Assembly (NCBI RefSeq): GCF_021869535.1 | Contig: NW_026262690.1 | Coordinates: forward strand, 36,084,001-36,148,000 | Reading direction: 5' to 3' | Length of the DNA: 64,000 nt | Source: Mytilus californianus | Lineage: Eukaryota | In this document: positions 1-64,000 of the stretch, one piece after another | How the letters are laid out: each line of letters starts with the position of its first letter | Numbering within the stretch: the stretch's first letter is position 1 | Position numbers and translations under genes: made by a program | Notes under the pieces: generated by a model | Database searches by the model: none | What the model was told of the DNA's origin: nothing | What the model saw: the letters and a program-made list of their open reading frames with translations, nothing else

Positions 1-2138
1 CAGTATACCCCCTTTTTTAAAGCGGGGGTATAATAAACTTCGAACATATCGATTATTCAAACCAAAATTTAATTTTGACCAATATTGTCACACAGAAAGC
101 TTTCATATCTGGTTAGCAGCTTGATGTGCTACGCAATAAAACTCATCTTCAACAAGCTGCTGACTAAATATGAAGTTATTCTAATCTGTTGTTCCCGAGA
201 AGAGTATGACGAAAATATTTGCTGGACGAACGGGCGAAAGGAAAAACAAGGTGATTGCAATTAGCCTCCAACTCTTATAGTGGGTATATACCATATATTA
301 CAGAATTTCTTACACATAACACATATGTCTGCAATAACCAGCATCATGATAAAAAGTTTGGAAGCAAAATGCATAATAAACATTGAACAGCTTCAAATCT
401 AAAAAGGCCCCAACAGCCCTTCATCATTACTAATAACTTAGAAATAAGAAATCAAATTTAGATCACAACTCCATTCATTTTACGTCTTTGTGTCAAATAA
501 AAAAGTCACAAATCTTAATAAACCCGGTGCAAACAATGGAATGAGCACACAGACCAAAAACTTCATCATATTCTTATTAACACAAGCATACATGTAGATA
601 AACAATCCGACCAAACACAAGTATAGATGAACACTCAGACAAAAAGACTACACCTCTCCACTCTCCACATATAAACACAAGCAGGGATGAACAATCAGAT
701 CAAGACTACAAATCTTATTCAAACTATGAAATGACTTCTCGGATGGATAGACATTATTTGTAAATTTCAACCATCTCAGCAATATTCCTTCCAAATGGAC
801 AAAATCAAATCAAGAACATGTAAATAAGTATATAGCAGAATATTTTGCATTACAGACCTTTTTTATATTTACAAAAAGAAGGGCACCAAAGGACAAATTC
901 CCAAAGGAAAGAAAAAGAATAAACATAGGATTTTTAGCTCGGATTTATAATAAGGACAGCCATGTTAGTAGACAGCATCATCTGATGTAACTAGAGAAAT
1001 GATGTTGATAGTCGATCTGATCTTTGTGTGTGTTACATTAATTCACAGAATTAGAAAAGTTAGTCTCGAGATTTAGAGATTCAAGAGAGGCGAAAGATAC
1101 CAAAATATTCAAATTCTAAGTGAAAACAAACTAAGAATGCCATGGCAAAAATCGATCAAAATACAACAGTATACAAAACACAACATTGAAAACTAGAATG
1201 AGTAACACGAACCCCAACAAAAACTCGGGGTGATCTCAGGTGTTCCAGAAGAGGACATCTTTTTTTAAAGATGACGATGCAAGGCAAATAATGGCATTAT
1301 CTCACATGAGTTCTTATATTCACAAGACAAAATCTCATGGCGATTGTTTTTTCAATGTTAACAAGTTTTCCCCTGGACTATCTTGTGCTTGAATATTTGT
1401 AAATACAAGTACATTCGCTTTATGTACCATTAAATGATACATTAGCTGAGACTAGTAAAAGACAAGTCTAATATTATTACAGTGCATACAACACATGATT
1501 TCTGGAATAACCTTTATCAGGAACACTAAAAACTCAAAATTTGATAGGTCAAAATTAAAAAAACTTTGTAAGCTTAAAAGATAAAAGGTCTTAAACAGCC
1601 AAAACTCTCTTAATTTAAACTTTACTTCAAGCAGTTGAAACCATAGCATTTCCCCAATGACATAATTTTATGAACTGGAAATTTAGATACAATGTATCAT
1701 TTAAAACATGTCTGGTACCATCTGTGACAAATAGGCCACCAGCAGTACTGCAAAGGCAAGGGGTAGACGGAAGGACAGAAACACTGATGGATGGACAGAT
1801 AGGGGTAAACCAGTATACCCCCTCCTTGTCCATTTTGATGAAATACCAATCAAAACAATATAATGTTAGCGCTAAAAATATAAAATTCTAAAAGCAGGAA
1901 ATAATGAATATATAAAGCAATTCTTTCAATTTCAATTTTTTAATCAAACATAACTTGCACAATTTGTATAAATAAAGATTCTTCAATAAATTTTGCTTAT
2001 ATAATATAAATGATATTTTCTGTTTCCATTATTTCTGACAAAAGCAAGCAATTAATTTCAATTGTTATGCTAAATGTTTTCCTGTTGTAGGTCAGATAAT
2101 GAATCTAAACATTAGAGCCAGAAGAATGTATTGCATTA

Positions 2139-5100
2139 TCAAGATTTTACCCCTTTCTTTTCTATAATTTCATCAATGTCTTTGATAGCACTAGATGTCC
2201 TTAATAATGCTTCCCTAACAGAATTAAAGCCTCTAATTATCTCTAATTCTTTAGACGGATCATCTCTATGTCCATAACGTTTAGTCTTTAGAATTGGCAC
2301 TTCATCACTTTTAAAATGATCACCTCCTGTACAATATGTTTGACTAGAATAATTTTGAGTGTTTCCCGAAGCTTTGTGTCCACATTGTTCAAGCATGATA
2401 TTTCCTGCAAAAGGTTCTTGCATTTCTGAAAATCTTGCGTCTTTCTGCTGCTCCATACCCGGGTTTGCCAAAGAATTGTCTGCAAGGTCTTAAAAAGTGA
2501 AGGAAAAATGCATGTATACACGCTTAGATATCTTGCCTGTTTAAGTGAATATGTTTGAACTATATATTGCAAGTATTTGATATCAAGCTCTTACTACATG
2601 TATTAGGAAAACTTTACATTGATCAAAGAAACGTGAAAATGGAGTCAAAAAAGAGGGGCGAAAGATACCAGAGGGACAGTCAAACTCATAGATCGAAAAT
2701 AAACTGACAACGCCATGGCTAAAAAATAAAAAGACAAACAGACAAATAATAGTACATAAGACACAACATAGAAAACTAAAGACTAAACAACACGAACCCC
2801 ACCAAAAACTGGGGGTGATCTGGTGACTGGAGTCAAGAAATCTTTTAGATTGGCGACCATATAACTTTTTATTGTATCTTAAAATTGTATCTTAGATGGC
2901 AATCATATCACATTTCTTTATTTTTGTATTTAAACCTTACAAAGATTTAACATAACAGATATGTACCGATTATCAGGTTGTCTGCATATGGTTATCGTAA
3001 AATATCAGCTGTGAGTCACAATATGAAGCTTTTTGTCGAGTGAGCACAGCGAAATATCAAAAAGGCTTCATATTGTGTTGAGCAGCTGATATTTTACAAT
3101 ATCAATATGCAGACAACCAGATAATCGATTTATCCAGTTGTATTTGCATATTTTGCATGATAAAAACAAGTGTTTTCTTTGTTTCACCAGCAAACCAGAA
3201 AATGACGTGATAAGTTGGGGTCAAACTTATCAACATTGGTCATATATTATGACGTCATTGATATGTCCGGGTAAAAGTTATTGAGGCCGGGTCAATGTAT
3301 TTGCCGTCACAAAGCTGATATATGCAAATTTATTAAGACCTGAGCAGAGTGATATAGAGAGGGGGATGATTGATAAAATGGTATCTTAGATGGCAACCAT
3401 ATCACATTTCTTTATTTTTGTATTTAAACCTTACAAGGATTTTACATAACAAATATAATTGTATACATAGATGGCAACCATATCACATTTCTTTATTTTT
3501 GTATTTAAACTCTACAAGGATTGTACACAACAAATATAATTGTATCAATAGATGGCAACCATATCACATATGTTTATTTTTGTATTTAAACTTTACAAGG
3601 ATTTAACACAACAGGTATAATTGAATCTAAAAAAACTAACCTAGGCCCTAAAAGTTAATCAGGATCACTCAACTGTATAAATGACAAATACGTTGATCTC
3701 AGACCTGCCTAATTTTTTTAAACCCCTGGCTGGAATTTATGATTCCTTATACTTTTCTCATTGCATAAAATTAAATTCAAATAAAATCATCCTGTGTTCA
3801 CATTACATTTCAATTATTGAATTTTTTTTACTAAATACCTGCTTCTATGTTAGTTCATCTATCAAAAACATTGCAAATTAAAGGATACAATTAAAGCACT
3901 TTATTTTCTGTAGTTCCTTGGTAACCATTCTGAAAAATACACATTGTATAATATAACTGTCTATTGTATATTTATTCAGTAACATGGTTTTCAATATGCA
4001 TGAGGTACTATTTTAGGTAACTTACCTTTTTTTTTATATTGATTGCTAAATCTCAGATTAAGAAAATAAATAGTTCAGGTCTTCCAATTTAATGCAACTA
4101 AAAATATACCATGTCAATGAAGGCTTGTCTGGAAAATATATATTTCTAAAAAAAAAAGCTTTTGGTGAACTATGAAATACTTGTCTAAGTAACATATTCT
4201 CATATTGTAGAAGATTAAAAGAAAATTGAAGAGCTATGACAATAGGCCAGAGACAATCAATAATTGGTATTAAGGCAGAAATGAATACAAAATGTACACA
4301 GTAATCATCTATTTGGACAGATGCTCTACCAATTTTTTCACAGGAGAAGTTACTTACAATGCAGCATCATCTGGCTGATTCCAATTCTGATAGAATATTT
4401 TTCTCTGTGTAGGGGAACTGTTTACCCAGGCAGCCCATTCTAAAGCAGCATCAGTATACCTTTAGTTTAATAACAAAAATCATTAAACAGTTAATGTCAT
4501 ATTATAAGACACCATGGTTACTTTACTCAATATTATCAAAAGAACAAAACAATAATTAAAAACATATAATTTCTCTGAATATAAAATGTAAATTTGTGTA
4601 TAATTATTGAAACTATTCATTGTTAAAGAATAAATCTTAACTTTCTAAATTTATATGAAACATTGAACTTTAAAAAGGGAAGACCTTTTAAAACTCATTT
4701 CTTTTACCCACAAATATAAACTTGTCAACAAAGCTTAATTTTTAGCTTATTATGATACTAACTTGCTATAAATCCCTGGCTGTTTACTGTCCACTATCTG
4801 GTACTGTCCATTAGTCAACAGTAGTTTACATAACCCCTGTTTACCTCTACACTCCAGACTACTCTGCTGTTCGAGCTGTTGTTGTAAAATAGCTTTCTGA
4901 AATCCAAGTCAAATGAATATAGTAGTTACAGTAACATTCCTATCTTTTAATAAGACTGAAGAATGTAAAGATTCAGTTGCTATATTTTAAACAAAGGTTG
5001 ATTGGCTGACTATGAATGGACGGACTGACAAAGGTATACCATGATGTCCCATGAATGGGCGTATAAAAATCACAGTGTGAACACAAAACACAAAAATCAG

Positions 5101-8100
5101 CTATCATATGATTATCAAATGGAAAATCATATTGTGTGAACAGAACACGGTAAGATTTACCTGGGAGACAGTATCAAATTGATTGGAAAATTGTAAGACA
5201 AAAAAAACAAAAAAAATCAAGCTTTATTTCCTTTTAAATGTATCTATGAGAGTTATGCATAATGAGTATAAAAGATTGCACAATGATTTTATAACGGTAA
5301 GTTTAAATGGGTTGTGTAACAATTGTTGTTATTAGGTTTAAGGTCAGTATATAAGGTAACTGCACAGATTTCAAATCACAGAGGATTGAGTAGAGACCAA
5401 ACCAGCACTTATGTTTAGTTTAATTTTTGTTATACAAAATGTTTTTGTATCTTTGTTTCATATTATTTATGTATCTTAAACATGTCTTTTCTATTTTGTA
5501 GATTGTTTTGAATAATATAGAACATGTTCAGGATTCTGCCATGCTGTTTCTTTTGTGTTGATATGAACTTTATAGTTTAGTTTGATGGGCTTTGAGGCAG
5601 AGGAGATATTTTGTATTTGAAAATGTTTTGAGCTGGTCACTGCACAATTCAATACCAAAACATTGTGTTTGTTTCATTGTATTTAGTAAGAAAAGTGTAA
5701 ATAATTGCATGGGCTCAATTACGTTCACATTGTTTCAAAATAGCTGGAGCATTTTAGCACATAAACAATTTATGTAAGTGAATTTAAACAAAGTTTGTTC
5801 TAGTGCATCTTCCTGTATAGTTCACATTCATGCTAAATGTAAGCATTAACCTGATGACCTGATATCTTGCATTTTGTTGGGTAAAATATTAATTTTTATT
5901 CTGTGTTGGGCAAGGTTGTTTATTTTCAGTTATTACCAGGCCAGAATATATTCATTTTCAAAATCAGCCTGCAAACAAAAATGGCATACCTCTTCAGCAT
6001 TACTGCTGTGTTCTATACATCCGATTATTCTTTTTGTAAAGTCACATGACATATCTAATGATGTCCTGTCTTCAAACAATATTCTGATATGTCCATTGGA
6101 GAATGCAGAGAATCGCCCATGACCAGGTACACTAACCTCTTCTAGAAGACTTGATGCTAAAGGTTCCATCAAAATGTTATTCTTATACTGCAAAAGATGA
6201 CAGTGACTTAAGTGTAGCCATAACTAACAATTTTCTATTTATAACCTTGGTGGCATGTTAGTTGGAATGAAGGATCATCAGACATATTTATAAACTAGTT
6301 TATCCAGGGATGATTGTGGCTCAGTTTTGGTTCCAATTGGGTCGAGTGTTTTCAGCAGAGAATATTCTTTTAAATGTTAAAATGACAGATGCCAAGTAAT
6401 GGCAAAAACTCACAAGGCCCTATGGACCAGGTGAGCTAAAAGGTGCTCCAGAAGAGAAAGCAGTTCCTTCATTTTACAATATTTCACACACTAACAAATC
6501 CAACAAAAACTTAATTTCACTTGAAGATCTCAAGAAAAGTAAATACTTTTTGCCTCTTATATTACACATTTGACCTTAGCAACAAGAAACCCACTAAATT
6601 ACAATAATGCACTCAAATATTCTATAACTGTAAATATTCTTCCTGCTTCTTCTTCTTCAAAACGAGATCCTAAGCAATAATGTAGAGCACTACCCTTGCC
6701 CAATGAGATATTTACATATGACAATGGAATTGATCATTCAAAGTATTTTCTTAAAAAAATAGACAATTCTAAACAAATTGTTAATTCCCTTCATTACATC
6801 TTAACGTGACAAAATTAACTTTTTTCTCACATCTTCTAATTCAGCTTGAGTGTTCTTACTTTTTTCCAGTAAAATCATTTTTGACAATTTTCAAAATTAA
6901 CAAGTGAAACTGCGAGCTACTGCTCACTGATGATACCCCTGCCCAAATATTTCGGTAAACAGTAAGTTGTTGAGTGATGGATATGAAAACACATCACACA
7001 GTAAAACATGCTCATATGATGCAATATTCCAATTTCTGAAATCCCTGCATTGAAGTTCCTTAGAAAGTGCAATGAAAACTTGATCCAATGCCATAATTTA
7101 TTAGAATATATAAGTATTTGGTAAACAGGAAGTTGTTGAGTTAAGAATCTGAAAATGCATTAACCCTTAAAGCATGCTCACATGAAGATTGATACATTAC
7201 TACATGTATTATGTTTAAGAATACAAAACTATTTGGTAAACAGGAAGTAAACAGGAAGTTGTTGTGTGGTACAGGCCACAATGAATAAGTTGGTACATAA
7301 AATTAATGTGGAGTCCTGTGTACTTCAAATAAATTCCATAAATACATCAAACTACTTTTGTAAAAACATTTAACAGATTTAAAATGAATGGAGAATGTGT
7401 CTATGGGCCACAGATGCCCCCGCTTGTAAATATGGATGAGTCAACTTCCACATACAGATGCAGGATTCAAGTAGTTAAGACCGTTTTGTGATTATAAGCA
7501 AGTTTCATAACATTTGGTCGAGGCAAACTAAAGTTAGAGATTGGAAAGGACAGATTTAGCAATTTTTCCATTTATAAAGGGGCATTACTCAAGAACGGTA
7601 AAAGTGATGCCACCTAATTTCAAACTTGATCTGTGTTTTGTGGAAATAAGCATTGTGTATAAGTTTAATAACATTTGGTTGAGGCAAACTAAAGTCAGAA
7701 AACGGAAACGAACAAGAGGCTCTCAAGAGCCTGAATCGCTCACCTGTATTTCAGAGGAGAAGATTTTTAAATGTTAGCAAACTTGATGAACAAATTGTGT
7801 AAAATTGTCTTTAAAGGGCAATAACTCCTTAAGGGGTCAATTGACAATTACGTCATATTAACTTTTTTGTAGATCTTACTTTGCTGAACATAATTGCTGC
7901 TTACAGTTTATATATATCTATAATAATATTCAAAATAATAACAAAAAACTGCAAAATTTTGTTAAAACTACCAATTCGGTGGCAGCAACCCAACAATGGG
8001 TTGTTCGATTCGTCTGAAAATTTCAGGGCCGATAGATCTTGACCAATTTAACAATTTTACCCCTGTCACATTTGCTCTAAAAGATTTAGTTTTTGAGATA

Positions 8101-11100
8101 TAAGCCAAAAACTGCATTTGACCCTTATGTTTTATTTTTAGCCATGGCGGCCATGTTTGTCGATGGATACAAACTTTGGATACAATTTATTAACAAGATA
8201 CCCTAAGGAACATTTAGTTAAAGTTTGAAGGTAATTGGCCCAGTAGTTTCAGAGAAGAAGATTTTTAAATGTTAGCAAACTTGATGAACAAATTGTGTAA
8301 AATTGTCTTTAAAGGGCAATAACTCCTTAAGGGTCAATTGACAATTATGGTCATATTAACTTTTTTGTAGATCTTACTTTGCTGAACATTATTGCTGCTT
8401 ACAGTTTATATATATCTATAATGATATTCAAAATAATAACAAAAAACTGCAAAATTTTGTTAAAACTACCAATTCGGTGGCAGCAACCCAACAATGGGTT
8501 GTTCGATTCGTCTGAAAATTTCAGAGCTAATAGATCTTGACCAATTGAACAAATTAACCCCACGTCAGATTTGCTCTAAAAGCTTTAGTTTTTGAGATAT
8601 AAGCCAAAAACTGCATTTGACCCCTATGTACTATTTTTAGCCATGGCGGCCATGTTTGTCGATGGATCAAAACATCGGATACAATTATAAACTAGATACC
8701 CTAAGGAACATTCAGTTAAAGTTTGAAGGTATTTGGCCCAATAGTTTCAGAGAAGAAGATTTTTTAAATAGTTTACGACGACAGACGACGCCGACGACAA
8801 CGACAGACGACGGACGCCAAGTGATGGCATAGCTCACATGGGGCCCTTTGGGCCCTGGTGAGCTAAAACTTCAACAATTTTTATGTTTATAAAGGGGCAT
8901 AACTCATGAACTGAAAAAGCGATGCCACCAAATTTCTAACTTGATCTGTGTTTTGTTGTAATAAGCAATGTTTATATGTTTTATAACATTTGGTTGAGGC
9001 AAACTAAAAGTTAGAGAACAGAAACCAGTTTTAGGGACGTATGGATGGAAGGGATGGATGGGACGGACGGGACTGACAAGGGTACACTTAATGCCCCCTC
9101 CGCTACAGCGGGGGTATAATAAAAAAAAAGGGTTTAGACTTGCCTGAAATTTCTTATACTTGAGTCAAGTATGGTTTATTCTATATTGTAGATTTACTAA
9201 TATGTAACTAACATTCTAATAATGTAGTAGCCAAGTAAATTTGAGTTTTTATCATATATATTCTCTTTGTTATAGGAAATTTATGAGTATGAGTTCTCTT
9301 TAGCATGCATGAATAGTTTAAGTTCTAATAAACATACTTTCCAGCAGCATACACTTTTGTTTGTTAATGTCTTGTCTTCTTGATGAGTCTGTAGCAAGAA
9401 CCTACAAAAATTAGACACAAATCTGAATAAAATGCTCCGCTGGGCGCAGCTTGATACGACCGCAGAGGTCGAACCCTGAACAGTTGGGGCAAGTATGGAC
9501 ACAACATTCAAGCTTGATACAGCACTGAATTTGGATTGTGATTAAATACTTGACACAGCATAGGTTTCTGACACAGATTGAATGTGGTCTAAGAACTTAA
9601 AATTTTTAATTTACCTATTCAAACCATATCATTATTATTTGCTTTTATATATAAATCAGAAATAACCAATTTAAAATGGAAAATTTTAAAGAAAAAAAAA
9701 GGAAAAAAAGGAAAAAAAAGTCCCTCCCCCAAATTTTTTGAACCCCCCTATGATTAATCACCCCCAAACTCAATCCCAGCCTTCCCTTTGTGGTATGGTA
9801 CCTTGCAGTACAATTTCAGAGAGATCCATACACTTGAACACAAGTTATTGTCTGGAAACTAGAAAAATGCTTGTTTTTAGGCCCCTTTTTGGCCCCTAAC
9901 TCCTAAACATTTAGGACAATTACCCCCAAACTCAAACCCAGCTTTCCCTTTGTGATATGGAACCTTGTAGTACAATTTCATAAAGATCCGTACACTAACA
10001 CACAAGTTATTGTCCTGAAACTAGAAATTTGTTTGTTTTTGCCCTTTTTTGGCCCCTAATTCCTAAAATTTGGAGGCAGTTACCCCAAAAATCAATCTCA
10101 GACTTCCCTTTCTGGTATGGTACCTTGCAGTACAATTTCAGAGAGATCCATACACTTGAACACAAGTTATTGTCTGGAAGTTACAAAAATGCTTATTTTT
10201 GGCCCCTTTTTGGCCCCTTATACCTTAACGTTTTAGCCAATTACCCCCAAACTCAATTCCAGCTTTCCCTTTGTGATATGGAACCTTGTAGTACAATTTC
10301 AGAAAGATCCATACACTTACACACAAGTTATTGTCATGAAACTAGAAAAATGCTTGTTTTTTGCCCCTTTTTTGGCCCCTTATTCCTAAAATTTTGAGGC
10401 AATTACCCCCAAAATCAATCCCAGCATTCCCTTTGTGATATGGAACCTTGTGGTACAATGTCAGAGAGATCCATACTCTAACACACAAGTTATGTCTGGA
10501 AGTTACAAAAATGCTTATTTTTGGCCCCTAATTCCTTAACTGTTCGTACAATAACCCCCAAAATCAATTCCAACCTTTCTTTTGTGGTATTGAACCTTAT
10601 GGTAAAATTTCATAGAGATCCATTCACTTAAACTAAAGTTAGAGTGCGACAACGACGATGATGACGCCAACGTCATACCAATATATACGACCGCAAATTT
10701 TTTTGCTGTCGTATAAAAACATACTGAAACAAAACATGAAATTTGTAATATTAACTGTACAAAATTGATCTTTACAGCTCAAGGCATTTTAGGTCAAGGT
10801 AAAGAAAATGGGTAATGTCACAGACTTTTGTACGAGTTTGCATACAACTTGGAGATACTGGACATAGTTGCATGTCTATAAATTGTGATTTCAATTTTCC
10901 TTCATTTACCTGATTACAGTTCTAAGTAGAACCATTATCATTATCATCATTATTGTAGGGTTAAAAATACTAAATTTAGAAATTTCCAATAATATTAAGA
11001 AATCCTTATTTTTCTAAAAAAATTTCTATTAATATGTGATTTTTCAAAAAATGCATCATGCTGCCTTCAATATATCCAAAAATAATAATTCACAGATGAA

Positions 11101-14100
11101 TAAATTTTTCACAAGGTCTGATAAATAAAGGCAACAGTAGTATACCGCTGTTCAAAAGACATAAAACTGAATTATATACAAGTAAATAAATAATTTTTTA
11201 CAATTTCTCATTGTTCTGTCATATAATTAGTGATCATTTGTTATATTACTGACCTGCTTGCTCTCTTTATTAACTTTTCAATACAGTATGGGGCTGATCT
11301 TGGTGTAGGAGGCAATGCCTTTATAGAATATGTTCTTTCATCTATCTGTGACAAATATATTCATATATTATATACAACTTCTCTTTTTCACTCATATATA
11401 AAGGAAAAGTGTTGTGTTTTGAATAAAAAAAGACAATCAACAGATGAGGATTAGGTTCCACACAAGATCCCCTGTTTGGTCCAGCATTTGGGCACAGCCT
11501 GGCAAGAGGCCTAGGAGGAGAGAAAAGAATGAGAGAAAAAAAGGAGAGAAAAGTCATCCTAAAAAAACAATTACAGTGTCTAACATGTCAAAAATACACT
11601 AATCCTACACTCACACACACACACACACACAGAAAACTTCTATATGGTAACTCCTTTCATTTTCTGCTTAAGCCAAGGTGGAAAAAACTCAGGTGCTCCA
11701 GAAAGGTTGATTTGTTTATGCAAGTCTATTCACTGCACAATCATTGGAAATGTTAAAATACTTGTAAAACCATTTTTTTTTCCTCAATTAAAATCTTTAA
11801 ATTGACAGAAATACAAGCCAATGAATTCAAGATGTAAACTCTTGTAAAGAGCAAGTTAGACAAATGTTGGCTTTCAACTTATTTCTTATTATATGGCATA
11901 ATCTGTATGTCTTTCTTCTACACGTAGAACACCATTTGACTTACTTACCTGATTACCCCTTGGAATAATATGTCTGTAAAAATGTCCACTCAATCCTTGA
12001 GACAGTATAACACTACCATCTCCAGGGTAAATCTCTACAAATTTGGTTGACGTCAATCGAACTATTCTGTAATTAGTACAGAAGATGCTTTTAATGATGT
12101 TATATAAATAACTTTTATTTGCATTATTACTGTAGGTTGATACAAAAATGCATATAGAGTATGGCAAATATTAAAGTGTCATGTTCTAGAAATTATTAAA
12201 GGACATAGCAGTTGAAGTCATTCAAAAGGAAACTACAGAAGAGCCAAATACTACGACCAGTAATTTAATGGGACTTTCAATATGGGACAGGCTCCATCAA
12301 AATACAGTAAGTTCTTAATCCTCCACAAGTTATGAAGGGAGGGCACTAAAATAAATCTATTGTGGGTGGCTGCATTTTCTTTAGAATTTTGTAAGATTAG
12401 AAGTTACAGGAAAATTCTATATCATGGGTGGTTGCGGTCTTAAAAAAGAATGCCTCACATGCCCCTATGCATTTAATGCTGGAACAACTTACAGTTGATA
12501 ACATATAAAATGCAACTTAACAATGTTTACTGCTTTGTAATGTTGAGAAATGTTTACAATAAGGTCTATGTTTATAAACAAAATGATGTAGGAAATTAAC
12601 ATAGAATTTCTAGACTACATGTGTGTGTATATCCTGAAATATTACGCAGATGGCCAACAATCTTTTTGATAGTTCATAGTGAAACATATCAAAACTTTTT
12701 GAAGGCAAATATTTGATTGGATGTTGAAAGGTCATCCGACTATGACCCCTTATGGGATATCTTCAGATCCTTAAAAGAGTAGCTAGCAAATTTAACAGCA
12801 AAATGAGTGAAAGATCTGATATTAATAAAATTGTCTAGATCCTTAAGTGTGAATTTGAATATATTAATATTACTTTATATGCATGTTTTATTTGTTAACT
12901 TTCAATGTCAGTGAGTTAAATCATTTGTTCCTTTTAAATAAAAGGAGCTGGTTTTATGATTAGTAGTGGATTTGGTAAGTATGATTCACCTGAAAACTAT
13001 CCCATCAATTAACACAACCTTCAGTTTTCCTTTACTTAGAGCAGTAATATTCTCTATCATATCTCTGTCACTGTCATGTACATATTTGGTGTATTGTTTG
13101 TGTAGATGTTGTCCTGGGCAAGTGATTGGCAAGGATACAGGAAGTGGTGCCATACAGTAGTTCTCTGGAGTTATCATCTTTGGAATACCTCTAGGTCTCT
13201 GTGTTATATGAACCGATGTTGTTGCTTTAAATCAAATAATGTACAATTAATCATCTTAATAATAAAGCTAGTTTTATATTTAGAGAGTTAATGAGTATAT
13301 ATTTAGAGAGTTAATGAGTATATATTTAGAGAGTTAATGAGTATATATTTAGAGAGTTAATGAGTATATACTTAAAAACAGATGTTGTGAGTCAGTGTCA
13401 ATTAAATCTTTAGTCATCAAAGATCATCTAAAGGTCAACCTAATTTTTGTCTATAAGCACTATTGAATTAAACAAAAAAAAAAAGCTTCCTTAATTTGCT
13501 TATAAATTTAACAGTACATGTAGTATCATGTTTGAAAATATTGAAAAATCACATGTCAATTATTTGCAGTACATTTTCATTTTTGTAAGAAAGTTAAGTA
13601 TATTTTTTTGTATTTATCAAGTTTTTTATCACTATAAATAAGTATGAAATATCAAAAACCTTTTAAGTAAAGGAACTGGTCAATCTAGCTGCTTCTAAAA
13701 ATATGAAAATAAAATAAAATGCAATGTTCAAAAATGATTTAACAAAATACTAAAACATGATTCTAACTTCAACATGTATAACCTACAAGAGTACTTCTCT
13801 AGTTCATCTTTATTGTCTATAACAGCTCTTGCCAAATTCAAAACATGATTCCAAGAAACTGGACACTCTTCACAAGAATAATGCCTTGAAATCCATGTAT
13901 ATAATATCTGAGAACTTGATTGGCCATCAATACTTCCTGCTTGACTTGTATCTGATCCACCTGAATCAATAGATGTCCAATGTACATGCCTTCCATTAAT
14001 TGGCTGATTATAATGTTTCGATTTAGTAGATAAATTATCTTCCTTTGCATCACAACTCATATTGTTAACTGCTTCTGTCTTTATATTTCCAATTTCCCCT

Positions 14101-17100
14101 TTTGGTGCAAATTGCAAAAAAGAACCATCTAAGGATTCAAGAACTTCTGTGTGTTTTTGAACAATATTTGTTGGCGTTGAGTATCTATTTATATCTGTGT
14201 TGCTATCATTGGTAGGAGATGAGTCTCTACTCATTTGGGTACTAGCTAAACTGATTGGAGATAAATTCAAGTTATTTCTTAACATATCAGCTCTATCAGG
14301 ACTTCCAGTGTTTTGAATCATGCCTTTCTCAGAATGTGTAGTATATTTCATCACTTCTGCAGAATTATGGTATTTATCAGGCTCCTGTTCATACTTTTTC
14401 AAACCGCCTATAGATGCTGATTTTGTCTGTTGGTGTTTAATAGTGTGTAACTTTTGCCTTGGTGAATCAGGACTTACACCACATAAATAACACACAGTAA
14501 AATCTTGTTTATGAGGTGACAACACAATACTAGCATATTCATCTTCAGATATAAGTCTCACACCTCCATCCATCATGTATTCAAAATTGGAATGTTCTGT
14601 GCCTTTTGGCCATGCTACATCTGTTATTTTGGCATATAAAGCCTGAAAGTTAAAATAAAATAAATGTGGATAGTGTCCACATGTGGACACAGATGATGCC
14701 CCCACTTGCATTTCATATAGTTATAAAGGGACATAACTGAAGAACGGTAAAAGTGACGCTACCAAATTTAAACTTGATCTGAGTTTTGTGTGTAAGTCTC
14801 ATAACATTTGGTTGAGGCTAACTTAAGTAGAGAACAGAAACTAAAAATTCAGCAATTTTTCTATTTGTAAACACACATAACTCTAGAACCGTTGTGTATA
14901 AGTTTTATAACCATATATAACATTTGGTTGAAACCAACTAAAGTTAAAGAACGGAAACGAAAAATTCAGCAATTTTTATGTTTATAAAGGGACATAACTC
15001 AAGAATGGTAAAAGTGTTGCCACCAAATTTTGTACTAAATCTGTATTATGTAGTAATAAGCATTGTGTATAAGTTTCATAACATTTGGTTGAGGCAAACT
15101 AAAGTTAGAAAACAGAAACAAAAAATTTGTACTTGATCTTAGTTTTGTGGTAATGAATATTGTGTATAGGTTTCATAATGTTTTGTTGGGGCAAACTTAA
15201 GTTACAGAATGGAAACTAAAAATTTTGCAATTTTTCCATTTATAAAGGGGCATAACTCTCGAACTGTTAAAGTGATGCCACCAAAATTCATACTTGATCT
15301 GTGTTTTGTGGTAATAAGCATTGTGTATAAGTTTTATAACATTTGGTTGAGGCAAACTCAAGTAAGAGAACGGAAACCAATTTTGGGACGTACGTTCATA
15401 CGTACGTACGTACGTACATTCAGATGGACAAGGGTAAAACTTAATGCCCCCACCGCTACGGCGGTGGCATAAAAAAAGGAGAATGTGTCCATTTGACATG
15501 GATGATGCCCCCACTTGCATATATCGTTATAAAGGGACTTAACTCCAGAACATTAAAAGTGACACACCCAAATTGTAACTTGATCTGAGTTTTGTGGTAA
15601 AAAGCATTGTGAATAAGTTTCATAACATTTGGTTGAGGCAAACTAAAGTTAGAGAACGGAAACTAATTTTGGACATACGTACGGACGGAAAAGGGTAACA
15701 CTAAATGCCCCATATGTTGTGGTGGGGGCATAAAAAAGGTTAATTATTTTCTATAGTCAGCTTGCAGTATATATTCATATATTTATACAAAGAAGAGATG
15801 ACATTCATGTGAATGCTAAGTAGTTTTTCAGATAAAAGACTAGCTCTGTCAATACGACACTTTGGCTACTACCTGCCTCCCCCAACATGCAAGTTAAATG
15901 TTGGATAAGAGTATGATTCTAGCTTCTAAACAAATAAGAGGGTGCATGTTTTAATGCACTGTCTTCTTAATTGATCATAAATGAATCATGACTGTAGGTT
16001 CAGGGCCAAATAATCTCCATGGAAATGAGATATGCCAATACTATTGTAATTACATCTGCATGCCAAATATCATTTACTTAATATAGAGGGTCCCCTACTG
16101 AACTAATTAAAAACTTTTAACTACAATGTATGCAATAATTCCAGTCAATGTACCATGACTCAGTGGGAAATCTAGTGACAAAATATTACCTCCCCTGTAA
16201 ATATTGAAAACTAGATCTTCTCAATGTTTGTCCCATTTTAGCAAGGATGCTATCAATTATGGATTCACGTTCTGGTAAATAGTTAAAATAGAAATAAGTT
16301 GAAATAAAAACAAAGTTTCCATTCAATGTTATCATTTCCCTCCTTAAGTTGCAAACGACGAGTACAGCAGGCTATAGAAGCTTGATGTAAAACTGGTTTA
16401 AAATGCCTGGAGTACCAACTTCAATTTATTTTTCTACTGGCTGTATATCTTTCTGGAACATGCTAATTATCCGAATATATATACAGCTAGATCAGAGAAA
16501 GTCAGGGAAAAAAATTCCAAAGGAATCGATTGATATGCAGCAAAGATTGGCACTTTTGAAATTAAGTTACTAAGCAAATTCAAACGGACCTTATCTCGAG
16601 GTAAACATTGAATGTGAAAAGATCGAGAAGACCGCAAATAAATGCACAAAAATCGAGACGATCTTTTCTTAAAATTGTATAAAAAATAGCAGAAAGATAC
16701 CTACTTTATAAAAATAGTTATTAGGCAGTTAAGCTGCCTTATGCGAGCACCCTAGATTTGTGTTCTACCCAATAGATGCTGAAATACGTGCCATTGTTAT
16801 TATTTAGCTGGCTATTATGTTATTTATAACTAATTGGACATTTTTTAAAACTTTTATTTCTGGAATACAAAAAATATGACCAGAAAAACCTTAAGAGATC
16901 GTCAACTACCCAAAACTTTTGAAGTTGCACATAGGAAGTAGTGCTCAATAGAAATCCGTACGTAGTTTATTATCCCCTGTGCTTTTGGCTAAGATGTCAA
17001 AGAACAATTGTATGAAATATTTCATCGCCGAAAATCGGTAATTACAAGTCGTTTATATTTCCCAAATGGCAAAATGTGCAGGAATATTGTTCATGTACAA

Positions 17101-20100
17101 CAAATCTCTATGATAGAGGAAATAAAGTTATATAAGTGGGCGGTAATTTTTAACTTATCTTGCCAAATAAGGTAGTTGTTATTTTATGAATGAAACGAGG
17201 TCATGAAACAGATGCGGAAATCGACGTTGATGGGATGTTTTAAATAATGTGGACAACTTGTCCCCGAAACAAGTCGGACCGAATCCACTCAAACCGTCTA
17301 AGAAGACAACTTTGACGTTTGTCAGATTTACTTAGGGTTACATAAAATATTAGACTAACATGTCTAGCGGAGCCATTAATTGTGCATTGGGGTCTATTTA
17401 GGGGTATTTGGAGGGGCCAGAAGAAGGGAGGGGTTTACTATAGAACCCTATGGGATTTTATTTTTTTTAATTTTCAAATGACTATTTCTCGAAAACAGTA
17501 AGTGATAGACACATGCAGTCTTCAATAATGAGCACAGGACAATACAAAAAATCAACCAAAATATAGGGTGAGTCCCTGGGGGTCATCCCAACCCCCTTCA
17601 ATTTGAAAATGTACTTTTATCTTGTAAACCTTAGCGATCCCCACCCCTAAATAATATATATACTTGTATGGGAAAATAAAAGCAATCAAATGAAAATAAT
17701 TTGGGGGAGTCCCCGGTGTCATCCCACCCCCTCCTGTTTGAGAACTTGGAAATGGTCGAGATCCCCACCCCTAAACCATATATATTCATGCATGGGACAA
17801 TAAATTTAATCAAATGAAATATAGGGGGAGTCCCTGGGGTCACCCCACCCCTCCTGTTTGAGAACTTGTAAACAGTCGAGATCCCCACCCCTAAACCATA
17901 TATATTCATGTATGGGACAATATAACAAATCAAATGAAATATACGGGGAGTTCCTCGGGTCACCCCACCCCTTCCTGTTTGAGAACTTGGAAATGGTCGA
18001 GATCCCCACCCCTAAACCATATATATTCATGTATGGGACAATAAAACAAATCAAATGAAATATAGGAGGAGTCCATAGGGACACCCCACCCCCTCTTGTT
18101 TGAGAACTTGTAAACAGTCAAGATGCCCACCCCTAAACCATATATATTCATGTATGGGACAATATAACAAATCAAATGAAATATTTGGGGAGTTCCTGGG
18201 TTTACCCCACCCCCTCCTGTTTGAGAACTTGGAAATGGTCGAGATCCCCACTCCTAAACCATATGTATTCATGTATGGGACAATATAACAAATCAAATGA
18301 AATATAGGGGGAGTCCCTGGGGTCTACCCACCCCTCCTGTTTGAGAACTTGTAAACGGTCGAGATACCCACACCTAAACCATATTTATTCCATATTTACT
18401 TTAATTATTTATTAAATTATTTCTGGGCCTATAATAATTTTCATTTATGGCTCATTTTAAAGAAAACATATAAATCTTTTAAGCAGTGTAAAGCCCAAGA
18501 ATGTTTGACCAACTGTTTTATAATCACCTGTCATTTTATTCCAAACTTGGTATGGAGTAACATAATGCACTTGGGGGTGAAGATGGGGTTCATTTACATT
18601 GATATATGAGTTGCTTTTGAAAACCTTAATGAAATATTAATTAATTTGCCTTAATAATCAATTCATTTAATGAACATAAATGTACAATATACGAATGTTT
18701 AATGTTTGTTCTTTGAATGCTCCATGCATACAGTACAATAAGTGATTATCCTGTGTAGATAATACTTAGAACAGATATCAATTAACACAGAGTACTGTAA
18801 TAATATATATTTAATGAGGCGGGTTGCTGGTTAAGAGAGTTAATTATCATACAACCATATTGGCATAATTTCTTGAATGAACTGTGTGGATGAGGAAGTA
18901 TTTTTTGTTTTAACATATGCCTATTTTTAGCAATGTTGGCTAACCATAATTCGCCAAAAAGATAAAAACTTATCTATTTTAAGTAATGGTCAAGGTTTAA
19001 TAGCTTCTATCAATCAGACTTTTTTATTTAATCTCTTTTTTTTCTATTTTTTTTATGATACGATTATCAAAATTAACAGAAGTGAGAGGCATCACCTATA
19101 ATTCTTGGGAAAAGGTCACAGTTACAACATTTCTACATGACTTGTTAGAATTTTAAATGGAATTTACAGAAGAATTTCTATCCATAATTCTAACTGAATC
19201 ATTAATTAGGTACCAACTGGCCTATCAAAATGTTTTTCTGAATTTATTATTAAATCGATTTTTTATTTATCATTTGCCAAAAGCTGTTCTATTTGTAATA
19301 CCTTTGGCAACATTGGTTAGTTGCAATCCTCATCATTAATAAACTACTATGGTCTTACAGGTGAAATATGGTCCAAAATGACCAAGTAGTTTCAAAGAGG
19401 AAGATTTTTCTAAGATATACTTTGAAAAGTATTTATCATGTTTATAGGAGGCTTCCTCTAACATGAACTGGTGTCAAGAATCCAATCGTTGTTACCATCA
19501 AATTATGTGAAATGTGATATAAGCTAACACAGCCTTGTCATGTTTGTGTGTAAAATGAATTAATCAAATTACCATAATCTGGTCATCTTCTATAAGGGAA
19601 TGACATACAAATGGTCTCTCCGCAAATCTATTTCTGAAGTCCAAAGCCTGTAACACTTTCTGTCTATAATCACTTGTTACAAACTCACATCTCTGACCAA
19701 TAGTCTTCATACCTTTAAAGTATATTAAATAAAAAAGAAATTTATAGGAAAGATTTGCATGGGATTATGAAATAAACAAACTGCCCACATTCTATCATAT
19801 AAAGAATACCTTATTTTGGGAAACCAGTCTTTTAATCCTATTCATTTCAGATACCAAAAGAGCTAGGTTAAATTTCATTATCACCAGCTGGGGGAAAAAT
19901 CTAAATAATTCTAAAGGTTAACTAAGTTAATAACTCTAACAGTATAAATGTTTGTCAAAATGGAACTTGACCTGTATTTCATAATCCATGATATTGAGTT
20001 CACAGTTCAAAAGATTTGGTGGAGTGATACTTTAAATATCTTCCTGAATTTGTTTTTTAACAGGAAGATATTTAAAGTAAGATATATAAGGGACATAACT

Positions 20101-21596
20101 CTTGATTGGTAAATGTCAATATTCATCAAAATTGAAATTGACCTGTAGTTAATGATCCATGACATTGACTTCAATAGATTAAGTCCTGTGGTACTTTAAT
20201 TGAAAATTGAAAAAAAAAGTTTGGCAACTTAGGGGCATAGCTTTTTTAATTGGCAAATGTCAAAACCATTGTATTCATACTTGACCTGTATCTATGACAT
20301 TTTGTTCAAATTTCAAAAGATTTGGTCAGGTGGTACTTTAATATCATCAAGAAACTGAAGAAAACCCAAACTTTAAGGCAACTTAGGGCATTTATAACTA
20401 TTGAACAGTATAAAAAGTCAAAACCATTAAAATCTAAAATATTTTATGGTCAATGACAATGTATTTAAGTTGCAAAATTTTTTTGCGAAGATGTATAATC
20501 AATTTTATCCAGAACTGAAGAAAACCCATTTTTTCAGGAAAGTAAGGGCCATAACGCTTGAACAATACATGTCAAAACCATCAATATCGAACTTGACTTG
20601 TAATGTTAGGTTCAATTAAAAAAATTTGGTGAAATTGGTATTTTCATTCCAAAACTTCGTTCATTTCTGTATATCATATTTGTTTTTCGTTTATTGTATT
20701 GTGCATAAATCAGGATGTTAGTTTTCTAGTTTGAATTGGTTTAATATATTTTTCATTTCAGGGCCTTTTATAGCTTGTTATGCGGTATAAGTTTTTCTCA
20801 TTGTTGAAGGCCATACAGTGACCTACAGTTGCTAACGTCATTTGGTTTCTGGTGGAGAGTTGTCTCATTGGCAATCATCTTCAAATTCTTATTTCTATAT
20901 TGTTATGGATGGACAGATGAACAAATGGATGTGTGCATCACTGTATACACCCTCTTTGAGGCGGCGTATAAATATGATAAATATCATCCAGTTGATTTAA
21001 TATAGACGTCATAAAACATACAGCATTTAATATAAGTACATGTACCATCAGGATGTAGGACCATAAGTGTTCATAACTGTATAGCAATACATATTGTTAG
21101 GGTTTTATAACAAAATCAATATTAGTACTGATAAAAATAATATTCAAAGATCTTATTACAGTGTTAAATTGATAACCTTACAGAATAAGATTATTCAAAG
21201 AACAATATCAAGTTTATATTAATTGTAACTTTATTTACAGGATCTATAAACATCAACACCATACATGCCATAGTCCAGTGCATATTATCTATTCAAGGTG
21301 ATAATAACCTGATGCCAATTGATCCTCTTTTGGTGGTGTCATACATTCTTTAGATGTATTAATCATGGCCTACACTATATTTATCAAAGAAACCTTTTTG
21401 GACAATTGCAAGAGCAAAGCAGGGTACTTTTACATCTAACATGATGCATACCATGTGCAGGATGGATCAGCTGTCCTGGACTTTCATGATGGACAAATGT
21501 TGAGCCACAAGGGGAAAGCTGTAAACATGACTGGTCAGAATATCTCACTTCAACAGCATCATCTGTAAACAGTGTCATTAACACAGGAGCTGCCAT
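2139..21596 (-). CDS. C5orf34: C5orf34 orthologue (DUF4524/DUF4520-type protein), 12 coding exons, 824 aa
   Basis: Exons (minus): 21452-21596, 19573-19712, 13787-14642, 12990-13224, 11949-12066, 11254-11345, 9338-9401, 5990-6187, 4763-4896, 4358-4459, 3889-3929, 2139-2488. All GT-AG with matching phases; total 2475 nt = 825 codons. Motifs recognised as in human C5orf34: MAAPVLMTLFTDDAVEVRYSD..LQLSPCGS, QRCEFVTSDYRQKVLQALDFRN, VEIYPGDGSV, RTYSIKALPP, CCWK, GRFSAFSNGHIRILF, ELQKIKCFN, C-terminal SVREALLRTSSAIKDIDEII. The exon-3 donor (13787) is the least certain boundary. Confidence 0.92.
2649..2823 (+). repeat. Abundant Mytilus-type interspersed repeat (gaggg(g/a)cgaaagataccagagggacagtcaaactc..)
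   Basis: Near-identical copy at 41058-41190 and a degenerate copy at ~1085-1250. Confidence 0.8.
2967..3127. repeat. 161-bp long hairpin, part of a ~400-bp insertion in an 83-bp tandem repeat
   Basis: cgattatcaggttgtctgcatat..atatgcagacaaccagataatcg; 83-bp units at 2884-2960 and three at 3381-3615. Confidence 0.85.
7385..9118 (+). mobile_element. Non-autonomous element with ~150-bp 'gaggcaaactaaagttagag' units, GGAC microsatellite and 3' hairpin (host of the 7713-8864 insert)
   Basis: Same ends (ggagaatgtgtc..gatgccccc; aagggt..cttaatgcccc..gc..ataa) as the copies at 14658-15740. Confidence 0.7.
7713..8864 (-). mobile_element. Helentron-like non-autonomous element (HINE) with two ~500-bp internal repeats, nested in another element
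   Basis: Hairpin AGGCTC-tcaa-GAGCCT and GCTCACCTG at one end; GACG microsatellite and CTGGTGAGCT at the other. Inserted in an A-run without TSD inside a host element (7385-7710 plus 8868-9118). Confidence 0.75.
9427..10720 (+). mobile_element. HINE-type element with about six ~148-bp central tandem repeats (9770-10620)
   Basis: Repeated tacccccaaactcaat..ccctttgtg..gagatccatacact..caagttattgtc units; GAC microsatellite; terminal hairpin TATACGAC..GTCGTATA. Confidence 0.75.
13290..13372. repeat. 23-bp minisatellite, about 4 copies
   Basis: (atatttagagagttaatgagtat)n. Confidence 0.9.
14658..15740 (+). mobile_element. Two head-to-tail copies of the 'gaggcaaactaaag' HINE family
   Basis: Copy 1 14658-~15472 (with GTAC microsatellite and terminal hairpin gcc..accgc tac ggcggt ggc), copy 2 ~15473-15738. 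Confidence 0.7.
17560..18395. repeat. ~121-bp tandem array, 6 clear units plus a degenerate one, with ABABAB variant order
   Basis: Units begin aatcaaatgaaa at ~17684, 17809, 17929, 18051, 18172, 18292; they alternate ttggaaatggtcg and ttgtaaac(a/g)gtc. Confidence 0.9.
19960..20640. repeat. Degenerate tandem units (ttgacctgta..aaaagatttggt..) related to 55380-55800
   Basis: Recurring cttgacctgta / aaaagatttggt / gtggtacttt motifs at both loci. Confidence 0.6.
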
Positions 21597-21892
21597 CCTT
21601 TAATCATTTATATTGGACAGACCTTTACTGAAAATGAACAAAATATAGTACAAGAACATATATACATGTAAAAGCAGACTAAAATCTCACAGCCAGCTGG
21701 CTTACTCATTTCATTGACAGATATAACATGTATAAAGCAGTCCAACTCATAAAATAGAATCAACATTCATATTACCTTATGTTTTATAAGCCTCTATTAG
21801 TGATGTTCCTGTTACCATGGTTATCGAATATAACCAAAAAACGACCAATTATTGTATTTTCGAATAAACCATAATCAATAATCGATAAAAGT

Positions 21893-22153
21893 CACAGGCG
21901 CTTGGGTATATGATACAGATATTTTTTTGGGATTTTTTTTTGTTGTTGATTAAAATATTTAATTTTCTATATTTATACTACATATCTATCACTACTGCGC
22001 ATGTCTCACCTAGTTTCGAGTGATTTTACCAACTCTTGAGACAACCCCCATTAATTTCTTAGTGTGGATAGTAAAAATGGGGGTTGTCTCAAGAAAATTG
22101 AATATTTAAAAAAAAATATCTGTATCATATACTGATATACCCAAGCGCCTGTG
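21893..22153. mobile_element. 261-bp MITE with 8-bp TSD (hAT/P-like)
   Basis: TIRs CACAGGCGCTTGGGTATA / TATACCCAAGCGCCTGTG; exact TSD ATAAAAGT at 21885-21892 and 22154-22161; internal inverted repeat TCTTGAGACAACCCCCA / TGGGGGTTGTCTCAAGA. Confidence 0.9.
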
Positions 22154-22519
22154 ATAAAAGTTAAAAAAAAAAATCTACACGAGTTATTTTTTTATGGAAA
22201 CATTTTGAGACCTTTTGAAAATGTAAAGACTGCCTCTAAACACCCATAACATATCTATTTTGTACATACACATTAATGAGACTTGTATAGGGTATATTGG
22301 GATACGGGATGTTTGCCATTTTAATTTTAGGGAGATGGGATATTTGTCCTAAAATTAAATGGGATATGGGATATTGAATTTTGAACATGAAAAATAATGT
22401 GGAATTTAAAAGTTAAGTCCAGAAATATTTACATCTCACTTGATAAAATTGCCAAAACTAATTTACTAGAAAAGGTCATTTTAGTGCTTTGTTGATTTTC
22501 ATTACATCATAATTCCAGA

Positions 22520-25500
22520 CAAATGAAAGCAACGGCAGGAAGAGTTATTGGTGTGCAACTTCTTGTTTATAGCATATTTGTGCATAACCACTTTATATAC
22601 ACACTGTATCAACAGACATTAAAAAGGGGGATTTTTTGCTTACCATGAAATTGATGATACATTTATATACAATGAGATTCATAGAAATGGTACAATTGAT
22701 TGTTAGAAAGTTCATGGCATTTCTCCAGTTACAACAACAGATGAACATAGAATAACCGCTTTAAGGATATATTTCTTAGATATTGATAACAAAACAGTAA
22801 AGGAAATAAATGTAGAGACCAAAGTTGTCAAACGATTGGCAGATACAGGTAGAGCTGGAAGTGAAGATGGATGTCAAACGACTGCTCAATTTCAGCAACC
22901 TACTTCTATGTGTTCAGAGATGAATCCTGTTTGTATGTGATACTGCTGTTGGTCAAGTGAAAACGATAACCCCTAGCAGTAGTTTACTCATATATTTAGA
23001 AATTTTACACAAACTCTTGTCAACATTTTGGTTTACTAAAGACAAACAGAACTTCTCAATAGATGATGCTATTTCAAGACTAGCTGACATTGATGACTTT
23101 CTTTGTCTTTGTGACATTGAGATTAAAACAATGACATCAGAAAACCATGCTCTTCAAAGTCCAGATGGTGCAAATTCAATGCAGACGAAACATGACATTT
23201 CACAGTTAATCACTGCGTTGAAAAAAAGTCTTAGGGATGTTGTGAATGAAACACAACCTTTATTCAAGGCAAAATTCTCGACGAAAAGTACATCCACAAC
23301 CATTGTTGAAAATCTTTTCTATGAGATGAGAGCAATTGATGACACACCAGTAATGATACAATTCGCTCGCAAATTTTCAAATTGTGTACAAGAACTATTT
23401 AAAAAAAATTACACAGATGTGTTTCTTGTATTATACTAGTGAGTATTCACATTATGAAAATTTTTCAAGTTATTGCTTGAATTATCATTCTCTTGAGGAA
23501 ATGTCTCATCCCAAAGAAGTAAAACTTTCAGACACAAAAATAAATGCAATGAGAGATAGAAAGTAGAAAATGGACAGTGTGTTCGCCAGTTAACGATAAG
23601 AAACATGAGCACCAAAGACCACGCAGGAACTTTTCTTTTGCATTGTTATATAAGGAACTACCTCCAGATGTTCATGAGCTAGATGTACATATACCAGAAA
23701 CTGTAGGTTCTACAGTTGAAATCCAGGAAATCAGAAATGTAATCTACAGCAAGGGATCAACAGTAGGTGTTTTTAAACGTGATATCAAAGGTCTACCATC
23801 TAGTCCTTTTTACATTGTCATCACATCAGATTGCTATAAAATGCCTGATGCCAAATTTTTGGGAAAGTGGTTTGCTCAGGACAAAATTCCCCCTCTTGAT
23901 TTCGTTGAGTGTACTATGCAGAAACATCAGAAACATTTATAGTAGAGAGTGTTATTGAAATTTACTATTAGATGACTTTCAAGCTGAAGACGATGGGATA
24001 GTAATTTATGCGACTGTCATACAAGTGAGAGGTTTAGCTAGCTATAAAACCAGGTTTAATCCACCATTTTCTACATAAGAAAATGACTGTATCAAGTCAG
24101 GAATATGACAGTTGTTATCCATTCGTTTGATGTGTTTGAGCTTTTGATTTTGCCATTTGATTAGGGACTTTCCATTTTGAATTTTCCTCTGAGTTCAGTA
24201 TTTTTGTGATTTTACTTTTTATGAAGATTCCTTTATGCTTGCATGACAAAAGTGTGTATAGCTTTGAATATAGTTTACTCTGGCACAAATATCGATTTTG
24301 TCATCAGCAAATTAAAACATAACTAAATTTGTATTCTTTTCAAACGGTGTTTGGGATGTATAAATACACATCCACTTTCATTTTCTATATAGAGATTACT
24401 CTATCTATATATAAAATTATACATATTTATTAAAAGGTTAACTCCTAACTATCCTACTGCCTGTCGATACTTCTACTTTGGCAGTGCACAAGCCATGTCT
24501 TCTTTGACTGTCCATGATAGTAAAACACTAAATCCTTGGGATGTGTTTTTAAATTAGTTGATTTTAGTCTGTTTTTGGCTTTTAACTAGCTTTCTGTAAC
24601 TGCCAGTACGCTCAAATCGTACTTTAGTGTTAATTTAACCTGTTGATACAAGTTGTATATACGTGTTCAGTGTGACGATAAATTTTCACTTTTGTTCTCG
24701 TACTATGAATAACAAAATTATCTATTTTGTATTAAAAAATATTTCCGTACTCCATGTATACCTTACAACAAAATTATTTTAATCTACTTGTGTACGTTAT
24801 TTTATTTTGCGGCATTTTATCCAAGGTTATGGTTGTCTTTCTGTTATTGGTTTACATCTAACCCCCTTGTTTTTATTAATTTTGTATTTACATTGTGTCG
24901 TAGATCATGTAGATCAAATTTATTCGTTCAATGTATATAGATATAAGATGTGGTATGAGTGCCAATGAGACAACTCTCCATCCAAGTCAAAATTTATAAA
25001 AGTAAACCACTATGTTCACTTGTTTTAATATATCTTTTGATTGAGTTAAGCCATTTCAATTGATATTTCATGGTGTGTCTTTCTATGTTGTGATGTTACA
25101 CTATTGTTTCAGGGTAGGGTGAAGGTTGGCGCCTATTAAAACGTTTCAACCCGCTGCATTTGTTTGCACCTGCCCTAAGTCAGGAACCTGATGTTCAGTG
25201 GTTGTCGTTTGTTGATGTGGTTCAAAAGTGTTTCTTGTTTTTTATATAAATTAGACAGTTGGTTTTCCTGTTTGAACTGTTTCACACTATTCATTTTTGG
25301 GGCCCTGTATAGCTTGCTGTTGGTGTGAGCCAAGGCTCTATGTTGAAGGCCGTACTTTGACCTATAATGGTTTACTTTTACAAATTGTGACTTGGATGGA
25401 GAGTTGTCTCATCAGAACTCATACCACATCTTCTTATATCTATATAAGATCAGATATGAATTATGTCACATTACAAGAAGAGGTGGAGATGGATTTAGAG

Positions 25501-25590
25501 GAGGCATCTGAAACCAATGTTGACCCTTTACACACGAGAGGAAAGAGGAAGCGAAAATCTCTATCTGACACTGCCTTCATATTTTACTGA
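22520..25590 (+). pseudogene. Decayed transposase-like gene with NHL/beta-propeller motif, split by nested insertions (~24022-25445)
   Basis: Frameshift-corrected reading: ..RLADTGRAGSEDGCQTTAQFQQPTSMC../LFVCDTAVGQVKTITP..LEILHKLL..STTIVENLFYEMRAIDDTPVMIQFARKF../FLYYTSEYSHY..*..CVRQLTIRNMSTKDHAGT../..PFYIVIT..GKWF.., then a C-terminal piece SDMNYVTLQEEVEMDLEE..RGKRKRKSLSDTAFIFY* at ~25450-25590. In-frame stops at 22704 and 23564 plus several frameshifts. Confidence 0.7.
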
Positions 25591-25629
25591 TTTAGTGATA
25601 ATTACTTTTAAATAACATGCCTATATCAA

Positions 25630-25805
25630 CATACACCTTATCGCTATTCCCGGCTGACCCGAGAATCTGTCCCGCTTGAACTTTTGACGTCATACAAAAA
25701 TCACTTTTCCATTGTGGCGACAGATATTTTGTATTGTGACGTCAAAAATTTACGGGAACCTGTGTGATGTCCAGTAATGGTGGACAAATAGCGATAAGGT
25801 GTATT
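25630..25805. mobile_element. ~175-bp MITE nested in the 3.9-kb element
   Basis: TIR atacaccttatcgctatt / aatagcgataaggtgtat; two internal TGACGTCA. Confidence 0.75.
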
Positions 25806-26333
25806 AACTTTTTATGTATCCACTGACGTTACAAACGTTACAAACGCTTAATTATATATTGGCTATTCCAAAGACATGTAGATTCAAATTTAAAGGCCTC
25901 TGGTTAATTCTGAATGATTAACTTTTCTCTGTGAAAAAGCTAATATCCTTACTACAACATGTATTTACGAATGTTGTATACAAAAATTGGTTTGGGAATG
26001 AATTAATGATTTTTTGGGATATTTGTAATATAATATAATAGTTTTAGGGATACGGGATATTTGTAAAAAAAAAAATACTTATTGGGATATTATGGGTAAA
26101 TATTATAGGGATATGGGATATTGGGACAAAAACTTAAAGGGATATGGGATATTGATACCCCCCTTAAACAAGCCTCATTAATTATTTTAAATTGAAAAGG
26201 GGATAATTTTTCAACAATTTTCCAGATCGAGCTAAATTCATTGCCAAAACTGCAGATTTACAAAATCTTCAAGAAGCTCTTCGTGTTTATACGTATTTTG
26301 ATTACAGTAACAAAAAACAACTGATAAACTTAC

Positions 26334-26450
26334 ACTCTGTTACACTGTAGATCCAGAATCAAGTTATCTGTTATGTTTACTAAAGTTTATGTTTTCCGCC
26401 ATCTTCAAAACGAAACAAGCAATAACTTGTGCATTGAATTTGGCCAATCA
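26334..26450 (-). promoter_or_regulatory. Putative core promoter and non-coding first exon of the C5orf34 orthologue
   Basis: Minus strand shows AAGATGGCGG (YY1-type motif, ~26396-26405) followed by a GTAAGT donor at 26333-26328. A CCAAT box lies at ~26444-26448. The ATG exon has its own acceptor (ttcattttcag at 21628-21630), so an upstream UTR exon is required. Confidence 0.6.
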
Positions 26451-26544
26451 TTACAGATATTTTTCAGTTCGGGTTTCTCCGGTAAATATATTACTCGGAC
26501 CAAAAATGAAAATGAAACTAGAAAACAAGTAACATAATGTCACA

Positions 26545-28025
26545 TGAAACTAGAAAACAAGTAACATAATGTCACATTTAGAACAAAACAACATTTTATA
26601 TAATCTACAACATGGCTTCAGAAAAAACCGATCTTGTGAATCAAAATTAATTGACTTCATTCAAGAACTGTCATCTAGTAATGGTGGTGGTGGGGGGGGG
26701 GGGGGGGGGGGGGGGGGGTCAGTAATAATAGTAACATTCAAATTGACCTTATCATTATGGACTTTGCTAAAGCGTTTGATAAAGTTCCTCACCAACGATT
26801 ACTTTACAAACTTCAATACTATGGTATAAGGAAAAATACACTTAAATGGATCCAAGCTTTTTTATCCGATAGAACACAAACAGTTGTAATAAATGGTATT
26901 TCTTCTACATCAGTGCCAGTTACATCTGGAGTCCCACAGGGTACTGTACTGGGCCCCATATTATTTCTCATTTACATTAATGACTTCTCTGAATATTTAA
27001 CACATAGCAAATTAAGACTCTTTACTGATGACAGCATCATATATAGAGAAATCAAATCTCAATCAGACTGTGATAAATTACAAGAAGATCTTAACGCTGC
27101 AGCAAAGTGGGAAGCAGATTGGCTTATGGCTTTCCACCCTGATAAATGTACTAAACTTTCAATTTCACATAAAAAGAAACCATATTTACATGATTACATC
27201 CTTCATAGTCACATTCTTGAATCTGTTACATCTGCTAAATATCTGGGCGTTACTCTACAATCAAATCTTAAATGGAACCTACATTATGACAACATTATCT
27301 CAAACTGCAATAAATCTTTTGCATTCCTTAAAAGAAATTTAAAAATATCAAACACAGACATTAAATCAAGGGCATATCAAGCAATAGTCAGACCTAAATT
27401 AGAATACAGCTGCAGTTTATGGGACCCTCACACAAAAGATGCTACCCAAAACATAGAACTGGTTCAAAGAAGAGCAACTAGGTACATTTGTAACAACTAC
27501 CATAACACCAGTAGCGTTACAAATATGATGAATAATTTAAAACTACCAACATTAGCTGAACGCCGCCTTAAAACACGTCTTATTATATTTTACAAAGTAA
27601 TTCACGGCCTCATTGCCATACCATCTGAAATTTTAATACCAACAGACAGTAGAACAAGACAAAACCATCCAAATACTTATAGACATATACGAACCACAAA
27701 GGAAACATATAAGTGGTCATTTTTCCCACACACCATCATACAATGGAACATGCTACCTATAGCCACAGTACAGTCAACCACAGTTGACAGTTTCAGAGCA
27801 CACCTTACACAAGGTGTTCTCTGCCAACTGATTTAAATTTTTGTATATAATTTTTATTTTAATCACTAGTTTTTGTAATATACATGCACAAATTGTCAAA
27901 TTTGTATATATTTTTTTTGTTCTTTGGCATCTTCAAGAAAATTAAATTTTAACACGCATGCGCAACAACAAGTAATCTTCAGTATCCTGAAGTTTTGTTG
28001 TATAACTGAAGAAGAAGAAGAAGAA
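26545..28025 (+). mobile_element. 5'-truncated non-LTR retrotransposon (CR1/L2-group LINE), RT region plus 3' UTR and (GAA)n tail
   Basis: QHGFRKNRSCES, DFAKAFDKVPH, SGVPQGTVLGPILFLIYIND, LFTDD (RT active-site motif), WLMAFHPDKC, RPKLEYSCSLWDP, VQRRATR; ends in (GAA)6 at ~28008-28025. A 44-nt insertion at 26683-26726 causes one frameshift. Confidence 0.93.
26569..27836 (+). pseudogene. LINE ORF2 reverse-transcriptase fragment
   Basis: ORFs 26569-26829 and 26757-27836 join in frame (..ELSSSNNSNIQIDLIIMDFAK..) once the poly-G insert is removed; endonuclease and N-terminal RT are absent. Confidence 0.9.
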
Positions 28026-28181
28026 CTATTTTGATCTCTGAATACGGTAAACCACAAAGATATTAAAAAAAAAGAAGTTGCACGGTACTTTGTAAGTTGT
28101 GTAGAACAATAAAGGGAAATAATGTGCAAATCTAAAACTCGTCTTATCCACATGCGCTTGGGGAATGGAACCTCCTTTTTC

Positions 28182-29598
28182 CAGGGGCGGATCTAGGATT
28201 TTGGAACTTGAGGGGGGGGTAGTATTAAAGGTCGGCGAGCGGAGCGAGGCGAAAAATTTTTTGGACCTTTTTTTGGTCGTAAAAAACATAAAATAAGTGT
28301 AAAATGCATTTTATAGTTAAAGTGTAGGGGTTGGACATTTTTGGTGCCGTATTCTCTTCATTAATTGTCTATTATAAAATGATTGGATGGATCCAAAGCT
28401 ATGTACTAATTAATATATTTGATGTGGGATTTGTCAGTAAAGAATGGACATGGAAAATTCTCGTTTCTCGTTTGTTGTATGGTTAGTTAGCATAACCTCA
28501 CAGATTTCTTGTTGTAAACAAGATATACGGCTATTCAATGAAATTTACAATACGACCAACACAAAGAAAGACAAACAAGCAATTTTTATCCAAATGTTTG
28601 GTTGAAATGTTTCAATCAACAAGGGAAGTGAGGGTTCCAAATCAACCAAAGGCTACGAATGAGTCGGAAATGACATTGAAGTTGTGAATGACGGTCGACA
28701 CATGGAGACATATAGGCCACAGTGACACCCAGAGGGCAGGTTGCAGTCGGGCCTTGAAAAAAGTATTCAGTCATGATATCAGTTCGGCAAAACAGACATT
28801 CCGGTCAGATATGGGATTCACATGCAACCCCCCCAAAAAAAATTACGCCCGTTTTTTATTCATCATGTTCATTTAATGCTAAATAATTTTGTTGAAAATA
28901 TTTTTTTCTTATAGCAAAAAAGTCGACAAGATTATTGTTTTCAATCCAGATACGACCAGCATTTTTGTTTAAGGCAAAAATTAGGGTCAGAATTTTTTCT
29001 CTAAAATATCTCAGACTGCCCCCTCAAATCAAATGGTCATTACCTTAGACTTTAAATCTATATCTAGAGCTTACTGACTGGGGATCACTATTCAGCAATG
29101 TTATTAATGGGCTGGGGCGTGTGGGGTTAAACATGTTTTCGTAGGTAAATAATATTGCTGTGGAACTTTTTTTTTCATGAGAGTGTAATAGAGTATTACT
29201 TTCTGTTGGGTGGAATTGTGAAATAGAAGTCAATACGTTCTTGCTCAATACTTTGTCGCTTTGAAGGCGTCATGCTTGTCCATCCTCAGCCTAAGCAATG
29301 TGTTACTGTAATTTGAATTTCAAAATGACTGAGTGACGTTTTTTACGACGTACTGGTCAACTCAACCGTAGCGAATCACATGACTTTGACATAATCAATA
29401 ATATATTACAGTAATTAAATACGAGCGAAAAATATCTTTATAAGTAAAGAATTGTCGCATAAAAATTAAATACACGGGAAATGGCAAAGTTCGCGAAGTC
29501 TAGTCTGATTAATCATTTTACAAAAAAAAAAAATTGCAAGCAAAGGGGGGGGGGGGGGGGGCGTACGCCCTCTATGCCCCCCTCTGGATCCGCCACTG
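28182..29598. mobile_element. CAG(G/T)GGCGGATC-type TIR element (one 1.4-kb unit or two separate half-MITEs)
   Basis: CAGGGGCGGATCTAG at the left, CTGGATCCGCCACTG at the right; TTTTTC on both outer sides. Confidence 0.5.
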
Positions 29599-31302
29599 TT
29601 TTTCTGTTAATATTTTGTTTTTGTGTTTTCTCTTTTTTGGGGTAAATATTCCACAGTATTTTAACTTTTTTAACTGATGTGTTCTTGCTCTTATCCATTT
29701 TCACCGAGGATGAACTCCGGAAGGGTAAGCAGTTCCTTTTCATACCAAGAAAACATCTGATGATAATATAATATGATCGCATTTGGTCACAATCATGGAA
29801 AAGGGGAGAATATATTTGCGGCTACAACAGGCAGTCACAATATACCAATGGCCATCTCAGATATTCTTTAACAGTCAACACATTATTAAACGTTCGAAGC
29901 TATATATGACTTTGCCTCAAGCTCAATCGCTGCCTTGTTACTCGACAGCAACACTCTGTCAAAGAATGGTTTGGTAGACACAGTTGTATACGCACTTGAA
30001 TATCATAATAACAGGAACTTCGATATCAATATGCAGGCGTAGTTGGAAGGTTGCACGGAAGAAATGGGAAACACTGGGATAAACAACTGCTTCTGTTATT
30101 AGTTTTTAGCTTTGCTAATTTATGTTTTAATTCCGATATTATTGCTTTCAGTCTTTATTTCAAGTTCAATGGATAGACGATATTTTCAGTCACCAAAATT
30201 TGGATTCTTCAGTAAGAGAACATCTGCAATGGCTTCTACTATAAGGAGTCGACTGACATTTTCATCTGTTTGACCTATTTCTATATCTTGTCTTGCTAAT
30301 CATTTTTGCTTTTTACAGTTTCTTCTATTTCCTTTGTTTTTTTTTTGTTTTATCAAAACGCAAAACATTACTCCTGTAATGAGTCACCGACAATTTCGGT
30401 TTCTCTGACTTATTTATAGACATCGTCTTGCTGATTATTTTTGCTGTTAAAGTTTCTCTCTATCTATATTATTATACTTCTCAAGATTATATGCAAACAC
30501 TAAAATAAGTAACTTGAATCTTCATTTAGGGACAGAAACAGCTATAAGAAGTAAACTGGAGGTTTTGGCCATCTTTGAAGAATTTGTAGATCTTGGCGTC
30601 ATTTAAAGTATTATTGTTTCAAACAAACAGGCAAAGACAAATAAAAATCGGTCGAAATCGTCATTTAAGTGCAATAAACCGAGTAAGGAGTCGTCTGACA
30701 AGTTTAGTCAATACATACAATATGTGTGTTACAGATGATCATGGATATTATTATGTTCTAATTGTAGTAGCCAAATTACGATCTCTTTTCCTCGACTTTG
30801 ACATCACCGAATGCGACTTCGATGTGCCACTAATGAAGCGGAATCGGGTTACCCTTTCTGAGCAACTGAGATCAACCCCGGTTTTAGTTGGTTTTTGCTG
30901 CTCAGTCTATTTTTCTAGTAGTGTTTTGTGTTTCGTGGACTAACGTTAATCTCTTCGTCGTTTACATTTTGGAAATGGTGTTTTCTGGGTTATTTTCTTC
31001 CGAATTGTGGTTTTTAATTATTCCTTTTGTATCGTTTGTATCTTTTTCACGAGAAGCATTATTTATAGATAACATGATGATAACAACAGTAATTGTTTCA
31101 AAAGTATAAATAAGAAAATAATAATGATATTTATTGCATAGCAATATAATATTTCCCACAGAAAGTCACCAAAAGTTAGCGTGCAATAAATTCTAATATT
31201 GCACTAGTGCAATAAATCTTCAAAATTTATGACGTCATCAACGACAAAATCTTAGTTCAAACCAATTTTTACTTTCAAATATTATATTGCTATACAATAA
31301 AA

Positions 31303-31421
31303 GGGTTATTGCATGAATATTTGGGAATATTGTCCCTCGTAGAACATATATTGCACTCGCAAGCTCGTGCAATATAAAATTCTACTCGGGACAATATTCC
31401 CCAATATTCATGCAATAACCC
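31303..31421. repeat. ~120-bp near-perfect palindrome
   Basis: gggttattgcatgaatatt..tattgcac tcgcaagctc gtgcaata..aatattcatgcaataaccc. Confidence 0.9.
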
Positions 31422-34400
31422 TATAATATCACTCTACTCGGACACATTATTCTGACTCTGATCCGAACCGATCAGTCTTTGCTGCTATTACTTCTTATTG
31501 CTGCGTCCTTGGCGGAGAAGCAGCACATCCTTGTTGTTTCTGTGATTGGTTTAAAGAGTATCTATAAGTACCTTAAACTCCGCACTCGATCCGAGCACAT
31601 TATCATTAGATGCATAGTTATCTGGAACATAAATGACTGCCGTATATGTCGCAAAAAAGGGGGTTGCAGGTGCGCTTTTTTTCAAACAATTACTCTCATT
31701 CGATATTGTCTGTACAATTAAAGCCAGTCGCCAATCTCTCCCTTACGTTGTCAGTATATTTAGAAAGACATTGATTTTTCTAATATCAAACGCTCGACTA
31801 TATCAACAAATTGGACGACTGGAAAACAACTGTCATATTTCCTGACTTGACAATCTAATCTAAATATAAATCTCTGATTTCGTGTACCTTATATTTATAT
31901 ATATATATACGAGCACGTGAGTTGTGATAGATCTGAATTTTAATCAGATTGCTGACTTGGTACAGTTATTTTCCGAAGAAAATTAATCATGAAAACAAAC
32001 GGCTTATGAAAATCAAAGCAATTTGATTATTAACAATGAATGTATAATTGAAAACACAACCAATATGATACTATATTAAGCTGAATATTTCAAGCATTTT
32101 AAGGGGTATACACATTAATCAAATAACAAATTATATCTGCAAAGAAAACGGTTTTTGATAAAAAAAAAATCTATAACTTGGTCTTCCAACTTACGACTCA
32201 TTCCTCGAGAGTTTTAGCAAGGATTCTTATGCATATTTATTTGCATAAATAAGCACCCTGCATGTACAGCTAAACGGTGGCCCACTCAGCAAAAGTCTTA
32301 ATGTTGGAAAGGAGGAGTCTAATTGCGTGACCATATTTCTATATCAACGTCAGCGGCATTACTGCAAATATGTGCAAATTACATATTAACCTCGAACTGT
32401 GACTTCGGTAAGTTCATTTGGTAAATCCCCATCCTATATTAGATTATATAAGATTATTTCTGATCTACTACTTAGCCGGCGCTAGCTCATGTCATGGCAG
32501 TGAATGTCTTCGTCATTAAACCTCTTGAACATTGCCTTTAAATAAGTTCAAGATAATATATTATAATTTAAACTTTGTATGGTATCCATGATCAATGGGG
32601 CATGGAAATTTAACGATATCTCAGAACACCTCGTCAATACACTAAACAACACACTAGTTTTATGTACTCCGTACCTGGTTCATTCGCTGTATAATGAAAT
32701 AAATAATAGGATGAATCATAATGTAATTACGTACAAATTGTTGTGAAATTATCGCCACATTTTTCAAAACACAGATATGAATAACACATTGTTTTGGGTG
32801 TAAATGGAAATACTCCTTCACCAGGTAGGATATTAGGTAAGTTAATAGTGTGCTCTTAAGGAAATTTATATTGTGTAAGAATGTTTATTTGTAGGTGACT
32901 TCAACGTTTTACACAGGACAATTTTTCAATTATTTACCTGCAGTGTTATACTTGGTTTATGTAAAACATGTTAGAACTAAAACAGTGTAATACGATATAA
33001 TACGAAAAAAATCACATAAAATAAATGATGGTTATTTCACTTCCTATATAAATGTTGATGTTTGTATCGCTTCTATGGAATGTTCATATCAATTCTCACA
33101 AGTTAGAGCATATATACATATATATATGTGTTAAAATCATTTGTCATTTGATTTGACATATAGTTATTCTTTATTCCAAAAGCAATACCTGGGTAAAAGA
33201 AAAAAAAATATTATAGTAAGCATTACATATCACAATTTAGTAATTTATTAATATAAATTAACACTTAGAGCATTCATATTAATGGAGAGTTGAACGATTC
33301 AAGTATAAAATTAACCAATATTATAAAACGTGTTAAAAAATTATTGAACATGACTATTGGAACTTAAAGAAAGTGTTCCTGCATGTCAACATTACGCTTC
33401 GTATGTATTTATTATTAAGGTTTGGATTTACATCATGTGGATCTGGAGAACCCGAGGAAGTATTTATAAAACCAACACTTAATGCACACATACATATATT
33501 TGATTTCATTAACACTTAACACGTAGGCATACTTTAAAAAAAACTGTCCTTCAGAGCTTCTGTTAACATATCAGCAGTCTTTATTCATCTTGTAATAACA
33601 TAGTTCTGAACATGCATGAAATATTTGCCACTTGACGTTAAGCAACCAACAATCAAATCAATAAATCGTCCTGTAACCAGTTGTAATTCAACTTCATTTT
33701 AATCCCTTACGCATCTGTACGTGATTATCTTATATACTTAAAAAGGTAGGATTGAAAATTGAAGACGATTATTTTCATGAACTTTAATTAGGGTGAAATG
33801 CATTGTTCGATAAATGACTATGAGGTATTACCTGGATAAATTGCTTTCCGTACATCACGTTTAATAAGATTACTTGCGATTACTGAAAATCTAGTAAAAC
33901 TACATACTTTTCCAAAGTCGCTCCGATTTCAATTTCAAGTTACTGGACGAAATTATGTCAATTTGCTGTGAGAAGAAAGGACATGTGTATCATATTGTTA
34001 TTTTGATCTGAAATAAAATACCACACTCCCAATTATATCTATACACCTCGTCTGATAAAGTTCAACAGTACCAATCCGATCTAAAAATATACAGTATTTT
34101 AAAATATAATTCGAAGTTCATTCGACGACGTTCTTATTTAATTTTGTGGGGTAATTCTACAGAACACATGCTTATTCTCGGTAGAAGATCCAACACACAA
34201 TTAATTTAATGTATAACAATCAAAGTACATTGTATAATAAAATGGAATAGTTATGCAATATTTCTGTTACCCTTCAGCTAAAACCTTAAGAGCGTTTCAA
34301 CATTTCTTTTTGAGCACTATAAATCTGGGCTTAATACATTATCTATTCATGCTACTACTCCAAGTATAAATGAATCATAGATTTCACTTAATCGTTGAGA

Positions 34401-35204
34401 TGAGACAACCCAAGAACGTGACAGGAAGTTGAATTTTATAACTCATTTGATTGAGATTACCTTATAATGCTTGTTGACAATTGTAAGATCTGATGGAGGC
34501 TCTCTCAAGGGGCTATCGTGAATTTTCTGTAATTAGGATTTGTTGGATATATGAAAATTGTGTTATAGCATATAGAGAATATGTCTTTTCGTCCTTTTTT
34601 ATGATATGAAATCTAGTTTTAAAGAGTCAACAAAGAAACGCCATATTTTGAATTTTCCCTGCTTTTTCATTTTCCAATGAGAGTCAACATATCCTGACCA
34701 TTTTTTCTATTTGTTCTACCACTGATAAAATAAAATAAAATCAAATATTTTTTTATTTAAAATCCAAATATTGGATTGTTACTAAACATGCATGACATAT
34801 ACATGCCAAATATGAAAACGTACAAAATTCGAAGTTAAAAAACATTCATAGTATAATAGAAGAAGAAGAAGAAGTTTTATTTCCATTAAATGGGCTCACA
34901 AAGGGCATATTACAATATAAGACATTTTAGATAACCAAAAAAAAAAACAACAAAAAAAACAATAATCAAGTATACATACAAAAAAGAAAAAAAACAGTTT
35001 GAATATGAATGAAACATAGTAGATAAGTATATCATATATTTAGTTGTTTTTGAGGAGTTGATACTTTTGCAAATGAAAATTCGTAATGAGATTGTTATAA
35101 AATATATATGTAATAGAAAGAATCACAAATTTGTATAACATAATTCTAGTTTTTCTTGTCAGTTAGGTTATTGTTCTTGGTAAAATGTACAGATAAATCG
35201 ATTA

Positions 35205-36313
35205 GGGACTTATCATTTTTTATCTGGGATGGGGGCTGGTCAAAATGCAGGGGGGATCAAGTTTTTTGCTGTATGTGGATAAGGGGGCTCAATTTTTTTT
35301 TATAAATTCAAAGTGGGGGGATCAATATTTTTTGCACTTGGAAATAAGTAGTTCACATACTTCAAGAGACAAAATGTCAAGAAGAACATTACAACAGTCA
35401 AATCGAAATATATTAACACCATTCATATACAATTAAGTAAGACATCACAAGACTTTGGTGATGTAGGAAGCTGCCATTTTGTGTCATTTTGTCTTATATA
35501 AAATGCATAGGTGCTTCATAATCCGAATAATTCAGTTGTTATATTTCACTCACGTCGATCACTAAATTAACAAGCATTATTGCCAATGTATCTTTTTGTT
35601 TTCATTACAAGAGCCCTTTGGGTCCATGTATACCTCTCACTCCCTCAAAATTTGTACTTTTTAGGCTAATAAATCAAAAATGTGAGGTTACTATCACACA
35701 TTTATGAATGAAATGTGACAATAAATGAGTAATTGAATTGCTCAAGCTGAAAGCATGAACTATCCATATAAAAGTTTAGCGACTCAATGGAGGTTTCAAT
35801 AAGGCCATACGTAAAAATTAAGTTTAAGCAGCGTTCAAGAGAGGGACATATAAATAATGTGTTGTTACTGTTTCAAAAAGTTTACTTTTTAATGTATATT
35901 TTTTACAGAGTTACTCAGAATCAAGTTTTCTTTAATAGCCCAATATAGGAAATCGTAGAAAAAAATAGTCAGAAAAAGCTACTCAAAGCACTGGCTTGCT
36001 CTACCTACTAATATTCATGGAAGAGGCCTCATGGAAGAGCCCTATTTCAAGGCAATTTTCCCTCAAATAAGTTTTGGGACTCAATCCAATGCGAATATTT
36101 CATTTTCAATATTTCCTTGAAATAACATAATAAGTGATTTGCATGTTAAAATTTTGGCATGTTTAATAGAGGGGGGATCACATTTTTTTAAATGTTTTTA
36201 CAGGGGGGGGGGATCAAATAAAAATAGTGAAATATTATGGGGGGATCAAGAAATTTTGTATGTATGATTTCAAAATGACCAGCCCCACTCCCAGGTAAAA
36301 AATGATAAGTCCC
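35205..36313. mobile_element. 1109-bp Zator-like non-autonomous DNA transposon
   Basis: TTA|GGGACTTATCATTTTT..GGGCTGGTCA and TGACCAGCCCC..AAAAATGATAAGTCCC|TTA; 3-bp TWA TSD and GG termini; GGGGGATCA subterminal direct repeats at both ends. Confidence 0.8.
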
Positions 36314-36799
36314 TTACTCCGATAGCAATAACATGCCAAGAAATCCTCGCTAAAAATTCCGGTTTACCTCCTACGGCACTCATTAGTAGCTAAAGATTTG
36401 ATTTCATTCAACAAATTATTTTATGACCTTCATGTACGTGTCGCTTAGAACACGGCCATATACCAAATGGTCAATATTAATCATCCATGTAATTTGCTCT
36501 ATGGGGTGTTTGCAGAATTTCAACGGAGGCAATTTCTTGGCATGACTTTAGTTATGTCATGTAAATATAAATGTAAATTTTTCCTCATTAGACATTTTGT
36601 TGCAAGATTGGACTATACTTGTACTTCCAGAAAAAGTTGTTAGCTGCGATTTTCTAAATTACATTCAATCCCCTTTTTACAGTGGGGACTTTTTTTCAAG
36701 TTGTAATTAACGGTGTCTACCCTATTCAGTATTTAACTCACTATTTAATAAAATTGTTCTACAACTATCGATACAAAAATTATAATTTGTGATAATTTT

Positions 36800-37780
36800 T
36801 AGCTCACCTGGCCCCAAGGGCCAAGAGTGCTTTTTTCATCACTTGGCGTCCATCGTCCGTCGTCGTTAACTTTTACAAAAATCTTCTCTTCTGAAACAAC
36901 TAGGCCAAATTTAACCAAACTTGGCCACAATCATTATTGGGGTATCTAGTTTAAAAAATGTGTCCGATGACCCCGCCTGCCATCCAACATGGCCACCATG
37001 GCTAAAATAGAACATAGGGGTAAAATGCAAGTTTTGTCTATAATCTTGAAAACCACTATAAATAGAGAAAACCAGACTGAGCGTAAATGTTCAGAATGTT
37101 GAGATCTACCTGCTGTGCATTTACGTGAAATCTGTCAGACGACTTTTTATAGGAGTTTTTAGCCCTTAAAAGACTAATTTTACCTTTTTTTTTTAAATTC
37201 TGCCTATTATCTTGAAAACTACATTGAACAAAGAGAAACTTTAAATTGCAAAAATGATGAGCAAGACAAGATCTACAAATAAGTTAACTTGACCGAAATC
37301 CTCAGACGACTCCTTATTGGAGTTATTGCCCTTAAAGATGATTTTTACCAATTTTTTTTTGTTTTTTGCCTTATATCTTAAAAATTTAAATAGCTAGATA
37401 GAAACTTTAAATAGAAAAAAAAATCAATGGCAAGACCTATACATAAGTCAACAGGTCCGAAATTGCCGGTCGACTCCTTAATGGAGTTATTGCTCTTTGA
37501 TAACGATGTTTACCAATTTAAATGTGTTTGCCTATTTTCTTGAAAAATATACTAGATAGTTAGACACTTTAAAAAGCAAAAATGATCAGCAAGACAATAT
37601 CTACAAATAAATAAACATGACTGAAATCGTCGGTCGACTCCTTATTTGGTTAATTGCTCTTGAATAACGATTTTTACCAGTTTTGGTGTTTTTTTGTCTA
37701 TTATCTTGGAAACTATAATAGATGGTAAGACACTTTAACGGCAAGACAGATATACAAATTAATTTTACCAATAAAAAACA
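36800..37780 (+). mobile_element. HINE of the same family as 7713-8864 (opposite orientation) with ~165-bp tandem units
   Basis: tttttagctcacctggccccaagggcc..cgtccatcgtccgtcgtcg start; repeated tattatcttgaaaact..ggagttattgc units at 37200-37750. Confidence 0.75.
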
Positions 37781-38640
37781 GTAATAGAATCGCATAGAAG
37801 TGATTGCTTTAAAATGACTTTTTTTCAAAGTTGTCACCAATAGCGTTGTATAGGAAAAATTAATCATTTGATTTTATAGAATTTTGTAAAATGTTGAAAA
37901 AATCTTTAAATTTTATTACTAGACTATGATATTCCAATCTAACCCGGTTGAATCAACTTTCTGATTTTTACTGCGAGATCAAAGGGAAATGTTTACACAT
38001 ACTGACTAACAAACACACGCGCGTGCTCAAATACAAATATAATAATGAGAAGATGTAGTAAGATTGCCAATGAGACAACTGTCCACAAGAGACCAAATGA
38101 CACAAAAATTAACAACTATAGGTCACCGTACGGCCTTTAACAATGAGTAAAACCCATACCGCATAAAATTTATATTACTTATAGAACAGATTACACACGT
38201 TGACTGCTTTTTCTTATAAAATTTTAAAAAAATCAGTCGAAATGTGCTTCTTTTCATTCGTCCTAAGAAGCTCTTGTTTAAAGTCAGCCTCATGTGAATA
38301 AAGGAACTAAAGCTAGAATTTTTTTTTTCAAGTGATCTATATATGGTTATCTGATGGAATATAAGATGATTTCATACATTTATATGTTTTTATTATTTTT
38401 AGCCAATACTATTGGATAAGATGTTACTGAAACTTATGTCTGATCCATTTGTCATTTTGAACAATTTTATTAGAGACGATAAACCTTTTTGAAAGTCTCA
38501 TTGCAACATACACTGCCAACTGGTGATTTTAGAATATCACTTGATAATTATTAGTACTGTATCGCAATACACATCATATGATGGCATGAAAAGATATAAG
38601 CTAAGAAAAAAATCTAACAGTCTGTTTATTTTGCAGAGAA

Positions 38641-38689
38641 ATGAGACTCTTTCACAGCGGAACAGTTACATTGTTAGTTGTATGCATTA
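38641..38689 (+). CDS. Probable first coding (signal peptide) exon of the TSP1-LDLa gene
   Basis: Acceptor tttattttgcag at 38635-38636, ATG 38641, MRLFHSGTVTLLVVCI, donor A|GTAAGT (phase 1, matching the TSP1 exon). The linkage is inferred. Confidence 0.55.
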
Positions 38690-38857
38690 GTAAGTATGAT
38701 TTTGTACCTCTAAATATTCAAACAGTGATACAATAGGTGCATGACGACAGGACCCTGTGATGAGCCATCCCTTTCAAGATAATAAATCTCGGATTTTCTA
38801 CTAAATATCAGTTTTTTGTACCATATATATATATTTAGACCCCATATTTCATCAATG

Positions 38858-39758
38858 GGCGCATTGCATTTGCACCAATTTTTACAAAATGCAATCTTTC
38901 ATTTGCGCTACAAGGTCATATTTCATTTGCGCCAAAAAATAAAAACAACATTGGCGCCATTTCACAGGTAACATATAACGGAAAAATTTAAATATTCTTT
39001 GCACCAGGAATAAGATTTTGTTAGAGTAGTCTCCCTGACATGCGATATTGGTAAATGGTTGTCATTTTTTGGGGATATCGGTTTTACCGCCTGATCAGAT
39101 TGAAGACTGCTTTGTTGATGACACTATGAATAACATATAACACCTGAATCAAGCTATCCACCATCTTTTGGGGCTGCTGCACCAACTGAGAATTTCAGGA
39201 GAACGAACAACGGACAAGAATCGTTCAATTAAGATTTTAACGAGCAGATTTATCAAAACATCCAAACATTTTCATTTATGTGGACGTAGTAAAAAAGATT
39301 CAGGAAACAACGTATATAAAAATGAGATCCAAGGACAAACCGTCTGTAGTTAGACGATGGGAGAAAGAAAAAAATGGACTCTATATATCTTTTGGAAAAA
39401 TAAAGTATACACCATAGAGGTGAAATGTTCCGACATGAGTACATACGGACTGTTGCTTACAAGTTTTGTGCAAGTACAGACTTATAATTTTACTTTTGTT
39501 TTATGATCCTGGTGATTTATAATAAAACTCTGTTTTACCATTATTATCAAAAGTCTTTTTTTTAAATATCCGTGTATAGCGTTTTCATTGTGGTTTTAGG
39601 ATGACGGATTTCGGATGAATATGTTTTATCATTGAGACAAAAACTGTGTTTCAAAGTTATTATTAAAAATTTCTTTTGAATAAATCTATTATTTATACTA
39701 TTTACCTGTATTATTGGCGCAAATGAAATGCCGATTGGCGCAAAAGCAAAGCACCGCT
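38858..39758. mobile_element. ~900-bp TIR element
   Basis: Left gcgcattgcatttgcaccaat..ttcatttgcgcca; right ttggcgcaaatgaaa..ttggcgcaaaagcaaagcacc. Confidence 0.6.
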
Positions 39759-39809
39759 ATCAAAGTGCCATTCGACCTTAGAGCGAGTATGTCTTTTCGT
39801 ATTTTTGTC

Positions 39810-40158
39810 ATATTGTTGTATATCTATAGTGTTGTATGTCTATATTGTTGTATATCTATATTGTTGTAGGTCTATATTGTTGTATGTCTATATTGTTGTA
39901 TATCTATATTGTTGTATATCTATATTGTTGTATGTCTATATTGTTGTATATCTATATTGTTGTATGTCTATATTGTTGTATATCTATATTGTTGTATATC
40001 TATATTGTTGTATGTCTATATTGTTTTATATCTATATTGTTGTAGGTCTATATTGTTGTATGTCTTTATTGTTGTATATCTATATTGTTGTATATCTATA
40101 TTGTTGTATGTCTTTATTGTTGTATATCTGTATTGTTGTATGTCTATTGTTGTATGTC
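39810..40158. repeat. 18-bp minisatellite (tatattgttgtatRtcta)n
   Basis: About 19 copies; produces three spurious YIYIVVYLYCC-type ORFs. Confidence 0.92.
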
Positions 40159-41496
40159 TTTCATCTGCTTTGGTTTTTGATTACCTTGTTGCTTTCCTAA
40201 CGCTTTTTTCGTAGTTACGATATCAAATTAAAAATTAATACAAACTTAATAATATAAGATTAAACTCGTTATACCCTGGTAAATATATATGTTCTGTACT
40301 GTTTTAAGAACTAATGTTATTATTAATAATTAATTTAGCTTCTTTCTATTATTTTAAGTTGTTCCTGTAACAGTTCATGGTGATGTGTCTTCTGCTTGGG
40401 GAGACTGGAATACTTGGTCGGCATGTTCTGTGACTTGCGGCTATGGTTCCATAACAAAAACACGATACTGGTTTGACGAAGATGGTGTGAAGACGAACGA
40501 AACATTAGTCCAACATTCAAGCTGCTATCTTGATATAAAGTGTCCAGGTATACGTTTGTAGTTTTGCTACAAACTGTCCATTTACTCATCATTAAACATT
40601 TCTCCCCAATACTCAAAGGAGCAATTCTTTTGCTTGCAGATCACTTAGAAATAAAAAAAAAGATATTAGCAAAAGGTATTCCCGTTATTATCAAATGAGG
40701 GATTGGGTATACGTTTACGTGGTGGTAACGGCTGTTGCTTCTGTTACAAATGCATAGATGATATGATATTAACTTCTGTTTCTAATCTCTGGGTACATGG
40801 CAAATATAGCATTTTAGTGAGCTTCCAATATATATTTTTTTTTTTTGCTGCACCTGTTTTTAATTCTATTTTGATGTTGGAATATTCGTATTAAGCTCCA
40901 TAGTATAGCCAAACATACATTCTTTTTCTTTAAAGAATACAGACAGAAGTTAAAACACAAATACAGTGAAATGAATAGAGACATATACAAATATTAGGCT
41001 TACTTAATTGGTAAATAACAGTCTAGAACCCCTTTTGAAGAAGTGCAATTGTACTAAAAGAGGGACGAAAGATACCAGAGGGACAGTCAAACTCACAGAT
41101 CGAAAACAAACTGACAACGCCATGGCCAAAAATAAAAAAGACAAACAGACAAATAATAGTACAGATGACACAACATAGACAACTAAAGATATTCCGAAGT
41201 AAAGCTTGGAAATAGAGACGACTTCTTGTTATGTATGCGTAAAACGCTTACACAAGATGGCCGCGCCTCCTCCATTGATAACTTGAGATTCCGTGCTTAC
41301 CTTAAAACATCACAACAAATGACGTCACGGATGTCGTTCCTTCATGAGTATTGAAAATCACCTAATACGCTTCATATACTTGGCAAATAAAAATTATGCA
41401 AAAAAAAACATAAAAGATGCCGACTTGACCTTCTTTTTTTTAGAATATTCATTTATGTAATAGTAAGATTTTTCTATTTGTTTGTTACCTTTTTAG

Positions 41497-41667
41497 TTGA
41501 TGGAAACTGGACTATGTGGTCGCCAAATTCTGCATGTTCTAAGCAATGTGGACAAGGAATTAGGACTAGAACAAGATACTGTACCAATCCCAGACCACTT
41601 AATGGGGGCAATGATTGTATTGGCAGTGGTACAGATCAGACAAACTGCAAACTTGCTGACTGTCCAC
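41497..41667 (+). CDS. Thrombospondin type-1 repeat exon (phase 1-1)
   Basis: VDGNWTMWSPNSACSKQCGQGIRTRTRYCTNPRPLNGGNDCIGSGTDQTNCKLADCP: WxxW, CSxxCGxG, RxRxC, 6 Cys; tttttag acceptor, gtaatt donor, 171 nt. Confidence 0.93.
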
Positions 41668-42006
41668 GTAATTATATATTATAATCATAACATCAGCATA
41701 GATATGTCCAGTTTTGCATGTTTAATAAAACCGAAGACGAATGGCATTTTTCAAAACATCAGGGTAAAATATATTGTGCAAGTATCGTTACAAATGCGTA
41801 AAACTTAATGACCAATTTGTTTTATAGCTGTTTAGTACTATACATGATGACGTGTAGATATTCTGGAAGTTATACTTTCTCAAGCGTAAAACCGTGCGAA
41901 ATGATAGACTTGTGTTGTGATATATAAGTACATTGCATTTGTTTAGATGAAACTTCATGCAACAAGAATAATTTTAAAAGTACAGTATATTTTACTTTCA
42001 TTGTAG

Positions 42007-42171
42007 CTATACCACAAAATTTTGATATTGAAACCTGCAAGAAACCAGGGAAACTTTGGTGTACAAGTAAACGAATGTGTGTAGAAGTGTCTCAGCGGTG
42101 TGATCGAAAAGTTCAATGTCATGATGGAAGTGATGAACATCTGTGTTACAAATACGGAAATAGTGCTAGAG
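42007..42171 (+). CDS. LDL-receptor class A domain exon (phase 1-1), missed by the ORF track
   Basis: PIPQNFDIETCKKPGKLWCTSKRMCVEVSQRCDRKVQCHDGSDEHLCYKYGNSAR: 6 Cys and the acidic CxDGSDE motif; acceptor tttcattgtag, donor AG|GTATGT, 165 nt. Confidence 0.88.
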
Positions 42172-42540
42172 GTATGTATTACAGATACATAAATAGTGCT
42201 AAAGGTATATGTTACAGATACACAAATAGCGCTTAAGGTATGTGTTACAGATACATAAATATAGCTAAAGGTATGTGTTACAGATACACAAACAGGACTA
42301 AAGGTATGTGTTACAAATACGCAAATAGTGCTGAAGGTATGTGTTACAGATACGCAAATAGTGCTGAAGGTATGTGTTACAGATACGCAAATAGTGCTGA
42401 AGATATGTGTTACAGATACAGAAATATTGCTGAAAGTATATTACAGATACACAAATATTGCTAAAAAATGTTATTTAGATACACAAATAGGGCTAAAGGT
42501 ATGTGTTACAGATACACAAATAGTACTTGAGGTATGTGTT
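42142..42540 (+). repeat. 33-bp tandem array, about 12 units, starting inside the LDLa exon
   Basis: Consensus tgtgttacagatacacaaatagtgctaaaggta; unit 0 is the exon end plus donor. Confidence 0.92.
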
Positions 42541-45482
42541 TGATAAATGCCGCAGATGTATACTAGAGTCACAGACATGTGTTAAAGATATACATTTAGT
42601 ACTTTAAATCTTATTGGTTTACGAGAAAATGTAACAGATATGATCAGATATGCAAAGACTACTATAATAAGTAAATGTTACAAATAAGTTTAGCATACAT
42701 ATATAAAGTCCTGTAGGTATGACTTGTACATGTTAAAGAAACAAATTATGATATATTAAAGCGTTACTAATGGAAAAGTAGGATTACAAGAAGCCGACGG
42801 TAATATATCTACAATGAGGTATACTAGTAGTAGGACTGATGGGACTGGTTTTATTCAAGTCTAAAAACCGTGGCGCTGTGGCGGAGGGGGGCGATCCTTT
42901 GACGTCACCGGAAGTTCATACCAGATATTGCCCGATGACGCAGACGAGAAGTAATGTTATCTACTTATAAGGGGGCCACATCCTGTATGAGACATATACA
43001 TCATCTACCAAACAGGATTGAATAGCGTCATCCCCTAAATTGACGCCATGTCTAAGTAATAAAAAGTAAAACACATGACTCACATAGTTGGCATTTTCGG
43101 TACGTTAATTATACACATGTCTCCTTTTTTGGAAAATTAAAATTCAAAAAATTCAAAAAATTCAAAAATTCAAAAAGTTTAAAAACAAACATGCGCAGCA
43201 GCAGCAGCAACAACAACAGCAGCTGTTTAGGTTGCAACTGAACATCTTCACTTTTTCTGCATGTGTAAACAATCTCCTCTTATAGGTTTCTTGCGAAAAT
43301 GCAGCAAGCCGAACAGGTGATCATCCTTCGGGCGACATACTATGAGATTATTATTCCTCAAGACGAATGCGATTTGGTATATGCTGCTGCTGCACATGTT
43401 TGTTTTTTATATGTCTTCGAAGATCATATGGCCAAGCATAAACGCTTCAACATAGGTTGCAACTGAACATCATGGCATATAGAATAAGAACGAACAGACA
43501 AAATCACGGCCTACAGAATTAGGACGAACAGACAACAAATAACATACCTCTACATATAGAAGAATATAAGTTTGAGAAAAACAAACTCACCAAATATCAA
43601 GGTTTACATCATAGATTGTAATAATGATTAACAACCATTTTATAAATATGTCTAAAATAGGATTTTCCCATTAGACAAGAGTTTGTTTTTTGTATGCATA
43701 ACGTCCAGTAGCTAAAATTTCGTGCATATTCAGGTCGATAGATAAGAGAGAAGGTTTCCAAATAGGTTTTTACAGAAAATTAATATAATCTTCGGGTAGA
43801 TTTATCAAAAATGAAGTAGATGTCACTTTACGGTTTATTATGTTGCTGAATATTAACATTTACCCTTCATACCATTTAATCTATTGTGCTGTTAATGATC
43901 AATCATAATAAAGGCTTCACAATTCGTAGCAGATGTACATATTTTACATATTTGTGACATACATATTTGTAATCACTTTGTTTTCCTTATTTCTATTTGA
44001 TTGTGATTAACTTTGTATATTTTAAGGTATATATTTGTCTCTAACAAGTATGGCTGTATGGATAAGTTACAACGTGTTTATAAATCTTTCCTGAACTGCA
44101 GTAGTACAGAGTCTTAGAATGCCAATATTCCAGCCAAATAATTGCATAATTCCCGAAACCTGTACATTTTTCATGGAAATCAATTGTATTATGATTTTTT
44201 TTCAAACATGTATACTTGAAAGGGACTACGGATGAATTAAATATGATTTTTTTATACTGTTTGTTTGTCTGTTTCATTTGATATATCATTTAAGAATCCA
44301 ACGAAATTCAATTAAGACAGTTTATTGTAATTAAGTGTAAAACCAAATATTATATATATTATGTCATGTAATCATTGTAACAGTGTCAATTTTTATCGCA
44401 TAGTTGTTTTTGGGCTGTTGTGTGATGTTTCTGTAGTATTTTAATATTATTTTGTCATTCAGAAACTTAGGGATTGAAATTCAAGTTCCTACACCAAAAT
44501 TAGCAAACTAAGAATGCATTTGATTGTAAACTGCTGAATTATGTCCCCGTTTTTTAACCTTTCGGGAAAATATTTTTTCTGTCTGTTTGCCTTTTTATAA
44601 CAAAAACTTGTCCCCATGAAAATTGAAATCGCATACAGTTTATATAGTAATGCGTTGAAGCTTATAGACTTTAGTTGTCCACCTTCATTTTTGTTTAATC
44701 AACATGAACTTTCTTTACACTGCCATTAATTCATATTAGAAAGATTTGCCATATCCATTGCGTGACATATTTGCTTCATAAAATGCTTGCTTGCCAAAGT
44801 TTCATGCATATAGCAATCTATAATATCATAAGAAATTTCTCCGTTTTTTCTAAAACTTTTTAACTCAGATAGGCCAGGAAAGGTAGCAGTATGCTTTTAT
44901 ATCGAAACCTAACTTTTATTAAGACCACAAATAAAAGGATACAAACAAAAGGGCATTACGATTTTTTAAAGATAATGTATGTTAAATGTGAATGAAGACG
45001 ACGTACAGTTTTCGAGCACCCATAAGGAAGGTTCCGAAACATTTCTAGCTCTAAATCGCCTAGGCCTAGATATTTAAGTTAAAAATTACTTCAATACAGA
45101 CTAAAATAAGATCTGTCATCACACCAAGTACATGTTATGTGCAAGTAAACAGTCATAAATACGGAGACGTGTAGCAAATATCAAATGAATAGAAATTTTA
45201 TTAATATCCTTTTTTATTGTTAAAATAATTGGTTCGTCTTTTATTTAATTTAGCAGGTACAAAACGCAATGTTCATATACAGCATTCAATCCTTTAAAAT
45301 CTTGTAAAACAGATTTTTTTTTTTTTAAACTCGGTTATCAGTTTTCCTCTTTTCAAATGAGGTGTTTATTTACCTGATTCTTTGTATAACCGTATATGGC
45401 TTTTCCAGTTTGGCCTTGTATTGATGCTGATCTAAAAAGTACTAGTCGCGATTATTTTTTGGATTATGACATTTTTCTTTAA

Positions 45483-46161
45483 AGGGACATTAGATATGAA
45501 TATGATTATTTTTTTTCAATCATTAATAAAAGTGAAATAATGAAATAATAATTCGCTTTTAGCAGTCAATTTGGTTCAGTTTTGTCAAAAATAAGCAAAG
45601 AAACATCGCTGATGAATTACTCACTTGCAAGTGAATAATTCGACCTCATTGAATCCGTATTCATGTGACCTTCAATTTAACCCATTAGCTAGAGATTGGT
45701 TACGCATGTGTTAGTCGTGTTCAGCCATTAAAAGGAAAAGAATGTCAACATTGAAAGTGAAACAAAGGTGAACTATTTCGTTGACTGATTCGATCCACAA
45801 AAAATCATTCTTATACAGGTAAAAACGATGATTAGCTTATTTTTTAACCTATAACATGAAATCAAACAGACCTGGAAAAGTCCAATTGCACGAGGTCGCT
45901 ATCTATTTGTATTCATGTTTATGTTTATATCGGGTTATGTGACCGTCTGCAGTCTTTTCTTCGTAGAACATATCGATGGTTGATTAGATGGTGTCTAGAC
46001 TAAAATACACACGAAATGCTGATATATACTATCGAATACATGCATTGTTAACTGTTTATTTCAGACTTATTGTGATTTGGATATACGTTTTAGTATGTTA
46101 TAAATCAAATACGAGAATTTGAGTCAAATCGGTGAACTTGAATTTGACAGCTAATGCCCCT
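45483..46161. mobile_element. 679-bp Kolobok-type MITE
   Basis: TTAA|AGGGACATTAG..CTAATGCCCCT|TTAA: TTAA TSD with purine-purine termini. Confidence 0.85.
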
Positions 46162-48195
46162 TTAAATCATTTTCAATCTTCTCTTTCTTGTACAATGTTC
46201 AGGAGGAAACATACACATATACAATATTTAATTTATAGACCATTTTGAAGAGTTAATTGTTTTTGAGTTATGTATACATTGAATCTCTATTTCCTGGAAT
46301 CTCTATGTTGTCATTCCATATTGTTCTTATCATTTTAACTGAATGCTGTTTGAAAGTGTTGCATACGCTAGTTTTATATACTCCTTGAAGTTTATTATAT
46401 GTTTCTTTATTGAAGTGCATGATTTTATATTTGTTTGTATTACTATTTTGCTTCATAATTTGTACTCTTTATGTCATTTTTACTACTTATTTTTACTTGT
46501 TTGTATGATTTGTATTTTTATTCCCTTTGGTTTAGACAGCTGAAATATTGTCCTCCATCCGCACGTTGAGTTTATCTTGCAAAATTGAGCCATTCAAAAC
46601 AAATCTCTTCGAAAAGAATAAAATATGATCAAATATTGTAAACCTGTAAAGGGTCCAATATACCAATCCTTGATTACAGTATACAGTGTACAGATGGGAT
46701 CTGTTTGACCATTAGGATGTTCGTGACAGCCATCAGAAAAAAATCTTATAATGGTAAACAAAAATGGGGGAAAAAATCAAAATCCTCTAAAAGGTCAAAA
46801 ATTTGTACTTGGAAACTATATCCACGTTTCGGTTAATTGATTGTTATAAACTACATGCAAAATTTGTAATTGAGAAATTCCACTAAATGTATTATCCCAT
46901 TTGAAATTACATTGTATTATTACTAACTTCATCAACTATCAAATATAGTTTCATTTGTTACTAAAAATAAAATGTAAGATGTAAAATTAACATAGTTATA
47001 ACCAGATGTTGCTAATAGGTTATGTGTTTGTGTTTTTGACGGAAGTTACTTCCATTGCAATACATCACCCTTAGGCCTCTAGTCTATATGTTTGTGGCAT
47101 TACATTTTTATTGGACTTACATGATTGCAGGTATAATGTTTTGTGCAAGTAAAATAAAACAATTGCAGGTATAATGTTATGTGCAAGTAAAATAAAACAC
47201 AGTGCAAACTTAATCATTGTATCATTTTGTCATTTTAAAGATATGGACTATCGGAAATGGGTAACATGTGAATAAAACGTTGTTTTCATAATGGTTTATG
47301 TATATTAAGATATTTTATTATTCGTTCGATGGGGAACATGCTTTTCCGAAATAAATGACCAGCACTAGAAATGCTTGGAACATAATTTAATCATGTACCC
47401 AAGTTACTGCAGCTATTATGACTAGACTAGAATTGATAAAAATGCTTAAAAACACCCAAATAAAAACCCTTATACCTGAAAGGGATCTGGTTTGGATTGA
47501 AACTACAATTGTTCATAAAATGACAACCTCCTTTGGCTATCCACATAGTCGTAGGGTGTGTGCTCTGTTTCGGATTTTAATGTTTTCAACTACTTGATTG
47601 ATTTGGCCTTCCAACTGTTTTGATTCGAGCGCGACTGCATGATGAGCCTTTATGTAGATGAAATACGTGTCTGGTCTTCTTAAAAGTATACGCCTGATCT
47701 ATCGATCACATCGAGTGAGACTAGGAACTCAATGCTGTCGAACTTTAGCTCGCCCCCTTCTAATAACGAATTACATAAAAACGTCCCATATACTACCTGC
47801 TGGTCCTCGCAATATATCAGCAATTGAAAAACATCCATTACTTACATTTATAACACTACACTTACATGTACATATTCTTCATCTGAAATATACCTTATCG
47901 ATGTATATCTGCATTTGTTTCCTTTCTCCAGCATGACTTGAAAACATGCTTTTGTGAAATTGTTGCATAGACCGAGTGGTTAAGCGCGATGAACACAGTA
48001 TATATTGAGATGCCACGATGTCACAAAATTATGGATTCAAATCTTGATGAAGGAATGTCGAAATTTAAAATTTTGTTACCGCAAATTTAAAGATCTAACA
48101 TTCTTAGGCTAAATTTGAGATGGGTTGTATAAACTCCGAAAAAAATACTTGTAAACTCAAAAGCTTATATCTTTAATTCCAATAAATACACCCAA

Positions 48196-51100
48196 CTAAC
48201 ATACTTGTTTTGTCAGGATTTTGAAATGCGCTTGCGAAATATCCGACTTGACATGTTCAAACATAGGTTTCACTTCAGTTGCAGTTTTATCACACACGAT
48301 ATATACATTGGACATATATTTCTGCCAGTGGTTGACAACGTCGCCATGGTACATCTGCATAAATACACCTGAAATTGCAAAACTAAATAGTGAACCATGT
48401 TTGACAATTTTAATACTTTTCTAAATACAAAAAGAAATGAACCTCTTTCATCAATGTATAGATTGTGTTTAATTAAAAAATGAAACTCTTCAATATGACT
48501 GCCTATAAGGATTTGTCATAAGTCATGACAGTAATATATAACCATCATCAATAAATGAGGCTACCAAAAAGTAATACAAACCCTCAGCGCCTCAGTTTTC
48601 CAGAATTTTATCAAAGCTAATCTCAATCAACTTACCGTCTTTATAAGGTGCCACATCAAACGCGGCAGTTGTTGCTTGGCCCCAATTTATGCACCCATTT
48701 GTCGCATCGTACTGAAAAATAACAATTTTCCTTTTATTTTAACACAATTATATGCAAACTGTTTGGAGAAAATAAATTATTTATTAGTTGTAATTGGCTT
48801 TGAACTAGTTTTCAGAAACTGCGAATACTCTTAATCGGTACTTTGTTTTTGTCTTTATGTTCGTTGCTTTTATGCTTCCAATTTGTACTTTGTTTTTGTC
48901 TTTATGTTCGTTATTTTATACGCTTCCAATTTGATGATTTAAGGATGTACTTGGGTGAGGTTTAGGAATCGTTGTCAGATGTTCGGACTCCTTTATTTTT
49001 TCCCTACGATACAGGGTAAAATATTTTGCCTCATAACACCCATTTTTCTTTTCATATAAGACTTCAATAGTTCATAATAGGCAATTTACCAAAATTTTAG
49101 CAGATTCTAGATTTCTTTTCTTTCGATTTGAGACCCAAATAATACCAATGCAAATATAAGGTAAAAGTCCGAGTCAGCCTTTTCCCGCCATGTTTAAAAA
49201 ATTAAATATCTCGAAAAGTAGCTCCATAACCTTTTAATATTTTCAGCTTATTTTGTTCCTTAACTAATGCTCTTCTGACTTATAGTATCAATTTTAAATT
49301 CTAGATTTTTTAAATTTCACCTAAGTACATCCTAAAGCCATTTCCAAATTTCCAACTGATTTTACAGTTATAGTGTTGTGCTGTTATGCCACTGTTCTAT
49401 GGAGAAAAGGGGGCGTGTAAGCACTCACAAACAGTCAGAAGCCTTTAATTTAGTGGTTGTCATCGGTTGATGTCTGTCATATTTATTTTTCGTGTATTGT
49501 TTTGTCATAAATCAGGAAGTTGGTATTGTTTCACAATGTTGTCATGTCGATGCCTTATCGAGCCATATGATTCATTCATGTGTTGATATAGGTCTTACAG
49601 GTCTTACATGGTTAAATTAGACTTTAAATGAACATTTTATAGATCAATAAAAATTACGAAAGGAGGCCACAATTGTATCTTCCAAAGTTTTAGTAATTGC
49701 TTTAATCGCATTTTTGTTGTTGATAATTCTTATTTCATTTATGGCTAACATATTGGTTTGTCAACAGTGTAATAAATGAAAATGTTTCAGGCAGATGCGT
49801 AGGAATGATTAAGGTCAAGGTTCAAACTGAGCTGGCAGTTTAAAAACTATTTCATGACTGATGACTGACAGTAAGTGAAGACAATATAGGTCACACTCTC
49901 GTGTGTCCCTATGAGCTACAAGTATATATCTGTTAAAAGTTCTTTTCATTATGACTTGTAATGCGGTTATTTACGTATATGTAAGAGAATGATAATCTCT
50001 TTCTTCATGATTAAGTACGAGCGTTAGCGAGTACTTATCATGAAGTAAGGGATTATCATTCTCTTACAAACTTAGAATATTGTAAAGTGCTCAGGGCTCA
50101 AATGATCTCTTGATTGGTTTTATTCAAGAATGGAACTTTCCAACTAGTTCTTTTATTCCGAGTGCAGTCGAAAAGTTCCGGTAAATAGTAGCTAGTTGAA
50201 AAGTCCCAGAACAATGAAGCTAGTTGAATAGTTCTGGCGGAATAGAACAACTAGTTACATCGTTCCGAATATACCATATTTCGTCCTTTTTGTAGAAAGA
50301 GGGGGAAGAATGAGTATCAGTATATATAAGGGCAAATCATTAATTTACAAGAATACCCAACGCACTGAAAGGGGTTTCTTTGGGGACAAATATGCAAAAT
50401 TTAAGTTGTATTTCATAGCTCACATAAAACGGAATAAGTTGCATTATCATGCAAATATAGTATTCATAGTACCCTCAAGAGAGGGAAGAATACCCCCTCC
50501 TCCTGTGATTCTTTGCATCAATTCTCCAAATGGAACTTTGTGACTGGTTGATAAGTTCCGTTGGAACTTTTGGGCTAGTTTGTTAGTTCCGGTTTTGACT
50601 TATTTGCCAAAGAGGAACTTTGTGGCTAGTTGATAAGTTCCTTTTGACTTTTGTAATCAGTATCTTGGTTTCCCTTTGAAAGGTTCAAATATAATATGTT
50701 GCGCTTTGACTTTGCATCAATTCTCCAAATGGAACTTTCTGCCTGGTTGATAAGTTCCGTTGGAACTTTTGGGCTAGTTTGTTAGTTCCGGTTTTGACTA
50801 ATTTGGCAAAAAGGAACTTTCTGACTAGTTGATATGTTCCGTTGGAACTTTTCAACTAGTCACTTTGTTCCTGTGGAACTTTTAAACCAGAGGAAGAACA
50901 AAGTAACTAGTTAATAAGTTCCTTCGGAACTTTTCGGCTAGTTAGTTCTTTCCGCCCGGAACTTTCCAACGTCGGAACAAAAGAGCATTTACATTAGTTT
51001 CATTGTCAGTGTAAATTAAATGGTTTATAGTTGATGCATGACTTCATTTTTCAGCATTTCATTTATTGGCTAGTTTTAGTGATGTAAGGACTTTCTTATG

Positions 51101-54100
51101 ATTTGGGAAATATTTTAAAAATGCGTTCTAGACATTAGGTGACACAACAGTACACAGAAAAGGTAGGAATTGTATATGTTTCCTGATTGTGAGTATGAAT
51201 GTAAATCATGTAATATTTTAGTGAGGAATTATCCTTTTTTTATTTACAGTTTAAATCAATAAATACATTTGAGTTACAACTGATTTTATTTCACAGCCAA
51301 TATTTTGGTCCGGCTTTTAAAATCAAATACTATTTCATTTTGTCAGGGAAATGTTCTAATAAAATGCCTTTAAAGTTTTAAATATATTCAAAACTTAAAT
51401 CAAACTCCTGTTTTTTAATTTTTTATTTTATAAAGAATATAAGAAATAACTATTCTTCCCACCCGCTTGTTCAGTAATCAGAGTTTTGGAAAGCTAAAGA
51501 TGTAGGTTATTTTTTATTTTAAAACTTTTTTTTTTTTTTTTATGCTTTGCTTTTATATTGTTTGTTTTTTTAGTAATTTGAAGTTATCAATATATTCATA
51601 ATAACATTAAAGGTACAAATTTTACTGCAGCAGTAAACTTCAACTTATTTTGATTTTTTTGTTTGTTTCACAATTCAACTTTTATTCAGTTTCAATCACT
51701 GTGCTAAATCCTTCCAATCTGATAAATGTGCTTCGGGGCAGTTGTAACTCATTTCTTTTGAACTGTAATTAGACCCAAATAATAGGATAATCCCTTACTA
51801 AGAACATGATTTACATTCATTCTTCACATTTAAGAGACATCAAATCCTACAATTTCATTGGTCGAGAGCACTTTGCTATATTCTAAAATAACTTAATTGG
51901 CAACCAAATTCTGTTTGCAATTCAATTGATATGACATGAATGTTTTTTTTTACATTTCAAATTATTATGCAATCAATTATTGTGTTTCTCTTAAGTGGCA
52001 ATCTGCCTAAGAATCAGGCAGTGGTGAAAACATGACAAACAAAAACTCACTCAAGTTGACATTAATTTATGTTCAAAATGTATAATGGTACATGAATATA
52101 ACATTCTTTTCCTTTTCCTGTGCTGGCAATTCAAGATATAATTTGGTTGAAAAGCACTAGAAATTAACAATTAAGGGGAGCTATTCTAACCAAAAGTTAC
52201 CTTGAGATATCTCGAATTACCGGAATCGCAGAAATGAAAGAACTACCATTCTAACTCAGGATGAGGATAACTTCAAAATAGGATGGTTAGGTCGGTGGTT
52301 TTTTTTCAGCCATGTTTTGATTTTTTTCAAAATTGCCTGATTCTTACAAAGACTGGTGCTTAAAACAATTCAACTTATAAATAGCCGTTGATTATCTAAA
52401 GAAACGTGCGATTTTGTGTTTGATAAATTTACCGAATATGCTGCACCTGTACTGTTACACCCTTTGAATTGTTGATTTATGATATTCCTACAAAGCTGTA
52501 ACTGAAAAGATACGTTGACCTGGTTGTCATTATTCAAGCTATCGAGAGAATATCCACCAATAGACCATACTGTCTGTGTCCACATATAGCCATTGGGACT
52601 ACTGAAAAATAGATTAAAAACAAATAACGAAGATTTATATTTTCATCATACATTAGGTTAAAGATCTTTTGGTTTACGTAGTTAGATTGATAGCAAATGA
52701 ACGATTCATAGAATATAAAGTTCTTGCATCTTTCAACATGAAGATGCATGTGTGATGTATTTACTAATTCAGTTAAATTGGTTGTTTCTTTGTATGATCC
52801 GACTATTTAAAATTCTAACTGGCATATCATAAATACTAATGATGTCAAATTATATTTTAAAGTTCATGACAGCTGTGAGGAGTGTTTTTTTCTTCTTCAT
52901 TTTATCTTTTTCTTGATTGGCAGTATCCAACCAGTAACTTTGACCTTAGTTAGCTTCCAATTGTAGAGGAACCATTTCAACCCTACATCCCAAGTTATGT
53001 ACCGTCTTTGATATCCTTGGGTTAATTTTTTATTGTGTTTTACTTTTACGACATATATGCCCTAGATAGGCATAGAGGGTTTATTTTTTTATTGTGTTTT
53101 ACTTTTACGACATATATGCCCTAGATAGGCATATAGAGGGTTTATTTTTTTTATTGTGTTTTACTTTTACGACATATATGCCCTAGATAGGCATAGAGGG
53201 TTTATTTTTTATTGTGTTTTACTTTTACGACATATATGTCCAAGATAGGCATAGAGGGTTTATTTTTTATTGTGTTTTACTTTTACGACATATATATCCT
53301 AGATAGGCATAGAGGGTTTATTTTTTATTGTGTTTTACTTTTACGACATATATACCCTAGATAGGCATAGCGGGTTTCTTTCAAACGTAAAACTGGTTAA
53401 ATGCTTTTTTGCCTTAACCAAGGCAGGATATATGGAACGTGAGTTGTTTTTTCCATTTGTTTGTGTTTGGTTTTTTCCGGAAGAGTGGATTGTTGGTGTG
53501 TTCGGTTGTGCTGTTTTACATTTTTGGCAATTCCTGTTATACGTGTTAGGTACCATAAAAAAAGAGAGAGCAGAGTGACTGCACACACCTTTTAACATTG
53601 TTTCATGATTGCATAAGTGTCAATGAAAACCAAAAATCCGACTATAACATATTGATTGATTGGTGATTGCTTTACGCCGCATCAGCACAAAAAAAGCTAT
53701 ATCGCGGCGAGACTATAATATATGACAATGAACTATATTATGTGATAAACACGCTTTTTCCTATTGTCGACCTCTCGTTTCTTGAGTAATAACATAATAT
53801 TTTCTAAGGTTTTGGCGTCAAAGCACGTCCTCAATATGTGCATTTCACTAAAAGAAGCGTACTCTTTCTAAAACATTTCCCAATTAGGGCTGCGAGAAAA
53901 TACGTCTATAACAATTTCGCGGGTTATTGAAAATTTGAGGATTATCGATTCCATTTATATAATCATATATCTGGTTTTATTACCGGTTTTAAGCAGTGTC
54001 CTTCTGTTGCAACTTGCTACTTATGAATAAAAGAATATGCTTGGAATAGGTCTATTAAAATGTAACCCTCTCCCTCTCCCCTAATTTTATATACATATTA

Positions 54101-54381
54101 CAATGCAATTGTTCTATTGACGAGTTTGATTTTATATAAAAAGCAAATCTTATAAATGAAGATTGCGCACACGGTCAACTCCCGATTCCGATTTTATAAA
54201 CAAATAAGTGATATGGTAATTCAAATGAATTAAGCTTTATGTTGTCATGCTATTACCTGGAAATTAAAGGTGTCAGGTCATATGTTCTCCCAGTAGCAGG
54301 GTCTTTGTACATACAGTCTTGTGCTAAATATCTTCCGAAAACAGACCCAAAACATGCAACCATAAGTAAAGCAACCAACAT
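48196..54381 (-). CDS. Secreted single MRH (mannose-6-phosphate receptor homology)-like domain protein, 4 exons, 180 aa
   Basis: Exons 54257-54381, 52433-52601, 48636-48711, 48196-48368 (phases 2, 0, 1). Signal peptide MLVALLMVACFGSVFG, then CMYKDPATGRTYDLTPL..FQLQLCRNI..GCNSTGAAY..GCINWGQ..MYHGD..SNVYIVCD..PMFE..HFKILTKQVC*, which follows the CI-MPR/ATG27 repeat pattern. Confidence 0.8.
48943..49332. mobile_element. 390-bp TIR MITE (Kolobok-like)
   Basis: TTAA|GGATGTACTTGGGTGA..TCACCTAAGTACATCC|TAAA. Confidence 0.75.
49980..50068. repeat. 89-bp hairpin
   Basis: tgtaagagaatgataatc..aagtac gagcgttagcga gtactt..gattatcattctcttaca. Confidence 0.88.
50130..50975. repeat. Array of GGAACTTT..CTAGTT..AGTTCC motifs including a ~130-bp direct duplication
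   Basis: ctttgcatcaattctccaaatggaacttt..gttccggttttgact at ~50511 and ~50709. Confidence 0.75.
53024..53374. repeat. ~60-bp tandem array, about 6 units, in intron 1 of the MRH gene
   Basis: ttttattgtgttttacttttacgacatatatgccctagataggcatagagggttt; each unit carries the hairpin tatgcc-ctagata-ggcata. Confidence 0.92.
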
Positions 54382-55824
54382 CTTGTTTCCCTTTTTTTTT
54401 TTAAACGGACAATCAATTACTGTCAAATGAGGTGAAACTAGCCAAGATAATACGGTCAGGTCACGTTTATCAATTACAAGAATATATCTTGACAAAGGAT
54501 AAATAAGTAAGATGTCAAGATAATGTAGCAACCTCTTACTGAAACAAAATTGTACCACAATTATCTGGTTGTGTAAACTTGCTTATATATCTATAGTAAA
54601 CATGCTGAGGTTCAAATGACTCGATATGGGTTCATATTTACGTTATGTGGCGATTGTCTTTTACAATGTTGTTAACATTGAAAAATGACGAAGAAATTCC
54701 CCGAGGAAAAATTGTTAAAGTTTTATATAACAAATTTGGTTGAATTATGAATAACATGTAGGAGAATCATGTATATCGTCACTGGTGACGCAGTCACCTA
54801 ATATCTATCAACTGGATAACCTCTGTACCACGTTAATGAGGATGAATCCATGATAAATCCTGATTCAACATTGATTGTAATATGCAGTGATCGGGCTCTT
54901 TCACGGAAGCCAATATGGTGGAAACAAGTTCTTGATAATAGAACCAACCGCAATTTTGCATCAAATTCTGACTATCACCTCAAGTATTATTGATACATCA
55001 GAAAGCGATTTCTGATTGATTTGGTCTTATAGTCCCTGCTTAATGCTTTCTTTTATGATATTCATATTCTACTTCATAAATTATTTTTTATTCCACATTT
55101 CCATGGATACACATTCAACAGCTATTTACTTTACTAATGACAACAAGTTAAACTGATCATTTTCGTTGCCTTGTACATTCATCAAAAGTTAGTAAAAATC
55201 ACCTAAAAGTATAGTTTGTCGTATTCTAAAAATTCAATAACCCTATCTTTTAAAATGTGTACTACCAATGGAAATCTGTCAAATTCAACACAAATTGTTA
55301 ATATTAGGTATAAAAACTAAAATTAAGTGATAAAGAGATCACTAATATCCCCACCTTGCAGAAAACCGGAAAGGCTAAAACCAATATTCATATTAAATGT
55401 GACCTGTATTGTATGCTTCATTGTATTGTCTTAAAAAATAAGAGATTCTGTAAAACGGTATTTTCAATTTCAATTGGAACCCCCCCCCACCCCAAAAGAA
55501 GAGTTTTTAAGGTAACCAGGGAAAATTACTCTTGAACTGTAAATATTAAAATTAAACTTGACCTGTATTTTATGGTCCATGACATTGTATTCAAATTTCA
55601 AAATATTAGGTCAGTTGATACTTAACTTTAATCATTCGGAGATTTGAAAAAAACAACAAAGTCTATGGTAACTAAGGGTTATAAATTTTAAAATGTCAAA
55701 ACAATCAAAAACGAATTTGACCTGTAATTTATAGTCCCTGACATAGTGTTTAAGTTTCAAAAAGATTTGGTCAAGCGGTATTATCGTTATCATCTGGAAA
55801 CTGAAGGAAAATATCTCAGATATG

Positions 55825-56760
55825 TTGTACTGTTATACCACTGTCCCAGGTTAGGGGGAAGGTTTAGCGCCAACAAACTAGTTTAACCCCGCCACATTAT
55901 GTACATGCCTGTCCCAAGTCAGGAGCCTGTAGTTCAGTGGTTGTCGTTTGTCTCTGTATATCATATTTGTGTTTCGTTTATTGTTTTGTACATAAATCAG
56001 GCCGTTAGTTTTCTCGTTTGAATTGTTTTACATTTGTCATTTCGGGGCCTTTTATAGCTGACTATGCGGTATGGGTTTGATGAAGGCCGCACGGTGACCT
56101 ATAGTTTTTAACTTCTATGTCATTTGGTCTCTGGTGGAGAGTTGTCTCATTGGAAATCATACCACATCTTCTAATTCTTAATGTCAGTAAGGATCCTAAC
56201 TCTTTAACCATCAAAACCATCAAATTCAGTGATTCAGTTTCAAATATGAAGACCAACGGCGCGATCTATACTACAAATTGAACGAAATTTAAGTATGACA
56301 GAGCAAACCACGAGAACCTCTGAAATAAAGGTTCCAGCTTGTTTGGGACAGGCACATGAAGAATGTGGCGGGGTTTTAGCATATTCGAGAGCGCTCAACC
56401 CTCTCCCTAACCTAGGACAGTGGTGTAATAATACAACATAATAACAAACTGTAAACGTCAGCTGAAAAGGGCTCGACTCATTATATCGGTACTTAGTAAC
56501 AAAAAGACAAAACACACGAAGTACCGTTCTATGAGTACTTGCAATTACTGAAAGCTGGTTCTAATTTCAACTTATAAACCATAAACCATGTTGTCCAAGA
56601 CTTAAATGTCAATCAGTAAACCTCCGACGGATTTAGTGTAAAGACATCATAAGAAGTTTAAGAAAGCATGACCATGTTCAATACCAAAAATGTAAGTATC
56701 GACAGGATGTAGGATCACCAGTGCAAATACATGGAAAACAATATAATTATATTTAGCACG
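55825..56760. repeat. Two copies of the abundant 'gagagttgtctcattggcaatcataccacatc' interspersed repeat in opposite orientations
   Basis: 55825-56175 (+) and ~56300-56760 (-); further copies at 20660-20900, 24930-25445, 38050-38165, 58960-59330, 60660-61230. Confidence 0.8.
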
Positions 56761-57802
56761 TTATATATTAGACAAATTAAAAACCGATTTGAGCAGCTAT
56801 AAAAACAATATGTAAAGTTCTTTCAATAATAAAAGATAAATAACCTTTTATAATTAGCTTACTCAAAGAAACTACCAGTTTATATCGATCGTATCTTAAT
56901 TTTACTAGCTTAACTTACTTGGTTATTTTAGAATTATAAAACATCTTTCTAGTAGTTTTAAAGAATTTTTGACATAGATCCACCATAAATCTTGTATCAG
57001 ATTGATTTCTAAAATCTATAAATTCTACAAAATAACACCAATATTTAACACCCCGACATTGTTTTAAACTGCATAAAACACTGAATAAAACACTCGAAAG
57101 AACCCTTCAGTGTCCATTATAAGACCGACTTTGTACTGTGTTTATCAAGTCTTGTTTTAAAATATAGCAGTGGATAGTGTAGATGACAGATCCACAACAA
57201 TTACGATTATAGCATACTTATGGTATGGACACTTGTTTTTATTTAAAAAAAAAACAATATAATTTAAATTTCATTTTTCGGTTTGAAATAGAATTCGATC
57301 CAACCGATACTGACTACAGTCGCTTGAATATTACTGACGGTGTAGAGACTCCTTACATACATTTCTTAAATACGTTGCAAGATACTTTTATTCTAAATGA
57401 CATTATGTAATTTACATCAAGATGATATCAAATGCTGTTTAGTTAATTAGCTCAGTCGGACAGAGGCACATATTTGTTTAATAAAATTTCTTTGTGTACT
57501 CCACCAAATCCGAAGTGTGACTATATCTGCTATTTGTTTTTCCCCTTTTTGGGTTATTGAGGTGTTTTCCCATGTTTGCCAATGAATTTGGATTTTTCAA
57601 ATTATGAAATTATTCCAATCTACCATTCTCCTTACTCATTTCGACTAATGTCAACTATTGTGTTTAATGATAAACAAGCAACAAGGCAACTTTTATAACC
57701 AATATCATAATACAATCCCAAAAGGACAATCTAATTCGAGTTCGTTTTTTTGTGAAAGGTAGATATGCACATAATTTTAGTTTTCAATATTCTTTTTTCT
57801 CT

Positions 57803-60800
57803 TTAGCATACACAAATGTGTGGAATATTCCAACATCCATAACTTGGACAATTATGTTTACACCAAAGATCCATATACATTTTGTAGCTTGAAGAAATAT
57901 TTGCCATCACAGTAACGCATTTATCCCCTAAACCATACGTTATTTCGGTCAATGTGCCATCTTTAAGACACTGACAGTGACTAGGAGGACAATGACCTAA
58001 TTTACAGTTAGAATCGCACCAAGCAGCCATTGCTGTATCGCCTTTCCATGCGCCTGTGCCAACACATGTAATAGTTTCGGAAGGCGGACCTTCGGATGTG
58101 CTTGGAATGATTAATACTGTTGTCGCTGATGTTGTTATTTTGTTTGTGGTGAAAGTGCTGGTTGTACTAGATGAAGTAATGATTGTTGGAATACTGGCTG
58201 AAGTAATGGTTGTTGGAATACTGGCTGGGGTAACGGTTGTTGGAATACTGGCTGAAGTTGAACTACAACCCTCACTGCAGTATGTTGTTGGGCAGTATCC
58301 AACCTGGCAGTTGATTCTACACCACCAGTCCATAACAGAATTTCCTTTAAAGGCTCCTATCGCAGTACATTTTACCTGTACTGATTTTTTTGTTGTGGAA
58401 GATAACGTGGATAAAAAAGTTGTCACCGTAGATAATACTGTGGGGGAAGAAGTTGTCGATGATTGCATTGGCGTAGACGAAAGTAATTGTGGCGATGATG
58501 TAGAATCTTTAAACGTTGTGGTTGAAGAAGTTGCAACCGAAGCTGTTGTTGAAGAAGATGCGACATATCCATTGTCGTTTATTGCAACGTCTGCGCATGC
58601 AAAAAACTCTTCCTGTCTTCCTTTTCCGATTCCACAATTTTCAGGATTTGATGCATCATCATTTTTACATCCCCAACTGTTTCCTGGAATATAACAAAGG
58701 TAAAAGAATTTCACTCCTAGTTTATAAATTCTTTATTACTGCAACTGTCTATTTATGAATTTGCTTTTTTGTTCATTTATTCACATTAAATACGACGATG
58801 TGCGTTTAAACACGTAAGGCCCAAACATTAAAAATTAGATTTTGCTTTTATTTTAAAATAAATGAATATGCATTTAATCCACCTGTACTCTTCTCTGACC
58901 TGGAACACTGAATGGTTAACAGCACAACATAAGAACAAATTAAAAATTAAATGGAAAGTGCTTGCCTCATCAGATCGACACGAAGCACTAAAACAAATAA
59001 TGTACATGAAGACAAAAGACTCATAGTACCGATCTAAAATAACTCGCAGTTACATGAAGCTCGTTCAAAGACAATAACAAAAAAATAAAATCAATCATGT
59101 TCTCCCAGACTTAAGTATCAATCAGTACACATCCAACGGATTGAGTGTAAAGACGTCAGTAACAGTGTGAAAAAAGCACGACCTTGCGCAGTGCAAACAT
59201 ATAAGCACATTATATCGACAGGATGTAGGACCACACGTTTTCATAAACGTAATACAATACATATTTTATTATGATTTAATTTACCAAAAGTGACAAAATC
59301 AATGTAAGTACCGATAAAAACAATATCTTTCTACGGCGTTAAAATGATATCCTTTAAGAATAAGTTTATTCAAAAGATCAATACGTTTGAATGGGTCGTA
59401 TTTAAGTTTACGTGCTTTATTAACAGCATTACCATAAAAATTAGGATGTGATATCCCGTTTTTTATAAGAATTATACATTAAGAGCCAAACTTCAAAACA
59501 AAACTTTGTATCTATGAAAACAATTGGTAAAAGTTTAAAGTAATTTATGGTAAAGAAATCCCTGACTTAATAATTTAAAAGTTATTCATATATTACTTTC
59601 ATTGAAATCTAAAACGTCACTACAGACACGGGCATAGTGAACAAATTGGGAAATATACACACCATAAGAAGTGGCAAAGGAACATCACTGTCAAAAAAAG
59701 GAAAATTAACACTAGGGAACGAAAAATTGTCTCTTTTGTCGTAAAGTCCACACCTCCTTTCGTTTGCAGGCTTTTATTTATACTTTTTGTCTAATTTGGT
59801 TGTATAATTTACGTGTCAGATCTGGATGCTAATTATTATAACCTCGTGTTATTGGATTGCTACTTCAATGAACTTACCACACATCGCCTTATATCCAAAC
59901 GTTACGACAACTATGTGTAAAAAAACTTGCGTACACACAATATATAAGTAAATGAATATGTATCTGTATTTTATTCGAACTGTACTTATATGCATAATAA
60001 AGATGAGGAGTAAACATCAATCAATGACACAACAACCCAACGACAAAAAATAACCAAAAGAGGTCAACATACAGTCTTCAACAATAGAAAGGTGTCTATT
60101 GCAAATCATGCTTATTTGCATGGATCATCTAACTTGAAACTGCTCGTTTTAAAATATCCTGGAGTTATTATATATCAAATCTAATCTGAACAATAGCTCC
60201 TCAATACTACGGAACCCTGTTGGTCTCATTAAGATAAAGGGCTGCGTTTTTTTTTTCAAAGTCAAGCGCTGGAGATGTAAAGTATAGCGCTGTAGATATA
60301 AAGTCAAGCGCTGGAGATTTAAAATCCAGCGATGTATAAATAAACTCCAGTGATCAATTTCGCAAAAAATCTTAAGAGAAAAAACACTCTTAAGTCATGA
60401 ACATATCAGTATAACTTTAACTTACGATCATTTTTTGTCGTAAGATGTTTTTTATGAAAAGAGCCCCTGCGCTGCAAATGTAAAGTCTTGCGCTATAGGT
60501 ATATAAAAAGTCTAGCGCAGGAGATGTAAAGTCGAGCGCTGTAGATATGAAGTCTAGCGCTGTAGATATGAAGTCCAGCGCTAGAGAAGCATAGTCCAGC
60601 ACTGTATATATAAATTTCCGTTACATCTCTTGTGCTGGACTTAAGTCTTAGATACATGATTTTTTTATTTGTTGTTATTGGCTTTGAACTAGCGGTCAGT
60701 AACTGTAAGAAGTCTCAGATCTGTACTTAGTGTCTTTTTTGTTGTAGGGATGTATAAATACCCTGCCACGTCCGGTCTGTTTTTTGTTACTTGTTTTTCT

Positions 60801-63162
60801 GCTCTGTATCCATCTAATGAGTTAAGCCCTTTTCAACTGATTTTTTATAGTTTGTTCATATGTTGTACTGTTACACCACTGTCCCAGGTTAGGGGGGGGG
60901 GTGCCCGCTAACACGTTTAACCCCGCCACATTCTGTATGTGCCTGTCCCAAGTCAGGAGCCTGTAATTCAGTGGGTGTCGTTTGTTGCTGTATATCATAT
61001 TTGTATTTCGTTCATTGTTTTTTTTTTAACATAAAACAGGCTGTTAGTTTTCTCGTTTGAATCGTTTTGCATTTGTCATTTCGGTGCCTTTTATAGCTGA
61101 CTATGCGGTATGGGTTTTGATCCGGTGATTGTCAAAGGCCGTACGGTGACCTATAGTTGTTAACGTCTATGTCCTTTTGGTCTCTATTGCAGAGTTGTCT
61201 CATTGGCAATTATACCACATCTTCTTATTTGAATGCCTCGTTCACACGTACATTTAATTCGAATTGAATTCGAATCGAATGCGAATCGAATTCGCTAATC
61301 GCGTTCAAACACTCTTCTTTTTTAATTCGAATCGATTCGAATTGGCTTAATCGCATTAACCAATTCGCATTAGAAATGCGTTTTTGTTAATACGAATTAA
61401 AAGTTAACGTCGTTAGGACAGTAAAGCGAATTTGACGCGCATTGCAATTCGAATTAGAATTTACGTTTGGACGTTAAACGTTTCGAATGCGAATTAAACT
61501 AATTCGAATTAGTTATTGCGAATCGAATTCGAATTACGTGTGAACGCAGTATTATAATACACTCTTTAGCGTTGGACTTATATCTACATCGCTGTACTTT
61601 AAATCTCCAGCGCTGGAATGGTTTCACAAAACAAACTTACGACTAAAGTTTATCGCAAGTATACTGAATTGTGTAAGACTTACGATCAACTTTAGTCGTA
61701 AGATATTTGTGAAACTGACTACTGGTCTTTATATCTCCAGCGCTATGCTTCATATCTACAGCGCTCGACTACATTTCCAGCGCTAGACTTATTATATATC
61801 TACAGCGCTGGATTTTACATCTCCAGCGCTTGATTTTAAATATGCAACGCTAGACTTTATATCTCCAGCGCTTGACTTTAAAAACAATAACCCTTTATCT
61901 GTATGAGACCAACAGGGCTCCGTATAATACCGAGTCGCCATTTATATTTTCATGTTATATTTGCTAAACAATATGGTCGTTTATATAGTAACAAACTTGT
62001 AATGCAGTTGTCAAGCTGGAGAGTACGTCAAATAAGAATATAATATTGTTGAGCCAAAAAAAGATTTGAGACATTGACTTGTTAAAAAAGTTATATAGAT
62101 TTAGGTTTACCTGTACGATATCGCCACTGAATAACACAGTGAGAACATGTTAAACCTCTTGGGAGTGAAACCGTTGCTGTAAATTTTCCTCCTGTTTGAT
62201 AATTAAAATAAAATTTCGTTCCTCCTGTTTGGACATCAGAAAGTATATACTGGTCAAGACAGTCCTGTGTGACTGCCTTAGTTACATCATTGTTCGGACA
62301 AATCCTGAATTCAAGGTATCCGCGATGGCTTGCAGTTATTTCAAACATCATTGAGGCATTACTGTTCACCGTATAGCTCCTGGTGATGATACCAGTGGCA
62401 AATTTTCCAGGTGGTTGGTTAAGTTGGGGTTTTCCATACTCGTCCCCGCAGACTCCACATTTACCGCCATTTTGAAAATGATGTACCTACAGCATCAACA
62501 ACGATATTAGAACAGACCTAATAAATATGAACAGAAAGAAATGACGATGATACTGAAGTTAAAAGCAACTTAAAGTTAATTTTAATTGTACGAGGAAATA
62601 TAATCAAACAACTTATTAAATAGTATAAAGAGAGGTACATGCTTGTCATTCATAGTAATAATGGTATTACTTCAGAATAAACTATTTTCAAATAAGCAAA
62701 CATTTATTGCAGTTGCAGTTGCAAATTAATGCAGCTATGCACGGGAGATTATAAGAGTTGACCTCCGTAAAGAGACGTCGCTTTGAAAGGTAACTAATTT
62801 GAATCCAATACAATTCTGTTATGATATACTACTCCTTATCTTCACTTGCCTGTTGTGTTACATATTGTACTTTAATTTTGCTACGCCTAATATGATTGTG
62901 GATGCTTAATTTACATACAATTCGTCTTTTTGAAAAAAAAATTTAAAAAATTTAAAAATTGCCACATTGAAACAATGATACATACATTATATCCACCACA
63001 GAACAATTGGTTGTCATTATAATCAACTGGTGTACTGAAACCATATCTCCACATGGAGGCTCTTCCGGGAGGATCAATTAATCTTCCGTGTCCATGGATC
63101 GAACATATAAAACTGTTAATTATCAAAATATACGTTAATGCATTTGTGTTTCGACGTTCCAT
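57803..63162 (-). CDS. AA15-family lytic polysaccharide monooxygenase (chitin-binding type-4 domain) with S/T linkers and three 6-Cys modules, 477 aa
   Basis: Exons 62986-63162, 62111-62486, 57803-58683 (phases 0, 1). 24-aa signal peptide then His1 HGRLIDPP; YNDNQLFCGG, NGGKCGVCGD, TASH (second His with Ala at -2), EFRIC, CSHCVIQWRY, GNSWG, QEEFFACADV. Confidence 0.95.
60210..61922. mobile_element. 1.7-kb foldback-type TIR element with TA TSD in LPMO intron 2
   Basis: 32-bp TIR (29/32 identical) CGGA(A/G)CCCTGTTGGTCTCAT..GATAAAGGG, TA on both sides; arms built of 21-bp aaagtcYagcgctgNagatat units in inverted orientation. Confidence 0.85.
61232..61553. mobile_element. ~320-bp MITE rich in GAATTC/TTCGAA palindromes
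   Basis: TIR cgttcacacgta / tacgtgtgaacg; interior of (aattcg/aatcg/aatgcg)n. Confidence 0.8.
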
Positions 63163-64000
63163 TATAGATTAAAAAAACCCGATTATTATTATTTCTAAAG
63201 CGCTGTTTGTGATTTCTGCTATTCCGGTGTTCTCATGTGTATGTTATGTTCTTAAGCGCAAGTCCTTCATCACTAGTACTGGATCATACGTGAAAACATC
63301 CGGCAATGGAATTAAAAATATATAAAAATTTAAAAGTCTTCTACTAGCGCATCCATTAAATATTTCAATCCGGATATACTAATCACAGTCTAATGTCTTC
63401 GATACTCAGAATGCGCATTTCAATTTGTGAAGTTAATTTGTCATCCTAACATAAAACATACATTTAAACACATTAATTATCAGTTTTTTCATCGATTTGG
63501 TCTGTTGGTTGACACCCCAATAAAGATGGTCATATTGTTAGCTTATCTTTATACCGACGGCTATGTTATAACAGTCTATCTAGATCACAATGTCAAGTCT
63601 GCTGATACACCTTAATAGGTTGATGTTTGAGAATATCCATGCTAACATAAAAAATAATGGATTTTTGTCTTGATAATCCTCACTAGGAATACTTACACCA
63701 AAAGTCATGAAAATCTGAAAGCATTGCAAGCAGAACAAAGAACTCAAACAAAACAGAAAAATGGACATTTTCATGATGATAGTTACATGTAGTTATGCTC
63801 AGAAAATCAAATGGATGGCAAAATTCTGCATCGTCTTGCGAAAAAAATGAATAAACATAAATCGTTGCAGTTGATGCCATTAGTAGATGATCATCATGTC
63901 TGTATATTATCATGAAACTACCCATAAATGCAAAGTAAGTCAAAAGGAAATATATTCAATATGTCAAACAGGAAAGTTGCATTACTAAACCGAAAAAAAA

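Follow-up and report, generated by a model that had tools for sequence, protein, structure and literature searches.

A dead TIR transposon in Mytilus californianus and a family of probable P-like DDE transposases with a predicted beta-propeller insertion domain

A 64,000-nucleotide stretch of the Mytilus californianus genome (the window) contains a unit with terminal inverted repeats (TIRs) around a broken reading frame that resembles in part an NHL beta-propeller and in part a transposase, which raises the question of what kind of transposon this is and whether the two parts belong to one protein. An initial annotation, made from the letters alone, had suggested that the parent may be a transposase whose insertion domain is a propeller. 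Our analysis indicates that window positions 22278–26176 are very probably a dead copy, internally deleted and non-autonomous, of a cut-and-paste element whose family transposase is a P-like DDE enzyme with a propeller in place of the GTP-binding domain.

Boundaries, target-site duplication and subterminal arrays

The element is a 3.9-kb DNA transposon with GAG...CTC ends and imperfect TIRs of ~15 bp. The left TIR, GAGACTTGTATAGGG, occupies 22278–22292 on the plus strand and the right TIR 26162–26176 on the minus strand; the reverse complement of the latter, GAGGCTTGTTTAAGG, agrees with 12 of the 15 bases of the left arm. The 13-mer arms (plus-strand TGAGACTTGTATA at 22277–22289 and minus-strand TGAGGCTTGTTTA at 26165–26177) are on their own weak evidence, as 0.52 chance matches are expected and two or more occurred in 9 of 100 shuffles. 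DNA similarity to independent copies from M. galloprovincialis, M. edulis and M. coruscus breaks off at precisely these points, which confirms the ends. The GAGGCTTGTATAGGG terminus also bounds the copies L001, L008 and L009.

Identical ATTAAT hexamers precede the left end (22272–22277) and follow the right end (26177–26182), and other copies have different perfect 6-bp duplications. The target-site duplication (TSD) of the element is therefore 6 bp and not TTAA, which among the Mytilus copies lies within the hexamer of the window copy alone. Among the four complete Mytilus copies the duplications are ATTAAT (the window), AATCTT, TCTAGT and GCCAAT, the last three of which reject piggyBac and Sola3, for which TTAA is required. 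In two other lineages, four full-length elements carry the perfect duplications ATCACT (L005) and ACACAA, CGATAT and ACTTCA (L006, L010 and L012), so that 6-bp duplications are found in eight insertions; one full-length copy, L011, has none. A TTAA or 4-bp reading of the TSD suits the window, L001 and L005 only when the A...T on either side is put down to chance; we rejected it, as it fails in L006 and L008, where it would demand non-inverted terminal bases. The initial annotation had been right that a real TIR element lies at 22277–26177 and that 6 bp was one of three options for the TSD; the first and last bases of its interval, however, belong to the TSD, and its TTAA option does not survive the varied perfect hexamers of the other copies. 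The eight insertions with flanks read have no target sequence in common. Contigs from three DNA runs showed no empty-site allele, although an absence cannot be proved from contigs.

Arrays of GGGATA motifs lie inside both TIRs, at 22293–22400 at the 5′ end (motif starts at 22299, 22337, 22361 and 22368) and at 26017–26155 at the 3′ end (eight motifs). Repeats of this kind (as GGGATAT) had been described before as subterminal, and they are indeed present near both ends, but they are not inverted: all motifs at both ends are on the plus strand. With up to one mismatch allowed, the five occurrences of GGGATATGGGATAT, for which chance predicts 0.02, all lie close to one end or the other. The first motif is 22 nt from the terminus in the window copy, in L001, in L009 and in the unrelated L005 family. 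The 5′ array likely represents a set of putative transposase-binding sites.

The decayed frame and its full-length relatives

The transposase remnant reads along the plus strand and is co-linear with the last ~45% of the full-length family proteins, at 30–42% identity. It starts at 22545–22937 with sequence corresponding to the last two NHL propeller blades (tblastn with residues 673–791 of protein P0158, translations, and blades assigned by the AlphaFold2 (AF2) model), which includes DTGRAGSEDG at 22842–22871 and has an in-frame stop at 22704–22706 and a frame change near 22925–22937; LFVCDTAVGQV follows at 22927–22959. The next part, at 22924–23436, comprises a helical bundle and a putative catalytic helix, IVENLFYEMR (23302–23331), that aligns with E851 and helix 848–858 of the full-length protein P0103. 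The C-terminal region (23429–24007; tblastn with P0008 and P0158, translations) is spread over several frames; the frame changes at least four times, a double stop follows 23939, and the region includes YYTSEYSHY (23429–23455), VRQLTIRNMSTKD (23581–23619) and a beta-rich C-terminal domain. The remnant ends at 25438–25590 with an acidic stretch, a basic RGKRKRK tail (25537–25557), a final AFIFY and a stop codon, which fits the family C-terminal consensus RSxRxRKR...FLxY. By translation and tblastn, all of the peptides quoted in the initial annotation are present, with the Glu codon (GAA) at 23308–23310 where it had been placed; this residue aligns with the conserved Glu of the family, E851, in an ExxF..R helix, and Glu fills that column in 17 of the 18 members that cover it. 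Homology begins at residue 673 of the 1,216-aa P0158, so that parent residues ~1–670 are gone, both catalytic Asp included, which bears out the suggestion that the Asp-bearing N-terminal part had been deleted. Pfam gave no match to six ORF pieces from the window, and a word-index search of window pieces, owing to its length filter, yielded nothing beyond fragmentary gene models of Mytilus.

Nested repeats that are missing from some copies and contigs account for ~1.6 kb of the 3.9 kb. The first (24008–24232) is a very high-copy short repeat with extreme word depth, absent from L001, L002 and L007 and bypassed by a contig that joins 24007 to 24233. The second (24262–25447) is a composite block, absent from the same three copies and bypassed by a contig joint from 24261 to 25448, that contains a 488-bp MITE with 69-nt TIRs at 24945–25432, recognised as an inverted repeat. 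The third (25632–25804) is a 173-bp MITE with perfect 18-nt inverted arms, absent from L001, L002, L007 and L009. Block 2 up to 24936 is also found in the non-allelic copy L009; since a non-allelic M. coruscus copy carries part of the nested insert of the window, the composite transposed after gaining that insert.

The window copy is a dead, non-autonomous, internal-deletion derivative, since both Asp are lost, the frame has several frameshifts and at least two in-frame stops, the element carries three nested repeat blocks, and almost no RNA reads fall on the remnant (one run examined). Its termini and subterminal arrays are intact. It appears too decayed to encode anything and appears to be fixed or common in the species; both junctions were found in each of the three DNA samples that were examined. 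Three other Mytilus species have non-allelic copies that share the deletion. We infer that such a copy was mobilised in trans, and that it would be able to move in no other way.

Relatives had been anticipated in corals and bivalves, and the family is found in Mytilus, in a cluster containing a Porites lobata protein, in Priapulus and in metagenome contigs; such coral and mollusc proteins currently carry the labels 'uncharacterized' or 'unnamed protein product'. In all-against-all HMMER comparisons multi-repeat NHL proteins dominate, and five single-stretch matches, with P0103 the key one, were informative. The full-length homologues are intronless, multicopy and located inside TIR-bounded elements with TSDs, among them L005, L006, L010 and L012, each with perfect TIRs and a 6-bp TSD. 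Among the copies recovered, none with the Mytilus GAGGCTTGT termini is autonomous, and the M. edulis copy that is nearly full-length (L004) is of a different lineage. Searches around the 5.9-kb contig of P0103 (L003) and around L004 gave no TIRs, even when extended to the upstream ORF1, and P0166 and P0168 have no contig on record.

These relatives bear on two alternatives. One is that an unrelated TIR element captured a fragment of a host NHL or 'transposase-like' gene by transduplication, so that ends and ORF have separate origins, as might be suspected from a window copy that holds a gene fragment only and from the missing Mytilus autonomous copy. We consider this very unlikely, as full-length homologues of two other lineages lie, in the same ORF orientation, in like elements with [G/C]AG termini, 6-bp TSDs and same-strand arrays beginning ~22–27 nt from the left end, and the remnant itself reaches the natural C-terminus and stop codon of the family. 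The other takes the homologues for single-copy host genes that arose by domestication, and the window element for an unrelated relic. Although Priapulus has one annotated uncharacterised gene and no TIRs were detectable for M. edulis L004, protein clusters at 90% identity have 270, 141 and 125 members, identical ORFs occur on up to five contigs, each within TIRs at different sites, and the Mytilus remnant family is itself multicopy with TSDs, which makes this reading extremely improbable. Of the outcomes that the initial annotation had named as fatal to its proposal, none was found; in particular, the homologues are the opposite of single-copy, spliced genes without TIRs.

Predicted fold of the full-length transposase

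Family proteins are 1,100–1,250 aa long and encoded by one intronless ORF, possibly with upstream exons. In the numbering of P0103, D115, D279, D312xxH315, E851 and eight Cys are invariant in 14/14 full-length proteins; among 23 hits, in the columns covered, one has E for D312 and one has S for E851. The catalytic region carries the motifs VDGMALKPG, DSESKNK, PDxVHVGK and VVENLFSEMR with the spacing D-164-D-572-E, the eight-Cys module separates the first Asp from the second, and the C-terminal part has no conserved Cys or His. The Pfam domain TNP-like_RNaseH_N matches 7 of 21 members (best E 3.5e-5, with D115 covered), with 14.9 bits against a gathering cut-off of 24.6 for P0103, the one member whose score is given, and THAP, TNP-like GBD, TNP-like RNaseH_C and Tnp_P_element_C match no member at E values up to 1. 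A conserved upstream ORF or exon is present; Pfam searches of the upstream ORFs and N-terminal extensions gave no match, and THAP matched neither the 14 full-length proteins nor these extensions.

The N-terminal 400 residues were folded on their own with AF2 because propellers crowded the Foldseek results of the full-length model; pLDDT was 80.6 for this part (residues 1–400) and 80.7 for the full-length model. The top Foldseek match of the N-terminal part was the Drosophila P element transposase (6p5a_A, E 7.2e-7), and only 6p5a and 6pe2 scored below 1e-3. VIA-align gave Z 9.3 against 6p5a_A over 255 residues (model 6–396, chain 153–430), with the next match at Z 5.9; the TM-score to 6p5a was just 0.38. 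Integrases, RAG1, Transib, ISCth4 and RNase H ranked after the P transposase. The catalytic core is thereby predicted to have an RNase H-like fold, on which the initial annotation had made its proposal depend. With D/D/DxxH/E residues, this predicted fold and multicopy elements bounded by TIRs and TSDs, the family very probably consists of DDE transposases of the C/DxxH group.

In the AF2 model beta5 spans residues 308–311 and the Glu helix 848–858, and a propeller lies between them. The slot is predicted to hold a helical linker, a six-bladed NHL-type propeller into which a SAP-like helical segment is inserted between blades 2 and 3 (AF2 model, Pfam), and a helical bundle. The modelled propeller aligns with Pizza6 and NHL structures at a TM-score of 0.8, Pfam NHL is found in 11 of 14 members, and a PDB profile search with the full-length alignment returned NHL proteins only, SOQ1 and NHLRC2 among them. 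Together with the P transposase match of the N-terminal part, these models support the suggested transposase with a beta-propeller insertion domain.

Relationship to known transposases

The C/DxxH catalytic signature unites hAT, P, MuDR, Kolobok, as well as Dada (PMC9587614). Dada elements have 6–7-bp TSDs, DxxH and hosts among oysters, cnidarians and other invertebrates (Kojima & Jurka 2013, PMC3706591), so that TSD length, DxxH rather than CxxH, and host range would all agree with the family being Dada. This assignment is nonetheless extremely improbable: the Dada motifs are MDSTKK, VDRDCC, LDVWH and STSLESFH with the spacing D-68-D-176-E (PMC3706591) against D-164-D-572-E here, and 0/6 family motifs occur in the published Dada alignment (Dataset S1). 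Dada also has N-terminal CCCC and C-terminal CCHC zinc fingers, whereas the Cys module of our family lies between two Asp and C-terminal CCHC is absent, and Dada elements mostly have introns and target snRNA and tRNA genes (PMC3706591), whereas our eight insertions have no target sequence in common.

Kolobok, including the bivalve KolobokP (PMC9587614), is likewise of the C/DxxH group and abundant in bivalves, and has in common with the propeller family a faint likeness at the second Asp (SDGDSK in Kolobok, DSESKN here) and, in two of the three lineages of the family, purine-purine termini. Its TSD, however, is a TTAA-specific 4 bp (PMC9587614), whereas ours are 6 bp and varied, and our elements lack long terminal direct repeats and a His-Me nuclease. 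Only 1/6 family motifs occurs in the Kolobok supplements, the tetrapeptide HVGK, outside the Kolobok catalytic motifs, and we rejected membership.

The hAT transposases, such as Hermes, belong to the C/DxxH group and have their Glu beyond a large insertion domain, in a helix of the ExxFS type, and the L006 family has a terminus, CAGGG, that agrees with the hAT pattern YARNG. The hAT5 and hAT6 groups have short TSDs. We nevertheless rejected hAT membership, since there is no Pfam match to the C-terminal hAT dimerisation domain, the TSD is 6 bp against 8 bp for hAT, and Hermes lies outside the top 50 in both fold searches. The family fits none of P proper, Kolobok, Dada and hAT, and possibly represents an unclassified superfamily-level lineage, which keeps the earlier suggestion of an unclassified transposon group plausible.

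TRIM-NHL proteins, NHLRC2, SOQ1 and the designed Pizza6 have the same six-bladed NHL-type fold, but the family propeller is predicted to be embedded in a transposase catalytic domain and to carry the SAP-like helical insert. Insertion domains between beta5 and alpha4 shape end handling in DDE enzymes, with hairpin formation in hAT and RAG1 and GTP dependence in P. We suspect that the same-strand subterminal arrays (GGGATA in Mytilus) are bound by the transposase, which would bring the two structurally unequal ends together, cut the element out by DDE chemistry and insert it with a 6-bp stagger, and that the propeller/SAP module may contact DNA or a host factor instead of using GTP-dependent end handling. 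The window alone yields modestly, a 3.9-kb stretch that can be annotated as a dead non-autonomous copy with three nested repeat blocks. No paper that we found reports an entire beta-propeller, complete with SAP-like insert, in the insertion slot, and, if intact members are active, the family would be a natural experiment on the role of the insertion domain, a P relative that may not need GTP, and a new transposon lineage for the annotation of coral and mollusc genomes.

The closest comparison is with P. We tentatively propose, at somewhat less than even confidence, that the family is an undescribed superfamily-level lineage of cnidarians, molluscs and priapulids, sister to P within the C/DxxH group, in which an NHL propeller with a SAP-like, DNA-binding insert replaced the GTP-binding domain, giving a GTP-independent enzyme with a 6-bp stagger and making the propeller a new means of gripping DNA ends, target DNA or a host factor. 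A less probable but still credible reading is that it is a divergent P branch already catalogued as 'P' in Repbase or Dfam, with nothing new. The P element transposase is its best structural and Pfam relative, and like THAP9-like members of the P superfamily it has a predicted N-terminal HTH and RNase H fold, weak TNP-like_RNaseH_N matches, D/D/E residues with DxxH and, between beta5 and alpha4, a large insertion; P elements, too, have structurally unequal ends, subterminal repeats resembling binding sites and internally deleted non-autonomous derivatives. Against a P branch, full-text literature searches found no paper in which a transposase insertion domain is linked to NHL or a propeller, THAP and the three other P-type Pfam domains are undetected, the single P-type domain found scores below gathering in P0103, and there is an extra eight-Cys module between the first and second Asp. 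The P element TSD is 8 bp (PMC7776569), whereas the family has 6-bp TSDs and GAG or CAG termini with 15–17-bp TIRs. Finally, P transposase carries an alpha-helical GTP-binding domain between beta5 and alpha4, the helix that bears the Glu (PMC7776569), in the slot where the family is predicted to hold a six-bladed NHL propeller with a SAP-like insert and helical segments.

Termini and target site duplication of the element

The window element (22278–26176, a stretch with no N bases) is bounded by imperfect inverted repeats, the left terminal inverted repeat (TIR) being GAGACTTGTATAGGG (22278–22292) and the right one, at 26162–26176, having the reverse complement GAGGCTTGTTTAAGG. The 13-mer that the initial annotation had singled out as TIR sequence is present, but is not significant by itself (0.52 matches expected, and two or more in 9 of 100 shuffles). 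The double motif GGGATATGGGATAT is significant because it has 5 matches against 0.02 expected, all of them at most about 170 bp from the element ends. GGGATA motifs occur four times near the left end and eight times near the right, always on the plus strand, with none on the opposite strand at either end; the ends are therefore not mirror images past the ~15-bp TIR.

Using pieces of the window ORF, we obtained independent Mytilus copies from the contigs of fragmentary Mytilus gene models, and found by DNA comparison that their alignment to the window element ends precisely at the GAG...CTC termini. The hexamer on both sides is ATTAAT for the window copy, AATCTT for a copy in M. galloprovincialis (contig L001), and TCTAGT and GCCAAT for two copies in M. 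coruscus (L008 and L009, respectively). A copy in M. edulis (L007) has GATCTT as its right flank and has lost the outermost 7 nt of the TIR at its left end, which lies directly against the same hexamer (L007:5737–5745), consistent with a post-insertion deletion via microhomology (CTT). The target site duplication (TSD), which had been left undecided between TTAA, AT and 6 bp, is 6 bp long and variable in sequence, since a 4-bp TSD with TGAG...CTCA ends requires, in the window and L001 copies, that the outer A and T be there by chance, and fails in L008. The varied hexamers flanking L001, L008 and L009 dispose of the TTAA option, and the TTAA inside the window TSD is an accident of one insertion site.

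Both junctions between element and flank are bridged by contigs of three DNA samples from three studies; no empty-site joint is among the contig joints listed for three DNA samples, though absence cannot be demonstrated from contigs. Word depth is ~40 in the flanks, 100–400 over the ORF remnant and ~6,500 in the two terminal bins, which, depth not being a copy number, suggests that many short derivatives share the ends of the window element. Among the Mytilus copies and contigs retrieved we recovered no autonomous copy bounded by GAGGCTTGT termini.

The left flank contains perfect 20-nt inverted arms (TCACAGGCGCTTGGGTATAT) 223 nt apart at 21892–22154, which enclose a second, perfect 19-nt hairpin pair (22034–22094); this looks like another MITE adjoining the element, and word depth is ~29,000 in the bin 21868–22064. 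A perfect tandem duplication of 32 bp (ATGAAACTAGAAAACAAGTAACATAATGTCAC, two copies) follows shortly after the element, at 26512–26575.

Decay and nested inserts of the window copy

The coding remnant runs on the plus strand from ~22545 to a stop codon at 25588–25590, with in-frame stops at 22704–22706 and after 23939 and at least six changes of frame. All that survives of the transposase is propeller blades 5 and 6, the bundle of helices, the helix bearing the Glu, and the domain at the C-terminus. Almost no RNA reads fall on the remnant in one M. californianus run, of which ~6% was read. As a copy, the window element is nothing out of the ordinary: non-autonomous and dead.

Three nested blocks are absent from the L001, L002 and L007 copies: block 1 at 24008–24232, block 2 at 24262–25447, which includes a 488-bp MITE with TIRs of 69 nt (24945–25432), and block 3 at 25632–25804, a 173-bp MITE with perfect 18-nt arms. 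Because same-species contigs from DNA runs hold the joints 24007>24233 and 24261>25448, insert-free copies also exist in the M. californianus genome. The L009 copy matches the window unbroken over 22275 to 24936, and thus carries block 1 together with the beginning of block 2. Since its site and its TSD are not those of the window copy, the composite of element, block 1 and the start of block 2 must, judging from this comparison, have transposed after gaining its inserts. Block 1 (24035–24231) is one of the genome's most abundant short repeats, as its summed word depth in a DNA run is ~4.9 million, compared with ~40 for the flanks; RNA reads on this stretch likewise come chiefly from it.

Catalytic core and propeller of the protein family

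Pfam gave no match for the window ORF pieces. When the Mytilus gene model P0001 served as query, an exhaustive HMMER search returned mostly NHL-repeat proteins; a few proteins aligned in a single stretch across the whole query, notably the database protein P0103, whose residues 672–898 (of 1,137) align to P0001 residues 2–224. A search with P0103 yielded 22 relatives, including 1,099–1,255-aa proteins of metagenome-type assemblies and M. edulis and M. galloprovincialis models, as well as an 'uncharacterized protein' of Priapulus caudatus; a Porites lobata protein belongs to the family's largest 90%-identity cluster, which has 270 members. Over the C-terminal ~45% of family proteins the window remnant aligns co-linearly, at 30–42% identity, its homology extending from residue 673 of the family member P0158 (1,216 aa) to the C-terminal motif RSxRxRKR...FLxY.

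In an alignment of 14 full-length proteins (P0103 numbering), D115 in VDGMALKPG, D279 in DSESKNK, D312xxH315 in PDxVHVGK, E851 in LTLVVENLFSEMR and eight Cys between D115 and D279 are invariant (14/14). Extending the check to all 23 hits where the column was covered gave two substitutions as exceptions: D312 is replaced by E in one protein, and E851 by S in one. The GAA codon at 23308–23310, proposed earlier to encode the catalytic Glu, indeed pairs with E851 in the alignment.

The P-element-type Pfam domain TNP-like_RNaseH_N matched 7 of 21 N-terminal parts, in the segment containing D115 (best E 3.5e-5); P0103, the only member with a score shown, lies below the gathering threshold (14.9 vs 24.6 bits). 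AlphaFold2 gave a confident full-length model from the 23-sequence alignment (pLDDT 80.7, pTM 0.74), and a pLDDT of 80.6 for the N-terminal 400 residues alone. Foldseek searches of the PDB with the N-terminal model found as sole hits below 1e-3 the Drosophila P element transposase strand-transfer complexes 6p5a (E 7e-7) and 6pe2 (E 1.4e-6). An independent all-against-representatives alignment also placed 6p5a on top (Z 9.3 over 255 residues, model 6–396 vs chain 153–430), well clear of the next-ranked group, retroviral integrase cores, whose Z is at most 5.9. From sequence and predicted fold we infer that the family is a P-like DDE transposase.

In the full-length model of P0103, RNase H strands at 105–118 (D115), 159–185, 268–278 (then D279) and 308–311 (D312) are followed by a helical linker (313–387), six four-stranded blades totalling 24 strands (391–738), helices (739–845) and the E851-carrying helix (848–858); a helical hairpin (495–531) marks the boundary of blades 2 and 3. 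The propeller region resembles six-bladed NHL/Pizza6 propellers (TM ~0.8, normalised to target), Pfam NHL matches 11 of 14 members and SAP 6 of 14, the latter at the hairpin, and PDB profile matches are to SOQ1, NHLRC2 and TRIM-NHL proteins. The insertion-domain slot, which holds the GBD in the P superfamily, is thus predicted to be filled by a propeller module. Full-text literature searches found no paper that connects a transposase insertion domain with an NHL domain or a propeller. The initial annotation had observed a TIR element with an NHL plus transposase-like remnant, which is confirmed, and its interpretation, a parental transposase with a propeller as insertion domain, is supported, with one correction: the TSD is 6 bp.

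Separately, SVRQxTVRNxTTKDxPGTLP (P0103 946–971; window 23581–23619) is among the family's most conserved stretches, with R951, T955, K956, D957 and G960–P963, and lies in an unstructured, low-confidence region of the model; the motif may form a loop that binds DNA or a partner.

Full-length elements and relation to known superfamilies

In the Porites-type cluster (contig L005), a 1,226-aa ORF lies inside a 6,650-bp element flanked by ATCACT on both sides and bounded by GAGCCCCTCCCAGGGG (16/16 positions); the computed 17-mer TGAGCCCCTCCCAGGGG takes in one TSD base. Identical 1,190-aa ORFs of the P0165/P0206 family (named after two member proteins) occur on five contigs, and four copies at different sites share the 15-nt TIR CAGGGTCGGCCAGGG, with element lengths of 7,285 bp (L010–L012) and 7,274 bp (L006); perfect TSDs of 6 bp flank three of the four (ACACAA, CGATAT, ACTTCA), and the fourth lacks one. 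Subterminal arrays, of GGGAAC in L005 and ACGGTAT in the P0165 family, lie on the ORF-sense strand at both ends, and in these lineages and Mytilus alike the first motif starts 22–27 nt in from the left terminus, and the last one starts ~30 nt short of the right. The transposases of lineages sharing this layout are only ~35% identical, which indicates that ends and protein belong together and rules out gene capture by an unrelated TIR element. By their sequence, the full-length copies appear to be mobile elements.

A conserved ORF of ~140 aa lies upstream of the transposase ORF, 335–390 bp inside the left TIR, in L005 (3570–3989) and the L006/L010 family (L010:2339–2773). A homologue precedes the transposase ORF in M. 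edulis contig L004 (10007–10336), where no TIR was found, and in the M. edulis gene model P0160 it is joined to the transposase by splicing. Identity between lineages is 27–36% (E 2e-15), and Pfam gave no match; the ORF could encode the missing DNA-binding domain as a 5′ exon, or be a second, separate gene. The near-full-length transposase copy at L004:15668–19029, with one frameshift, belongs to another lineage; it has no DNA similarity to the window element, and a search for its TIRs found none. It is contained in an 8.8-kb direct duplication of ~99–100% identity (L004:13000–27290), which could have arisen by recent segmental duplication or be an artefact of the assembly, and its ORF is followed by a 134-bp tandem repeat (19017–19540). 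In L003, the contig of P0103, an inverted partial copy of that protein's own 3′ coding end (5650–5830 vs 4716–4906) lies downstream of the intact ORF (88% complementary over 41 nt, plus further arms), which points to a second copy fragment in inverted orientation or to rearrangement of the element.

The family shares membership of the C/DxxH group with hAT, although no hAT dimerisation-domain match was found in the family and Hermes is not in the top 50 structural matches. It shares that group with Kolobok too, whose TTAA TSD differs from the family's varied 6-bp TSDs; of six family motifs sought in the published Kolobok supplements, only the tetrapeptide HVGK, outside the catalytic motifs, was found. 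Dada is similar in its 6–7-bp TSD and DxxH, but its catalytic motifs (MDSTKK, VDRDCC, LDVWH, STSLESFH), spacing, zinc-finger positions, introns and RNA-gene targeting are all unlike those of the family. The P superfamily resembles the family in fold, DxxH and insertion-domain position, whereas the family differs in having a 6-bp TSD, an eight-Cys module and a propeller instead of the GBD; THAP, GBD and C-terminal P-type Pfam domains gave no matches in it. Taken together, sequence and models indicate a P-like lineage of DDE transposons whose insertion domain is, unusually, a propeller, and we put the chances that it constitutes an unclassified lineage at superfamily level, set beside these known groups, at roughly even.
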